Source of the DNA: a candidate division FCPU426 bacterium
GTDB lineage: Bacteria; Oederibacteriota; PGYV01; Palsa-1178
Direction: 5' to 3'
DNA length: 64,000 nt
NCBI GenBank assembly: GCA_963840035.1
Contig: CAWIXE010000001.1
Coordinates: 192,001-256,000 of the forward strand
Positions 1 through 64,000 of the stretch are shown piece after piece (position 1 is the stretch's first letter; every line of letters begins with the position of its first letter). Under the pieces are notes generated by a model that had not been told where the DNA came from, ran no database searches, and worked only from the letters and a program-made list of their open reading frames with translations. The translations under genes were made by a program, and so were the position numbers.

Positions 1-160
1 AACTTCTGTTGGTCCCTGACAAAGAAATACCACATGCCGCTTAAAAAGTCAAATCGCCGGTAAGATATTAAAAAAGCGGCGCATGATCCGCGCCCGATTG
101 CGGGCAAATAAAAAAACCGGATATTGTCAAGAATTGTGTGTAAATTGTTTTGTTCGTTTT

Positions 161-249
161 TCCCTCTCCCCTTGGGAGAGGGTAGGGTGAGGGGAATAAG
201 ACAATTGGTTTCACCTCACCCCAGCCCCTCTCCTAAGAGGAGAGGGGGG
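161..249. repeat. Pair of CCCTCTCC..GGAGAGGG REP-like hairpins
   Basis: tccctctccccttgggagagggtagggtgaggg and the inverted partner cacctcaccccagcccctctcctaagaggagagggg; related copies at about 37428-37468 and 40643-40680. Confidence 0.7.
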
Positions 250-443
250 AGCAGTGGTAGAAGAAAATTAACACGTTTAATATAAGCAAATATGAATTTA
301 CACACGATTATATACAATAACAAAAACCGGATTTCTTGCGTTTTCATATTTTATGATGTAATATTACTGCTGTAAGGGACGCCTAAAACTTCCAGCCTCC
401 GGCCGCGGCCATTTTGTCCCTATCCTAATTATCGGGGGTTATC

Positions 444-1307
444 ATGGAACAAAACGCAAAGACAGTGCTCGTATTGGGCGCCACCGGGCACCAGGGCGGC
501 GCTGTGGCGCGGGAATTATTGTCAAAAGGCTTCAGGGTAAAGGCGGTCACGCGCAAGCCGGGCTCTGATGCGGCCAGGGAGCTTTCAAAACTCGGCGCGC
601 ACGTTGTCAACGCCGACATTTCAAACTCGATGACCATGAGCGAAGCTCTGGCCGGCGCATGGGGCGTCTTCGCGGCCTTTACCATGGCTGAATCCGGTGT
701 ACAGTGGGAAAAGGAACAGGGCATAAAGTTTGCCGAGGACGCGAAAAAAGAGGGGGTTGAGCACTTCGTCTACTCCTCAGTCTCCTCCGCCGACAAGGCC
801 ACCGGAATACCTCATTTTGAGTCCAAGCGCGCCATTGAGGAAAAAGTAAAACGCCTCCGGTTCTCCTTTACCACCATCATAAGGCCTGTCTCCTTCATGG
901 AAAACATCCTCTCCCCGATGTCCCTTCCCGCTCTGAAAAAAGGAATGCTCATGATGGGGATAGACACCGCAAGGAAGCAGCAGGTAATCTCGGTGGAGGA
1001 CATAGGAAAATTCGGCGCGCTCCCTTTCCTGGAGCCCGGAAAAACAAACCGCCGGGAAATAGACATAGCCGGCGACGAGCTCTCGCCCGATGAGATGGCT
1101 GGAATATTATCGAAGATAAAAGGAAAACCCATAAAGGCAGTGCCCGTACACATAGAAGAAATCAGGAAAGCCATGCCGGACTTTGCCATGATGATGGAGT
1201 GGATAAATAGTACTGGCTACAGCGTGGACATAAAGGCGTTAACGGAGGAATACGGCATCAAACCCTTAACGTTTGAGGAATGGGCTTTAAAGACAATTGT
1301 CAATTGA
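444..1307 (+). CDS. NmrA/HSCARG-family NAD(P)-binding protein
   Basis: N-terminal VLVLGATGHQGG Rossmann motif, HFVYSS, PHFESK, RPVSFMEN; 287 aa. Confidence 0.9.
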   Translation: MEQNAKTVLVLGATGHQGGAVARELLSKGFRVKAVTRKPGSDAARELSKLGAHVVNADISNSMTMSEALAGAWGVFAAFTMAESGVQWEKEQGIKFAEDAKKEGVEHFVYSSVSSADKATGIPHFESKRAIEEKVKRLRFSFTTIIRPVSFMENILSPMSLPALKKGMLMMGIDTARKQQVISVEDIGKFGALPFLEPGKTNRREIDIAGDELSPDEMAGILSKIKGKPIKAVPVHIEEIRKAMPDFAMMMEWINSTGYSVDIKALTEEYGIKPLTFEEWALKTIVN

Positions 1308-1315
1308 CAACAGCT

Positions 1316-2425
1316 TTAAGGCCCTAAAAATATATCGTCCACAAACCACCCGGGGAATCCGTTATTATACCTGTCCACCGTGTCAAAGACAAACCTGAAA
1401 CGCGCGTTTAAGCCTTCGAACTGCGGCGGGATTGGGATGGCCGCGTTGTACCATACCTGTTCTGTCCCGAAAAGTTCCGTTAACTGCGCCCAGTTTGGCG
1501 AGCCTTCGGCTGATATGAATATTTTTCTTGTGTCGTATCCGGCGAGGTTTTCAGTGTGCTCATAGCTCCAGAAATAAAGTTTATCCCCTGTGTTTATGTG
1601 GAAGTAGGCTGTGATAAACTCCCCCCTGTTTGCCGCGCCCGTGTCATATGTCCCTTTCGCTCCATCCGCGTACCACATCATCGTGGCTGACACTCCCGCG
1701 TTCGCGTATCCGGCTGGGACGTTTAAGTCAGTGTCATTTACGGCGTGCCACAGGTCCGCGCCAAGGTTTGGAAGCGGCGTGACCGTGGATGTGGGTGTGG
1801 CTGTGACATACATGGTTTCCGTGAATGTGGGGGTTATGGTTTCTATGGGCGTGTCCGTGACATAGGGCGAGGCAGTATGTGTCATGGTTATGGTCGGGGA
1901 AGCGGTCGGCGTATAAGGGGCTCCCTGCCTGACGCTTATTTTGTAGCCTGTCTTTTCCCCGTAAATCCTTTTGCAGTCATACTGCTGCACGCGCACGAAA
2001 TAAACGCCGTCAGCCGGGCATACCCAGATAATCCTGCTGGCCCGCGCTTCAGTGCCGCCGTCATCGTCGGTAATAATCACATTAACCCCGCCCGTGTCGA
2101 TTAAGTACATGTATGTGTCTGCCCCGGACTCGAGGTTCGTGGTTTCTATGTCGTACTGCATGTCAGCGGCCGCGGTAAATGTGACATAGTCATAATCGCA
2201 TGGGTCGTAGAGGTTGTGGTATTGTTTTGTCCCGTCAACGGAAATGGCCTTGGCGGCCGCAGGGTTATTATCCGGCTCAAACAAATCAGGCGTGGCAATA
2301 ACGCCGGGAATTAAGGGGGTTGAAGGCGATTTTTGTTTGCACCCGTCAGCTGCCGCGAGTATAAAAAACGCGGCCAGCGCCATAAGCCATATGTTAAATT
2401 TTAAAGGTGTGTGTTTAAGATTCAT
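1316..2425 (-). CDS. Lipoprotein with PPC-like domain, Thr-rich linker and C-terminal jelly-roll domain
   Basis: Signal peptide ending AAADGC; DYDYVTF..DTYMYL..DDDGG..GVYFVRV (PPC-like); TPT linker; ARFRFVFD..GWFVDDI. Confidence 0.65.
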   Translation of the reverse strand: MNLKHTPLKFNIWLMALAAFFILAAADGCKQKSPSTPLIPGVIATPDLFEPDNNPAAAKAISVDGTKQYHNLYDPCDYDYVTFTAAADMQYDIETTNLESGADTYMYLIDTGGVNVIITDDDGGTEARASRIIWVCPADGVYFVRVQQYDCKRIYGEKTGYKISVRQGAPYTPTASPTITMTHTASPYVTDTPIETITPTFTETMYVTATPTSTVTPLPNLGADLWHAVNDTDLNVPAGYANAGVSATMMWYADGAKGTYDTGAANRGEFITAYFHINTGDKLYFWSYEHTENLAGYDTRKIFISAEGSPNWAQLTELFGTEQVWYNAAIPIPPQFEGLNARFRFVFDTVDRYNNGFPGWFVDDIFLGP

Positions 2426-2456
2426 AAGGTTTGTTTGCAGTATTGTTTTCTACGCC

Positions 2457-2562
2457 GGTAGCCGCAACCTTCAGGTTGCGTAAGGCAGGCTTTGCACTGC
2501 CAGCCGTTATGGACAACAAAGAAGAAAATCCATCCCTGCGCAGCCTAAAGGCTGCGGCTACC
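2457..2562. repeat. REPIN of the GTAGCCGCA family (empty allele)
   Basis: ggtagccgcaaccttcaggttgcg ... cgcagcctaaaggctgcggctacc inverted pair. Confidence 0.75.
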
Positions 2563-2573
2563 AATGCCAACTT

Positions 2574-3161
2574 TTATTTCGCCGGGGGAGGCGGGCAGAA
2601 GATACCCGCTTCCGGGGAATTCAGAACGACAGTCTCTCCGTCGTCTTTTGTTATGATAACGTGCGTCTGGTCCAACCCTGAGCATGTTTCCATGGGCGGC
2701 GTATATGTCCACTCCATGGATTTTGAGCAGCCCGCTTTTATATCCACTGACCACTGCGCGTCCGCGTCGCCGGGTAAAGGCTCTCCCTTTGTGAATTCAG
2801 CTTCGCGCGGGTAAGGATACCACCACCTCTCGCATACGCCTGATTCATAATACTCATGGACAGCCTTAACAGTCAGCCCGTTAAAATCAGAGTGCGAAGT
2901 ATTTTTTATGGTAAGTTTGCATGTCAAAGGCATGTTTATGTAATACCCCGGATATCCTTCCTCTGTATAAAAGAAAGGGTCAAAGTAGGTCACAGTAACT
3001 TTTAAAGCTGATAAAGTCTTGCCCGTGCCGCCGCCGTCATCGCTGCAATCCAGTGTAACAGCCCCCGACTCAGAAGGCCCGGCAAAGCGCGTCTTGGTGC
3101 AGCCAAAGGCGAATAATAAGGCAATAACAAGGAAAGAGATTAAAACCAGTTTTTTATGCAT
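2574..3161 (-). CDS. Hypothetical lipoprotein
   Basis: Likely start MHKKLVL with lipobox LFAFGC; several Cys; the ORF track extends the start to 3221. Confidence 0.6.
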   Translation of the reverse strand: MHKKLVLISFLVIALLFAFGCTKTRFAGPSESGAVTLDCSDDGGGTGKTLSALKVTVTYFDPFFYTEEGYPGYYINMPLTCKLTIKNTSHSDFNGLTVKAVHEYYESGVCERWWYPYPREAEFTKGEPLPGDADAQWSVDIKAGCSKSMEWTYTPPMETCSGLDQTHVIITKDDGETVVLNSPEAGIFCPPPPAK

Positions 3162-3302
3162 GTCCAAAAACCCCCGTTTATTTGATAATAATTGGACAAA
3201 TAAAAGGTGAAAAAGTTTCATTTATTTGCCGTAATGTAATGATATAACACGTTTTTGCCTAAGTCAAGTTGAAAGCTCTGTCAATATGATATTTTGACTT
3301 TC

Positions 3303-3531
3303 GTAGTCGCAGGCCTGCGTCCCACCGGCATATGTCATGAGCTCAATAATATTCTCATGCCATATACTTGTCGAATGGCCTGCGCCTACATAAGGCATTC
3401 CCAACCTCAAACCTCCGACAGCCCCTCGAGGGTGTCAATGGTAAGCCCGCAGGCAATCTTCAAATAGGCGCACCCCGGTGAAACGAATCCGTCTTCGCTA
3501 AAGCTATGACGGACATATGGGGGTGCGACTA
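3303..3531. repeat. GTAGTCGCA-family REPIN carrying two micro-inserts
   Basis: gtagtcgcaggcc...ggggtgcgacta; homologous copies at 8799, 16212, 19070, 20629 and 22128, partial copies at about 6461 and 26489. Confidence 0.85.
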
Positions 3532-3539
3532 AAAAACCA

Positions 3540-3884
3540 TTACCCGAAATAGGCGTGGCCAGCTGTGAGCAGGGTTATTATCAGGAATATTGACAGCGCG
3601 GCGAGGGTTTCGCGGCTTAAGCCCGTTAATTTAAGGGCCCCTTTTTTAATGTGGCTGATTAACGTCTGCCAGTTGTATTTTATGTGCAGGACCGCTGTTA
3701 TGAGGAATAATACCGCGAATATGTTGTGGGCGCCCATCCACAGGTGGATGCCGAAAGCGTCGGAGGTTTCCCTGGCCTTGTGCATGAAAAGCCCTGTGAA
3801 CGGAAGTGTTAAGAACGCGAACGCCGATAGTATGGATATGAATCCCCTTTTGTTAAAAACTGTTTTAACCGAATTATTTTCCAT
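3540..3884 (-). CDS. DUF4405-like small membrane protein (possible heme b binding)
   Basis: Three TM segments, TG..H(x)nH..NW pattern; overlaps the marR stop. Confidence 0.7.
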   Translation of the reverse strand: MENNSVKTVFNKRGFISILSAFAFLTLPFTGLFMHKARETSDAFGIHLWMGAHNIFAVLFLITAVLHIKYNWQTLISHIKKGALKLTGLSRETLAALSIFLIITLLTAGHAYFG

Positions 3885-4356
3885 TTTTGCCTCCCCGGCC
3901 GTATTTCATGAATTCGTCCCTTACTTTCCGGAGCACCTTAACAGCTGTCATGATATCGGCCTTACCTAGGCCGCGCTCAAGTTTTTTTTCAAAATCATGC
4001 ACCTGCGAATGCGCAGCCTTAAGCCTGGCCATACCGGCCGCGGTCAAAGTCAGCCTCGACTCCCGCCTGTCCGCCCCTTTTTTGCGCGCTACATACCCGG
4101 CCTTCTCAAGTTTCTGCACCATCCTGGTAACCGCTGCCGCGTCAATGCCCAGCTGCAAAGCAATCCCCATAACCCCTGCCTGGCCATAACCGGAAGCGGC
4201 GATGGCGCGCAGCACCACAAGCGAAGACCCGGAAATACCGAAATTCCCGCCGAAGGTTTGTATGATTTTTTGCGTGGTGAGCATGAGTTCCTTCATAAGG
4301 TGGGTTTCATTGCCGCTGTGGCGGAAAGCCGGCTTTATGTCATGTTTTTTTGCCAT
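3874..4356 (-). CDS. MarR-family transcriptional regulator
   Basis: IDAAAVTRMVQKLEKAGYV..DRR..LTAAG winged-HTH motifs. Confidence 0.9.
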   Translation of the reverse strand: MAKKHDIKPAFRHSGNETHLMKELMLTTQKIIQTFGGNFGISGSSLVVLRAIAASGYGQAGVMGIALQLGIDAAAVTRMVQKLEKAGYVARKKGADRRESRLTLTAAGMARLKAAHSQVHDFEKKLERGLGKADIMTAVKVLRKVRDEFMKYGRGGKNGK

Positions 4357-4362
4357 GCGAAA

Positions 4363-4400
4363 ACTATATCAATAATACTTGACTATGTCAAGTATTATTG
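4363..4400 (-). promoter_or_regulatory. Sigma70 promoter overlapped by a perfect 14-bp inverted-repeat operator; probably leaderless marR mRNA
   Basis: Minus strand TTGACA-17 nt-TATAGT-6 nt-ATG; caataatacttgac-tat-gtcaagtattattg at 4370-4400. Confidence 0.8.
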
Positions 4401-4424
4401 CCGGCCGCGGATGGAGCTGCATAG

Positions 4425-5820
4425 GTGGCGTCTCTACGGTTTTTGGTTAGAATTGTAATTCGTAGAGACGGGACCCGTGCCCGTCTCAATGCAGGACCCT
4501 GCCCTGAGACGCCCACGAGGGGCGTCTCTACGGTGTTTTGTTTGGTAAGAATTGTATTTCGTAGAGACGGGCCTCGTGCCCGTCTCAGCCAAGCCCTGCA
4601 CTGAGACGCCCACGAGGGGCGTCTCTACGATGTTTTGGTAAGGATTGTAATTCGTAGAGACGGGCCTCGTGCCCGTCTCAATGCAGGACCCTGCCCTGAG
4701 ACGCCCACGAGGGGCGTCTCTACGGTGTTTTGTTTGGTAAGAATTGTATTTCGTAGAGACGGGCCTCGTGCCCGTCTCAATGCAGGCCCTGCCCTGAGAC
4801 GCCCACGAGGGGCGTCTCTACGGTGTTTTGTTTGGTAAGAATTGTATTTCGTAGAGACGGGCCTCGTGCCCGTCTCAGCCAAGCCCTGCACTGAGACGCC
4901 CACGAGGGGCGTCTCTACGATGTTTTGGTAAGGATTGTAATTCGTAGAGACGGGCCTCGTGCCCGTCTCAATGCAGGACCCTGCCCTGAGACGCCCACGA
5001 GGGGCGTCTCTACGGTGTTTTGTTTGGTAAGAATTGTATTTCGTAGAGACGGGCCTCGTGCCCGTCTCAATGCAGGGCCTGCCCTGAGACGCCCACAGGT
5101 GGCGTCTCTACGGTGTTTTGTTTGGTAAGAATTGTATTTCGTAGAGACGGGCCTCGTGCCCGTCTCAATGCAGGCCCTGCCCTGAGACGCCCACGAGGGG
5201 CGTCTCTACGGTGTTTTGTTTGGTAAGAATTGTATTTCGTAGAGACGGGCCTCGTGCCCGTCTCAATGCAGGCCCTGCCCTGAGACGCCCACGAGGGGCG
5301 TCTCTACGGTGTTTTGTTTGGTAAGAATTGTATTTCGTAGAGACGGGCCTCGTGCCCGTCTCAGCCAAGCCCTGCACTGAGACGCCCACGAGGGGCGTCT
5401 CTACGATGTTTTGGTAAGGATTGTAATTCGTAGAGACGGGCCTCGTGCCCGTCTCAATGCAGGACCCTGCCCTGAGACGCCCACGAGGGGCGTCTCTACG
5501 GTGTTTTGTTTGGTAAGAATTGTAATTCGTAGAGACGGGCCTCGTGCCCGTCTCAATGCAGGGCCTGCCCTGAGACGCCCACAGGTGGCGTCTCTACGGT
5601 GTTTTGTTTGGTAAGAATTGTATTTCGTAGAGACGGGCCTCGTGCCCGTCTCAATGCAGGCCCTGCCCTGAGACGCCCACGAGGGGCGTCTCTACGGTGT
5701 TTTGTTTGGTAAGAATTGTATTTCGTAGAGACGGGCCTCGTGCCCGTCTCAGCCGGGCCCTGCCCTGAGACGCCCACGAGCCGTGCCATGAACCCTTGTG
5801 TTTCATGGGGGCGTCTCTAC
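4425..5820. repeat. Tandem array of 14 REPIN units (93-99 bp) of the GTAGAGACG family
   Basis: gtagagacggg starts at 4462, 4561, 4654, 4753, 4851, 4944, 5043, 5141, 5239, 5337, 5430, 5529, 5627 and 5725; each unit has two hairpins. Confidence 0.95.
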
Positions 5821-5874
5821 GGTTTTATTTTTGGCAAGGAACGAAGGGGCGCGGCTGCAAAAACACTGCCGGCA

Positions 5875-6306
5875 TTAATACCTACCCTTCACCTTCACAT
5901 GTTCCAGAATCCCGTTCTTCCCCGCCTCGCCTTCATATATCCTGAAAACCATGTCAAATCCCTCAAATTTCAAATTAACGCACCTGAAGAAAAAATATGT
6001 CCCCATTTCCGCCGTAATGTTTTTCCACGGGATGAATAGCGGTTTATGGAAAGGCCGGAAAATAAAGAACAGGGATAAATACAGCCCTTCGCTGTCGGTT
6101 GATATCATCACGCAGGTGTTATAGTGCGCCATACCCACGCCAAGGAATGAAAGCAGTTTTGTCCTTCCTGTGCTGTGCTTATCCCCGGGCCTGGCGTATT
6201 TTTCCGCCAGCGCCATCCACCCGAATACAAGCGCGGTAAGGTAAAGCGCCAGGAACCACATGGGGATGAAAAGAAAGGGTATAAACAACGCTAACTTTTC
6301 CGGCAT
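5875..6306 (-). CDS. Hypothetical membrane-anchored protein
   Basis: N-terminal TM helix, FHKPLFIPWKNI motif; ggag RBS. Confidence 0.65.
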   Translation of the reverse strand: MPEKLALFIPFLFIPMWFLALYLTALVFGWMALAEKYARPGDKHSTGRTKLLSFLGVGMAHYNTCVMISTDSEGLYLSLFFIFRPFHKPLFIPWKNITAEMGTYFFFRCVNLKFEGFDMVFRIYEGEAGKNGILEHVKVKGRY

Positions 6307-6588
6307 GTGTTCTCCTTTTTATAACAAATTTCGGCCGTTATGTCCGCGCGCAAGCGTCAGCTTCCGCGTACTTGTTTATGTTTGCCATCATCATGCCCTG
6401 CAGAAACTCATCCGCCACATGGATAAAAAGCCAGCGATGGCGTGTCCATGGTTTGCCCGCAGGCAGTCCGTGAATAGGCGCACCCCGGTGAAGCGAATCC
6501 GTCTCCGCAAAAGCTTTGACGGACATAGGGGGTGCGACTACGAGATCGTCAAATATTTAATCATGACCCGTTTTTATTCTTTAGTCCC

Positions 6589-7992
6589 TTACAACACCAG
6601 TTTTAAACTCAGCCCAAACGTCGTCTTCTTATTTAAATAATCCTGTTCCCCGTATGATTCCTGCGTGTATGAACGCTCTGAATGTGACGCGCCTATATCC
6701 GCCTTTAGATTTCCCATGTTTATGCCCAGGCCCGCTGTCAGTTCGTATATGAAATTGTGGTGAAAATCCCTGGCATATTCCTGTATCCCGGGCCAGCTGC
6801 CTCCGGCGCGGACAGTCAGCCACGGCAGAACTTCCCACTCCGCTCCGCCGCGTATGCCCGCGTACCTTTTGTAAAGCCATGCGCCGTCCTGGAGGTGGCC
6901 GAATATTTCCACCGGCACCCTGATAAACCCGGCGTCATACGACGCGCCGGCCGCGATATCGGCAAAGTATTCTGTCGCTGGAAGCAGGACGTCAGATGTG
7001 TAATCCACCCCGCTGCCCTGCGCCATGAATCCCGCTGTAATATCCTTAGCCGGGAACACGCGGCATTTCAGGGAAGCGTTATAAGCGGTCCCTTTTTGGT
7101 ACATGTCCATTGACGGAAATACATCAGATGCCGTCCTGTAATCATAATTGAACCCAAAAACAGCCCCTCCTGAAATAGAAGCCTCTATTTCACCCTTCTT
7201 TATGTACTGCGCGCCGGCGTTTATGTTTACGCCTGAGCTTTCAAAACGGTAATTGATGTCCCCCGTGGGTCCGGATGATATGCCGCTGCCTGAAAACCCG
7301 TAATTGTTGAACGCTAAAAAGTTGGACGTGGCGTATGTATACTCTATCATGTCCGGAGCCCTTTTTGCCACGGCCTGCGGCACGGTATAACCGCCGGAAA
7401 CGGCGAAAGCCAGCCCGTTATCCATCTTAAAACCAGCGTCCACAAGCCACTCTAAATCCCTGATAGTGTCGGAGTGCTTTGTGAGGTAGTCGGAAGTATA
7501 TACGGTTGCCCCTGAAGTTTCATAAGCCCCCAGGTATTTGAACATGGCGCCCGCGGAAAATCCGCCGCCTATTACGCGCGAGTATTCAATCCGCGCCCCG
7601 CCCGTATTGCGTGACTCTACGCCGTCGAATAGCACGCTGAAAACATTCAGGTAAAATGGATGGATCATGAGGGCGTCTTCGGGGGAAAACCAGTGAAGGA
7701 TATAATTTCCGCGCTCGTCCGTTATGCCCGTGCCTGAAGTATAACCCCCAAAGAAAGTGGTATATAGCTGGTCATATGCCCCTGAAAGCGATACGACATC
7801 CGCCTTATCCCTGTAGCAAAGCAAAGAGGCAAACCCGTCAGAGTAAAGGTCGATAACGGATGTGGAATCCGGCATGGCTATGGATGTATTGCCAAGGGCC
7901 ATCATCCGCACGCCGCCTCCGTCCCATGATGATGAGAATAAGGATGAGGATAAGGTAAAAACAAAAAGCAAATAAAGAAGTCTTTTTTTCAT
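6589..7992 (-). CDS. Putative outer-membrane beta-barrel protein (FadL/PorV-like N-terminus)
   Basis: ggagg RBS then MKKRLL signal peptide; GVRMMALGNT motif; amphipathic beta-strands. Confidence 0.65.
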   Translation of the reverse strand: MKKRLLYLLFVFTLSSSLFSSSWDGGGVRMMALGNTSIAMPDSTSVIDLYSDGFASLLCYRDKADVVSLSGAYDQLYTTFFGGYTSGTGITDERGNYILHWFSPEDALMIHPFYLNVFSVLFDGVESRNTGGARIEYSRVIGGGFSAGAMFKYLGAYETSGATVYTSDYLTKHSDTIRDLEWLVDAGFKMDNGLAFAVSGGYTVPQAVAKRAPDMIEYTYATSNFLAFNNYGFSGSGISSGPTGDINYRFESSGVNINAGAQYIKKGEIEASISGGAVFGFNYDYRTASDVFPSMDMYQKGTAYNASLKCRVFPAKDITAGFMAQGSGVDYTSDVLLPATEYFADIAAGASYDAGFIRVPVEIFGHLQDGAWLYKRYAGIRGGAEWEVLPWLTVRAGGSWPGIQEYARDFHHNFIYELTAGLGINMGNLKADIGASHSERSYTQESYGEQDYLNKKTTFGLSLKLVL

Positions 7993-8097
7993 AGTCCCTC
8001 CAGGTTTATAAAACATTTTAAATCCCGACGTTGTCGGGCGGATATAATCCGCCCGCTGCAAAAACAGCTGCGACGAAACGTTTTTTTAATGTCGCCC

Positions 8098-8706
8098 TTA
8101 CAGCCGCACTCCTATGTTCTTCACTACATCCATCCCCGCAAGGCCCGGGTTTTCCCGCTTGAAATCAGCCATGTCCTGCGCTTCATTATCCTTGATCGTC
8201 AGCGAAGTCACCATGATTGTGTCCTTCATTCTGTCATAGGTGAGGTTTATGACGCACTTGCCCCAGTAATTAACCTTGCCCGGGGCGACCTTAAACGCGT
8301 GGCCGAAATTCATCCCTGTTTTATTTTCTTTCGAGTCCAGCCCCCAGAAAGTGAAGCCCGAACCGAATTCCAGCGTGAATGTCACGTATTTGCCCGCCGG
8401 GAGCGTGTAATATTTTTTTGTTTTAAGCATGCGCCATGACTTGGCCGCTGTAATCTTTTTGGAGCTCAGCGGAAACATGCTTATGGTTTCCTTTACAGCG
8501 TCGTTATACACCGAAAGGCTGCACACGTCCGCGTGAGAATCAAGAAATTCCCCGTTTGAGTACGTTTCATTTACCTCGATTGGAAACACCACAACGCCCT
8601 CATATTCCTCCAGCTCAGAAGCCGTCTTTACAAAAGCCCTGCCCCCGCACCCCGCAGAGACAACCACAAAAACAAAAACCAAAAACACTGCCAGTAATTT
8701 TTTCAT
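8098..8706 (-). CDS. Hypothetical lipoprotein
   Basis: MKKLLAVF..VSAGC lipobox; LPAGKY..F.VAPGKVNYWG motif. Confidence 0.65.
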   Translation of the reverse strand: MKKLLAVFLVFVFVVVSAGCGGRAFVKTASELEEYEGVVVFPIEVNETYSNGEFLDSHADVCSLSVYNDAVKETISMFPLSSKKITAAKSWRMLKTKKYYTLPAGKYVTFTLEFGSGFTFWGLDSKENKTGMNFGHAFKVAPGKVNYWGKCVINLTYDRMKDTIMVTSLTIKDNEAQDMADFKRENPGLAGMDVVKNIGVRL

Positions 8707-8798
8707 ATTCCCCCCTATATAATAATATTGCATAATTATGCCAAACCGGCGTTATAAGTCAATTCATTAAGGACTGACAGCGCAGCCGTCATGTTTCC

Positions 8799-8981
8799 GT
8801 AGTCGCAGGCCTGCGTCTCACCGGCCTGCGCCTACATGAGGCTGTCCTACACGCAAACTATCGACAGTTCACGCGAGGTTGCATCCATGGTTCGCGCGCT
8901 GTCAAACGTGGAATAGGCGCACCCCGATAAAACGAATCCGTCTTCGCTAAAGCTATGACGGACATATGGGGGTGCGACTAC
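8799..8981. repeat. GTAGTCGCA-family REPIN
   Basis: Homologous to 3303-3531 but lacks the 48-bp insert. Confidence 0.85.
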
Positions 8982-9006
8982 GAAACATAAACACAACATA
9001 CGCGCC

Positions 9007-9936
9007 TTATTTTTTTGCCTTTACCTGCGGTTTTACTTTCTTCTCCCCATACGCCTTAAATTCCTTAAACTCCGTGCTCTGCGACATGACCTTATATCCC
9101 AGCGTTACCACGCCCAACGCGAGCAGCAGGAGAAACGCTATCCATAGCGTCTTCCACAGCGACCACTCGAGCGCGTTAAAGAGCCTGGCTATTATGGTTA
9201 TCTTATTGCGGGATTCGCTTAAGGTGAAGTTCACGGTGCAGTAGTCTTTTCCCGCCTCAAATACATTTATGCCTGCCGAGAGCGACTCTATTTCCTTTCC
9301 TATCTCGTATATCTTGGTCTCCAGATTCATGAGCTCTTCTATCTTGCCGTCGCGTTTTTTCAGCTGGAGAAGCGAGTTCCTCGCGTCCATTAACGCGGTT
9401 TTCTTTGACTGCAGTTCCCTGTAGTCGCCTGTCTTGTCGGTTTTAACAACCGTGAAGCTGTTAAGTTTGCCGATTTTTTTAAGGGTTTCTATAAAAACGT
9501 CAAATGATTCCGGCGGCACGCCTATGGCCATCATGATGGAACGCGAGCCTTTTAACCCCGAGAGCTGCTCCCTCTGCGTCATGGCCTTAAAGTCAGTGAT
9601 GCTCTTGCGCAGGCTCGCCTCGTCTTTGTCAAAGTCATATGAGGTCCCGCTTAAAGTCCCGACCTTTTCATAAGCCTGTTCCAGCGCCCATATCTTGCCC
9701 GCGGTATCCTGCTGAACCTTGACCCTCGCGATATTCCTGGAAAAATAAGAACTCCCCATGGAATACTTGTCCACAGCCTGAGCCTCGCTGAAGAACTCGG
9801 CATTGGTGGTATTGCCATAGTAGTAGGCAGCCTGAGCCATGTCGGAATTGGTGGTCACAACGTAAGCAAGGCGCAAAAGCACAAGCACAGCGTAAACAAC
9901 AACAGTCAAAAGCAAAGCAGTCTTAAAGTTTTTCAT
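9007..9936 (-). CDS. DUF4349-domain protein
   Basis: N- and C-terminal TM helices; VPPESFDVFIETLKKIG..DKTGDY; coiled coil; ggagg RBS. Confidence 0.75.
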   Translation of the reverse strand: MKNFKTALLLTVVVYAVLVLLRLAYVVTTNSDMAQAAYYYGNTTNAEFFSEAQAVDKYSMGSSYFSRNIARVKVQQDTAGKIWALEQAYEKVGTLSGTSYDFDKDEASLRKSITDFKAMTQREQLSGLKGSRSIMMAIGVPPESFDVFIETLKKIGKLNSFTVVKTDKTGDYRELQSKKTALMDARNSLLQLKKRDGKIEELMNLETKIYEIGKEIESLSAGINVFEAGKDYCTVNFTLSESRNKITIIARLFNALEWSLWKTLWIAFLLLLALGVVTLGYKVMSQSTEFKEFKAYGEKKVKPQVKAKK

Positions 9937-10000
9937 ATTACCTCCCTTTAAATTAAAAATTATTGTAATAATGTCATGCGTCCGGATTTGGCCTTTAGTT

Positions 10001-11254
10001 CTACTCCACGGCCCCATTGATAACGCCGATAATCTCATCTATATGCTCATCCGCTGTCTTGTGCTTATTTAATTTTGTAAAGCTGCTGAAAGTCAGGTAT
10101 GTGTCTGATACCACCTTTTTTTCATCCTCCGGATACGGGCCGCTTAAGCCGGTCATCCAGCCGTCTTTGTCGTCATTGTATAAATATTTAAAGAGGTATA
10201 CCCTTACATTTTCTCCCCTGTCCTTTATTATTTTTGCCTTCACAAGCTCTATCTTATCCGGCGGCCTTCCAAACTCTGTGGGGTATTTCAGCCACTCTGC
10301 CATGTTTGATTCGGCAAATAATAACTGTGTGCGGTATTTTTCCGGGAATTTTTCATACCACCCGCCCTCGGTTAAAAGCCTGTATAAAGTCACCCTTATG
10401 CCCGGGTCTGCCGCAAGCTTTTCCATGGTCTTTTCAGGGACATCCCCGCCCAGCTTAAGCAGCGATACAGCGGAGAACATGGCCACGGAAGAATTTTTAT
10501 CCCCTGAATATTCTACAAGAAGCTCCTTTACAGCCGCGTCTCCCGGCAGGCATCCCAACACATCCACTATCACCTCTATCATGGAACAGGCGACGGCATA
10601 CTCTTCGGAAGAGGCTTTAAATTTTGCCCTCTTTGCCGCGGCAGACTTCAGATCCGCAATTATTTTGTCCCTTGCCTGCGCGTAAACGGAACACGGCAGG
10701 CTTCCCTGCCTCATGAGTTCGAGTGAATTCGTGTATATTTCATATTTGTAAGACTCCTTATCCAGAAGCGCGAAAAGCGCCGGATAAAGCTCAGCCGCAT
10801 GCCGTGTTTGTTTATTAAAAGGAATGAAGTTAATGCCGGGCTTATGCTCTATTAACAGCGTGACCATGGTCCTTATCGAGTCCCTGGTATCCAAATCCGA
10901 GAGCACGCCGAGGGCTTTTCCCTTTATGTCGGGGTTATTTGGCAGCTGTGTAAATATCCCCGCGATAAACCCCACAGACGAGTTGTCCTTAAGAGCGCTT
11001 ATCTTCCCGAGCAAAACAGCCTTTGTGGACGAGGATGTTTCCGCGTCATCAGGGTAAACAGCCTTAACAGCGGCGCAAAGTTCAGGCAAATCACCCCTGG
11101 AAAAAGCCTGAGCCTCCAGCCTGGTTTTCGCCGCTTTCCGCGCGGCCGCGTCAGTTGATGCAAGGTCTGAAAGAAATGAGTTGTCATGCCTGCCGCAGCC
11201 CGCGAGGGCAAACAGGGATAAAATCACAACAAACGCTTTTGCTAAATTTTTCAT
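10001..11254 (-). CDS. HEAT-repeat-like lipoprotein
   Basis: LAGC lipobox; helical repeats; C-terminal WLKYPTEFGRPPDKIEL motif. Confidence 0.6.
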   Translation of the reverse strand: MKNLAKAFVVILSLFALAGCGRHDNSFLSDLASTDAAARKAAKTRLEAQAFSRGDLPELCAAVKAVYPDDAETSSSTKAVLLGKISALKDNSSVGFIAGIFTQLPNNPDIKGKALGVLSDLDTRDSIRTMVTLLIEHKPGINFIPFNKQTRHAAELYPALFALLDKESYKYEIYTNSLELMRQGSLPCSVYAQARDKIIADLKSAAAKRAKFKASSEEYAVACSMIEVIVDVLGCLPGDAAVKELLVEYSGDKNSSVAMFSAVSLLKLGGDVPEKTMEKLAADPGIRVTLYRLLTEGGWYEKFPEKYRTQLLFAESNMAEWLKYPTEFGRPPDKIELVKAKIIKDRGENVRVYLFKYLYNDDKDGWMTGLSGPYPEDEKKVVSDTYLTFSSFTKLNKHKTADEHIDEIIGVINGAVE

Positions 11255-11450
11255 AATGCCTCCCGTAATTATTAAACCGTTTTCTGACGCCATTTTGGCC
11301 TTTGTTTGGTTTTTATTAATTAAAAACCCGTGCCTGTCTCAAACCAACGCTGAGACGCCCACGGGCCGTGCCATGAACCCTTGTGGTTCATGGTGGCGTC
11401 TCTGCGGTTTATACAAAACACCATGTCTTATATTTGCCGTTTATTATTTA

Positions 11451-11852
11451 TTAATCAATATCCATTACTTCCATTTTTTCTTTTCTTATGCCCTGCAGTA
11501 TAAGCAGCCCGGCGCCGGTAAAGATGAAGGGGCAGAGTTTATACGGCAGGAAGTCTATTTTATAGCCGGTGAATACTGAAAGCACTGACATGGCCAGCAG
11601 CATTATGAATATCATTATATAAACAGCCTTTGCCACAGCCGCGCCTTTTTGCTCTATCGCGGCGGTTACTATCGCAAGCAATCCGAGGAATATAAGGGTC
11701 AGCCCTTCATTTATCCATTCCATGGTTATAACCAGCGAGTTGTCAGGGGAAATATTCCCGAACCCCGCCACGACGTTTCCGGTGGGAAAAAGATGCGATA
11801 CCCCCCATGCAAGCGCTAAAAATCCGCCTATGAAAACAAGAATTTTCCGCAT
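11451..11852 (-). CDS. Small four-TM membrane protein
   Basis: WGVSHLFPT..MEWINEG..KLCP; four hydrophobic segments. Confidence 0.7.
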   Translation of the reverse strand: MRKILVFIGGFLALAWGVSHLFPTGNVVAGFGNISPDNSLVITMEWINEGLTLIFLGLLAIVTAAIEQKGAAVAKAVYIMIFIMLLAMSVLSVFTGYKIDFLPYKLCPFIFTGAGLLILQGIRKEKMEVMDID

Positions 11853-11976
11853 TGTATGAACCCTCCCCGAAGTTGATGGGTAATTATAACAAAAACGGCG
11901 CGCCTGGACAATAGCGCCGTTTTTAAAGTTATTATAAGGAAACGCGTGTAAGCCTTGTATGCCCTTATTCCCCTAT

Positions 11977-14900
11977 TTATTTATTCTGTCTTAAAACTAT
12001 TAATTTCCCGGGTTTTGCCGCGTCTTTTTTCCCTGTTTTTGACCTGCCTTCCACCGTTAAAAAATAGACACCTGACGCCAGCTTTCCAAAATCATCCGCC
12101 GGTATTATGGCCGTGTTTTCCATGTCGTTTGACGCGCCGAAATCATGCTCTAAAACCAGCCTGTAAGAAACTGTATAAAGCCTGATTGTTATGCTCTCCG
12201 CCGGTTGGGAAATAATGAACCTGACCTTAAGGCCGCCGGCATCTTGGCAATACGGGTTTGGAAATATGACAGCGCCGGTAATTGTGAAAGTCTCTTTCCA
12301 CGCGTCCGGCGCGGGTGTGGATGTGCGCGTCGCGGTAGGCGACTGGCTTGGCTCCGGGGTATTTGTATTGGATAAGGCCGGAGTTGGAGTCGGCGTGGCT
12401 GTCATCACCGGGGTCAACGTAAGGGTAAATGTTCCTGTTTCATCCGGGCTTGCCGTCATGCTCGGAGTTATGCTCTGAGTTTCCGTCGCGGTTATTGTGT
12501 AAACCGGCGTGAATGTATGCGTCAATGACGCGGTCATGGTAAGAGTCGGCGTGTCTGCCCCGTCCGGCGGCGTGGCTGTCCGCGTGATGGTGGGGCTGTA
12601 CTCTACTGTGGATGTGGCAGTTTCAGTTGAGGAATTTGTAATGGTCCCTGTGGCCGTGGCTGTATGAGTGCCGGTTGCGGTTAGTGTAACCGTGGCTGTG
12701 CCGCTCGTGGTGGCAGTGGCTGTCGCGGAAAAAACCTCTGTCTGCGTCAGGGTCGGCGTGGGGCTGTATGTTGTCTGCGTTTGTGTGTTTGTCGCCGTGA
12801 AATACGGCGACGCGGTCGCGGTCGGCGCTGTTGCTGTCGCGGTGGCCGTATTTGTGCGTGTCATGGTCATGCTCGGTGTTGCAGTCCCTGTGGCTGTCAT
12901 GGACCTAGTCAGGGTGTATGTCGGCGTATACGTCGCGGTGCGTGAAGATGTCCATGTATGGGTCAAAGTCACCGTCACTGTCGCTGACTTTGTCGGCGTA
13001 AATGTGCTGCTTATCACAGGAGTGAATGTCGGCGTCATAAAACCGCATGTATCCTCAAATCTCCATACCGCCATATTCTCGCGGCCCAAAGCGTCCGAAG
13101 CCGAACCCGCCACGACTATCCTTGCGGAGCCGTCTATTAAAATCGCCCTTCCATATTCCTGCAGGCCCCCGGCAATTCCTTTGCCTGTAATAATGCCGGT
13201 CCCGTTAAAAGTCGTATCCGGGCTCCCGTCTTCATTGAGCCTCCATATTATCATGTCAAAATTACCCGCGCCATTTAAGCTGCGGCCGCATATCAGGTAT
13301 TTTCCGTTTGCGTCCTGCGCTATGCCGTAGCCGCTGTCATCACCGCCGCCGCCCGCCGCGCCATCAGAAGTATAAAACCCTTTGCCGTTAAAGGAGGTGT
13401 CAGGCGTGCCGTTATTATTAAACCTCCACACGGCCATGTCATAGTTCCCGTTTGCGCCGAAACTTTCACCCGCCACGACTATCTTGTTATTTCTGTCTAT
13501 GATCACCTTATAAGCGTCGTCATTGCCGCTGCCGCCCGCCGCGCTGTTATGCGTTGCGTATCCCACGGCGTTAAACGTAGTGTCTATCGTGCCGTTTGTA
13601 TTATACCTCCATATTGCCATGTTAAAACCTGCCCCCACTGACGGGATGCCCGATCTTCCTGCTATGACAATTTTTCCCGCGGCGTCAACTGCCACGCTGC
13701 TTCCCCTGTCATCGGATTCAGCGCCGCTGCCTGAGGCGTTAAAGTTCGATACGTAACCGCTTGCCGGATTAAATCCCGCGGTATCCCCTAGTCCGGTGTT
13801 TAAGTACCTCCATGTCCTCATGCTTAAGTCTATGTCTGCTGTGGCGTCCCTGTCCACGGAGCCGGTCACGATGACCCTGTCGCTTGCGTCCACAGCCGCG
13901 TCCCTTGCTTCATACGGCCCTGCTGAACCGCTCATGCCTGTCCCGAGTTCAAGCCAGCCGTCTGTTAAGTACCTCATCCAGCGCATCGCGGCGCCGTCAT
14001 TCATCCCCGCGGCGATTATCCTGCCTGTCATGTCAAAGGCAAGGCCGTAAAGGATGTTCGCGCCAGTCCCTGCTCCGTCGTATGTCACATACCCGGTGGA
14101 ATTAAATCCCGTATCAAGCGCGCCGCCGGCGTCATACTTCCATATGGCCCAGCCCGGCCTGCCTGCAACCGCGCCGCTCCTGGCCCCTCCCAAATATATC
14201 TTGCCCGCGGCGTCCATTATCATGTCATTGGCGTATGAGTACAGCTCAGTCCCCAGCCCGATATTGCTCACTGCCATGCCATCCGCGTCAAATGAAGTAT
14301 CAGGCGCGATGCACCCGCTTGTGGGCGCCAGTGTGGGAAGCGGTGTCCTCGTCCCGGTGGAGGTTATGGTGGCGGTGGCAGTAAATGTTTCCGTGGCTGT
14401 GTATGTCCGCGTGCTCGTGCCGGTAAATGTCGGTGTCATGGTCACGGTATAAGTCATGCTTGACGTGGATGAATCCGTGACTGTCGGAGTTATGGTTTTT
14501 GTGGATACCACGCCCGTGATAACGGCGCTGGCTGTATTGCCTGCCCTGGTCTCAAAACCGTCGGAGTCAACGGCTTTCACATAATAGTAATAAGCCTGGC
14601 CCGAGTCCACATCCCAGTCATCATATGTAAGGCCGGCAATTGCCGCGGTATTTATTTTTATGAAAAGCCCTCCGGCGTTTGTGCTCCTGTATATGTTGTA
14701 GCCAGCTGTCGGCGTGTGATAAAGCGGCGGCGCCTCCCATATAAGCCCGGCCTTTCCCACGCTGCCTGTGATGGCCAGGTTTTCAGGCGGCACGAGGGTT
14801 TTCATGCACTCATAAAAATTCATCCTTCCGTATCCCATATCATTGCTGCGTGTCCCGTAATTTTTGCCGGCCACAACAGCGTACGGCGATGAGCCCACCT

Positions 14901-16068
14901 TATCGCACGTCCTGGCAATCCTGGCGAAACATTCCGTGTTTGAAACGCCGTTGGATATCAATACCGCGGCCAGCCCGGCAACCTGGGGCGAGGTGAGCGA
15001 AGTCCCCGCGCCCGACCCGTATGTCGTGCTGCCGGAAGCGCCCGCCATGTACAGGTCCTGTACAGGCGCCCAGTTTCCGCCTGAGGCCACAAGCCCCAGG
15101 TTGGATGAGTAATTTGAAAAGTCAGACCTTTCGTCGCCTTCCGTTGCGGAGCCCACGCTTATGACATCCGTAAGCGACGCCGGATAAAACGGAAGAGGGC
15201 TCCCGTCATTCCCGGAGCCCGCCACGATGACACAGCCCTTAGTGTATATGGCATAGTTACACGCCACCTGTTCCATGATGTTATAAGTGCTTTGCCCGAG
15301 TGACATGTTTATGACCTGCGCGCCGCTGTCGGCCGCCCAGTATATGGCCTGTATTACGCTCGCGGAGGTCATAGCCCCGGCGTTGTCGACTTTAACCGGC
15401 CTGATCTTCGGGTTAACGGCGACCCCGGCAATGCCGGTCCCCGCCGCGGTCCCGTTATTGACCTGCCCGGCAGCCAGGCTCCCGACAAAAGTTCCGTGCG
15501 GCATGGTGTCGGGTGTGTTTGTGGTCCCCAGGACTATATCCCATCCCGTAATGAATTTATTGGCCACGTCCACATGCGCGGTATTTAAGCCGGTGTCTAT
15601 CACGCATATCACCGTGCTTGTGACGCCCCTGCTCCACGAGCTCATATTGCCCGCGGGCTCATTCCACGCCCTGTCCACCTGCATCTTGCTCAGATGCCAC
15701 AGGTTCATGGCCCCGGAGCCGTCCTGATAAAAACTGTCGTTGGGATATGCCATGGGAGCGTATGTCATGAGGGTTTTTACATAGCTGTTAAGCGAGACGT
15801 ATTTTATATCCCTGATTTTTTCCAGGCTTGATTTGGTTTTGATTGCGTCCGCGCCAGTGGTTATTTTCACCAGATACCCGTTCATCTGCCGTATCTCCCG
15901 GACCGCCTTCAACCCCGCCTTTTTCATGATCTCAGAGGCTTTTGAATGGGAGACACATTCGTGGAAGGATATGATGAGCTCATCTTTTACGTAATCATCA
16001 TTGCCGGCGGCAAAAACAGGCAGCAGCATAAAGATAAATAGCATGATAAGTAATGTTTTTTTGCCCAT
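11977..16068 (-). CDS. Secreted S8 subtilase with FN3, delta-60-like repeats, Thr-rich linker and T9SS-like C-terminal domain
   Basis: Catalytic motifs VIDTG, HGTFVG, GTSLTSP; FN3 GYNIYRS..YYYYVKAVD; repeated R(Y/F)N.NG..DT.FN; FPNP..LASGVYFL. Confidence 0.85.
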   Translation of the reverse strand: MGKKTLLIMLFIFMLLPVFAAGNDDYVKDELIISFHECVSHSKASEIMKKAGLKAVREIRQMNGYLVKITTGADAIKTKSSLEKIRDIKYVSLNSYVKTLMTYAPMAYPNDSFYQDGSGAMNLWHLSKMQVDRAWNEPAGNMSSWSRGVTSTVICVIDTGLNTAHVDVANKFITGWDIVLGTTNTPDTMPHGTFVGSLAAGQVNNGTAAGTGIAGVAVNPKIRPVKVDNAGAMTSASVIQAIYWAADSGAQVINMSLGQSTYNIMEQVACNYAIYTKGCVIVAGSGNDGSPLPFYPASLTDVISVGSATEGDERSDFSNYSSNLGLVASGGNWAPVQDLYMAGASGSTTYGSGAGTSLTSPQVAGLAAVLISNGVSNTECFARIARTCDKVGSSPYAVVAGKNYGTRSNDMGYGRMNFYECMKTLVPPENLAITGSVGKAGLIWEAPPLYHTPTAGYNIYRSTNAGGLFIKINTAAIAGLTYDDWDVDSGQAYYYYVKAVDSDGFETRAGNTASAVITGVVSTKTITPTVTDSSTSSMTYTVTMTPTFTGTSTRTYTATETFTATATITSTGTRTPLPTLAPTSGCIAPDTSFDADGMAVSNIGLGTELYSYANDMIMDAAGKIYLGGARSGAVAGRPGWAIWKYDAGGALDTGFNSTGYVTYDGAGTGANILYGLAFDMTGRIIAAGMNDGAAMRWMRYLTDGWLELGTGMSGSAGPYEARDAAVDASDRVIVTGSVDRDATADIDLSMRTWRYLNTGLGDTAGFNPASGYVSNFNASGSGAESDDRGSSVAVDAAGKIVIAGRSGIPSVGAGFNMAIWRYNTNGTIDTTFNAVGYATHNSAAGGSGNDDAYKVIIDRNNKIVVAGESFGANGNYDMAVWRFNNNGTPDTSFNGKGFYTSDGAAGGGGDDSGYGIAQDANGKYLICGRSLNGAGNFDMIIWRLNEDGSPDTTFNGTGIITGKGIAGGLQEYGRAILIDGSARIVVAGSASDALGRENMAVWRFEDTCGFMTPTFTPVISSTFTPTKSATVTVTLTHTWTSSRTATYTPTYTLTRSMTATGTATPSMTMTRTNTATATATAPTATASPYFTATNTQTQTTYSPTPTLTQTEVFSATATATTSGTATVTLTATGTHTATATGTITNSSTETATSTVEYSPTITRTATPPDGADTPTLTMTASLTHTFTPVYTITATETQSITPSMTASPDETGTFTLTLTPVMTATPTPTPALSNTNTPEPSQSPTATRTSTPAPDAWKETFTITGAVIFPNPYCQDAGGLKVRFIISQPAESITIRLYTVSYRLVLEHDFGASNDMENTAIIPADDFGKLASGVYFLTVEGRSKTGKKDAAKPGKLIVLRQNK

Positions 16069-16211
16069 TTTTTCTCCCCAACAAAGTTAAAACCCTTACA
16101 TATATTATGACAGAATCCGCGGTTTTTTGTTCCGTTTTTTGAATTAAATAAAGGCAAAAAGCCGGAAAAAGGCGTGATAACAAGCGGATCAACAATAAAC
16201 ATGATGGTTCC

Positions 16212-16443
16212 CGCAGCCGCAAGCCTGCGTCCCACCGGCATATGTCATGAGCTCAATAATATTCTCATGCCATATACTTATCGAATGGCGTGTGCCTATT
16301 AAAGGTATCCCCCCTCAAACCGCCGACAGTCCCTGTGACGGCATATCAATGGTTTCGCGCAAGGGCAAACGTCGAATAGGCGCACCCCGCTGATACGAAT
16401 CCGTCTTCGCTCAAGCTATGACGGACATATGGGGTGCGGCTGC
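16212..16443. repeat. GTAGTCGCA-family REPIN with both micro-inserts
   Basis: Homologous to 3303-3531. Confidence 0.8.
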
Positions 16444-16474
16444 TAAATCCGTAAGTTGTCGATTCCAGTACTTT

Positions 16475-17350
16475 TTATCTTCTTTTTCTTATCAGCTTGA
16501 TCGGACCGGCAAGAAATTCCTCAATGACCTCAGCGACGTTAGACAATTTTTCAGGCGCGATTTTGATATTGTTCTTATTCAGAAAAACCCGCCAGAGTTT
16601 CTTCATGCCGGACCCTTGGTCGTATATTTCTTCCGCGAAAATTTTTTTACCTTCAGGCAAACCTGTTTTCCTGTGTTCAAATGTCCTTTCAAGCGCCTTT
16701 GCCAGCTGTTCCGGTTTGAAATCAAATTTACGTATCAGAAGCCATACGTCATAAAAATCCTTCATCCTGCTGTTTAAAGCGCCGAGTTTAATCATCGCCT
16801 CAAATTTTTCTGCTATCACAGTTTCAGGCGGGTATCCTTTCAGCTTCGGCGCCGGGAAATCAAGGAAAACAGGGTAATCTATTTCACCGGGTTCCGGATA
16901 TACAATATCGCCAAATCCAAAATCTACCTGCAAAGGTATGCGCGTACGTTCTATAAATCCGGTAAACCTGACCCGGATACCCGAATAATCGTCGTTTTCT
17001 TTTATCTTTGCCGCTTTTAATGTATGTGTGTAAAAAACTATCCCGTCGTCGCCGGTTTTTATGGCGCAAATTTCCTTTACAACCCCGGTTATTTCTTCAA
17101 TTGTATTGCCGTAACACCCGAGAAAATCAACGTCCAGGGTCTTCCTTCTGCCTGCAACATTCCAGGCTGAAAACATAAGCGCGCCTTTTAAGATAAACTT
17201 TCCGCTGTATTTCGACTTGCTGAACCTGTATAGAAATCTTTCAATGCCATAATACTGCAGAATCTCGGCATAGGGGGTTTTTGTTTTTTCCGCTATGTTA
17301 AGCAGCCTTACCTTGACAGACTCCGGCATGTTCACAACGGGCTTTTTCAC
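16475..17350 (-). CDS. abiEii: AbiEii/AbiGii nucleotidyltransferase toxin (type IV TA)
   Basis: ERFLYR..ILKGALM..R.TLDVDF; AEKFEAM..NSRMKDFYD. Confidence 0.9.
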   Translation of the reverse strand: MKKPVVNMPESVKVRLLNIAEKTKTPYAEILQYYGIERFLYRFSKSKYSGKFILKGALMFSAWNVAGRRKTLDVDFLGCYGNTIEEITGVVKEICAIKTGDDGIVFYTHTLKAAKIKENDDYSGIRVRFTGFIERTRIPLQVDFGFGDIVYPEPGEIDYPVFLDFPAPKLKGYPPETVIAEKFEAMIKLGALNSRMKDFYDVWLLIRKFDFKPEQLAKALERTFEHRKTGLPEGKKIFAEEIYDQGSGMKKLWRVFLNKNNIKIAPEKLSNVAEVIEEFLAGPIKLIRKRR

Positions 17351-17949
17351 ATTATCGCCTCCAGCACCGGTTTTACCAGCCTGTCAACCCTGCATATTTT
17401 CGCGTATTTAAGTATTTCCGCCGGTTTTATCCCTTTATCCAGTACGGCTGTTTTAAGCGCCGCCCTTGCCGTGTCCTCTCCTATCTTGTTCCTGAATTTA
17501 TAACAATCCGCGACTGTTTTCGCAAGGCTGTATATCCGTATTTTCCGGCCGTCAATATCATGCTCCTCGATCCCCGCTCCCCAAGCCGCGGGTGAAAATC
17601 TGTAAAATTTTACGGGAGGGTGCTTAATTTTTATCGAAAACGCGCTTTTTTTTATCGCCACATCCACATGCGCCGGAACATCAAGCGTTGCCTCGTAATA
17701 ATACAGCGCCGATATGAGGCATATTACACCGTCCGGCGCTTTAATAGAGACTATGGTAAGATCGGGATTTGTAAGCGTATTTTTTCCGGGCAGGCTGTAC
17801 AGGGCTCTGTCACTTTTCTTAATCTGTTTATTTTTTATCCCGGACCTTATATATGATTTATCAAACCCGGCTTTTATTATCTCCGCATATCCGGCAACAC
17901 CGCCTTTTTCTCTTATAAATTTAATCAGCCTTGCTTCTTTATCGCTCAT
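17347..17949 (-). CDS. abiEi: AbiEi-family antitoxin / transcriptional regulator
   Basis: GVICLISALYYY..IYSLAKTVADCYKFRNKIG; 4-bp overlap with the toxin gene. Confidence 0.88.
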   Translation of the reverse strand: MSDKEARLIKFIREKGGVAGYAEIIKAGFDKSYIRSGIKNKQIKKSDRALYSLPGKNTLTNPDLTIVSIKAPDGVICLISALYYYEATLDVPAHVDVAIKKSAFSIKIKHPPVKFYRFSPAAWGAGIEEHDIDGRKIRIYSLAKTVADCYKFRNKIGEDTARAALKTAVLDKGIKPAEILKYAKICRVDRLVKPVLEAIM

Positions 17950-17967
17950 TTCACTTTTCCCCTTTTT

Positions 17968-18013
17968 CTATATAGTTATATATAAGTATATAGTTTTAGG
18001 TTGTGTTTGTCAA
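17968..18013 (-). promoter_or_regulatory. abiE promoter with near-palindromic operator
   Basis: Minus strand TTGACA-17-TATACT; ctatatagttatatataagtatatag (2 mismatches) covers the -10 box. Confidence 0.7.
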
Positions 18014-18031
18014 GCCTATCTATGCCGTCTC

Positions 18032-18110
18032 GTAGAGCCGCCACCGTTCGATACGCATATATCGTGAGTTTATTATAGAGTTCACGGCATATGCAATCAG
18101 CGGCTCTACA
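18032..18110. repeat. GTAGAGCCG REP with 48-bp micro-insert
   Basis: gtagagccgc..insert..gcggctctac. Confidence 0.75.
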
Positions 18111-18134
18111 AAATCATAAATACACCTTTTGTAT

Positions 18135-18941
18135 TTACCGCCTGATTTTCCGCAGCGTAAAGGGCTCGCCGGGCGCCAGCACGCGCGCGCGTTTTGGATT
18201 TATGATACGCTTGATTAATTCTTTTGGGTCGCCGTTAAACGGCGTGAAGTCCGGCGCGTCTACAGATCCCCAGTGGCAGAGCAATAGCGGAGTATCGGGG
18301 TAATTGTCAGCCAGCTTGATTGCTCCTTCGAGCCCAAAATGCCATTCATTATCCGAAAAATCAAAAAAGATGGCGTCAGGCGCCCGCATCTCCAGGTGTT
18401 CCCGCATCAGGCGCGAATCCCCCGTCGCCCAGATAACGCCGTCCGGCGTCTCTATCAGGAACCCGCAGGCATCCCCGGCCCCAAAAAATCTTTTACTTCC
18501 GGAGGATTCATTCTGCCAGGCATGATCCGCCGGCGTCAGCCTGACGCCGACATTTTTTATATTGAAAACCCCGCCAATTTCATGGCCGTATGAAGGCAGA
18601 TTTTCACCATTCATAAGCGAATCCACATATAAGGTGGAGTGATATTCGCGGGTTACGGATGAGAGTTTTTTGCATGTAGGGATGCTATAGTGGTCGTTAT
18701 CGCTGTGGGTAATAAGGACAGCATCAAGCCCGGGTACATCCTCGGCCTTAATCGGCGGGTCAATTAATAGCGGCATGTCAAACCCGGTCAACACCGGGTC
18801 AACCATCAGCCGTGTCCCGCGGCTGTTAATAAAAAACCCGGCAAGCCCAAGCCAGCGTATCACAGTGCCGTCGCCTGCGCTGAATGCGTTTGCGTCAAAA
18901 AATCGGGATGAAGGAGCTTTAGCCTGACGTTTTTTTTTCAT
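18135..18941 (-). CDS. MBL-fold metallo-hydrolase (UlaG-like)
   Basis: THSDNDH motif, ADH, TGDS, CHWG. Confidence 0.85.
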   Translation of the reverse strand: MKKKRQAKAPSSRFFDANAFSAGDGTVIRWLGLAGFFINSRGTRLMVDPVLTGFDMPLLIDPPIKAEDVPGLDAVLITHSDNDHYSIPTCKKLSSVTREYHSTLYVDSLMNGENLPSYGHEIGGVFNIKNVGVRLTPADHAWQNESSGSKRFFGAGDACGFLIETPDGVIWATGDSRLMREHLEMRAPDAIFFDFSDNEWHFGLEGAIKLADNYPDTPLLLCHWGSVDAPDFTPFNGDPKELIKRIINPKRARVLAPGEPFTLRKIRR

Positions 18942-19069
18942 AGTTTTTATCCTATCCCATCGGAATTGGTATCAGACATTGGGTTAATTCACGATTCTAT
19001 TAACTCGGGGTCTGGTGCATTTTTATTTTTTGTAGAGACACAGCTTGCTGTGTCTCGCCTTCATTTTAA

Positions 19070-19287
19070 GTAGTCGCAGGCCTACGCTCCACCGGCCTGC
19101 GCCTATTTAAGGCCTTCTTACCCTCAAACCATCGGCAGTCCCCTCGAGGGCGTGTCAATGGTTCGCGCGCAGGCAATCCGTGAATAGGCGCACCCCGGTA
19201 CTGCGAATCCGTCTTCGCTAAAGCTTCGACGGACATATGGGGTGCGGCTACGAAATTCATCAGGTATCAGGTCAAGACCTGACCCCA
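19070..19287. repeat. GTAGTCGCA REPIN followed by a caggtcaagacctgacccc palindrome
   Basis: Near-identical to 20629-20814. Confidence 0.85.
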
Positions 19288-19362
19288 TCTTTTGCTTATG
19301 AAGATTATTATACCCCTTTAGGGAAAGGGGATCAAAGTTAAACTGCGCGCCCGTAATTACCG

Positions 19363-19782
19363 CTATTTCCTGTTTTCCAGTATCGCAGATAGTATTACAT
19401 AAGCTTCCTTTGTATCTTCAACAATCTTATGCGCGTCATTTGGCTTTACAAGGCGTTCCTCATATTCCGCCATGTTTTTAATTCTGAGCACGGCGGCGTA
19501 TTTTTTTGATATTTTGTCAGCTGTGTCCCTTCCAATTCCATTCACCATATTTATAAGTTTCACCGCGTCTTCATGCCGTTCCCCGGAATGCCTGAGCCCG
19601 AGTTTTGCCGTGGTTAATGCGTCCACAAGCGATATAAAACAATGCACCGCATTTGAAGCGGCGCTGTTATAATCTTTTTCAACCATGGAATGTTCGGCGG
19701 ATTTGATGAATTCAGAGGCCTTTTTCAGGTAATTGCCGGACAGCATTTTATCGACCGGTTTCGTATTTATTTTATTTGTCAT
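19363..19782 (-). CDS. HEPN-domain protein (putative toxin)
   Basis: YLKKASEF..AVH..DAL..H..R.KN.AEY pattern; downstream of the MNT gene. Confidence 0.8.
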   Translation of the reverse strand: MTNKINTKPVDKMLSGNYLKKASEFIKSAEHSMVEKDYNSAASNAVHCFISLVDALTTAKLGLRHSGERHEDAVKLINMVNGIGRDTADKISKKYAAVLRIKNMAEYEERLVKPNDAHKIVEDTKEAYVILSAILENRK

Positions 19783-19805
19783 CTTCCCCCCCTATATTTT
19801 AAGCC

Positions 19806-20393
19806 TTAAATAATTACTATTCCCTTTTCAGCCTCAGCCACAACCGCCAGCTTATTCCTTTTTGAACCGTATTCCTTCACGGTTAGTATATAAGGCGCTA
19901 GCTGGTTTCCGAAAATCTTCACGCATTCCAGCCCCGCGTCCCCGAGTGACTTATCCAGGGCTTCTTTTGCCGCTTCATCCTTCACAACCACAAAAAGGTC
20001 TATATCACTGTCGGGTTTTTCCTTTGCCTTTGATACGGATCCGAAAATTCGGGCACTGACGATGCCGGGTGACTTTAGCCTTTTTATGAGGAATTTTTTA
20101 AGGTCATTCATCGGTTCGATCGCGGTTATATCGCTTATTACCGGCTTTAGTTTGCCGTAAAGGTAGCTTTCCTCATTCGCCGACCAGGAAAAGGTCCGTC
20201 CGTATCTTCTTAACTTCACAAGGTTTATATTATAAAAATACTTCATATTCCGGTTCACCGACATATGCGACAGCCCGGTCATGCGCGCCAGCTCCCGCCC
20301 GTTAGCCTCAAACCCGGGAGAAAACAGGTGTTTAAGAATCCTGAGCTTAACCTCCGACCCTATCATCTTTTCATAATCTTCATTAAACCGCAT
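19806..20393 (-). CDS. HTH + minimal nucleotidyltransferase (MNT) antitoxin
   Basis: GRELARMTGLSH HTH; IFGS-x10-DID motif. Confidence 0.85.
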   Translation of the reverse strand: MRFNEDYEKMIGSEVKLRILKHLFSPGFEANGRELARMTGLSHMSVNRNMKYFYNINLVKLRRYGRTFSWSANEESYLYGKLKPVISDITAIEPMNDLKKFLIKRLKSPGIVSARIFGSVSKAKEKPDSDIDLFVVVKDEAAKEALDKSLGDAGLECVKIFGNQLAPYILTVKEYGSKRNKLAVVAEAEKGIVII

Positions 20394-20416
20394 GCGCAGC
20401 TCCTTTATATTACCTC

Positions 20417-20455
20417 ATTTGTTACAATTGTAACAAATATGTTCCATAAAGTAAA
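20417..20455 (-). promoter_or_regulatory. mnt-hepn promoter with perfect 22-bp palindromic operator
   Basis: atttgttacaattgtaacaaat overlaps the -10 box of TTTACT-17-TACAAT. Confidence 0.75.
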
Positions 20456-20628
20456 CAATATTCTTGAACCATCAGGTTTCAGGTCAAGACCTGGCACCAT
20501 CTTTTTTAATGAATGCTCTATATTTTATTCGTATTTTTTATGCAGGCCCCGCCCTGAGACGCCCACGGGCCGTGCCATGAACCCTTGTGGTTCATGGTGG
20601 CGTCTCCACAAAAACACAAACGGTTTAA

Positions 20629-20814
20629 GTAGTCGCAGGCCTACGCTCCACCGGCCTGCGCCTATTTAAGGCCTTCTTACCCTCAAACCATCGGCAGTCC
20701 CCTCGAGGGCGTGTCAATGGTTCGCGCGCAGGCATTCGTTCCATAGGCGCACCCCGGTGAAACGAAGGGGTGCGACTACGATATTCATCAGGTATAAGGT
20801 CAAGACCTGACCCC
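20629..20814. repeat. GTAGTCGCA REPIN (empty allele) plus palindrome
   Basis: Direct repeat of 19070-19287 lacking the tccgtc..catat insert. Confidence 0.85.
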
Positions 20815-20835
20815 GTTTTTTTTAATCAATCGTTT

Positions 20836-22068
20836 TTAAAACCTCATCGTATATTCCACATTTACCGGCAGGTATCCGGTTTCTGTCCAGAAGTCAGGGT
20901 AGGTTGACTGGCGGTTGAACGCATGATAGTACGACACTGCGCCCGAATATTTGAATTCCACGTCGAGCATCATGTCCTGCCCGAAATTTACGCCAAAACC
21001 CAGCCTTAATGAGGCGGCGTCAAAAAGCGTGACCGTGTTTGTCTCGGTTGAGCCTTCGATATCGAATATATGCGTGCTGGTTAAGCTGTTCTGACGCTCA
21101 TAAATGTACGCCAGCGGCGTGTAGGCGCCCCTTATGGTGAACCAGTCTGCAAAGAGCTTTGTCTCAAAGCCGGCCTGCAGATATAGATTATTTTTCCTTA
21201 TTTCGGCATTGGTCTCGATAATGCTTCCCGGGACCGCGCTGCCGGTCCTGTTGGACATGATTATGTCCCAGTCATCGTGAAGGGATATAAAATAGCTTAT
21301 GGAATTAAAGCCCCCGCAGTATGACGCGGACGCCCTGTTATACGCGGCATACATGCCGAAGAACCCGCTGTCGAACGGGTTGACAGGCAGGTCTACCACC
21401 GGGTTTATTTTTACAAAACCGCCGTTTGTGTCATTTATGAACCTTATCACGGAATCGCCGCCAATTTTTATTTCACCCAGCAGACTGAGCATGAAGTCGC
21501 CGTTTTCCAGGCCGCTGAACGTGTTAGCCGCGCTTAATACCGCGCCAAAGTCCATGCCGTCCATGGAGTAATTGACACCCAGCCGGACCCTGCCCGCCCC
21601 GCCCCTGGATGGCGACGTGGAATCGGCGTGTGTCGTGATATTCAGGTCGATCCCGGCTGAAAGTTTATCCCCTAACTTCATCCCGAAGACCGGCGTTATG
21701 TAGTTATCGAGCATATATGTTCCATCCGAGTAATCGCTGGACATTACGGTATATGACGCCCTGTATATAAGCCCCGCGCCCATGCCGCCGAAATTTCCCA
21801 TGTATGCCGCTTTGGGGACGAATGTCCAGGTAGTGGAGTCTGCCGCGCCTATTTCAGTCTGTTTGAAAAGAAAATTATCAACCCCTCCCGCGAATATGGC
21901 CTTCCCTATGAAATTAACGCGCGCCGGATTCGCGATAACGTCCATGTAAGCATCCGGCACAAGCCATGCGCTACCGAGCTGGCTGACGCGTATTTCAGAA
22001 GCACTGACCGCCGCGGTAAAAATAAAAATCAGCGCAAGAACCGTCCAAACAATAAAATTTTTCTTCAT
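20836..22068 (-). CDS. Putative outer-membrane beta-barrel protein
   Basis: Signal peptide; R...LG..NPA N-terminus; C-terminal EYTMRF. Confidence 0.65.
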   Translation of the reverse strand: MKKNFIVWTVLALIFIFTAAVSASEIRVSQLGSAWLVPDAYMDVIANPARVNFIGKAIFAGGVDNFLFKQTEIGAADSTTWTFVPKAAYMGNFGGMGAGLIYRASYTVMSSDYSDGTYMLDNYITPVFGMKLGDKLSAGIDLNITTHADSTSPSRGGAGRVRLGVNYSMDGMDFGAVLSAANTFSGLENGDFMLSLLGEIKIGGDSVIRFINDTNGGFVKINPVVDLPVNPFDSGFFGMYAAYNRASASYCGGFNSISYFISLHDDWDIIMSNRTGSAVPGSIIETNAEIRKNNLYLQAGFETKLFADWFTIRGAYTPLAYIYERQNSLTSTHIFDIEGSTETNTVTLFDAASLRLGFGVNFGQDMMLDVEFKYSGAVSYYHAFNRQSTYPDFWTETGYLPVNVEYTMRF

Positions 22069-22127
22069 TTTTCATCCCCTTTGTATTTTAATATTTCAAA
22101 AACCTTTTCTGTTCTTTGCAGGATTTC

Positions 22128-22312
22128 GTAGCCGCAGGCCTACGCCCCACCGGCCTGCGCCTATTTAAGGCCTTCCTACCCTCAAACCACCGACAGTCCC
22201 CTCGAGTGTGTGTCAATGGTTTGCGCGCCCGTGCAAACGCTGAATAGGCGCACCCCGATACAACGAATCCGTCTTCGCTAAAGCTTCGACGGACATATGG
22301 GGGTGCGACTAC
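22128..22312. repeat. GTAGTCGCA-family REPIN
   Basis: Homologous copy; its terminal GTAG supplies the TAG stop of the adjacent gene. Confidence 0.85.
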
Positions 22313-23562
22313 TTAATATCATAGACCTTTCCCAGCTCTTCGACTTTTTTCAGTTCATCCGTCCTTGCCTGTGTCAGCCAGCTTTTCCACATGGTCTCTT
22401 TCGTGCCCGGTGATAGGGCGGTAAAAAGATCCGCGCATTTATCCCTATATGGCTCCCATGTTTTTTGCACGCTTTTGATTGTTGTGTCATCTATAAGAAA
22501 TTTCATGCCGTCGATAGGTTTTGCTTTTACGGCCGCTGTAAGCGCAGCCAGTTTCTCTTCCATTTCTTTTTCAGAAAATGAAATTTCTTTTACACCTTCC
22601 GGCACAAAACCCTTTCTTATTTTTTCTAACAGATCAAAAAATGCGGTTTCCTGCTCAAACTTGGAATTCTCCTCCCAAGCGTGGTACCCCGAGCCGTCAT
22701 GCCCTTCCTCTTTTTCCGCTTTCTCCGATATGTAGGCTCTTGCTGCCTCGTAGGCCGCGGCAGCCAGGCTTCCGGTAGTTTTATCAAGGCCCGCGGCAAA
22801 TGTATTCAGCCTCTTTTTAAAATCCTTTTTTGAGACTTCCGCGGCCCTTTGTGAACACAGGGTCAATCCCGCGCCGCTTCCGGCATAGTCGCAAATATCA
22901 AACACTTTAACCACTCCGCCCTTCCAGTAGCCATAGAAATCACGCACCGCGCCGATAAACTCCGCAGGCACAAACCCGCCCCTGGAGATAAGCAGAAATG
23001 TCAGTTTCGGATCAGGTTTTCCGAACCGCCCGCCCTTTGATGCCTCTTCGGCAATCTTCCAAACACAATAAAACCCGTTAAGTTCGTCTTTTTTTATGCC
23101 ATATTTTTTTATAAAAGCCTCACCGTCAAAAGGCCCGGCTTCCACGCATTTCTTTATGGTATCAAGCTGCGCAGCCATATCAAATAACTCAATGCGGGGA
23201 TTAGCCTTCAATGCCGCGTTAAATATATCCAGCGCTTTCTGAGGGTCGGCAGCAGTCAGGCTGTCTGCCCTGAAAAGCAGCCCGTCAAGCGCATATCCCA
23301 GGGCTTCAGAATGGCCTCGTTTCGCAGCCTCTGAAAAATGATAAACACCTTCCTGCTCAGGTACTACATATTTGTAGGCAAGCGCAAAATGAGCGTCAGC
23401 ATTACCCAATTCTGCGGCTTTTAAATAAAGCGCCTTAGCCCCGGATTCATTACCCGCTTTGAAAAGTTTATCCGCGTCAGCAACAGTTTTAGCGCCGGGT
23501 TTAGCGGAACAGGATAGTAAGAACAAACACAAAAGAGCTATAATAAACCGCTCAATTTTCAT
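22309..23562 (-). CDS. Lipoprotein with Sel1-like repeat and LprI (DUF1311)-like C-terminus
   Basis: LLSC lipobox; YLKAAELGNADAHFALA; QKTW..YRD.C..LTQART. Confidence 0.6.
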   Translation of the reverse strand: MKIERFIIALLCLFLLSCSAKPGAKTVADADKLFKAGNESGAKALYLKAAELGNADAHFALAYKYVVPEQEGVYHFSEAAKRGHSEALGYALDGLLFRADSLTAADPQKALDIFNAALKANPRIELFDMAAQLDTIKKCVEAGPFDGEAFIKKYGIKKDELNGFYCVWKIAEEASKGGRFGKPDPKLTFLLISRGGFVPAEFIGAVRDFYGYWKGGVVKVFDICDYAGSGAGLTLCSQRAAEVSKKDFKKRLNTFAAGLDKTTGSLAAAAYEAARAYISEKAEKEEGHDGSGYHAWEENSKFEQETAFFDLLEKIRKGFVPEGVKEISFSEKEMEEKLAALTAAVKAKPIDGMKFLIDDTTIKSVQKTWEPYRDKCADLFTALSPGTKETMWKSWLTQARTDELKKVEELGKVYDIK

Positions 23563-23624
23563 TTTAACACATCCTTATTATAGAAATAGAATCATGAATC
23601 AGGCTCTGACGCTCTTTTTACTTT

Positions 23625-25460
23625 CTACCTCACTGCCTTTTCACTGTACTTAAATATCCTGCCTTCGCCAGCGATTATGAAGCCGTCTTCATAGTTCATC
23701 ATGGCCTGGTAGCTTCCCTTCAGCTGTTCCCTGTACACTATGCCGCCGGCGGATGTATATATGCTCAGTGACGACCTTGTGTATGATTTTTCCAGGAGCG
23801 CGAAGTATTCCTTGCCATACCTGCCGGTGAAAACAAGGCCCGCGCACTTGCGGTCGGCCCACCATTCATCGCTCCCGAGGTTTATGGCTATATGCCCCGA
23901 GTAATCAAGGACCTTGACGTTTTTTTCAGACGGCACCAGTATGAACCCCGCGCCTTTCCCGAACCACGCCGTGGGATAGAAGGTATAATCCTTTTCCACA
24001 AGCTCGGCGGTATTTATAGCCGTTCCGTTTGTTTCGCTCAGGACAAGTTTTCCGCTGTCGTTTTTATAAAGCAGCGCGTTTGTCTTCCCGTATCTGACTA
24101 TGTAAACCCTGCCTATGGCTTTGGCTTTTATGCTGTCATACTTAGCCCCGTCCGCGGTAAAAAAATCTATCCTGCCGTACTTCTCGTAATTTATGGCAAG
24201 CTCCTGCTTCCCGTCCCCGTTCAGGTCTCCCCATGAGGCAAAGGCTGTCGTGTCCGCATCATTCCTGACCGAGAACTTCTTCTTCCCTGATGCCGACATT
24301 ATCACGATGAATTTTTCACGGGTGGAATTTTTTATGAATTCCGGATAGCCGTCGTTATCTAGGTCGGTGATCAGCACCGGAAGGCACATTTTATCAAAAT
24401 ACGCGCTTATGGATTCTGTTTTCAATCCCTTGCTGATAAAATACGCGTGTTCGTTTGAGGTGAGCACCAGCGCTTCGTGTCCGGTGCCCTTGCCCACTAG
24501 TGCCATGTCAAATACCAGGTCCAGATACTCATCCTGCCATATCTGCTGCTTTTTGAACTTATCCCCGCCGGTTGACGCCCCGTAATCGCTGCACTCGGAT
24601 ATGACCTTGCTGGCCTGCGCGGGAAAACCCTTCTTTGAGTACAGATACCCTGCCGCGCCTGCCACAGAAGCGGCTACAGCGGCAACAGCTATAAGCACAA
24701 GGCATCCGACCCCGTAATTGGCCCCGGTTATCTTCTTTGCCGTATCACGGCTTTTTAAAACCGACATCCGGGCTTTCCGCAGCTCGGTATACATACCCGC
24801 CATAAATGTCATGATAGCTCCCTGCGCCGGGGCATAAAGCAGCAAAAGCCCGAGCTGTATAATAACCGCGGATTTTGAATGTATGGTTAAAAATAAGACT
24901 GCCTCAAATAAAACCATGGGAATAAATATGAGCCCGACAGCCTGGAGCATTTTGCCAAAATTGCCCTTTATTATTTCCAGGCTGAAAACGATAGGACGTG
25001 TCCCGTTTTTTTCGACCATGACAGCCATACCCACAAACATCATGGCGAACATAAAGTATAACCCGGGCAAAATCAAAAGTATCAACCCGCCAAGCATGAG
25101 CAGCCCGGCCAGCCCGCTTGACACAAAAAACTTGAATATCTTCCGTAATCCTTCCCTGAACACTAAGGCCAGGTCTATACCGTCCCCATTATATGCCAGA
25201 TAACATGCATAAGTCTGGACCGCCGCAAGGTATATTATAAGCGGAATAATCAGCAAATAAGCCGCAGGAAACCATCTGAGCCAAGAATAAGCCCCGGAAG
25301 CCCTGACAGCAAGGATGGCACCATAGGGGATGGATGAGATGATAAATATGAGAAGCGTAATGAAAAAAACCGGCAAAAAATTGTCCGCATATCGCGCCAT
25401 GCTTTGTTTTAATATCCTGGCAACACTTATCTTATTCTTCCCCGGCCTTTTATTTGGCAT
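23625..25460 (-). CDS. Multi-TM membrane protein with FG-GAP-like periplasmic domain
   Basis: TM domain containing LLILPGLY; DLDNDGYPE and GDLNGDGKQEL repeats. Confidence 0.65.
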   Translation of the reverse strand: MPNKRPGKNKISVARILKQSMARYADNFLPVFFITLLIFIISSIPYGAILAVRASGAYSWLRWFPAAYLLIIPLIIYLAAVQTYACYLAYNGDGIDLALVFREGLRKIFKFFVSSGLAGLLMLGGLILLILPGLYFMFAMMFVGMAVMVEKNGTRPIVFSLEIIKGNFGKMLQAVGLIFIPMVLFEAVLFLTIHSKSAVIIQLGLLLLYAPAQGAIMTFMAGMYTELRKARMSVLKSRDTAKKITGANYGVGCLVLIAVAAVAASVAGAAGYLYSKKGFPAQASKVISECSDYGASTGGDKFKKQQIWQDEYLDLVFDMALVGKGTGHEALVLTSNEHAYFISKGLKTESISAYFDKMCLPVLITDLDNDGYPEFIKNSTREKFIVIMSASGKKKFSVRNDADTTAFASWGDLNGDGKQELAINYEKYGRIDFFTADGAKYDSIKAKAIGRVYIVRYGKTNALLYKNDSGKLVLSETNGTAINTAELVEKDYTFYPTAWFGKGAGFILVPSEKNVKVLDYSGHIAINLGSDEWWADRKCAGLVFTGRYGKEYFALLEKSYTRSSLSIYTSAGGIVYREQLKGSYQAMMNYEDGFIIAGEGRIFKYSEKAVR

Positions 25461-25556
25461 AAATCCCCCTTGTTATAATTATACTCCCTCATAGGATCAT
25501 GAATCAGGCTCTGACCCATTTTTCACTTTTCTTCTTTCAAGCCCCGCCCCTGTATT

Positions 25557-26234
25557 TTATTTTGCCCACGCGTCAAACAAAACTCCGGCTTCGATGTAAA
25601 GCCCTGAAAAATCGCCGTTGTACACCCCAAGCCTTGCGAGTTTAAAGCCTGCAGTGACGTCTAAGCCTATGGATTTGTTGAACCAGTAATCATACCCCGC
25701 TTCCAGATATACGCAGTAGTATGCGTCGTTGAAATAATGTGAATGCGTTGATTGGTCAAATTTAATATTCCCGTTATTTATTATTTCATAACCCAACCTC
25801 GCTCCCGCATAAAACACGGCAGAGTATTTTTCACTCGGGACGCCGAAATAATATCTTGCGCCTGCGTATATATCATATTGGTTAAGGTTCGCGGTGTAGC
25901 CAACACCGTTACCCGCCATTCCATGCCTGCCATCAATCAAGTATCCCGCGCCGAGCATTGCTCCCCATCCGTTGGGGAAATACAGGCAATAATTCAAAGC
26001 TACCGGAAATACCGGCAGTACATAATCCAGGGACCAAACATCTGCTGTCATGTGCATTGTGTTTATCATACTTATTAACCCGTCGCCCGTCGGTAACATG
26101 GCCCCGGCTTTGATTTCAAACCAGCCTTTTCCCGAATCCCCGCCAACCCCCGCTGCTGACATCATGAAAGTACAAATAAGCATAACAACAGCAATCTTTA
26201 TTATTTTTCTTTGTCCCATTTTACCCCTTTCCAT
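25557..26234 (-). CDS. Small outer-membrane beta-barrel protein
   Basis: Signal peptide; GARYYF, EAGYDYW, GLYIEAGV strands. Confidence 0.65.
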   Translation of the reverse strand: MERGKMGQRKIIKIAVVMLICTFMMSAAGVGGDSGKGWFEIKAGAMLPTGDGLISMINTMHMTADVWSLDYVLPVFPVALNYCLYFPNGWGAMLGAGYLIDGRHGMAGNGVGYTANLNQYDIYAGARYYFGVPSEKYSAVFYAGARLGYEIINNGNIKFDQSTHSHYFNDAYYCVYLEAGYDYWFNKSIGLDVTAGFKLARLGVYNGDFSGLYIEAGVLFDAWAK

Positions 26235-26319
26235 CAGCCCCCCTAATTACAGACTGTTACCAGACCTCGAGTTTATAATCCCGCTTTATCAGCAGGGTAG
26301 AACACAGGCATTAGAATCA

Positions 26320-26471
26320 CAACACCGCGCCTTGACTCAAGACATTATAACAAAAACACCATTATTTTATTAGCGTTTTGCTTATAACTGCGTATTTGTA
26401 AACAAATACTGTATGTTCTATATTTTATTGGCGTTTATTCTTATAATGCCTTGAGTCAAGGCACGGTGTTG
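26320..26471. repeat. MITE-like element with 31-bp terminal inverted repeats
   Basis: caacaccgcgccttgactcaagacattataa / ttataatgccttgagtcaaggcacggtgttg, 29/31 matching. Confidence 0.75.
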
Positions 26472-26628
26472 GGATCCTAGGTATTCACTCCCTCAACCGC
26501 CGACAGCCCCCTCGAGGGTGTATCAATAGTTCGCGCACAGGCAATCCGTGAATAGGCGCACCCCGATACAGCGAAGGGGTGCGACTACGGAATTCATCAG
26601 GTAACAGGTCAAGCCCTGAGCCCGTTTT

Positions 26629-28104
26629 TTATTGCCGCATTGAATATTCCAGAATCCCGCCTTTTCCATCACCAATAAGTAGTACCTCATAATTTTCTCT
26701 TTGCACGGAACAAATGGCAAAGTTATAATCAATAATTTCCTGATAAACAAGCTTGTTCTTTGTCGAAAATATTGACAACATTGTTTTGCCAACAACGCCT
26801 GATGTATGGGCCAGTACTGCAAGATACGGTTCCGCATTGTATTTGAATTTTACACTTACAGCCTGTGGATCATGATATAGGGGAAATTTTTCAAGCGCAT
26901 ACAAACCCAAAGTATTACCCTGCATGTCGATTATTCCTATTCCGTTTCCGAAGTAACCTGTTGCAATGTTTTCGCCAGTTGGCCAATTAACAATCGAAAA
27001 ACTACTTCTGTAGTGCCGGAATTGTTTCTCAGACAATACTTTTCCGGCGTAGTTAACAGTAATTGCCTTTCCTTTTGTATTCATAGCCAATATTTTATTA
27101 TCCTTAGTAATACCGAGGTCCATTATCTCTTCGCTTGTTAATTTCCACTTTTCTTTTCCGCCTGCATCCAGCTGGATAATACCTGTTTTATCCGCAACAT
27201 AGTACTCATCAATTCCGTCGTTATTCAGGTCTCCTGCGATCATTTTGTTTGGTGGAAGGTCTGATTTTTTATATATCCAGAGTTGTTCACCGGTTGAATT
27301 ACACAATCCAACATCACCAAATCCGCCGCCGCCCAACAACACATTAAAATCCCCGTTTTTTTTCATTCCTGTAATACTCTTTCCCATAATCCCGCCATTG
27401 AATGATTTACTGGAAATTTCGGCATAATTGGCGGCTGAAATAAAGCTGGCCCCCTTGACGCCAAAAATTGCTAAACGGCCCGGCTTAAACGTCCCTGCTA
27501 TTTGAATTGCCTGAACGGGTCCAAATTTTGAAGTATATACTGCTTTTTTTATAATTGATCCGTCATCAATTCGCACCCTGTTTTGAGGGTCCGATACCTC
27601 AATTTCATACATTATCTTTGGAACAATCGTATATAGATACAAACAAAACGGAATTATTGAAACCAATAATACAATCACTCCCGCCGATATTTTTTTGTTA
27701 CCATTCTTTCGGAGTATCTTTACAATTCCCCATGCAATTAAAGCAAGTATCGCCGTTATAGCAGGAACGTATATAAAAGTAGTCGGATATAGATCCATCA
27801 AGTAAGTCAATATCCACGTGGAGTTTTCCGCCGTTGTCGTTGTCCCAAAAGCCTCAATCGAATTATAAAGCACCGGAATTATTGCTGCCTTTAAAAAAAT
27901 CGACCAGTAATTATCTGCATTTTCTTTCTTTTTCCCATTTTTCTTTGCAATTATCCAATTAAAAATTAATACAATGGCAAATAACGTATTAATAATAACA
28001 AAAAATCGCATAGGCATTTTGACCTGCATGTATCTTGCAAGGAAAATAGTGGAAATCGTATAAATTACTTCAATTATTACGGATACTATTAAAAGTGTTT
28101 TCAT
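26629..28104 (-). CDS. Membrane protein with beta-propeller/FG-GAP-like domain
   Basis: About five N-terminal TM helices; GDLNNDGIDEY; AT-rich. Confidence 0.6.
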   Translation of the reverse strand: MKTLLIVSVIIEVIYTISTIFLARYMQVKMPMRFFVIINTLFAIVLIFNWIIAKKNGKKKENADNYWSIFLKAAIIPVLYNSIEAFGTTTTAENSTWILTYLMDLYPTTFIYVPAITAILALIAWGIVKILRKNGNKKISAGVIVLLVSIIPFCLYLYTIVPKIMYEIEVSDPQNRVRIDDGSIIKKAVYTSKFGPVQAIQIAGTFKPGRLAIFGVKGASFISAANYAEISSKSFNGGIMGKSITGMKKNGDFNVLLGGGGFGDVGLCNSTGEQLWIYKKSDLPPNKMIAGDLNNDGIDEYYVADKTGIIQLDAGGKEKWKLTSEEIMDLGITKDNKILAMNTKGKAITVNYAGKVLSEKQFRHYRSSFSIVNWPTGENIATGYFGNGIGIIDMQGNTLGLYALEKFPLYHDPQAVSVKFKYNAEPYLAVLAHTSGVVGKTMLSIFSTKNKLVYQEIIDYNFAICSVQRENYEVLLIGDGKGGILEYSMRQ

Positions 28105-28152
28105 AAGCCTCCTTGTAATAAGTTCCCTGAATCCTGAACATGTCGAAATATG

Positions 28153-29145
28153 CTAATGGTACCTATCCAAATACCCCACAACCTTCTCCACCATCTCCGG
28201 CGGCGACGCGGCCAGCCTGCCCGGGTCGGTTAGGGATGTGATTTCGTAGAGCATGAAAACCAAAAAGTTGTTGTCGTCCGCTATCCTCTTTAATACCGGG
28301 TCTTTGTCTGACTTGCCGGTTTTGGCTATCAGGGCTTCTGCTTCCTCTATGTAGTATAGCGTTCCTTTGTCCGTGCCGGCGTTGTGCTTTGCCGCGTAAC
28401 CGGGCTCGAAACGCCATAAGGCTTTGTCCATGCCGTAGCCTAACCAATCCTTGGTCACTGTTATGGTCACGGTATCCTTGTCCTTTTTCGTTATCTCACA
28501 CTGGGGAATATAAGTCCAGTCCTTCCACGGCTGCCCGACGCTGTCCCGGTAATAAACCATCACCTTTTTAAGTTCCGGGTGGTTCCTGTTTAAAACATGC
28601 GCGACAGTTATCTCATGAGCGGCCTGTTTCTGCTCCTTCATAGCCCAGAGAGCGTCCGCCAGAAACCAGTGCCCCTGATAATTGCAGTAATTGACCTCTG
28701 TTTCCTTTGTAAAATAATTAACAGCGTTCTTAAAGTCCTTCATCATGTAATAAGCATCCCCGATAAAGTTATATATGGGAAGAAAAGAAGGAGCCAATTT
28801 CCGAGTCTCCTGATAATACCCGATAGCCGCCTCATAATCCTTATCAAAAAAAGCCTTCTCCCCCCGCTCAAAAGCCGCGTTACCCGCCCCCTCGAGCTTC
28901 CCCACCCCATAACTAACCGCCCCGGTCTTCGAAGTAACCTGCTGAATATACCCGGAAAGCCGAACAACCTCAGGAGGCTTAACAAAATCAGCTTCCTTTA
29001 AATTAATTTCATACGCAATTTTCGAGTCTATCCCCGCCTGAAAGACCTGCGCAGCTTCAAAAATCTCAGCCTCGCCGGTGACGGCAAGGGATAGGGGGAT
29101 GAGGGAGAGGGTTAGGAAGGAAAGGATTAGTAGAACTTTTTTCAT
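28153..29145 (-). CDS. Secreted TPR-repeat protein
   Basis: Signal peptide; AFERGEKAF..YEAAI..Y, IGDAYY..AVNYF. Confidence 0.75.
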   Translation of the reverse strand: MKKVLLILSFLTLSLIPLSLAVTGEAEIFEAAQVFQAGIDSKIAYEINLKEADFVKPPEVVRLSGYIQQVTSKTGAVSYGVGKLEGAGNAAFERGEKAFFDKDYEAAIGYYQETRKLAPSFLPIYNFIGDAYYMMKDFKNAVNYFTKETEVNYCNYQGHWFLADALWAMKEQKQAAHEITVAHVLNRNHPELKKVMVYYRDSVGQPWKDWTYIPQCEITKKDKDTVTITVTKDWLGYGMDKALWRFEPGYAAKHNAGTDKGTLYYIEEAEALIAKTGKSDKDPVLKRIADDNNFLVFMLYEITSLTDPGRLAASPPEMVEKVVGYLDRYH

Positions 29146-29262
29146 GTTGCCTCCGATGCAGGATGAAATAGAGCCGTAATTACGGTTCTAATGCCTTTTA
29201 CTTTTTTGTCACATCTTTATTATAAAAATAAAATCACGAATTGGGATGTTAAACTTTTAGTT

Positions 29263-31512
29263 CTATTGCAAAGTTTTAAACATATAATCAATTAAATGAG
29301 CATCGTTTTCTGTCAATTCATCTGATTCATCAGAGTAATCATCTTCATCTGGCTGTTGATCTTCGTCATCTGGTTCTGATTGTATTAAGTTTCTTAAATC
29401 ATCATATGCTTTATCTAAATCAATCGGCAATATTTCATTTATGACTTTGATTTTAGCAAGTGCTTCCTCAATAAAATAGTTATCTTCACCAACAAGTTCC
29501 GATGTTTTGACTGATACGATTTTATATAATTCTCTTTTAAAATCAACATTATCTAACTTTGTAATAAATTTTGGTTTATTAAATATTTCTAATTTTAAAA
29601 GTTCGGCAAGTGCATTTGTGTCGTCTAAATCATTTACAGAATTTACAAAATATTCAAAGATTTTTTCTATATCTATTACTACTTTGTTATTTAAAATATC
29701 AAGTATATCCACAAATGACTTTTTATCATCAAATTCAACTAGATCCATCAAAGCAATGTGATTTAATTCACGATTAATAAATTCAACTATTCTAGAATTA
29801 TTCGATCCGAAAAATTTAGTAATAAAGTACAGTCTCTGAATGTTTGATGTTTTTATCTCTTGAAAATAAAACCGTTCTAAATCACTGTAAAATATCTTTC
29901 TGGAACTTGAATCTAATAAAGATGAATATTTTTTTGATATGTTTTCAAAAAAAATATTCTGTAAATTATCATTTAATAAAATAACTTCTGAATATTTTTG
30001 CTTCTTTACTGCAAAAACATCAAAAAATTGATCAATAAATAGAAATGACTTAGCGAGTTTTGTTATAATCTGTTCATTGTTCCTTAAATAATTAATTAAA
30101 AAGTCTTTAACAGATGGATTTGCATAATCAATTAATTGTTTGTGTGAGTAATCTTTTATTGTAGAGATAAATGTACTTTCTAACTCTTTTATTGAACTTT
30201 TTAAAACTATTGAGTCGATATCATATCCAAGAAAGGAATTTATAGCTAGTTCAAGTTTATCAATTAAAATTGGTTCATTCATTGTGGCCATGACCAATAA
30301 CAAACTACGAGAAATTTGACTTATTTGATTTTCAAATGCATGTTGCCAAATTTTAACGGGGTTATTTAGGTTGTTTATAAAAGAATCAAAAATTGAAAAT
30401 CCAGAAACCTCTGCATTAAAATCCTTTGTAATATACTCTATTACTCTTGGATTGTAACTTTTGTGATTTATAATTTGGTTATATTTTTTTTCAAACAAAA
30501 GCACGTTTATATCACTATCTTTAATTGAATTATAATATAAGTGGTTATACAAGATTTTTCCTTTTACAAGCTTTGTATATTTTGAAACATCAACAACACA
30601 TTTGCTTTCATCGATATTATCAAAAATTTCGTATTTGGTTTTTGCTTGCTTCAAAATATATTCTCTTGTCGTCATTATTAATCGTTTATTTGGATCTCTT
30701 TTAATCATCTCAATAAAATTAATTAAGCGTTGATCTTCATTCTTATTTAGTCCTTCTTGTAAAAAATTTCTTCCCAAAAAATCATCGTAATAGAATACTT
30801 GTTTTTTTAATTTAGAATATATTTTTTCAGCTTCATTAATGTCTTGAGAAATTTCAAAAACTTCATAATCATCATTCAAATAATGAAATAAGAGAATTTC
30901 TGCTAATGTTGTTTTTCCAATACCAGGAATTCCAGATATAATTACATAACCATTATTCTTTAATGATTCAAGAGCTTCATTAAAGCTCCTACTTTTTACA
31001 CATAACAATATTTTTTTCTTCAAGCGCTCTATATTACCGTACGACCGAACGAATATGTCGTTATTCAAAAGCATTTCTAAAACAGATATGCTAGTTAACC
31101 ATAATTTAAAATGTTGTTTTTCAATTTCTTTGTATTTCCCAAGTAAATTGTTTAAATCATTTTTACCAATTATTTGACTTGTTAACCTGATATATTTTCC
31201 AAATATTTTCTGTATTTCTTTCTTGTTTTTTAATGTTAGCGAAACGGATGTAGCAATAATATATTTTTTTGGATTAAGTTTTTTAATTTTAGGATATTCT
31301 TTTTTTAAATCTCGTTTTAAATTTGAAAAATTCCTATACCTTTTACATTGAACAATTATATCTCCTTTTAATTTATGATGCCATAAATCAACCCCTTCGT
31401 CTGGACCTTCAGGAAAACTTTCAAAATCAACTTTCATTTTTTTTTGCAATAAATCCCTTACTAATTCTTCAAATTCAAAAGGCGAAATATTATTAAAATC
31501 GTAATTTGACAT
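29263..31512 (-). CDS. Mrr-like restriction endonuclease fused to a STAND (nSTAND3-like) NTPase; putative anti-phage protein
   Basis: FEELVRDLL..D.GVD..VQCKRY; Walker A GIPGIGKTT; Walker B YYDDFLG; MTTREYI; YNPRVIE. Confidence 0.85.
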   Translation of the reverse strand: MSNYDFNNISPFEFEELVRDLLQKKMKVDFESFPEGPDEGVDLWHHKLKGDIIVQCKRYRNFSNLKRDLKKEYPKIKKLNPKKYIIATSVSLTLKNKKEIQKIFGKYIRLTSQIIGKNDLNNLLGKYKEIEKQHFKLWLTSISVLEMLLNNDIFVRSYGNIERLKKKILLCVKSRSFNEALESLKNNGYVIISGIPGIGKTTLAEILLFHYLNDDYEVFEISQDINEAEKIYSKLKKQVFYYDDFLGRNFLQEGLNKNEDQRLINFIEMIKRDPNKRLIMTTREYILKQAKTKYEIFDNIDESKCVVDVSKYTKLVKGKILYNHLYYNSIKDSDINVLLFEKKYNQIINHKSYNPRVIEYITKDFNAEVSGFSIFDSFINNLNNPVKIWQHAFENQISQISRSLLLVMATMNEPILIDKLELAINSFLGYDIDSIVLKSSIKELESTFISTIKDYSHKQLIDYANPSVKDFLINYLRNNEQIITKLAKSFLFIDQFFDVFAVKKQKYSEVILLNDNLQNIFFENISKKYSSLLDSSSRKIFYSDLERFYFQEIKTSNIQRLYFITKFFGSNNSRIVEFINRELNHIALMDLVEFDDKKSFVDILDILNNKVVIDIEKIFEYFVNSVNDLDDTNALAELLKLEIFNKPKFITKLDNVDFKRELYKIVSVKTSELVGEDNYFIEEALAKIKVINEILPIDLDKAYDDLRNLIQSEPDDEDQQPDEDDYSDESDELTENDAHLIDYMFKTLQ

Positions 31513-31573
31513 TTTTACCTCACAAATTTAAATTATGTTTCAATCCATACATTTAATTATCTATTTGATGATA

Positions 31574-33493
31574 CTATTTGTTCAGAAATTCGTCTATCAG
31601 ACTGATTGCTTTTACAATGGAATTTGACTGAATTTTATTTTCATACGCTTTTTCTACCATATAAGCAATTGCGAGTGGATTTTTTAATAAATCACCAGCT
31701 TGGTCATAACGTCTTTCTGCTATTTCTTTATAAATAGAATATTTTATATCAAAATCCTTTTCAACTATTTTTGTAAGATTATTGTTCCACATTATTAAGT
31801 TATCACAATACACTGAATCCGTCGGCCATTCATTATTGCCATAATTATTAGTTAATTCTAAAATTTTTTTATTATCCTTTTTATGAAGAATTATTTCTGA
31901 TTCTTTTTGTTTGTCGTTATCTGAATCAAAAACTACAAATACAGGTATTTCAAGCATTTGTGCAACAGCTAAAGGTTTAATAATATTGCTTTTCCCCCCG
32001 ACTTGGATTATATGAGCCCCGGCCTTTCGAAAATCTAATGTTTTATCAAGTAGGCCTAAATATGTCATTATATACGCTATATCTTCGATTCCTTCAGTTA
32101 TAATTAATTTTTTACAAAAGAACATTTCATTTACAATCGGATTCAAAGTCGGATACAATTTCGCGAGCATTCCTTCTTCTTTTAAAACTTTATTATCTTC
32201 TTTTAACTTCGCCGCCAATTCTTTATATGTTACTCGCTTTGTATATGAACTACATGGATTTCCTTTTTCTCTTACCAAACGTATTGATTCTATATTATCC
32301 CCCGGAATAAACAGTGGACTATGGGAACAAATTACTAATTGTGAGTTTTTTGCTGACAGCTCTTGCAAAATTTCCGACAGATACCTTGCTTGCGGTGGAT
32401 GCTGATATATTTCAGGCTCTTCTATTCCCATTATAAGCGTTGGTTCCGATTCATCGTTTATTCCTGCTAATTCTTGCAAAAGCGCAAGCATATATGACCT
32501 TTGTAGACCGTGTCCAAATCTTGCTAATTCTCCCTCAAAACCCTTTTCTCCTAATTTAATATATGCAAAAGGTTCATCAACTTTTACTGACTTCTCTGCA
32601 TCTTGTTTCCATAAAACCTGAGCTGTAATTCCTGGATGAGACCATCTCTCGAGTCTTTGAGCAAGTGACGTAGATATTTCTTCAAGTATTTTTTGTTCAG
32701 ATTCAAGAATTTCCTTGTATTTTCCTTGAGTATCTTTTTTTAAATTATTAATCTTTTCTGCAAATTTTACTTTAGATCTGACCGTTCTTTCTAATAATTG
32801 TCCTAAGGCCGTTGTTTTACTTTCTTCTGTTTCCTTTGTTGCATCTTTCGTTGCAGAAACAAAAACCCATTGCACAAATTTTGATAGTTTATCAACTCCT
32901 CTGCTAACTCCATAAAAATTATCTTGGCTTGGAATATCTGTACATAATTCAGCGTGTTTTGATTCATATTCCAACAGTGCATCTCTCATTGCATCTTTCG
33001 TTCCAGGCTTAGGTAGATCTGAATAAGTCTGCATAATTTCAATATAGAAATCTTTCAATTCTGCTACTTTTGCACCATTTTTTTCTTTTTCAAAAAAACC
33101 ACGAAATTCATTGATTCCTTTTCTGCTGCCAAATTGTTTTATTTCCGCCTTGCCTGTAATTTCATCATAATTTGCCACCGCGGAAATGATTAACTTGTCA
33201 AGTCTAACGTAATTCGCAAGTTCATGTTTAGCTTCTTCATTCAAATCATTAAACGTAACAGTAATTTTTATTGGCTCGTTCGTTTGACTGTGATGAAAGT
33301 CTTCCTTGCTTAATTTGGACATATCCGTTTGGCAATCTTTATACTGTCTAAAAAATACATTTAAAGCATTAAGGATTGTTGATTTACCAGCACCATTACT
33401 ACCTATAAAGCAGTTATAATTATCAAAACTAATTGTTTCATCTTTAAAACATCTAAAATTTTCTATTCTTATTCCTTCAATTTTCATTTCCAC
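31574..33493 (-). CDS. OLD-family ATP-dependent nuclease (ABC ATPase + TOPRIM)
   Basis: IENFRCF, GSNGAGKS, GHGLQR, IEEPE, SHSP; TOPRIM EGIED..GGK..DSD. Confidence 0.88.
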   Translation of the reverse strand: MEMKIEGIRIENFRCFKDETISFDNYNCFIGSNGAGKSTILNALNVFFRQYKDCQTDMSKLSKEDFHHSQTNEPIKITVTFNDLNEEAKHELANYVRLDKLIISAVANYDEITGKAEIKQFGSRKGINEFRGFFEKEKNGAKVAELKDFYIEIMQTYSDLPKPGTKDAMRDALLEYESKHAELCTDIPSQDNFYGVSRGVDKLSKFVQWVFVSATKDATKETEESKTTALGQLLERTVRSKVKFAEKINNLKKDTQGKYKEILESEQKILEEISTSLAQRLERWSHPGITAQVLWKQDAEKSVKVDEPFAYIKLGEKGFEGELARFGHGLQRSYMLALLQELAGINDESEPTLIMGIEEPEIYQHPPQARYLSEILQELSAKNSQLVICSHSPLFIPGDNIESIRLVREKGNPCSSYTKRVTYKELAAKLKEDNKVLKEEGMLAKLYPTLNPIVNEMFFCKKLIITEGIEDIAYIMTYLGLLDKTLDFRKAGAHIIQVGGKSNIIKPLAVAQMLEIPVFVVFDSDNDKQKESEIILHKKDNKKILELTNNYGNNEWPTDSVYCDNLIMWNNNLTKIVEKDFDIKYSIYKEIAERRYDQAGDLLKNPLAIAYMVEKAYENKIQSNSIVKAISLIDEFLNK

Positions 33494-33550
33494 CTCAACA
33501 ATATAAGCCCCAAAAAAAATAGTATCAGGACCTGTTTGTAATTCTCTTTC

Positions 33551-33646
33551 CTACTTATGCGGCAAATACCCCTTAAACATAAAATACGCCCCAACCGCCA
33601 GCGATACGGTGGCGACTATGAAGAGGATTACCATGGCGCAGTCGTT
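33551..33646 (-). pseudogene. Diverged duplicate of the last 32 codons of the gene at 36407-37279
   Basis: Translates NDCAMVILFIVATVSLAVGAYFMFKGYLPHK* versus NGCAVVILFIIATVALAAGAYFMFKGYIPHK*. Confidence 0.85.
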
Positions 33647-33812
33647 TAGAATTGGTACCAGACCTCGAGTTGATAGTTAATAATCAAGTTTAATTATACC
33701 CAGGTTTTATCAACTATTAACTCGAATTCTGGTGCCATCTCGTTCTCTTGTCCTTTTCCTATATCCAATTCTTACTACTCCTTTTTATATACTATAATTA
33801 CAATCTATTCTT

Positions 33813-34853
33813 CTATTTAACCTCAGATTCTATTTTATAACCTTTATCATCCAACCATCGAGACACCTCTTTGTTGATTGTGTTTTCTATATTTCTCGGA
33901 CTAAACATCTTATATAATTTTCCGATTAGATCCGCATGTAACACTTTGAGTACTTTATTCTTAATCAAACATATTGGCTTCTTTAATGCTAACATATACC
34001 CTACTTCTAATGAAACGTTCGGATTAAATTCATTTTTATCTAGTTTATCAAAAATTGCTATCCCAAATTTACAGCAATTCATATAAGTCATTACATTTGG
34101 AAATAAATCGGCGTGATATTCCTTATCATCTGCGCGCAATCCAATTATGCCATATCTAAATAAAGTATCTTTTATCGATTTTACGACTATCCTATTTTTT
34201 TTAGATTCTTTAAAGTGCATCATAATAAATGCGGTTTTATTTTGATCTGGAAAATCTTTTTTAAATTTTTGTACACTTTTTTTTATTTCCTCTGGTAGCT
34301 GGTTTTGAAACTGTAAAACATCAGCATTTGATTTTGTAGCTTGAAGTTTTTCATTCATGTCGATTATGCCTTTAGAGGCACTTATCATCAAAGCATTAAA
34401 TGTGTTTGGATTATTTTTAAATCGTTTAATATTATTTGATAAAAATTCTTTTGGCTCAATTTTATCTTTTGCAAATTCTTCTATTTTATTTAATGCATCA
34501 GTATTTTTACCACTTATTATTAGTGTTTGAATATGCTTTAGCTCCGGACTAACAAATAAATCATTTTTATTATCCTTTATTTCTTCAATATTCGAATTTA
34601 AACCAATAACAGCGTCAACAAATCCTAAAATTTCTTGAATATTGCTATTCCGGAACAACTCTCCGAAATAACTACTTTCAAATCTTGTTTTAAAATTTAT
34701 GCAGTCTCCTCCGAGTAATTCCAAATATTTCAAGCATTGTATCTTCCACGATATATATTTATGTTTTTCTGAAGCTTTTTCATTCAATAGCAACAAATCT
34801 TCTCCTGTTTTCATTAAATCTATTAATTTATTTATAATCTCTTTTTTTTCCAT
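33813..34853 (-). CDS. Protein with C-terminal TIR-like / nucleoside 2-deoxyribosyltransferase-like domain
   Basis: AFIMMHF..RADD..GIAIF..NPNVSLEVGYMLAL..DL. Confidence 0.7.
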   Translation of the reverse strand: MEKKEIINKLIDLMKTGEDLLLLNEKASEKHKYISWKIQCLKYLELLGGDCINFKTRFESSYFGELFRNSNIQEILGFVDAVIGLNSNIEEIKDNKNDLFVSPELKHIQTLIISGKNTDALNKIEEFAKDKIEPKEFLSNNIKRFKNNPNTFNALMISASKGIIDMNEKLQATKSNADVLQFQNQLPEEIKKSVQKFKKDFPDQNKTAFIMMHFKESKKNRIVVKSIKDTLFRYGIIGLRADDKEYHADLFPNVMTYMNCCKFGIAIFDKLDKNEFNPNVSLEVGYMLALKKPICLIKNKVLKVLHADLIGKLYKMFSPRNIENTINKEVSRWLDDKGYKIESEVK

Positions 34854-35011
34854 AATACCACCTTTTTATAATAGCGTTAAAAAAATCCTCTCATAAATAG
34901 ATTTACAAGTTTTTGTATTTTGTGTTACTCATTAAGTAATGATATCATTTCCTTATTTATTGAATAAAGGTGTCAGATCCTGATTCATGATTCTATTCCC
35001 ATCCCCCACCC

Positions 35012-35539
35012 TCAAGCCAGCATCTTAATCATCAAAAACGGTATTGCCCCTGATACTGCTATGCCGTATATAAGGTCCAACCAAACCACCGACCCTATAG
35101 CCCCCAAATATATAAGCCCCACAATAGGCACGCCTATTATCTTAATTCCTATAGGGGTTTCCTTTGCCGTCACCGACTCCCAAATATTCTTAGCATCCCC
35201 GGTAGAAGGGAAAGCATGCATGGTTATGGATATTCCTATCCACATTATGAGGAAGTCAAAGGCCGAGCCTGTATCGAACTTTACTATGGATATGACCGCG
35301 GGCATGGCTATCAGGGCTCCTAATATGCTGTTTACTATGAAGGGGCCTATGCCTATTAACAGGTTCTTTTTCGGGTTGTTTGTCCTCTCGTGAAGCACGT
35401 AGCCTACCGGGTTGGCTAGCTGGAAGTACTTTACTTCAAAGACCGCCACCCTTGCCCAGCGGCAGAAGAGCTGGTGGGCCAGTTCGTGGACTATTACTCC
35501 GGGGAATGTGACTAAGCTAATGAGCCATCCTGGTATCAT
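35012..35539 (-). CDS. Membrane zinc metalloprotease (DUF3267/M50-like)
   Basis: PGVIVHELAH (HExxH), GPF, FPSTGD. Confidence 0.8.
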   Translation of the reverse strand: MIPGWLISLVTFPGVIVHELAHQLFCRWARVAVFEVKYFQLANPVGYVLHERTNNPKKNLLIGIGPFIVNSILGALIAMPAVISIVKFDTGSAFDFLIMWIGISITMHAFPSTGDAKNIWESVTAKETPIGIKIIGVPIVGLIYLGAIGSVVWLDLIYGIAVSGAIPFLMIKMLA

Positions 35540-36096
35540 TTTGTCACCTTCTTTGATTTCTTTTTTACCACGGGTTTTTTCTTCTCTTCCATGGCTTTTT
35601 TCTGCGCCAGGAGTTTCGCGTCGTAGTCGTCGAAGACAGCCTGGACATCAGCCACGAGGGTCTTGGACATTTCCTTTCCCGCTAGCGGGTCGAGGATTTC
35701 CATGGCTTCGTTATACGCGCCCCCTTTATACATGGATACGCCGAGGCGGACTGTTATTAATGTCGAGTCTTTGAATTGTTCCCGGGCTTTTGTGTACTGC
35801 TCTACCGCGGCCTTGTAGTCCTTCGCGGCTTCGGCTCTTTGGCCGCGCTCAAAGGCTATGCCGGCTCCTAATGCCTCGGGGAATTTCATAAATGCCACAG
35901 CCGCGAGTATGAGGAATAAGCCGAGCATTATTTTTACAAACAGCGGTATGGGGAACTTCGCGTACTTGTCCCTGCACGCGGCGCATAAGGGCGTTAAGTG
36001 GCCGTGCTCTATAATTTTGCTGCCGCACGCGGCGCAGGCGTTGGGGTCTGCGGGGGGCGGTTCTGGCTGCTGTTGGGGCTGGTCTTGGTCTGTCAT
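35536..36096 (-). CDS. Zinc-ribbon + TM + TPR protein
   Basis: CAAC..CAAC, one TM helix, TPR-like helices; 4-bp overlap with the protease gene. Confidence 0.7.
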   Translation of the reverse strand: MTDQDQPQQQPEPPPADPNACAACGSKIIEHGHLTPLCAACRDKYAKFPIPLFVKIMLGLFLILAAVAFMKFPEALGAGIAFERGQRAEAAKDYKAAVEQYTKAREQFKDSTLITVRLGVSMYKGGAYNEAMEILDPLAGKEMSKTLVADVQAVFDDYDAKLLAQKKAMEEKKKPVVKKKSKKVTK

Positions 36097-36197
36097 GAGG
36101 CCTCCTTTAAGGGCGAATTAACAATTTACAATTAAGAATTAACAATTATGGAGTGCTGGTGCACTTTACATTATATATAGGGCAAAAGCCTGCGTTG

Positions 36198-36380
36198 CGG
36201 GCGAGCCACCGGCTCGCCCCTACGAAAACAAGAACAAGGCCAAACCCTACGTCATTTTGTAGGGGCGATTCACGAATCGCCCGCCTTAATAACGTTGGGT
36301 ACTCGTAATTGCATTTACAAAGAACAAAAACATTACGGGAACAAAACCTTCGTTTGGGCGATTCGTGAATCGCCCCTACA
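36198..36380. repeat. GTAGGGGCG-family REPs/REPIN
   Basis: gggcgagccaccggctcgcccctac; gtaggggcgattcacgaatcgccc ... gggcgattcgtgaatcgcccctac. Confidence 0.85.
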
Positions 36381-36406
36381 AATACAAGAACAAATCATAT
36401 ACCGCA

Positions 36407-37279
36407 TTACTTATGCGGGATGTATCCTTTGAACATGAAATATGCTCCCGCGGCTAACGCTACGGTGGCTATGATGAATAATATTACTACGGCGCAGCCG
36501 TTTGCTTTTGGTTTTAATGCTTCAGCGTCTGAGAGTTCCGGGGAGCCTTGTTTGGCTTCCTTTATCTTGCTAAATAACATAAACTGCACGGCTATTGAGT
36601 AGGGCATTATTAGAGCCTGCAGGGCGTAGATGCCTATGTTGAAGACCATGTTATCCCTCAGGGCTTGTATGGCCTGGGCGGATTTGGCTGACATCATCGC
36701 GTATATGTATGGGCCTGCTATGGCGGCTACTATGGGGAGGAATATTAGTGTTGCGGCCAGGCCGTAGAGGACTATGGTCCAGAAGTAACCTTTTACAAGC
36801 GCCGCGCTGTACTTAAAGGGGCTTACTGTTTTGGGGTCTTCGAGGATTACGGCGTATATTACGAAGCAGTATATGATCGCAAGGTATATGCCGGGGATGA
36901 TAAGCAGGAGCGCGGCGTACATTACTATGAAACCCATGAGCATCGCGTTCAGGAAGTAGGGCCAGATTTTGTTTAAGGATACGGAGTAGCTTTCCTTATA
37001 CGCGGCTGCGCCGCTTTCTTTGGCTTTTGCCATGGCTTTTATTATGGCGACCGTGGACCACAGCGTGAGGAATGTGCCAAGCAGGCTTAACGGCAGGACT
37101 GCGGCGGCTATGAGTTTGCTTCCGTTTGTGGGGATGGGGACTATTATTATTTGCACTATGACGGCTGTGAGGGCTATGGGGAAGAAGACTTGGTAGTGTT
37201 TGGTGGCGAAGCGGAAGGCTTCTACGATGGTGGACCAGATGGGGATTTTAACGCGCTGTGGGGTGGTGGTTGTTTTCAT
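36407..37279 (-). CDS. Multi-TM membrane protein (YciC/UPF0259-like)
   Basis: About seven TM helices; LLLIIPGIY..S..LVKG.FW motif shared with 23625-25460. Confidence 0.7.
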   Translation of the reverse strand: MKTTTTPQRVKIPIWSTIVEAFRFATKHYQVFFPIALTAVIVQIIIVPIPTNGSKLIAAAVLPLSLLGTFLTLWSTVAIIKAMAKAKESGAAAYKESYSVSLNKIWPYFLNAMLMGFIVMYAALLLIIPGIYLAIIYCFVIYAVILEDPKTVSPFKYSAALVKGYFWTIVLYGLAATLIFLPIVAAIAGPYIYAMMSAKSAQAIQALRDNMVFNIGIYALQALIMPYSIAVQFMLFSKIKEAKQGSPELSDAEALKPKANGCAVVILFIIATVALAAGAYFMFKGYIPHK

Positions 37280-37308
37280 TTAATACCTCCGTTTTAATAT
37301 CCAACTTT

Positions 37309-37743
37309 GAGCCGCAGCAAGCAGCGGCTCTACGAGACCTTGTAGGGGCGATTCATGAATCGCCCGCCTTAACTGCGGGTGCGGTGCTGGCGGTCCTTGG
37401 GTCGCCTTACCTCGTGGTGGTGCTGCTTCACCCTCTCCCCAGCCCTCTCCCTTCGAGGGAGAGGGGGGAACGACAAAACCAAAACAAATCCCGCGTTGCG
37501 GGCCGCCACATGGGGCGGCCCCTACAGGGGACGATAATGAACAATTTCTAATTCACAAAACGGGAACAGTCCCTGGTTTGTGAATGCCTGCGTTGGGCGA
37601 TTCGTGAATCGCCCCTACAAAAACCGTGCGTTGCGTGCGAGCCATCCGTCTTCTCCCATACAAGAACAATACAATCCTTTTGTAGGGGCGATTCATGAAT
37701 CGCCCGCCTTTAAAACGTTGGGCAATTCGTAAATTGCCCCTAC
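37309..37743. repeat. Cluster of mixed REP families
   Basis: gagccgc..gcggctctac, gtaggggcgattcatgaatcgccc (x2 plus inverted copies), CCCTCTCC hairpin, gggccgcc..ggcggcccctac. Confidence 0.8.
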
Positions 37744-38019
37744 AAAATCAAAAATATGCTGGTTATTATCTTATTTGTAATGATGATAAAAATACGGATG
37801 CGGTAAAGTTATTATGAGATTGATTTTTTTGTTCAGGACGGTTATAAGCACATCTTCTCCCTGTGAGTCTGCTGGTCTTTGTGCCCTTATGTAAATATGT
37901 TAACACAGGCAGGGTTTAAATTCAACGGTAAACAGTGCGACATACAGAATACCTCAGAAATCCTCTTCTTATTCCCCTTTCTGAGACAAAGAGGGATGAG
38001 ATGGTGCTTTCTGAAGTCT

Positions 38020-39326
38020 TTATGGCACTATATTCATCAGCGTGTAATCGTAGTTTGAAAAGATGAACTCGTACGGATATGCCACGTCACCCGTTATCAC
38101 GGCTTTTTGGGCCACTTCAACCACTATCATCACATATCCGCTTGAGGGCGACTGCAGCATGCCGGCTTTAAAGGTAAAGGATGTGTTAGTCCCCGGGATG
38201 TACGTGTCCACATAATATGTATAGGGCGTCGGGCCGAATATGTCATAAGCCACGACATGCACCAGCGGCGGGACATCGCCCACATAATTCCAGAATATCG
38301 AAAAATCAGCCGTGATGGGGAAAGGTACCTGGGGCATGAGCCAGAGCCTCGGGTATCCTAATGATACCAATGACGCTGACGCAGTCTGGGTGCCCGTGTC
38401 CACGCTGAAATTAACCGTTGTCCCCTCATCATAATAAAGCCCTGGCTGGTTGTAACTGTACCTTCCCGGCTCCATGAAAAACACCGGTTCCAGGACGACC
38501 CCGTTCATGGTTACGGTGGCGGCAGGTATCGGCACGGTGCAGGCTTCATCCGAAAAGAGCATGCAGTTTCCGCTGGCAATGAAAGGAGGTCCTGCGTCCC
38601 ACCATGGCTGTGATAATACCGCGACATTATTCATGTATATTCCCCCGGCCACGGCTGTCAGTGTCAGGGTGGCAGTCGGGGTCACTGTGGATGTCACATC
38701 CTCTGTTTCTGTTGATGTTTGTGTTGCCGTATATGATATCTCTTCCGTGAGTGTCTGTGTGACGGTTTCCGTTTCCGTATCTGTTATTGTCACCGTCTCC
38801 GTGGCGGTTTGTGTATGTGTCTGCGTCACGGACTCCGTGGCTGTTGCGGTTGCCGTGCCGGTCGCGCTTTGCGTGCGCGTTGATGTCACTGTAACTGTTG
38901 CTGTCATGGTTTTTGTCCCTGATGCCGTGGCAGAGCCTGTGGGCACGACGTATGGGTGCGTGTTTGTGTGGCGGTGGCGGGCTGGGTATAAGTGCTGGTG
39001 GCCGTGTTCTGCACCGTAGAAGTCAAAGTAAAGGTCATGGTTGCCGTATCTGCCTGCGTGAATGTTTTAGTGGCCGAGGGCGTCGCCGTGGCTGTGTTTG
39101 CGGGCGTATTTGTTTTGGTGGCGGTATTTGCCGGGGTATTAGTCCTGGTTGCCGTATTTCCCGGCGTGCGCGTCCTGGTGGGCGTGGGAGACGCAGTCGA
39201 TATCCTGGTAAAAGTGGAAGTAGCCGTGGCATTCACCGAAGGCGCCATGGGGTTGAAACGCTTGGAGGAACACGAGGACATATAAAAACACATGATTACG
39301 ACAAATAATACCAAGAATTTTTTCAT
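38020..39326 (-). pseudogene. Thr-rich lipoprotein split by a frameshift near 38946 (or a sequencing error)
   Basis: ORF 38904-39326 has lipobox MSSC and a Thr tract that continues in another frame as ORF 38020-38946. Confidence 0.7.
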
Positions 39327-39408
39327 TGATTCTCCCTTTTCCGCTTATGGAAAATATTACCATAAGCAATTAAGGAAGGCAACAGGATTGCATCGCATGT
39401 GAAGCCTT

Positions 39409-40619
39409 GGTAAGTTGCAAGTTTTAATGCACCACTCCCTGAATCCCACACATTTTTCTTGTAGCATTTTGAATTATCATGTCGTTGGCTGTTTTGTATC
39501 CAAATATCCCTCTGGGATAGTTGTTTATCCAATTTTGGGCCTTTTTTACCGTTTCTACAGACACTTCCCCTATATCCGTCCCTTTAGGTACGAACCGCCT
39601 TATTATGCGGTTTGTATTCTCGTTGGTTCCTCTTTCAAAAGAACTGAAAGGATGCGCGTAATATAGCATGGTCCTTTTTGTCCCTGGCTTTAATTTACTC
39701 TCTTCAAGGGTTCTCCAATCGAGAAACTCCGAACCGTTGTCTGCGGTTATCGTCTTGAATATCCTGGCAAACAAACCGCCATAAGTCCTTTCGAGTCCAG
39801 TCAACGCCTTGTCCACTTCTTCGACCTTGCAACAGTTCATCTTAATTATTATTTCCTGTCTTGTCATACGTTCGCTGATTGTCAGAAGACATGCTCTTGT
39901 CCATTTAATACCCTTAACAACATCTATCTCCCAGTGACCATACTCCGTTCTTTCGTTTGCCGCCTTTGGTCTTTCTTCTATGCTCTTGAAAAGCCTGCTT
40001 CTATTTACTTTTCCGACCTTCCGATACTTCTTTTTACGCCTTCCTCCATATACCAGTTCTGCTTCTCCAACACCTGCAAACACACCGGAATGTATATAAT
40101 TGTAAACTGTCTTTATGCACAGATATGTCTTAAACCCCAGCTTGGTTCGCATTATTTCGCCTATTACTGCTGCCGGCGAATACTTATCCTGCGTTATCTT
40201 CCGTTCTATATGCCTGCTTAGTTCGTGGTCAAACCCGATCTTTAACGGGCGTCCTTTGTTCTTTTGTTTTTCATCATAGTCCAGCTGTCCATGATCGGCC
40301 CTATATACCAATCTCTCTTTGAGTTCCCAATCCGTCTGTATTACAGAACCTCTTTTTATCTCACGATTTATCGTGCTTGGGTCTCTTCCAAGTTGTTCGG
40401 CTATCTCACGCCCAGTACACTTCTTATCGCGCAGAGCCTCAATCTGGTACCGTTCTTTTAAACTTAAATACTTGTTTTTCCTGTCCCTTGTGGTAATCTT
40501 GACTTGTCCCATCATTCACCTCGTGTTTTTTATGGTGTCTTCGCAAACAACATAATAACACAAGTGCTTGGTGGGACTTTTTATTTACTCAGATGGTGCA
40601 TTTCATCTTACACTTTTTA
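39409..40619 (-). mobile_element. IS30-family insertion sequence with 15-bp flanking direct repeat
   Basis: Imperfect 26-bp IRs ggtaagttgcaagttttaatgcacca / tggtgcatttcatcttacacttttta; cgcatgtgaagcctt at 39394-39408 and 40620-40634. Confidence 0.9.
39424..40515 (-). CDS. IS30-family DDE transposase
   Basis: IAEQLGRDPSTINREIKRG; GHWEID; TADNGSEF; ERGTNENTNRIIRRFVPKG; INNYPR. Confidence 0.95.
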   Translation of the reverse strand: MMGQVKITTRDRKNKYLSLKERYQIEALRDKKCTGREIAEQLGRDPSTINREIKRGSVIQTDWELKERLVYRADHGQLDYDEKQKNKGRPLKIGFDHELSRHIERKITQDKYSPAAVIGEIMRTKLGFKTYLCIKTVYNYIHSGVFAGVGEAELVYGGRRKKKYRKVGKVNRSRLFKSIEERPKAANERTEYGHWEIDVVKGIKWTRACLLTISERMTRQEIIIKMNCCKVEEVDKALTGLERTYGGLFARIFKTITADNGSEFLDWRTLEESKLKPGTKRTMLYYAHPFSSFERGTNENTNRIIRRFVPKGTDIGEVSVETVKKAQNWINNYPRGIFGYKTANDMIIQNATRKMCGIQGVVH

Positions 40620-40752
40620 CGCATGTGAAGCCTTACGCTTTATTTCACCTCACCCTACCCTCTCCTAAGGAGGAGAGGGAAAAAAAGCAAACAAGGGCGC
40701 CCTTTTCAGTACGCCCTTGTTTGCCACCCACTACTCACCACCCACTACCCAC

Positions 40753-41516
40753 CTACATAACCCTCCTCTTCACCCGATAATCCACATTATTCCCCACCCA
40801 CTTCCACAGCTCCGCCTGTTCTTCCGGGGCTATGCCTTGTTTTTCCTTTTCTTTCCAGCCGTTCATTACGTCCTTATCCACGGGCCAGAGCCTTATCCTG
40901 TTTGACTTTATTTCCTTTTCCCATTTGCCCGCCATCACCGGTGTGGGGTAGAGCAGCCTTAAGGTTATGTTCCTTGCAAGGTACTCAAGCGAGGAGAGGT
41001 CCACGTTTTTAACGGCCTGCGCGGTTATCTTGCCGCTTTTGCCAACTATCTCGGGTTCGCCGTCGGTGACTATTATTATCTGCACCGGGGCAAGCACCAG
41101 GTTCTTTTTTTGTATCAGGCTTTTTACCTTGCCGAAGAAGGCGTTAAAATCCGTGACTGACTGTTTGGGCACCAGCCATTTATTCAGGTCAGCTTCTATC
41201 TCATCCACTGACTTTGACTCAAAGTCCTCAAGGGGCCTGAATGACTTCGGCTCATCCGCGGAGAACCCTCCCACCTCAGCCACAAAGAGCGCCTTGGGCT
41301 GCTTTAACCCGCCCAGGCCGTGGATGTGGCCGTAAATATAATAGGAGATGAACCTTATCGAGTCTTTGTAATACGGAAGCTTAGTAAACGAGCCGCTTGT
41401 GTCTATGCCTATGAAGATGGTCTCCCTCTTCATCCTTTTCTCCGTCTCTCCCCCATGGTGCAGCCGGTGAGGATAAGCGATACTGCCAGAAACGACGCGA
41501 GCAATAATTTTTTCAT
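40753..41516 (-). CDS. VWA-like lipoprotein; signal peptide separated by a frameshift at a G5 tract
   Basis: MIDAS-like IDTSGS..TD..VTDG in 40753-41433; upstream ggagg + MKKLLLASFLAVSLILTGC from 41516 is out of frame. Confidence 0.65.
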
Positions 41517-41527
41517 GGCTTTCCTCC

Positions 41528-42793
41528 TTATGCCTGGTTGGATTTTTTAAAAATTGACGAGAGAAGTTCCTTTGTTTCCATGACCTGCTCTATGGACTTA
41601 AACGGCAGGCCGAAAAGCATCTTTGATGTGATTAAAACCGTCGCCATGTTTATCGCGGCCGCTATGATCTGGAACACTGGCAGCGAGGCTGCTTCGGCGA
41701 ATTTTTTGCCTGAATCCCTGAACCAGTCCAGGTTGTTTTTAAACACGCCGATAAAATTCACCCACGTCTCATGCAGCACGTCCCTGCGCGTTTCCACCGG
41801 CGCTGTTTCGCCTGGTTCAGCTTTTTGCCTGGAGATGACCGCTATGATGGTCGGCGTACCGAAACGCGCGAAGAGGAACCATGTCATGCCCCTTATGCCG
41901 GCCCACAAAAACGCCGAGAGCAGAAGCGTGGCTGCCATGCCGAGCCTTACAGACTCGCCTGTCTGCTGCGCGATCCACGGTGTTAAGGCGTCGACAAGTT
42001 CCCTGTAGAGGAATACCACTTCAAAGAAAAGAACAAACAGCTCCACTAAAACCATCTGTATTATCTGCTCCACCTTTTTGGTTTTCACAGCCTCGATTAA
42101 AACGTAAAGGCAGGCAAAACTCCCGGTGATTAACAGCAGCAGGAAGAGGAAAAGAAACGGTATGATGAGCCCCTGGCTTTCTATGCCGGTAATGTCCGCT
42201 AAAATCTCAGTCACTGTGGGAAGAAGTGTGTATGTGAAGATAGTCGCCTCAAGCACGCACCACACGAGCGTGACAGTGACCGCCACCCACGGCACGCCGC
42301 CCTGCGAATACTTGCGCGCTATCTCACTGGCGCCTTTAAAGGGAAGCGTGATGACGCGAAGCAGCCCTATGGCCACGGCGCCGATGGTAAGCTTTAAAAG
42401 CTCCCAGAGCCAGCCGAAGCACAGGAAGATAAACTTAACCGAACCTGTCCAGAAATTCCAAATGGAAGTGAGTATGTCCCACCACCCCATGGTTATGGTC
42501 AGAAGAAATTTTATCCTGCCGCTCCTGAAAAGTATGGTGTAAACGGATGCCATGGTAACCCAAACCCCGGCAATAATAAGGAGCACGGGCAGGAGCAGGA
42601 CGAGGGCTTTAAGGATGATAAGGGGGATGTTTCCTGACGAGAAGATAAAGTCAAAAAGTATTTTTTGAAGCGATGGTATCCATGCAAGCGGCGCGAGAAG
42701 AACTGAAGGGTCAAAAGATACTGTAAACTTTCCGGCCTGGTCGATTGCGGCTGTAGCTGCCGCGGTTACGGTTGAAGCGGTTAGGTCATTCAT
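41528..42793 (-). CDS. Polytopic membrane protein of unknown function
   Basis: Many TM segments; ggagg RBS; 11 bp from the downstream lipoprotein start. Confidence 0.7.
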   Translation of the reverse strand: MNDLTASTVTAAATAAIDQAGKFTVSFDPSVLLAPLAWIPSLQKILFDFIFSSGNIPLIILKALVLLLPVLLIIAGVWVTMASVYTILFRSGRIKFLLTITMGWWDILTSIWNFWTGSVKFIFLCFGWLWELLKLTIGAVAIGLLRVITLPFKGASEIARKYSQGGVPWVAVTVTLVWCVLEATIFTYTLLPTVTEILADITGIESQGLIIPFLFLFLLLLITGSFACLYVLIEAVKTKKVEQIIQMVLVELFVLFFEVVFLYRELVDALTPWIAQQTGESVRLGMAATLLLSAFLWAGIRGMTWFLFARFGTPTIIAVISRQKAEPGETAPVETRRDVLHETWVNFIGVFKNNLDWFRDSGKKFAEAASLPVFQIIAAAINMATVLITSKMLFGLPFKSIEQVMETKELLSSIFKKSNQA

Positions 42794-43111
42794 GACAAGC
42801 CTCCCTTTTTTGAATTAGTCTTTTGTTTCCGGTTATAACTTCCGGTACAAAAACACGAATTCTAAAGGGTCAGTTAAGGGATATTATCGTGAAGGCTGAT
42901 GTGCTGATTGGTCCTTTTTTCGGCTGCTTTGAAGGTTTGTTTTGTCATACCATTTACCCCTTTCAATGGATTTGACTTCTTCTTAACCCCATTATAGCAG
43001 CCGTTTTGCAGATGTCAAGAAGAAAATTCCACAATATGAAATCTTTGTTCCACGCTATGGTAGTTTTATGTGTGTTGCGCCTTAAGTTGTTTTTAATGGC
43101 TAATCTGGCAT

Positions 43112-43745
43112 CTGTAGGGGCGATTCACGAATCGCCCGCCTTTGTGAATGGTTATAATTCAACACAAACACGCCCCAGTTTTTTGTAGAGACAGAGCTTG
43201 CTCTGTCTCAGGGCCGGGTTTTGTGGTTTTAAATCATTCAACGTCTGAGACGCAGCCGTTCGATACGTATATGTCGTGAGTATATTATAGAGTTTTAAAT
43301 CATTCAACGTCTGAGACGCAGGCAAGCTGCGTCTCTACAAAAACATTAAACATAAACACGCCTCAGTTTTTTGTAGAGACAGAGCTTGCTCTGACTCAGG
43401 GCCGGGTTTTGTGGTTTTAAATCATTCAACGTCTGAGACGCAGCCGTTCGATACGTATATGTCGTGAGTATATTATAGAGCTCACGGCATATGCAAGCTG
43501 CGTCTCTACAAAAACATAAACACGCCCCCAGTTTTTTGTAGAGACAGAGCTTGCTCTGTCTCAGGGCCGGGTTTTGTGGTTTTAACTCATTCAGCGTCTG
43601 AGACGCAGCCGTTCGATACGTATATGTCGTGAGTATATTATAGAGCTCACGGCATATGCAAGCTGCGTCTCTACAAATATAAAAACACAACTCATGCCTT
43701 CGTTTTTTTTGTAGAGCCGCCGCTTGCTGCGGCTCAGGGCCGGAT
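43112..43745. repeat. REP plus tandem REPIN array (units at 43185, 43373, 43538; partial at 43711) with 48-bp micro-inserts
   Basis: gtagagacagagcttgctctgtctc ... gagacgca..tgcgtctctac repeated. Confidence 0.9.
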
Positions 43746-43763
43746 TTTGCCGCACGGGTGTTT

Positions 43764-44441
43764 TTATTTAACGCCTTTCAACAACGCCTTATGCGCCTTA
43801 TCGCCCGTGTAATGTTTTATCTGCTCTTCCAGCGATTCATGGGCGGCGTTTCCGACTTTGCCTGAGACGCATTTGAGTCCCGCCGTGCCCTGTGAAAGGT
43901 ATTTGGAGTTGTGTCCGTTTATTGTCGTTACAAAGGTCTTATCCCCGTGCCTCATGCATTCAAAAGGCCAGGAAAAACATGTGGAGGGTTTGTAGTGGGT
44001 CCTTTTGAGTTTGTGCTTCTTCGCCAGCAAATCCAGCACGCACAGTATGACGCCGCCTTCTATGACGGAAAGCGCGCATGTGTTGTTCTTCCTGTGGCGC
44101 AGGTAGTGGCTGCCGTCGCGGTTGCGCTCGTAGAGCTTTTCCTTTAAAACCCACGGATATTTTTCTCCGCATTCTTTTTTGCCGATCTTCAGCAGTTTGT
44201 GTATCCTTTTCTCTTCCTCTTTTGTCAGGTCCACGCTGTAGTCGGTGCAGCACGAGCCGTGGTAAATACCCTTCTTTTTCTTCAGACAGACGCGGGGGTC
44301 GCAGGTGTAACCGGTATCAAGCAGTGCCTTGGTATCAAATAAAAACCCGCCGTGCTCGAGGATCTTGTTCTCTTTTTTCAGCTTGTTTACGTAGACCTTA
44401 AATTTCCTTTTATTGACCGGGTCGTGGATTATGGTTTTCAT
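43764..44441 (-). CDS. DUF3109-like Cys-rich protein
   Basis: C..VC..GSCC..C..CVL..KPSTCFSWP. Confidence 0.7.
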   Translation of the reverse strand: MKTIIHDPVNKRKFKVYVNKLKKENKILEHGGFLFDTKALLDTGYTCDPRVCLKKKKGIYHGSCCTDYSVDLTKEEEKRIHKLLKIGKKECGEKYPWVLKEKLYERNRDGSHYLRHRKNNTCALSVIEGGVILCVLDLLAKKHKLKRTHYKPSTCFSWPFECMRHGDKTFVTTINGHNSKYLSQGTAGLKCVSGKVGNAAHESLEEQIKHYTGDKAHKALLKGVK

Positions 44442-44657
44442 TTTTTGTTGTAGAGACGCACTGCGTGCGTCTCGCTCTTTTCTTTTGTTTTTGAACGCGG
44501 GGTATTATATAAGGTAGCAGATGTATTTACAAGCCAAATCCACCTCGCCCGCAGGGGATGCATATATGCATCCCGCAAGGCCGGGTTTGCCTCTGTTGTT
44601 ACAGCCCGCGTCCGGAACGCATATATGCGTCCCCTACGAATCCGTGGACGTAATTTT

Positions 44658-45218
44658 TTACTTCTTCTTCTCCGGGGCCACGGCCGCTTCCACGACTGTT
44701 TTCAGGCTTCCGAGCCTTGCTTCCTGCTCGTCTCCCATCATCTTGTCCATGTTCATCAATACCTGGAATACCTTTGTCATGTAGGAACTCGGGCCGTAAT
44801 TGGCCCATGTGACCTTTGTTTTATTGCCTTCGGCATTAAGGATGAACTCGGAGGTGAACTCAGACTTCATGGGCGCGGTGAATGCAAGCTTCATCTTTAC
44901 CAGCTCATTTGGCTTTGCCTCAGTGATTTCCCTGCTTCCCTGCCCGAGATTTTTGCCCGACCAGGTGCATAAAGCGCCCACGCCCTTTGCCGGTCCGCTG
45001 TAGGTGATCTTAGTATCTGGTTTGTCCTTGTCAAAAAAAGGCGACCACGTCTCCCATAAACGGAAATCCTCTATGAACTGGTAAACCTTAGCAGCCGGCG
45101 CGCCGATGGTGACGGAACGCTCTATCCTGAAAGAATCCGGCTTTGTGGAAGCGTAGAACATCAATCCGGCAACAGCCAAAACAATTAACGCAAGTACGGA
45201 AAGCAGAAACTTTTTCAT
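44658..45218 (-). CDS. SRPBCC-family protein
   Basis: PDSFRIERSVTI.AP..W..WSP..GP..GVGA. Confidence 0.85.
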   Translation of the reverse strand: MKKFLLSVLALIVLAVAGLMFYASTKPDSFRIERSVTIGAPAAKVYQFIEDFRLWETWSPFFDKDKPDTKITYSGPAKGVGALCTWSGKNLGQGSREITEAKPNELVKMKLAFTAPMKSEFTSEFILNAEGNKTKVTWANYGPSSYMTKVFQVLMNMDKMMGDEQEARLGSLKTVVEAAVAPEKKK

Positions 45219-45561
45219 AATACCCCCAATTTTTACCGCTTTAATGCGGCGTGATAATCATAAAGTTCCAGGTCAAAGACGGTAGTATAGATATACGTGT
45301 GGGAAACGGGTTTGTCAAGGAAGGCCAATCCCGCCATTTGGATTTGTCCATATATTACAATCCGCATCCGGAGCGCGTACAACCTGTTGTTTTTGTAGAG
45401 ACGCAGTTTGCTGCGTCTCAAACGCAGGGTTTAGATTCCGGAAAAAACGAGACACAGCAAGCTGTGTCTCTACAAAATCGAAAAATCTTGCGCGCGCCGA
45501 ATATGGTTTTAATGCCTGTGGCTTATAACTGCATACGGACAGCGCGGGAGCGCTGTCCCTA

Positions 45562-46005
45562 CTAACAACCCCGGGGAACTTCCTCGGCTATTTTTTTCAT
45601 CGCGTGCATCATCATATCCCAGCCGTCCTGCGAGTGTTTTCTTTCTTCCTCGTTTGCGTTATTGTCCTGCTCCAGGGTGAAGTCGGTTTCAGTGCCCGCT
45701 GCTATAAGCGTCATGGTTATGGTGTGGTAGTTTTCGGGTTTGTCTGCCAGGCCTGAGAGCGGGCTGAAGTGTGTGTAAACAATTTTGCGTCCCGGGTCAA
45801 CTTCCAGAACTGTCCCCTTATCCTCATAAGGCGCGCCCTTCCACATGCCTTTGATGGAAAGCGGGCTTCCCGGTTTCCAGTCGCACGTAACATCCGCGCC
45901 GTACATGTACTTTTTGATAAGGACCGGGTCGGTAAGAGCTTTCCACACATTGGACTCGGGTGCCTCGATGTGGAGTGAAACCACTGCGGTTAAACCTTTT
46001 GCCAT
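45562..46005 (-). CDS. SRPBCC/AHSA1-like protein
   Basis: IEAP...VWKALTDP..DWKPGS..GW. Confidence 0.85.
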   Translation of the reverse strand: MAKGLTAVVSLHIEAPESNVWKALTDPVLIKKYMYGADVTCDWKPGSPLSIKGMWKGAPYEDKGTVLEVDPGRKIVYTHFSPLSGLADKPENYHTITMTLIAAGTETDFTLEQDNNANEEERKHSQDGWDMMMHAMKKIAEEVPRGC

Positions 46006-46139
46006 GATACCCCCTCCTGTTCAATAATTACTAATTACCAATTACTAATGACTAATTATGGTCTGTTCTCGTCATTTCATTCCTCGAACTATTATAATAA
46101 AACGTGCAACAGCACACCATCATTAGTAATTAGTAATTA

Positions 46140-46883
46140 TTAATTATTACCTGTTTTTTGAACCACCTTTGCTTCCACAGCCTGCGGCCTTATGATGGTC
46201 ATTACGTTTTTTGGCCTCGGGTTTCCGTTGTCCGGGTATGTCAGGTACATTATGTGCAGGTGCGTGGGCGACCTTTTGGCGTAGGCGTTTTTTCCCGTCC
46301 TGCCGACCGTGCCTATGGGGTCGCCCCTTTTTATCATCTGGCCGACCTTTACAAATACAAAATCCATGTGCGCGTAATAAAAGAGCCCCTTTGTCACAGG
46401 GTCGTATATCCACACGTAATTCCCGCCTTTATATTTGCTCGTGGGCTGCCAGGAGGTAAACATGGATACCACTATGCCGGGCCCTACCGAAAGGATCCTC
46501 ACCGGGTTTATGGTCTTATCGTCGTAGCAGTCCTTGTTGTTATCCCTTATGAATATGTCAAGCGCCGGGTGGTCCGAGTGTTTGTTCATGTCGTAAAAAT
46601 TATATCCCCTGGGCTCATACCCTTTCAAGGCCGCGTCATCCACGCTGTAGCCTTCCACGGGGAATTTTCCCGTGTAAGGCGCGATTATGCCGCCGTTGTC
46701 GGTAAAGTATTTGTCAAGCAAAGGCCGCAGGTTCTTTATCCTGTCCTTTGCCGTGGGTATGTCGATATCAGAGTCGCGGATGGCCACTTCCGTGTCATGC
46801 CACTGCTGGGGGATGGTGATGCAGAAGGCCGCGGAGGCTGTTAACAACAACGCTGTTATTATTATGATCGTTTTTTTGCCCAT
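46140..46883 (-). CDS. M23-family metallopeptidase
   Basis: HPALD, GGNYV, YYAHM, IGTVGRTG, HLH; signal peptide from MGKK. Confidence 0.9.
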   Translation of the reverse strand: MGKKTIIIITALLLTASAAFCITIPQQWHDTEVAIRDSDIDIPTAKDRIKNLRPLLDKYFTDNGGIIAPYTGKFPVEGYSVDDAALKGYEPRGYNFYDMNKHSDHPALDIFIRDNNKDCYDDKTINPVRILSVGPGIVVSMFTSWQPTSKYKGGNYVWIYDPVTKGLFYYAHMDFVFVKVGQMIKRGDPIGTVGRTGKNAYAKRSPTHLHIMYLTYPDNGNPRPKNVMTIIRPQAVEAKVVQKTGNN

Positions 46884-46999
46884 CAAAATCCATCCTTTTT
46901 TATCATTTGCATTTCGTAGAGAGGGGGCTTGCCCCCTCTCAGACGCAGGCCTTAAAACAATCCTCGTTTGAGAGCCAGCAAGCCGGCTCTCTACAACTT

Positions 47000-47108
47000 C
47001 CTGCCTTACGCAACCTGAAGATGCCATTGCTCAATTAGTTAACAAATATTAAATAAGGATCAATCCTTCTCATCTTGTCGTGTTACACACGACCAGGTTG
47101 CGGCTACC
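47000..47108. repeat. GTAGCCGCA REP interrupted by a 74-bp insert
   Basis: The reverse complement of 2457-2489 is split at AG by 47021-47094. Confidence 0.75.
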
Positions 47109-47123
47109 AATACTCAATATATA

Positions 47124-49013
47124 TTATTCTTTTTCTTTCTTCAAAACCACCACGCTTAAAGGAGGCAACGTCAGGCTTGCCTGATACTGGTACCCGTGCG
47201 AGGGCTGCATGTACGCTTTTACTCCCCCGTAATTTCCCATGCCGCTTCCGCCGTAAATCTCCGCGTCTGAATTCAGCATTTCCTTCCAGGTACCTTCGCT
47301 TGGCAGGCCTATGTAGTAATTATACCTTGGCACCGGGGTGAAGTTGCATATTACGGCGATTGACTCTTTAGGGTCAGAGCAGTTCCTCATGAACGCAAGT
47401 GTCGAGCCGTCTATGTCGCTGCAGTCTATCCACTCAAAACCGCGGTAGTCAAAATCATTTTCATAAAGCGCTTTTTCCGTTTTATAAAGCGCGTTTAGGT
47501 CAGATACCCATTTTTTCACGCCGGCATGGAGCGGGTACTGCAGCAAATCCCACTCTACGGAGTTGTTGAAATTCCACTCCCTGCCCTGGCCTATCTCGCA
47601 GCCCATGAAGATGAGCTTTTTGCCCGGGTGGCCGTACATGAAACCGAAAAGGAGCCTTAAGTTCGCGAACTTCTGCCACTCGTCGCCGGGCATTTTATTT
47701 AAAAGCGACCCTTTGCCGTGCACCACTTCGTCATGCGAATAAGGCAGCATGAAATTTTCGCTGAAAGCGTATAAAAGCCCGAAGGTGAGCTTGTTGTGGT
47801 TATACTTGCGGTATATGGGGTCCTGTGACGCGTAATCCAGAGAGTCGTGCATCCACCCCATGTTCCACTTCATGCCAAAGCCCAGCCCGCCCATGTAAAT
47901 GGGCTTGGAGACCATGGGCCACGATGTTGACTCCTCGGCTATTGTCTGCACTCCCGGGAATTCCTTATATACCATCTCATTGAACCTTTTTAAGAAATTT
48001 ATCGCCTCTATGTTTTCCCTGCCGCCGTATTCATTTGGTATCCACTCGCCCGCTTTCCTGGAATAGTCCAGGTAAAGCATGGAAGCCACGGCGTCCACGC
48101 GCAACCCGTCGGCGTGGTATTTGTCCAGCCAGAAAAAGGCGTTTGAGATGAGGAAGTTCCTCACCTCGTTGCGGCCAAAGTTGAAGATGGAGCTCTTCCA
48201 GTCCGGGTGGAAGCCCTGGCGCTTGTCCTCGTGCTCGTATAAATGCGTGCCGTCAAAATATCCCAGTCCGTACTCGTCAGTGGGAAAGTGCGAAGGCACC
48301 CAGTCTAATATGACGCCTATGCCGTTTTGGTGCATGTAATCCACAAAGTACATGAAGTCCTGCGGCGTGCCAAAGCGCGAAGTGGGCGCGAAGTAGCCGC
48401 CTGTCTGGTAGCCCCACGAGCCGTAAAAAGGGTGCTCCATGATGGGCATGAGCTCCACGTGGGTAAATCCCGTCTCCTTTATATAAGCGGCCAGTTCGTG
48501 AGCCAGTTCCCTGTAGTTTAAGGACTCTATGCCGTGTTTCTTCCACGACCCGGCGTGCACTTCATAAACGGAAAAAGGCTTATTTAACGCGTTGGATTCC
48601 TGCCGCGTGGCCATCCAGCCCGCGTCGTCCCACTTATAATCCAGGGGCCACGCCACGGAAGCGGTCTTGGGCGCGATCTCCCAAGAAGTACCGAAGGGGT
48701 CGCCCTTTTCCACCTTGTACATGTTGAACTTCGAGCTTATGAAAAATTTATATAATGTCCCTTTTTTTAACCCCGGTATAAACCCTTCCCATATGCCTGA
48801 GCCGTCCAGCCGCAGGTTAAGGGGGTTCTTGGAATTGTCCCAGTTATTAAAAGTGCCGATGACAGCCACATACTCCGCGTTAGGCGCCCAGACTGCGAAC
48901 TGTATGCCCTCGGGTAAAATCTGCGCTCCCATTTTCTCGTATAATTTGAAATGATTGCCCTGTTTGAAAAGGAATATGTCGCCTTCGGTAAGTAAACTGC
49001 GGTTTTCGGACAT
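47124..49013 (-). CDS. glgB: 1,4-alpha-glucan branching enzyme (GH13)
   Basis: [48 protein letters not shown]. Confidence 0.97.
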
Positions 49014-49052
49014 GTGAACCTCGTTTTATTATTTTTAAAAACAGTGCATTTT

Positions 49053-49140
49053 CTTAACCCTTATCCTTATCACTTATCCTCAGCCTTTAGACCTTAAGTC
49101 TAAGAGCTAAGGATAAGAATTAAGGGTAATGGTTAAGAAG
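49053..49140. repeat. Hexamer-based (CTTAAC/CTTATC) inverted-repeat element
   Basis: cttaacccttatccttatcacttatcct..aggataagaattaagggtaatggttaag; related copies at about 53656, 55558 and 62828. Confidence 0.8.
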
Positions 49141-49145
49141 CCCCT

Positions 49146-52100
49146 TTACTTCATAACCACAACCGGTTCTGTCACACCATATTTTACAACACCTTGCAGT
49201 GTGATTTCCATCCTTATTATATACATTCCCGATGCGAGCCCCTTTAAGTCTGCCGTATATGCGTTTGAGGCTGTGATGCTGCTTTCAAACTTCCTTACAA
49301 GCCTTAAAGCCGGCGTGTATATCCTTATTATTGCCTTATCCCCCTGTGAGCCCTGCTTTACGGATATGTTGAGCGTGCCTTTTGCCGGATTTGGGTATAT
49401 GACAAACAGGTCTTTTTGCCTGTATGAAAGCATGGGCGTTGACGTGGCTGTCGCGGTATTGCCCGGTGTCGATGTTTTCGTCGCCGTGGACGTGGGTGTC
49501 GCGGTTTTCGTGTGGGTGGCAGTGCATGTTTTCGTGGCTGTGGAAGTTTCCGTCAGCGTTGGAGTGTCAGTGGCAGTATAAGTGCGCGTGGCTGTATCAG
49601 TTATCACCGGGGTATTTGCCGGCGTTTGGGTCAGGGTAAATGTCCCTGTCGCGGACAATGTGGCCGTGGCCGTGGCTGAGGCAGTGTCAGTGGCTGTAAC
49701 AGCGGGAGTGCCCGTTGCCGTGGATGTGGCTGTGGGCGTGGGCGAGGAAGTATTTGTGGCTGTAATTGTCGGGGTCCGGGAAGCGGTCCCTGTGGCGCTT
49801 GATGTCGCCGTAACAGTGGCGCTTAATGTCACGGTATATGTCTCCGTTACTGTCATGGTCATGCTCTGCGTGGATGAGACCGTAACTGTCAGGGTTTCCG
49901 TGCAGGTGGCCGTGGCTGTACCTGATGGAGCCTGTGTCGCGGTATCAGTGGCTGTGCCCGTGCATGTCACCGTGCCGGAAACCGTCGCTGTGGCCGTGAG
50001 CGTCGGCGTCTGCGTCGGACTCGACGCGGGTGTCAGCGTCGCGGTCGCCGTAAAAGTGGGGGTGGATGTTTTGGAGTAAACAGGCGTCACGGTCGCCGTG
50101 GGTCCTCCGTAAAAATATATTTCGTCCAGGTACCACTGGTTCCCCGTGTTATTTGACGCTGCGCCTGATATCTCCATCACTGCCCATATTATTTTTTCCA
50201 GGTGCTGCGCAACGCTTGAAATAAGCGTTGTCTGCCCATCTCCCCAGCCGGGATTTGTGAACGAACCCCACGGTATGGTGACCTGTGTCCACGCCGCGTT
50301 CGGCGTCCAGTCATAATACCAGTATGAAAAATCCGTAATGTTCGAGGACTGGAGCATGATCCTGAAGCTCACCGGAGTGCCCGCGCCCTTGGTACCCTTC
50401 ATGAAAAGTTTTAAGCCGGAGTAGGCGCTTACGTCCTGCTCAGTGGCTCCTCCGTTTAAATCCGTAAAAGCCTGTATGGAGGAGTATCCGGCCGTTGACG
50501 TGACATTGCCCGACAGATACCCCGCGTAATTTGTAGAGTTCGCGCCGCCCGGCGAGGATATGAATGAACCCGTGTTCACGCCGCCGTCATAGAAATACCA
50601 CCTGCCGCCGGGCGAATTATATGTTATCTCATCGTCCTCAAAATCATCTATGAGCAGCCCTGACAGGGCCGCGGTCGCAGCCGGGGTAAAGGTGGAAGTC
50701 ACTGTGCGCGTGAGCGTGGCAGCGGCTGTAACGGTATCTGTCACCGCCGGGGTTTCCGTGGCGCTGTAAACCGGGGTCTTCGTGGCAGTGGCTGTTTTTG
50801 TGGGGCTGGCCGACGCGGTCGGGCTTATGGTGGGTGTTTCCGTAATGGTCCATGACTGCGTGGCCGTGGCAATGACGGTCAGCGTTTTTGTTATGGTGAA
50901 AGTTTTTGTCACTGTCGGGGTCATGGGGTCGTATGACTTTACTTCTATGGCGTTAATCAGCGGAACGCCGGCCGGCCCGTATGCCAGGCTGATGTTGAGG
51001 ATGCCGTCGTTAACATCCGCGTAATATGTCCTGTCCACGTACTTAAGCGGCCCTCCGGCAGCCGATATAATATCAAAATTAGTTGCCACAAGCGCGCCTT
51101 CAACGGTCATGTTAAAGAGCCTCTGCCCGGGCAGGGTGTTTTCGTTGTCCGAAAAACGCAGCCTGACATTGTATTTGCCCGCGGGCAGTTGTATCCTGTA
51201 TTCCAGGTTGCCATAGCATACGGAGTTAAACAGGGTGTCATCCAGTGTGTTTGTCACATCGCCCGGCCTGGCTGCCATGGCCCCCATGTATATTCCCCAG
51301 GTATTCGCGCCGAAGTAATACCGGTCCGCCTGCCACGCGTCGCCGTTTGTGTCAGTGTACAGGGCGCCGCCGCAGTTTATCCTCACGGGCGCAATCGGCG
51401 TGGGCGTGATGGTGGGTATGGGAGTGAGCGTGTGCGTCGCGGTAAAACTCGGCGTGCACGCCAGCGGATAGCACCCGTCAGTGGGCGAGGCTGTCGGCGT
51501 CTCATAAGGCACGTCCGCCGTGATGGCCGCGGCCAGCACAAAACAAAATGCGGCCTGCCAGTTTATGGCTATCTCGTTCACGAAAAAATTATTCACGTTA
51601 TCCTGCCAGCACTTGGCCGGCGCGCCCACGTTATAGTCAAACTGATTGGCTCCGCCGGCTATGAGTCCGGGCCACGGGTTTGTGATGCCGTCGGCGAGAG
51701 ACTGCCTGTGGTGCGGGTTCATGAATGCCCTGTCCCCCTCGGCCGTGACATAGCTTGTGTTGAAAGGGTTCCTTCCGAGCATGTAGTGCACCATTTCAAG
51801 GGCGCCCTGCTTATACGCGGCGTTGCCCGTCATCTCATAGGCGGCCAGAAGTTTTATGCCGCTGTTTAAACCCGCGGCATTTGACCCCCAGATGTAATCC
51901 CCGGGCAAAAGCGTGTACTTATATCCTGACGCGGACAACCTGGCTAAAAGCGTGTTCGCGCTGTTCGTGAATGATGTTTTTATGGCCGCGGCAGCGGCCG
52001 CGTTCTTTGAGGGCTGTGAAGAAAGAGCGTAGGACCACAGCGCTATGTCCTGCAGGTTCTGCCAGTCCCCGCCTAAAAGCGGATCGGCCTTGAATGTGTA

Positions 52101-53177
52101 GTAGGTGATAAAATATGTGTTATACTCCGCAAGTCCCGTGGTGTTAAAAAGTTCCGCCGCTGCCCATAGCCTCTCATCGGAATCATCCGTGTCCCCGTAC
52201 TCGCCTCCGTCTCCGCCGTTAAACCCGCCTGAAGGGACTATCAGCGTGTGCGCCTGCAAATACGCCCACGCGCTCTGCGCTGCCGTGAGGCACTGTGCCG
52301 CGTATGCCGGGTCAGATGCGATGTAAACGCGCGCGGCAATGGCCATGACAGCCGCAAAATCGCCGGTGGCGCAGGTTGATATGCGGTAGATATGCTGGGT
52401 GCCGTAATCGTTCTCGGGCATGAGGTTTAGCGCGGGTATGGGCGCGGACACCTTGTGAAATACGCCGCCGGAGGCCGTGTCCTGCATTTTAAGCATCCAG
52501 TCCAGATTATATTTTATCTCGCTTAATACATCGGGCCTGCCGTACTCCGGAAGGGTTAAGTCTATCCACCCTATCTGGCTGCCGTAGCGCTCATACATGA
52601 GCAGCAGCGTGCCCGTGGCTATGCCTGAATTTGTATTGTATTTGCCGAAGTCGCCCGCGTCATGCCAGCCGCCAGTGACGTCTTTTGTCCCTGAGAACCC
52701 CGATGCCGCATCGAACGTGGCGGGATTTGTATGGCAGGCAAGGTGGCTGAAATTTCCGGATGCATGGTCCAGGTGCACTTCCATGCCGCAGCGCTGCCCG
52801 TAAAAAGCGCGCATGGCGTCGCGGAAGACGGGCTCAAATACGCGGCGGTTTATGGTGAAGGGAAAAGACTCGCCCAGCCCCGCGACCTCTATCCTGTAAT
52901 TGCCCGTCACGTTAACAGCGGTAAAATCGCCTATGTAGCATGTGTCGCCCGAGGCTGAGTCTGATATGGAAGGCCCGAAATTTCCCGTATAAACTATGGT
53001 GTCATCATCCAGCCGCCGCACGTCAAAAGACGCCGCAGCCTGATTCACAAGCATGACGCTCTTATTGTCGTCATTACGGTAGCCGATCATGTCAATACGG
53101 ATGGCGTCGTTCTGCGCGGCAAATATATTTAAAGCGACTGTGGATAGGAGCATTATTAGGGCAAGGCGTTTGTACAT
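49146..53177 (-). CDS. GH9 glycoside hydrolase with Ig, malectin and CIA30/CBM11-like domains, Thr linker and T9SS-like C-terminal domain
   Basis: GGWHDAGDFGKY, ERLWAAAEL, NPHHR, NEIAINW; RINCGG..GQRLF malectin; LLIDDFED; IYPNP..LASGMY. Confidence 0.9.
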   Translation of the reverse strand: MYKRLALIMLLSTVALNIFAAQNDAIRIDMIGYRNDDNKSVMLVNQAAASFDVRRLDDDTIVYTGNFGPSISDSASGDTCYIGDFTAVNVTGNYRIEVAGLGESFPFTINRRVFEPVFRDAMRAFYGQRCGMEVHLDHASGNFSHLACHTNPATFDAASGFSGTKDVTGGWHDAGDFGKYNTNSGIATGTLLLMYERYGSQIGWIDLTLPEYGRPDVLSEIKYNLDWMLKMQDTASGGVFHKVSAPIPALNLMPENDYGTQHIYRISTCATGDFAAVMAIAARVYIASDPAYAAQCLTAAQSAWAYLQAHTLIVPSGGFNGGDGGEYGDTDDSDERLWAAAELFNTTGLAEYNTYFITYYTFKADPLLGGDWQNLQDIALWSYALSSQPSKNAAAAAAIKTSFTNSANTLLARLSASGYKYTLLPGDYIWGSNAAGLNSGIKLLAAYEMTGNAAYKQGALEMVHYMLGRNPFNTSYVTAEGDRAFMNPHHRQSLADGITNPWPGLIAGGANQFDYNVGAPAKCWQDNVNNFFVNEIAINWQAAFCFVLAAAITADVPYETPTASPTDGCYPLACTPSFTATHTLTPIPTITPTPIAPVRINCGGALYTDTNGDAWQADRYYFGANTWGIYMGAMAARPGDVTNTLDDTLFNSVCYGNLEYRIQLPAGKYNVRLRFSDNENTLPGQRLFNMTVEGALVATNFDIISAAGGPLKYVDRTYYADVNDGILNISLAYGPAGVPLINAIEVKSYDPMTPTVTKTFTITKTLTVIATATQSWTITETPTISPTASASPTKTATATKTPVYSATETPAVTDTVTAAATLTRTVTSTFTPAATAALSGLLIDDFEDDEITYNSPGGRWYFYDGGVNTGSFISSPGGANSTNYAGYLSGNVTSTAGYSSIQAFTDLNGGATEQDVSAYSGLKLFMKGTKGAGTPVSFRIMLQSSNITDFSYWYYDWTPNAAWTQVTIPWGSFTNPGWGDGQTTLISSVAQHLEKIIWAVMEISGAASNNTGNQWYLDEIYFYGGPTATVTPVYSKTSTPTFTATATLTPASSPTQTPTLTATATVSGTVTCTGTATDTATQAPSGTATATCTETLTVTVSSTQSMTMTVTETYTVTLSATVTATSSATGTASRTPTITATNTSSPTPTATSTATGTPAVTATDTASATATATLSATGTFTLTQTPANTPVITDTATRTYTATDTPTLTETSTATKTCTATHTKTATPTSTATKTSTPGNTATATSTPMLSYRQKDLFVIYPNPAKGTLNISVKQGSQGDKAIIRIYTPALRLVRKFESSITASNAYTADLKGLASGMYIIRMEITLQGVVKYGVTEPVVVMK

Positions 53178-53189
53178 AAGACCTCGTTG

Positions 53190-53545
53190 TTGTTCGTTGT
53201 TCGTTGTTCGTTGTTCGTTGTTCGTTGTTCGTTGTTCGTTGTTCGTTGTTCGTTGTTCGTTGTTCGTTGTTCGTTGTTCGTTGTTCGTTGTTCGTTGTTC
53301 GTTGTTCGTTGTTCGTTGTTCGTTGTTCGTTGTTCGTTGTTCGTTGTTCGTTGTTCGTTGTTCGTTGTTCGTTGTTCGTTGTTCGTTGTTCGTTGTTCGT
53401 TGTTCGTTGTTCGTTGTTCGTTGTTCGTTGTTCGTTGTTCGTTGTTCGTTGTTCGTTGTTCGTTGTTCGTTGTTCGTTGTTCGTTGTTCGTTGTTCGTTG
53501 TTCGTTGTTCGTTGTTCGTTGTTCGTTGTTCGTTGTTCGTTGTTC
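53190..53545. repeat. Perfect heptamer microsatellite (TTGTTCG) x about 51
   Basis: 356 bp uninterrupted, ending about 12 bp upstream of the GH9 start codon. Confidence 0.97.
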
Positions 53546-53554
53546 AAACCCTGC

Positions 53555-53634
53555 GCGTGACATTGGCCATGAAATTTTTTTATGGCCTGGCCTACTGGCC
53601 AATCCATAAAAAAATTTTATGGACGATGTCACGC
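53555..53634. repeat. 80-bp long imperfect hairpin
   Basis: gcgtgacat..atgaaatttttttatgg / ccataaaaaaattttat..atgtcacgc. Confidence 0.75.
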
Positions 53635-53778
53635 AACGGCATCGTTGTTGCTCTTCCTTAACACTTACCCTTAATTCTTATCCTTAGCCTTTGGACTTTC
53701 GATATGCAGGCTAAGGTCAGACTTAAAGCAAGTACCAAGATCTAAGGATAAGAATTAAGGATAAGGGTTAAGAAAACC

Positions 53779-55518
53779 TTAGTACCGTTGTATCCTGTTA
53801 TTCCCCGTATCCACCACAAAAAGGTACGCGGCGCTGTTGTATACCGCTCCTATGGGCGAGTTGAATTCACCCGGCGCGCTGCCCGGGATCCCCCACTGCG
53901 AATCAAATACTCCCGCGGGCGAGAACCTCTGTATCCTGTTATTGCCCGAATCCACCACATATACATAACCGCTGGAGCTGTAAGCTATGCCCTGCGGGTT
54001 GTTGAATTCCCCGGGGCCTGAGCCAAAACTTCCCCACTGCATGTCATAGGTGCCCACGGAATTGAACCTCTGTATCCTGTTGTTGCCCGAATCAACTACA
54101 TATAAATACCCGCTTGAGTTCCACGCCAGTCCCGTGGGGTTGTTGAATTCCCCGTTGCCCGTGCCTGCCGTTCCCCACTGCATCTGGTAATTGCCCGCCA
54201 TGTCGAACCTCTGTATCCTGTTGTTTCCGGAATCCGAAACATACAGGTAGCCGCTGGCGTTCCACGCAAGACCCGTGGGGCCGTCAAATTCCCCGTTGCC
54301 GGTTCCCGTGACCCCCCACTGCAGGCTGTAAGTCCCGGTGGTATTAAAACGCTGTATCCTGTTGTTCCCGTAATCAGCCACAAATATATATCCGCTCGGG
54401 TTCCATACTATTCCTTTGGGCGTGGAGAACTCCCCGTTGCCGGCGCCGGGCGCGCCCCACTGGGTTGTATAAGTCCCTGACGAGTTGAACTTCTGGACCC
54501 TGCTGTTGCCGCTGTCAGTGACATAAACCGAGGCCGCGGTGTCAGCCGCGATCCACAGCGGGTTGTCAAACTCGCCGTTTCCGTTGCCGAATGTCCCCCA
54601 CCTGGCAGTTGGCTGCCTGGGAGTCATGGTGGAAGTCAGCGTGACCGTCGGCATCAGCGTGTGGGTCATGGAAATGGTGGCTGTGGGTGAATCAGTATAA
54701 GTATCCGTGACTGTCAGGGTTTCAGTCGCGGTCGGCGTTCCCGTGAATGTATCCGTGACAGTGGAAGACTCTGTCTGCGTCGGCGTGTTGGTCGCGGTAA
54801 AAGTGCCTGTTGCCGTATCCGTTACAGTTGGCGTTCCTGTCATGGTTGAAGTCGCGCTTAAAGTCGGCGAATCCGTGGCAGTCAGTGTGTCCGATGGCGT
54901 CTGCGTGGATGTGAATGTCACTGTAAGTGAAGATGTCCCGGTTGAAGTCGGCGAAAAAGTTTTTGTCTGCGTATCAGTGGATGTGGCGGTCACTGTCGCG
55001 GTATCCTGCGGCGTGGAGGTCTGTGTATATGAGGCTGTCTTTGAATATGTGGGAGTGGCTGACGCAGTGCAGGTTGGCGTGCCTGTCGGAGTCGCGCTGT
55101 CTGCGGGGGTTGCTGTGGATGTCTGTGTGGCAGTCATGGTCGCGGTATATGTCGGGGAAAAAGTGGATGTCGCGCTCGCGGTCAGGGTCGTCGTGAATGT
55201 ATATGACTGCGCCACGGTCTCTGAAAAAGTCGGGCTCTGCCCTGCAGTGGCTGTTCCTGTTGCCGTAAATGTCGGGGTGGCCGTGGCAGTGCGTGTCCCG
55301 GTTGCCGTCCTTGTGTTAGTCAAAACGGATGTAACCGTGCGCGTGGCAGTATAAGTGGGGCTGTAAGTTGCCGTCGCGGTACGTGTCTGCCACTTAAAAT
55401 CATCGGGGGCCAGCGGGATTATCTTCTTTTTTGAGCAGGAAACTGAGGATAATAAGAGGCAGACAACAGCTATAATAATGAAGGTCCTTTTGTGTTCCGG
55501 CATCCTGTTTTTAGTCAT
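53779..55518 (-). CDS. Lipoprotein with Thr-rich stalk and six-bladed NHL beta-propeller
   Basis: SVSC lipobox; about 250 aa Thr tract; six G.GNGEF..P.G....YV.D.GNNRIQRF repeats. Confidence 0.88.
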   Translation of the reverse strand: MTKNRMPEHKRTFIIIAVVCLLLSSVSCSKKKIIPLAPDDFKWQTRTATATYSPTYTATRTVTSVLTNTRTATGTRTATATPTFTATGTATAGQSPTFSETVAQSYTFTTTLTASATSTFSPTYTATMTATQTSTATPADSATPTGTPTCTASATPTYSKTASYTQTSTPQDTATVTATSTDTQTKTFSPTSTGTSSLTVTFTSTQTPSDTLTATDSPTLSATSTMTGTPTVTDTATGTFTATNTPTQTESSTVTDTFTGTPTATETLTVTDTYTDSPTATISMTHTLMPTVTLTSTMTPRQPTARWGTFGNGNGEFDNPLWIAADTAASVYVTDSGNSRVQKFNSSGTYTTQWGAPGAGNGEFSTPKGIVWNPSGYIFVADYGNNRIQRFNTTGTYSLQWGVTGTGNGEFDGPTGLAWNASGYLYVSDSGNNRIQRFDMAGNYQMQWGTAGTGNGEFNNPTGLAWNSSGYLYVVDSGNNRIQRFNSVGTYDMQWGSFGSGPGEFNNPQGIAYSSSGYVYVVDSGNNRIQRFSPAGVFDSQWGIPGSAPGEFNSPIGAVYNSAAYLFVVDTGNNRIQRY

Positions 55519-55727
55519 ATATATAGAATACCACCGATTTCATGTATTTTCAATCAACCTTAACCTTTATCCTTATCACTTACCCTAAAGCCTTTGGACC
55601 TTAAGTCCAAGGGGTAAAAATATTTATTCCGCTTTTCCTTAACCCTTATCCTCAGCCTTTAGATCTTAAGTCCAAAGGCTAAGGATAAGAATTAAGGATA
55701 AGGGTTAAGGTACTTGGGTTATGGTGC

Positions 55728-58700
55728 CTACTTTATTACAAACACCCTGCGTATCACGCTTTTGCCTTCCGCCTCTATCCTTATGAAATACATTCCCTGG
55801 CCTATGGTTTTTCCCGATTCGTTCTTTAGATCCCACGGCACGTTCATCCACCCGGCGGCGGCGGCTGTAAATTCGCCTTTCCTTATGAGCTCGCCTGTTA
55901 TGTTGTAGGCCTTAAGCCTGACATTCACTCCCGGCGCCGAGCAATTAATTTTAATCGTGAGGGTTTCGCCTTTTGAGACATCAACATAATTTCTGTCGAG
56001 CGCCATACCAATGTTTGGCGTCGAAACGGGCGTTGATGTCGGGGATACTGTCCGTGTCTGCGTTATGGTAAATGTCGCTGTCGGCGGCGGAGTGGCTGTC
56101 TTTGTATATGTCATGGTCCTAGTGTGCGTGAATGTAAATGTGGCGGCCGGCGTGGCTGTGTCTGTTACGGTTGTTGTATAAGTAAATGTCGGCGTATTTG
56201 TTTTAGTCCCGGTATCGGTTGCCGAAAATGTCGGCGTCGCCGTTTCAGTGGCGGTTTTTGTCACGGTAAATGTGGGGGTTGCCGTGGCAGTATCAGACGG
56301 TGTCGGCGTGGCTGTCTTTGTCCCTGTGTCCGTGGCCGTGGGCGTGGCTGTAAATGTGGAAGTTGCCGTGGATGTCGGCGTCGAAGTCGGCGTGGGCGCT
56401 ACAAGGGTTATGATGGAGGCGTTCATCGGAAAGCTTCCCAGGTCGTTCCACGCAAGGCCCGTGGTCATGCCGGTGCCTGATAAGTGGGCTGCCGAAGGCA
56501 GGCTTAAGGTATAAGTGCCGTATGGCGCTGTGCCCGTGAAAGAATAGGCGATAACGTAATACTTTGTCTGGCCCGGGGCAAGCACTTCAGACGGCCAACC
56601 TGAGATTGCAAGAGCCGTGTTGTCCGCCGCGTAAGTCCCCATTGCCATAAACAGGTCAGGCGCGCCGTTTGCTGCGCCGTTATTATTTACATCAACAATC
56701 ATTTCAACGGATAATATCCCGGCCGGGCCGTCATTCCCGGTGCCTGAAGCCTGCGTCTGCAGGGAATTAAAACTCACGCTTTCCGCGGACTCATTGCGTA
56801 TGGATAACTGCATCACCGTCACATACGCGTCTCCGGGTATGTGGGTGGTATTTCCCGGGTTAAACGCCGCGAGCGACACGGCAACAGCCGGCGCGGCGGG
56901 CGTGTTTGTCTTAGTGGCTGACGCAGTGGCTGTTTGAGTAGCAGTCTGCGTTGTGGACGGCGTGTTTGTTTTTGTGGAAGTCGTTGTGATTGTCTGGGTT
57001 ACAGTCTGCGTCACGGTCTTTGTAACTGTCTGCGTGACGGACTGCGTTGAAGTCCGGGTTGCCGTGGCTGTATATGTCGTCGTCGGCGTTGTTGTTTGAG
57101 TGGCTGTCTGCGTCGCGGTCTGCGTATTTGTCCGGGTTATTGTCTGCGTTATTGTCATGGTAGTTGTCTGTGTCACAGTCGCTGTGGGTATATGCGTATT
57201 AGTATTTGTCGGGGTATAAGCCGGCGTGCATATGTCGCCTGAAAGCACTGTAAAGTCATCCACGTTCGCCTCACCCAATGACCCTGACGCGGAGGTCACC
57301 GCTATGCCTATCAATACGCCGCCGGGGCTGGCTGTCCAGGTGTCGCTGTCAAAATTATCCCACGTAGTGCCGTCAGTTGACTGGAAATACTGGAAATTAT
57401 TTCCAACCCTTACTATCCTTACCCACGCGGGCACTCCGTTTACATGCGCTAATGTTCCGTATCCCTCCTGATATGCTTCTCCCCTGGCGTAGGACATTAT
57501 AAGTCCGTTATTCTGCACTCCCACAAATGAGAAATATGAATCAACAGACAGCGAATTCCTTACCATTATTCCCGCGCTTGAGTCCGCCGAATTTATTGGC
57601 GCGTAATTCACCTTCATGGAAATATCAAAGTCCCCGTTTATGGGCTGGTATATGAACCTGAATGTGTCATGGCTTACGTTAAAATTATTTGTTCCGCCTG
57701 CCGTTATGGTCAGCGAGCCGCCTGAGACGAACTGCGAACCCGCGGCCGCTCCGCCCACGTCGGAGACGCTCCAGAAAGAACCCACGGCAGTATTAAAATT
57801 ATCCGATTGCGCGCACGAAGGCGGAATCGGCGTAGGCGTGGAAGTGCACAGCGAAATAAACTCGGGGTTTGCCGCAACCGGGGTCAAGTCGCCTGAGTGG
57901 TTTATGCTGGCCCTGTTGGAAAAATATTCAGGCGAAAGTATGGGGCATGCGGACGCGGGCATTACGACAAAGTACTTTTCACCGCTAAAGTCGTTTTCGC
58001 ACAGGCTTGGGATTGACCAGGATATTACGCCGCCGTTTAAGGCGTATCCCGCAGATGCCGAGACAAAATTAAGGCCGGCCGGTATGGTGTCCCATATGGA
58101 AGCGCCCGTGACCGTGGCGCCGCAGTTGAGCGCCTCGTATTCATAAGCGCCCATGTCATAGGTCCCGCCGGATGGCCTGAGAGCCAGGTCCATGTCGCGC
58201 GTGACAACCGATGATATTGAATTATCCCCGGTATTTATCGCGGGGCTGCCGTTTTGCAGGTGAAAGTTCCCTGACGCTGCGCCGGCAAACTTCGGGTCTG
58301 AATTCACGCAGCCCGCCCCGAAGCCGGCAGTTGCCTCCTGCAGCACTGAATATGAAACCTTTGCCTTGTCCCCGAGAAATCCATAACCCGGATTTGCCCA
58401 CATGACGCAGTTGCGGATGTCGTATTCAAACGCCGCGCTGTTGACGAAAAGCGGCCCGCCATTTCCGTACATGACGTTGTTGTAAATATTCACCGTCATG
58501 CCCGGCCTTGCCGTGCCCTGGTCAAACATTATGCCGAAACCCCAGTTGTTGAGGATATTTCCGGTTAAGACGCAGTTTGTGACATATGATGACGGGTATG
58601 CGGCTGTTGTGATCGTCCCGACCTGCGCTAAGCTTATTCCCGCGGCCCTGCAGTTTTTCACGACGCACCTGTCCACCCTGTACCCGGATGTGCCGTCGGA

Positions 58701-61700
58701 ACATATGCCGTGGTCAGCCCTGAACCTGCCGTCGAGCGTGAAGCCCGCGATGGTGCAGTTATAGTGCAGTTCTATGATGTCCTGCTGACCGTTGGGTATC
58801 ATAGAATCAGGCGCCACAATTGACGGGTGCGTCCCCGGCTTTGCCCTGATTATTATCCCGGCAGTGTCTGTCGTGTCGGGGAGTATTATTTTTTCCGCGT
58901 AGGTTCCGGAATCCACAACTTCTATAACGTCCCCTGGAACCGCGGCCGCGGCCGCCGCGGCAATTGATGTATACGTCTGCCCTGCCCCGACTAACTTTGT
59001 CGCGGGCGCGGTATAAATGGGGTCTGTCAGCGCGGATGGTTTTTCCCTGAGCGAATAATTCAGGTGGTATGTGATATTGTCCCCGCAGTTGGCGCAGTTA
59101 GCCGCCGACATTCCCTGGTTGATTGCCAGCTCAGGCGGCAGGCTTATATTTATGGTTATGCCCGCGTTCGGATTTTCTATCTGGGCGTTGTTGTCCTGAG
59201 CTTTCCAGTTTATAATGTAGCTCTCTCCGGGCTGCCATGGCGGAAGGCCGCTGTAAGTCCAGTTCGGGTCTGCGGCGGCGCCAAAATTCCACCACTCGCC
59301 CGCCATGGAGAATGAGGACCCGTCCCACCATTTTGAATCTGATACCCTCTTTATGGATATCCTTTCAGCCGTTAAAAATCCGCAAGGCGCTATGGCTGTG
59401 CCTGATATTACAAGTATATCAGATGGTTTATAGCTGCCGCCGTCCACCGGAAATGATATGAAGGATGACGGCATGGCGCACGCGGTCTGTGTGGCAGTCG
59501 GTGTCACGGTCTGCGTGGCTGTTTTCGTAGCTGTCTGTGTCGCTGTGCGAGTGGAAGTCTGCGTGAAAAAAGGCGTTACTGTCGGCGTTGTGGTGCCGGT
59601 ATTATACGGCGTGGCAGTGGGCTGGGCCACGGAGCCAGAATACCATACGTCCTTTGTATAAGTTCCGTCAAACCCCGAGGCCAGCCACATGGACCCGTTA
59701 AAAACGCACGACGCGGATCCCATCCTGCCGCTGAAATTGGCGGCCGCGGTTTTCTGAACCCATGTCGAACCGTTAACCGAATACCATACGTCATTTTTAT
59801 ATCCGGTGCCCGCTATGACCCACATCTTCATTCCCGTGCCGTCGTCATATGTAACCGCGGCGAGCTGGCTGCGCGCGCCGAAAGCCGCCGAAGCGGTTTC
59901 CTGCGTCCAGACGACGCCGTCGGGCGAGCTATAAACGCTCGCAAGGTCAGATGTGCCGTTATATCCCCCTATCACGTACATTTTTCCGTTATAGGCAAGT
60001 GTGCTGTGGTACCCGCGCGGCCCGAACTGCGCGTTACCCGTGGCCATGGTCCAGTCAGCCCCGTTTGCCGACCACCATACGTCGTTTAAGTATCCTGACC
60101 CGTTATCGCGGCCGCCTATGACCCACATTTTATTGTCAAATACAACCGCGCTTGTCTGCGCCCTTAAGGCGAATCCGGCCGCCGCGGTTGCCTGTATCCA
60201 TGTTATGCCGTTTGAGGAATACCACACATCGTCGTCATAGGAACCTGTCACGCCCGCGATGGCCCACATTTTATCGCCGGTGCCGTTATTAAAGACAACC
60301 CCGGTATGGTAAGCCCTTGATGTGGGAAATGCCGTGGATGTTTCCAGCGACCATGTAATGCCGTCTAAGGAACTGAACACGCTGTTTAATCCCGAACCAC
60401 CGTCATTGCCGCCGACCATGAATATTTTTCCCAAAAATGGCAGCATGAGAGTGCCCATACGCACGCCTGCCTGGGAATTTCCCGTGGCAAGAATCCAGTC
60501 CGCTCCGGCTATGGATGTGGGCGTGATGGTCGGCGTCGGGGGAATGCAGTCTATGAACTTCTGTACCCTGTCATTGCCGGTTTCGGATGCGAATAAAGTG
60601 GTTGCGTTTAGCATGGTTATGCCGTATGGCGTGTCAAACTGCATTGATAAAGCGCCTGTGGTGCCCCATTTTGCTATGAATGTGCCTGACGGGCTGAATT
60701 TTTGCACCCTGTTATTGCCGGTGTCCGCGACATATATGTATCCATACTGGTCGGTTGTAATCCCCGACGGGTTGTTAAACTGCCCGTCGCCTGTCCCCGC
60801 CGAACCCCACTTTGTTATGAATCCGCCTGATGCGTCAAATTTTTGCACCCTGTTATTTCCGCTGTCGGCCACCAGTATATTCCCGTCCTTATCAACGGCA
60901 ATGCCGCGCGGCGAAGTGAAAAAACCGTCGCTTAATCCGGCGCTGCCCCAGGATATCTGGTGGATGCCGAACGCGTCAAATTTCTGAACCCTGTTATTCC
61001 CGGTATCCGCCACATACACGTAATAATCCGGGCTGACCGCGATTCCTTCAGGGAAACTAAATTGCCCGTCGCCTGAACCGTTGAATCCCCACTCTGTAAT
61101 ATAATTCCCGGTTACATCAAATTTTTCCACCCTGTGGTTGTTCGTATCCGTGACGTACATTTCATTGCCGGCGTCTATGGCTATGTCGTGCGGCGCGTCA
61201 AACTGCAGGTCTGAACTCCCGTATGACCCGAACTCGCTCAGGTCAACCCCGTTTGAATTGAATTTTTCAACCCTGTTATTGCCGGTGTCCACCACAAAAA
61301 TATTCCCGCCTGAGTCTGTTTCCATGCCGGCCGGCCCGTTAAATTCGCCTATGGCGTTGCCGTTGGCTCCCCACATCAGGCTGTAACACATGGGGCCCAT
61401 GTTTGCGGTCGGCATCGGTGTCACTGTCGGGCTGACCGTCCATGTCTGGGTTATCGTCCTTGTAGATGACGGCGTGGGTGATATTGTGGCTGTAAATACC
61501 CCGCTGGATGTTTTCATCACCGACATGAAGCTGCTGTTTGCAAAATCCTGATATGCCACGTATGCCGTGCCGTTTTGTATAAAGAGCGATGTGTACCTGG
61601 CTTCCCCGGGCGAGAAACCCGCGTTATCAAGGTCAAGCCATGCACCTGATTGATAATGCTTTACCGTGGCCTTTCCGGCGATGTTATCCTGGTATGCCAG

Positions 61701-62648
61701 GTAAGGCGCGCCGCTGTACATGAAAAGGCTAAGGTAATACGCGTAGCTGGAACTTACAGGCGACGGAAATATGGCTGACCATGCCGTTCCGTTAAAAGCG
61801 GAAACCACTGCCTTCTGAGATGCTCCCACTTCTGAAAATCCGACATAAGGAATTGAATTTTCCACGCCCATGGAAGTGTAATATGAATTTCCTCCGGACG
61901 CCCATGAACCCACGGGCACCCATGAAGCCCCGTTGAATTTTTTTATGGTCGCCACACCGCTGTTGTTCCAGTCCTGGTAAGCGACATAAAGCGTCCCGTT
62001 GCTTTTATCCGCGGCGAGGGAGACGTAATTGGCCGGCCCGATTGAAAAACCCTGGCTTCCGACATAGTTCCATGCGGACCCGTCAAAACTCATTACTGAT
62101 GTCTTTGAATTTGCCGCCACATCTGAAAAGGCCACATACGGCGTGCCGCCGTATATCTGCAGCGAAGTATAAAGCGCTATGCCCTGCGAAAAACCGGCTG
62201 CGCCGACATAGTTCCACGACCCGCCGAAGTATTTCATGACGCTTGCCCTGCCTGAGCCGATTGAGCCGTCCGTAAAAGCCACATAGGGAGTGGCTGAATC
62301 AACGTACAGCGAGGTATGCATTGCCGTGCCCGGTGAGAAACCTGAGGGCCCGACATAGTTCCATGATGAGCCGTCAAACTTCATTACGCTGGCTTTGTTT
62401 GATTCCACGAAAGCCACATAAGGGTCGCCGATGCTGTCGACAAAAAGGGAACCGTAATATGCCGCGGCAGTTGAAAAGCCCGGCATGCCGACATTTGTCC
62501 ACGCGGCTGAAATGGCGGATGGAAATAGCATGGCAATAATAACGGATACTTTGAGATAGGAAAATAACGAAGGGACACAAGTCTCTTTTTGGCTCCAAGT
62601 TCCTGTAGTTTTAGTTGTATTTGCCAAAGTCAGTTTCCTTTCACCCAA
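55728..62648 (-). CDS. Giant secreted multidomain protein (propeller, NHL, Kelch-like, beta-helix, DUF11-like, lectin-like, Thr linkers, FlgD-Ig C-terminal domain); start uncertain
   Basis: PYVAF repeats; NHL repeats; NDVWYS..G..W repeats; NFHLQNGSPAINTG..DMGAYEY; IWDTIPAG; WDLKNESGK..GMYF. Confidence 0.85.
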   Translation of the reverse strand: MGERKLTLANTTKTTGTWSQKETCVPSLFSYLKVSVIIAMLFPSAISAAWTNVGMPGFSTAAAYYGSLFVDSIGDPYVAFVESNKASVMKFDGSSWNYVGPSGFSPGTAMHTSLYVDSATPYVAFTDGSIGSGRASVMKYFGGSWNYVGAAGFSQGIALYTSLQIYGGTPYVAFSDVAANSKTSVMSFDGSAWNYVGSQGFSIGPANYVSLAADKSNGTLYVAYQDWNNSGVATIKKFNGASWVPVGSWASGGNSYYTSMGVENSIPYVGFSEVGASQKAVVSAFNGTAWSAIFPSPVSSSYAYYLSLFMYSGAPYLAYQDNIAGKATVKHYQSGAWLDLDNAGFSPGEARYTSLFIQNGTAYVAYQDFANSSFMSVMKTSSGVFTATISPTPSSTRTITQTWTVSPTVTPMPTANMGPMCYSLMWGANGNAIGEFNGPAGMETDSGGNIFVVDTGNNRVEKFNSNGVDLSEFGSYGSSDLQFDAPHDIAIDAGNEMYVTDTNNHRVEKFDVTGNYITEWGFNGSGDGQFSFPEGIAVSPDYYVYVADTGNNRVQKFDAFGIHQISWGSAGLSDGFFTSPRGIAVDKDGNILVADSGNNRVQKFDASGGFITKWGSAGTGDGQFNNPSGITTDQYGYIYVADTGNNRVQKFSPSGTFIAKWGTTGALSMQFDTPYGITMLNATTLFASETGNDRVQKFIDCIPPTPTITPTSIAGADWILATGNSQAGVRMGTLMLPFLGKIFMVGGNDGGSGLNSVFSSLDGITWSLETSTAFPTSRAYHTGVVFNNGTGDKMWAIAGVTGSYDDDVWYSSNGITWIQATAAAGFALRAQTSAVVFDNKMWVIGGRDNGSGYLNDVWWSANGADWTMATGNAQFGPRGYHSTLAYNGKMYVIGGYNGTSDLASVYSSPDGVVWTQETASAAFGARSQLAAVTYDDGTGMKMWVIAGTGYKNDVWYSVNGSTWVQKTAAANFSGRMGSASCVFNGSMWLASGFDGTYTKDVWYSGSVAQPTATPYNTGTTTPTVTPFFTQTSTRTATQTATKTATQTVTPTATQTACAMPSSFISFPVDGGSYKPSDILVISGTAIAPCGFLTAERISIKRVSDSKWWDGSSFSMAGEWWNFGAAADPNWTYSGLPPWQPGESYIINWKAQDNNAQIENPNAGITINISLPPELAINQGMSAANCANCGDNITYHLNYSLREKPSALTDPIYTAPATKLVGAGQTYTSIAAAAAAAVPGDVIEVVDSGTYAEKIILPDTTDTAGIIIRAKPGTHPSIVAPDSMIPNGQQDIIELHYNCTIAGFTLDGRFRADHGICSDGTSGYRVDRCVVKNCRAAGISLAQVGTITTAAYPSSYVTNCVLTGNILNNWGFGIMFDQGTARPGMTVNIYNNVMYGNGGPLFVNSAAFEYDIRNCVMWANPGYGFLGDKAKVSYSVLQEATAGFGAGCVNSDPKFAGAASGNFHLQNGSPAINTGDNSISSVVTRDMDLALRPSGGTYDMGAYEYEALNCGATVTGASIWDTIPAGLNFVSASAGYALNGGVISWSIPSLCENDFSGEKYFVVMPASACPILSPEYFSNRASINHSGDLTPVAANPEFISLCTSTPTPIPPSCAQSDNFNTAVGSFWSVSDVGGAAAGSQFVSGGSLTITAGGTNNFNVSHDTFRFIYQPINGDFDISMKVNYAPINSADSSAGIMVRNSLSVDSYFSFVGVQNNGLIMSYARGEAYQEGYGTLAHVNGVPAWVRIVRVGNNFQYFQSTDGTTWDNFDSDTWTASPGGVLIGIAVTSASGSLGEANVDDFTVLSGDICTPAYTPTNTNTHIPTATVTQTTTMTITQTITRTNTQTATQTATQTTTPTTTYTATATRTSTQSVTQTVTKTVTQTVTQTITTTSTKTNTPSTTQTATQTATASATKTNTPAAPAVAVSLAAFNPGNTTHIPGDAYVTVMQLSIRNESAESVSFNSLQTQASGTGNDGPAGILSVEMIVDVNNNGAANGAPDLFMAMGTYAADNTALAISGWPSEVLAPGQTKYYVIAYSFTGTAPYGTYTLSLPSAAHLSGTGMTTGLAWNDLGSFPMNASIITLVAPTPTSTPTSTATSTFTATPTATDTGTKTATPTPSDTATATPTFTVTKTATETATPTFSATDTGTKTNTPTFTYTTTVTDTATPAATFTFTHTRTMTYTKTATPPPTATFTITQTRTVSPTSTPVSTPNIGMALDRNYVDVSKGETLTIKINCSAPGVNVRLKAYNITGELIRKGEFTAAAAGWMNVPWDLKNESGKTIGQGMYFIRIEAEGKSVIRRVFVIK

Positions 62649-62932
62649 AAAGGGCCTGTCTGATACGCTATATAATAAGGAATAATAAGCAATAAATATG
62701 CCTGAATAAGCCGGAACTTAGGGTCAAAAACATGGGTTTTAAATGATATTCACCGGTGGTTTTACTTCATGAAACCCAACTGTCGGTTTTTCGACACTCA
62801 AGAAAATATATTTACACTCCAACGCCCTTCTTAACCCTTATACTTATCACTTATCCTTAGCTCTTGGCCCTTGCTTTTTAACATCAAGTGCTAAAGGCTA
62901 AGGATAAGAATTAAGGGTAAGGGTTAAGGTTT

Positions 62933-64000
62933 TTACTTAATTACGTAAACCCTGCGTATGACGCTGTTTCCTTCCGCCGTAATATGCACGAAGTACATTC
63001 CCTGCCCAACTTTTTTGCCGGCCTCGTTCTTTAAATCCCATTCAAAACTATTCCATCCCGGCGCTGTTGTGACAAAATCCATCTTCCTCAAATATTCGCC
63101 TGTCAGGTTATAAATTTTTATCGCCACAGGAATTCCCGCGCCTGTGACATTGACTTTTACCCGGAGTGTTTCGCCTTTTCCGGCATCCACATAATTCTTG
63201 TCGAGCGCCCTGCTGATATTCGGCGTCGGGGAGGACGTATGAGTTGCCGTTATGGTGAAAGTAGGCGTTATGGTATGCGTAAATGACGGCGTGAGAGTCC
63301 AGGTGCCTGTTATGGTCTGTGTCGCGGTCCCGGTATTTGTCCCCGTAACCGTTACTGTTTTTGTAGAGCTCGGCGTTGAAGTCTCTGTCGCTGTATAAGT
63401 CCCTGTTGCGGTCTTTGTAAATGTGCCCGTTGCCGTGAAAGTATATGTATCAGCCGGGGTATTTGTTGGCGTAAAACTCGGTGTTGCCGTGAATGTCCGC
63501 GTATCAACCGGGGTATCAGACGGCGTTACGGTAAATGACCAGGTCTGCGTTTGCGTAGGCGTGTAAGACGGCGTCGATGTCATGGTGTGGGTCCAGGTGC
63601 CCGTGGCTGTCCCGGTCACTGTAGGCGTCGCCGACTGCGTGGCCGTTTCTGTCATGGTTTTTGTAATTGTGGGCGATATGGTCTGTGTTATTGTCTGCGT
63701 GAGTGTCTGTGTCACGGTCTGTGTGACTGTTCCCGTTAAGGTCTGCGTTATCGTATGCGTTACGGTGCCGGTTATGGTTTCCATTTCCGTCCCTGTCGCC
63801 GTCCGGGTAACGGTCTGAGTGATGGTCTGCGTCACGGTTGAAGTCGGCGTGGCCGTCTGTGTTATGGACTGTGTCGCCGTTTCAGTGGCTGTCTGCGTGG
63901 CAGTTTGTGTAAGGGTCTGTGTCCCTGTTTGTGTGGCTGTCGGGCTTGCCGTAGCGGTATGTGTCAGGGTTGCTGTGTCTGTCGGCGTACCCGAGGCAGT
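62933..64000 (-). CDS. 3' part of a Thr-rich secreted protein with FlgD-Ig/T9SS-like C-terminal domain (continues beyond the window)
   Basis: Thr-rich frame; C-terminal domain paralogous to that of 55728-62648. Confidence 0.85.
   Translation of the reverse strand, partial: TASGTPTDTATLTHTATASPTATQTGTQTLTQTATQTATETATQSITQTATPTSTVTQTITQTVTRTATGTEMETITGTVTHTITQTLTGTVTQTVTQTLTQTITQTISPTITKTMTETATQSATPTVTGTATGTWTHTMTSTPSYTPTQTQTWSFTVTPSDTPVDTRTFTATPSFTPTNTPADTYTFTATGTFTKTATGTYTATETSTPSSTKTVTVTGTNTGTATQTITGTWTLTPSFTHTITPTFTITATHTSSPTPNISRALDKNYVDAGKGETLRVKVNVTGAGIPVAIKIYNLTGEYLRKMDFVTTAPGWNSFEWDLKNEAGKKVGQGMYFVHITAEGNSVIRRVYVIK

Follow-up and report, generated by a model that had tools for sequence, protein, structure and literature searches.

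Ssn with its NTS/SRM repeats combines small single-domain GIY-YIG genes, short oriented hairpins that flank these genes, and repeats dispersed far away from them (Chenal et al., 2025, PMC11893778). Placement of the nuclease in CDD cd10448 is a trait of that system's own. SsnA binds its hairpin in single-stranded form only, cleaving a few nt upstream (5') of it (PMC11893778). The study demonstrated cutting and merely suggested a mobile origin; the sections of it covered here describe cleavage and an effect on transformation, and not joining activity, insertion, nesting or entry into other repeats (PMC11893778). The CGTC/TGTC-tagged REPs have an 8-bp imperfect stem, a 5-nt loop, a TGTC tag and head-to-head dimers, and the insertion of REP dimers into other palindromes is mentioned for these families (Di Nocera et al., 2013, PMC3733652). 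That 2013 survey detected no dedicated transposase for CGTC-type repeats (PMC3733652). REP-targeting IS110/IS1111 elements and MITEPpu9 insert site-specifically into REPs and include non-autonomous derivatives (PMC12288879, PMC11208160). IS200/IS605 ends and the REP/RAYT systems have a hairpin near the end, cause no target duplication and probably use a single-strand route (PMC6006769). The hairpin class reported here is not described as entering REPs or as nesting in the literature searched, which lay mostly outside subscription papers.

The insert reported here was followed up from a window, the whole 64,000-nt stretch G000:C1:192001-256000, in a genome (G000) of 3.46 Mb in three contigs that is 98% complete and has 47% GC. 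BLAST, end patterns and a covariance model agree that the genome carries 20 full copies, of which 19 are distinct, along with three truncated copies. Five full copies and one truncated copy lie in the window, and the coordinates and sequences that the original prediction gave for them are correct (Table 1). The unit itself had been described as 48 bp with a flanking GC core. It is instead a 50-bp unit sharing at most one G with its target: filled alleles have 51 bases where empty alleles have one, a net insertion of 50 bp. The ends are fixed. On the REP strand the target is G|Y, and the element begins with Y and finishes with G. The second junction base is determined by the element on one side and by the target on the other. 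A G-T junction stands on the left in 2 of the 20 full copies and on the right in another count of 2/20; two copies begin with T within a G|C target, and two others sit at G|T junctions. Because only G is invariant, because these G|T junctions occur, and because all 11 empty alleles of one host (F) read G|T, there is no 2-bp core or target duplication at the 50-mer, just a 1-bp ambiguity.

Table 1. Features of the insert, its parts and its host REPs in the window (position 1 is the first letter of the window).
Feature	Position	Strand	Remarks
Full 50-bp insert	43444..43493	- (hairpin strand minus)	in REP family A; boundary ambiguous by 1 bp (shared G)
Outer unit, 5' part: 6-nt leader, 4-nt stem arm, GAG	43481..43493	-	
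Inner 25-nt piece: probable inverted, decayed leader and hairpin copy	43456..43480	+	first 13 nt pair with outer 5' part
Outer unit, 3' part: 5-nt loop, CGA, 4-nt stem arm	43444..43455	-	flush at junction
Sigma70-like site within insert	43448..43476	+	9/12 matches, 17-bp spacer
Identical full 50-bp copy, adjacent tandem unit	43609..43658	-	
Truncated copy, 37 nt	43256..43292	-	deletion joins it to following unit; REP there empty
Full variant copy, host E	18044..18093	-	G|T junction; no empty allele of host E found
Full variant copy, host family C	3329..3378	+	loop and tail are best match to ordinary hairpin class
Full variant copy, decayed family C host	16239..16288	+	
Host GTAG REP, family A, split by insert	43435..43509	-	
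Host GTAG REP, family A, second tandem unit	43600..43674	-	
Empty family A REP	43313..43338	-	variant with one extra C, same array
Empty family B REP	43711..43735	+	
Tandem BIME-like array of paired REPs	43185..43674	.	unit ~165 bp
Host E REP	18032..18109	.	GTAG heads at both ends
Host family C REP	3303..3389	+	GTAG heads at both ends
Decayed family C host REP	16213..16299	+	

The inverted arms of the insert are nearly fully paired (97.6% of the cells in 11 arm pairs, over the 19 distinct sequences), and one central position is mismatched in 18 of the 20 copies. The compensatory G-C/A-T change that had been noticed in the inverted repeat is borne out, with 13 A-T, 6 G-C and 1 G-T in the 20 copies (13 A-T and 5 G-C among the distinct sequences). 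When all genomic copies are aligned, as had been suggested, this is the one inverted-arm pair that changes on both sides, and a single covarying pair among related copies lends weak support to selection on structure. Two lone left ends at C1:461717 and C1:1105830 were considered as ends of long elements and rejected, both being truncated copies.

All 23 copies, full and truncated, lie inside GTAG-type hairpins, a few of which have decayed heads. These hairpins make up only 0.64% of the genome, yet house every copy, and the placement is therefore not due to chance. The GTAG tag at the hairpin foot is present in the hosts and absent from the insert. Several unrelated REPs serve as hosts, as had been claimed; the count of three families was too low, since families A, B, C, D (with a variant D2), E and F provide at least seven host/orientation contexts. 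Family B is the commonest host genome-wide, with eight filled REPs on one strand and one on the other. The latter, at C1:531047 outside the window, sits at the mirror position on the opposite strand and is the one clearly opposite insertion. Occurrence in both orientations thus holds for the genome, and not for the copies near 3330 and 16240 on which the claim was based; relative to the REP strand, these are oriented like the copies at 43 kb. The proposed comparison of target sites finds no sequence in common beyond G|Y; the targets resemble one another in where they lie, 3' of the hairpin tip.

Exact empty alleles are directly observed for all hosts except E, and number 16 for A (plus six with an extra C), 22 for B, 14 for C, 10 for D and 11 for F. 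The genome carries eight Y1 (RAYT-like) genes, and five of these lie in arrays of the GTAG REP family that belongs to them. All 18 REPs next to the RAYT genes of families A, C, D and F (6, 2, 2 and 8, respectively) are empty, and the RAYTs of these four host families have a mutual identity of only 28-49%. No family B REP was seen in the inspected 350-bp flanks of the eight Y1 genes. At three loci (L001, L002 and L006) long Y1 proteins with open frames of 324-335 aa are flanked by non-GTAG repeats, and one such repeat contains the hairpin of the class described below, inserted just upstream (C2:947121 and 940232). Another, different hairpin insert of 30 bp lies in a family B REP loop at G000:C1:716523.

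The central claim of the original prediction, that the insert moves on its own, is upheld by these observations. Inserts only 1-2 nt apart occupy different hosts (A/B, B/C and B/D), and hosts A, B and C each contain more than one insert lineage; the insert tree, a rough one that rests on 50 columns, mixes hosts. Descent of all hosts from a single already-filled ancestor, which had been named as the outcome that would overturn the claim, is unlikely, because empty alleles far outnumber filled ones, the RAYT-side REPs are empty, and insert lineages are shared across divergent hosts. Copying and conversion do account for part of the copy number, since the insert distance is lower within hosts (4.9) than between them (7.8), tandem pairs are duplicated, and A, B and D share their site flanks. 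The two copies at 43 kb are tandem duplicates of a 165-bp unit rather than independent events, and C1:109375/111002 are likewise clear duplicates. The evidence supports the 50-mer as a real, lineage-confined mobile insert that moves independently. It was not found in 98 other genomes of the phylum, none of the same genus, among which the covariance model gave only five hits, all below 25 bits; a pattern search of 40 relatives found it in none. Its right-end pattern had no match in the viral or the metagenome collections, and plasmid sequences did not match the 50-mer and matched the 39-mer only weakly. No Rfam family matched in the window. Three soil sequencing runs from one study were too shallow to bridge any insert site, and polymorphism between strains was not seen.

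A search for other split REPs revealed a family of short inserts with the same terminal motif, and through it a wider hairpin class. Its common unit is a hairpin of 19-20 nt in which a four-base stem encloses, from 5' to 3', GAG, a loop of 5-6 nt and CGA; the 3' end of the hairpin is flush with the junction. Single hairpins with leaders of 3-7 nt occur in GTAG REPs as inserts of 22-26 bp. Head-to-head double hairpins of 38/39 bp occupy one G|C site of a different, non-GTAG repeat, for which 88 empty and 7 + 6 filled sites were found, and are inserted without duplication. The class also inserts into its own loop and at REP-free sites. Beyond this genome, a 17-nt hairpin pattern matches in 19 of the 98 other genomes of the phylum, some of these being chance matches within genes, and the hairpin lies inside GTAG REPs of one phage contig and of four kin genomes (G002, G005, G006 and G007). 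In its plain form the hairpin might already belong to one of the four families, CGTC-1 to CGTC-4, of the 2013 survey (PMC3733652). The 50-mer differs from CGTC/TGTC repeats in being a nested inverted dimer with fixed blunt ends within GTAG REPs, and the base corresponding to the TGTC tag varies in it. A 39-bp double-hairpin remnant at G000:C1:694617 links halves of two different GTAG REPs.

In the 50-mer, a 6-nt leader and a 19-nt N4-GAG-loop-CGA-N4' hairpin form the outer frame, and the variable stem pair of this hairpin is A-T in 11, G-C in 6, G-T in 1 and mismatched in 2 of the 20 copies, which are related. The inner 25-nt piece stands directly 3' of GAG and fits the plan of a nest in length, leader, arm and loop; its 3' half is decayed and CGA is missing from it in 20 of 20 copies. 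Nests of this kind are observed elsewhere. Among 412 loci there are seven inverted nests, and in five of these GAG is met at once by an inverted hairpin and then by the leader of that hairpin, the arrangement of the 50-mer (L136, L309, L334 twice, and L398, which had first come up as a weak match of the covariance model). No free 25-mer precursor was found, and none of three viral matches was convincing. The 50-mer is thus likely to be a nested dimer of the 19-nt GAG/CGA hairpin that has turned into a mobile unit in its own right, a well-supported origin that we infer rather than observe because the inner piece lacks CGA in all copies.

The hairpin class is associated with genes for small GIY-YIG nucleases. 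In a metagenome scan with a query alignment of 41 proteins, the best 80 of 568 relatives, drawn from 7 of 64 parts, represent the KGWSR clade of ~95-aa proteins, and a hairpin lies within 600 bp of the gene at 56 of these 80 loci, where shuffling gives an expectation of 1.0. Over 122 proteins, a hairpin accompanies 62 of the 90 that bear a [GR]W[ST] motif and none of the 32 that lack it. In a genome of the same family (G006), four tandem hairpins stand ahead of a 92-aa GIY-YIG gene (P0001). Loci of P0001-like proteins in the phylum and in phage contigs have a hairpin within 500 bp in 6 of 32 cases, compared with 21 of 1000 random windows of G000. A TGTCA leader is found in 45 of 191 hairpins beside nuclease genes. 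Viral GIY-YIG loci had a hairpin in 0 of 22 cases, and phage contigs with the hairpin showed no recurrent partner gene across 129 loci, 77 of them longer than 1 kb. No NCBIfam family scores above its cut-off for the KGWSR-clade nuclease, whose nearest solved relatives are the UPF0213 proteins 1zg2 and 1ywl. At three loci in kin genomes (L240 in G007, L241 in G002 and L247 in G079), small GIY-YIG genes follow right after what look by eye like tRNA 3' ends, and the hairpins begin at the CCA end.

Within G000 itself, which is 98% complete, the KGWSR clade was not found, and no nuclease gene stands beside any 50-mer; a hairpin next to a small single-domain GIY-YIG gene, as in Ssn/SRM, is thus a trait of the hairpin class and not of the 50-mer. 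The genome has an SsnA-type gene (C2:229096) amid repeats of a different type and a second nuclease gene that, by sequence likeness, appears to be of UPF0213 type. The 38/39-bp doubles are inserted in the repeat type that surrounds the SsnA-type gene, and a quick, weakly supported tree with many open forks places the SsnA-type protein amid those of the KGWSR clade. The published SRM pattern, in contrast, fits none of the 20 copies, 40-bp flanks included, and only 1 of the 80 KGWSR loci. On these gene neighbourhoods the hairpin class is likely partnered by the KGWSR GIY-YIG clade as a sister system of Ssn/SRM, adjacency here meaning association and not mobilisation.

We slightly favour a model in which the 50-bp insert is a nested hairpin dimer, placed at G|Y near the loop of GTAG REPs, that was mobilised by small Ssn-like GIY-YIG nucleases. 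One unit of leader plus hairpin would have landed, inverted, immediately behind the GAG of a second unit; the inner copy would then have lost CGA while its first 13 nt kept paired with the outer copy. In the resulting unit, the 3' end on each strand would be a hairpin foot. On ssDNA, as at a replication fork, the nuclease would nick such hairpin feet and the structurally similar REP hairpins, leaving it to host ligation or repair to join in the short piece bluntly at the nick. The unit would then have spread further by being carried along when REPs were copied or duplicated in tandem. Its mover may have been a KGWSR-type nuclease since lost from the genome or, less likely, the product of the resident SsnA-type gene. 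The upstream cut made by SsnA could explain the leaders of 3-7 nt, and would not by itself explain the flush 3' ends.

The main rival to the nuclease model is capture by the RAYT (HUH) enzymes of the host REPs, which would nick their REP and, in rejoining it, pick up a short single-stranded hairpin by its free end, making the insert a hitch-hiker on the REP machinery, whatever its origin. That all 50-mers lie in RAYT-type REPs (23/23 copies, in a genome where five of the eight Y1 genes have GTAG REP arrays) fits RAYT involvement too, and TnpA_REP is described as cutting and rejoining ssDNA (PMC6006769), a chemistry that gives no duplication. We nevertheless judge it unlikely: the hairpin class also enters non-GTAG repeats (13 filled sites), its own loop and REP-free sites, RAYTs as divergent as those of the four host families would each need the loop-side G|Y as their cleavage site, and the REPs next to these very genes are all empty. 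The insert further differs from REP/RAYT in lacking the GTAG tag, and from IS200/IS605 in lacking a conserved target tetranucleotide (the REP strand shows six different ones, the opposite strand several) and a hairpin-foot guide. Another history would need only one to three old insertions, followed by nothing but copying of filled REPs, recombination via the loop-side flank of A/B/D, and gene conversion. The ~8 nt that A, B and D have in common around the site, the duplicated tandem and neighbour pairs and the lower within-host distance all speak for such events, which explain part of the copy number; the host range is left unexplained, as usable homology to A/B/D is missing from family C, from E and F with their G|T sites and from the copy on the opposite strand, and C and A each hold two separate insert lineages. 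As a full account we find this history improbable.

Descent from a REP-targeting IS110/IS1111 element with a GC core, as a minimal non-autonomous derivative whose recombinase has since been lost, is largely refuted and strikes us as quite improbable, even though members of that group target REPs and have MITE-like derivatives (PMC12288879, PMC11208160). The arms of the insert, 13-14 bp long and 10 bp apart if the unit were circular, do lie in the 7-17 bp range of the sub-terminal inverted repeats of that group (PMC11208160); one of them reaches the terminus, and nesting explains them better. IS110/IS1111 elements have a DEDD recombinase, a common dinucleotide core and a need for a sequence-matched target, and the insert has none of these: no match to PF01548 or PF02371 was found in the 98%-complete genome, nor a TnpB domain, the core is not fixed, and target flanks are alike only in G|Y. 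The ends match the GAG/CGA hairpin class instead, and the end pattern gave no viral, no metagenome and 15 GTDB matches, none with the hairpin. Nine of these 15 were checked for ORFs, with no transposase among those listed, and two that were re-examined are chance matches in coding sequence. An autonomous partner with matching ends, for which a search had been proposed, did not appear either, as BLAST, end patterns and a single-arm profile found no longer element with the ends of the 50-mer in G000; the profile gave 61 matches, none seen by eye as a pair bracketing a gene. A portable sigma70 promoter or regulatory hairpin maintained by selection is very improbable. Eighteen of the 20 copies share the same -10-like hexamer although it is mostly unpaired, a conservation beyond what pairing explains, but the -35-like hexamer is the reverse of the CGA motif of the hairpin, a sense gene lies downstream of 6 of 20 copies compared with 16 of 38 empty A/B hosts, and there is no orientation bias. 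No effect of the insert on host genes is evident.

The genome has two tyrosine recombinase genes, one serine recombinase gene and one frameshifted match in a foreign-looking stretch; the frameshifted locus, the one recombinase locus inspected, showed no visible link to the insert. That stretch (G000:C3, ~13.8-17 kb, L039) is very high in GC, has many frameshifts and XerC-like and sigma-factor-like genes, and is probably foreign sequence joined in assembly. A reading of the insert as attC of an integron was rejected, with no integron integrase seen and the cut at the outer hairpin foot.

Donor, target and enzyme are all specified here, by filled alleles with exact empty counterparts, a defined site, several hosts unrelated to one another and a named clade of nucleases. 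If the nuclease is the mover, this would be a transposase-free insertion chemistry, with structure-guided, scar-free entry of short DNA into hairpins; if it is not, the insert remains a clear example of one repeat living as a parasite on other selfish repeats. A broader proposal, which we offer tentatively and with more doubt than confidence, is that such hairpins of 19-50 nt are the smallest self-defined mobile units of bacteria, that a GIY-YIG nuclease of ~95 residues pastes them bluntly, without a transposase, into repeat hairpins and their own loops, and that nesting makes new elements of fixed length. If so, pasting by nucleases would be the missing route for the multiplication of CGTC/Ssn-type repeats. 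Elsewhere in the window, positions 16475-17949 encode an AbiEii-type nucleotidyltransferase with an unannotated upstream partner, and positions 39424-40515 an HTH_38 protein of 363 aa.
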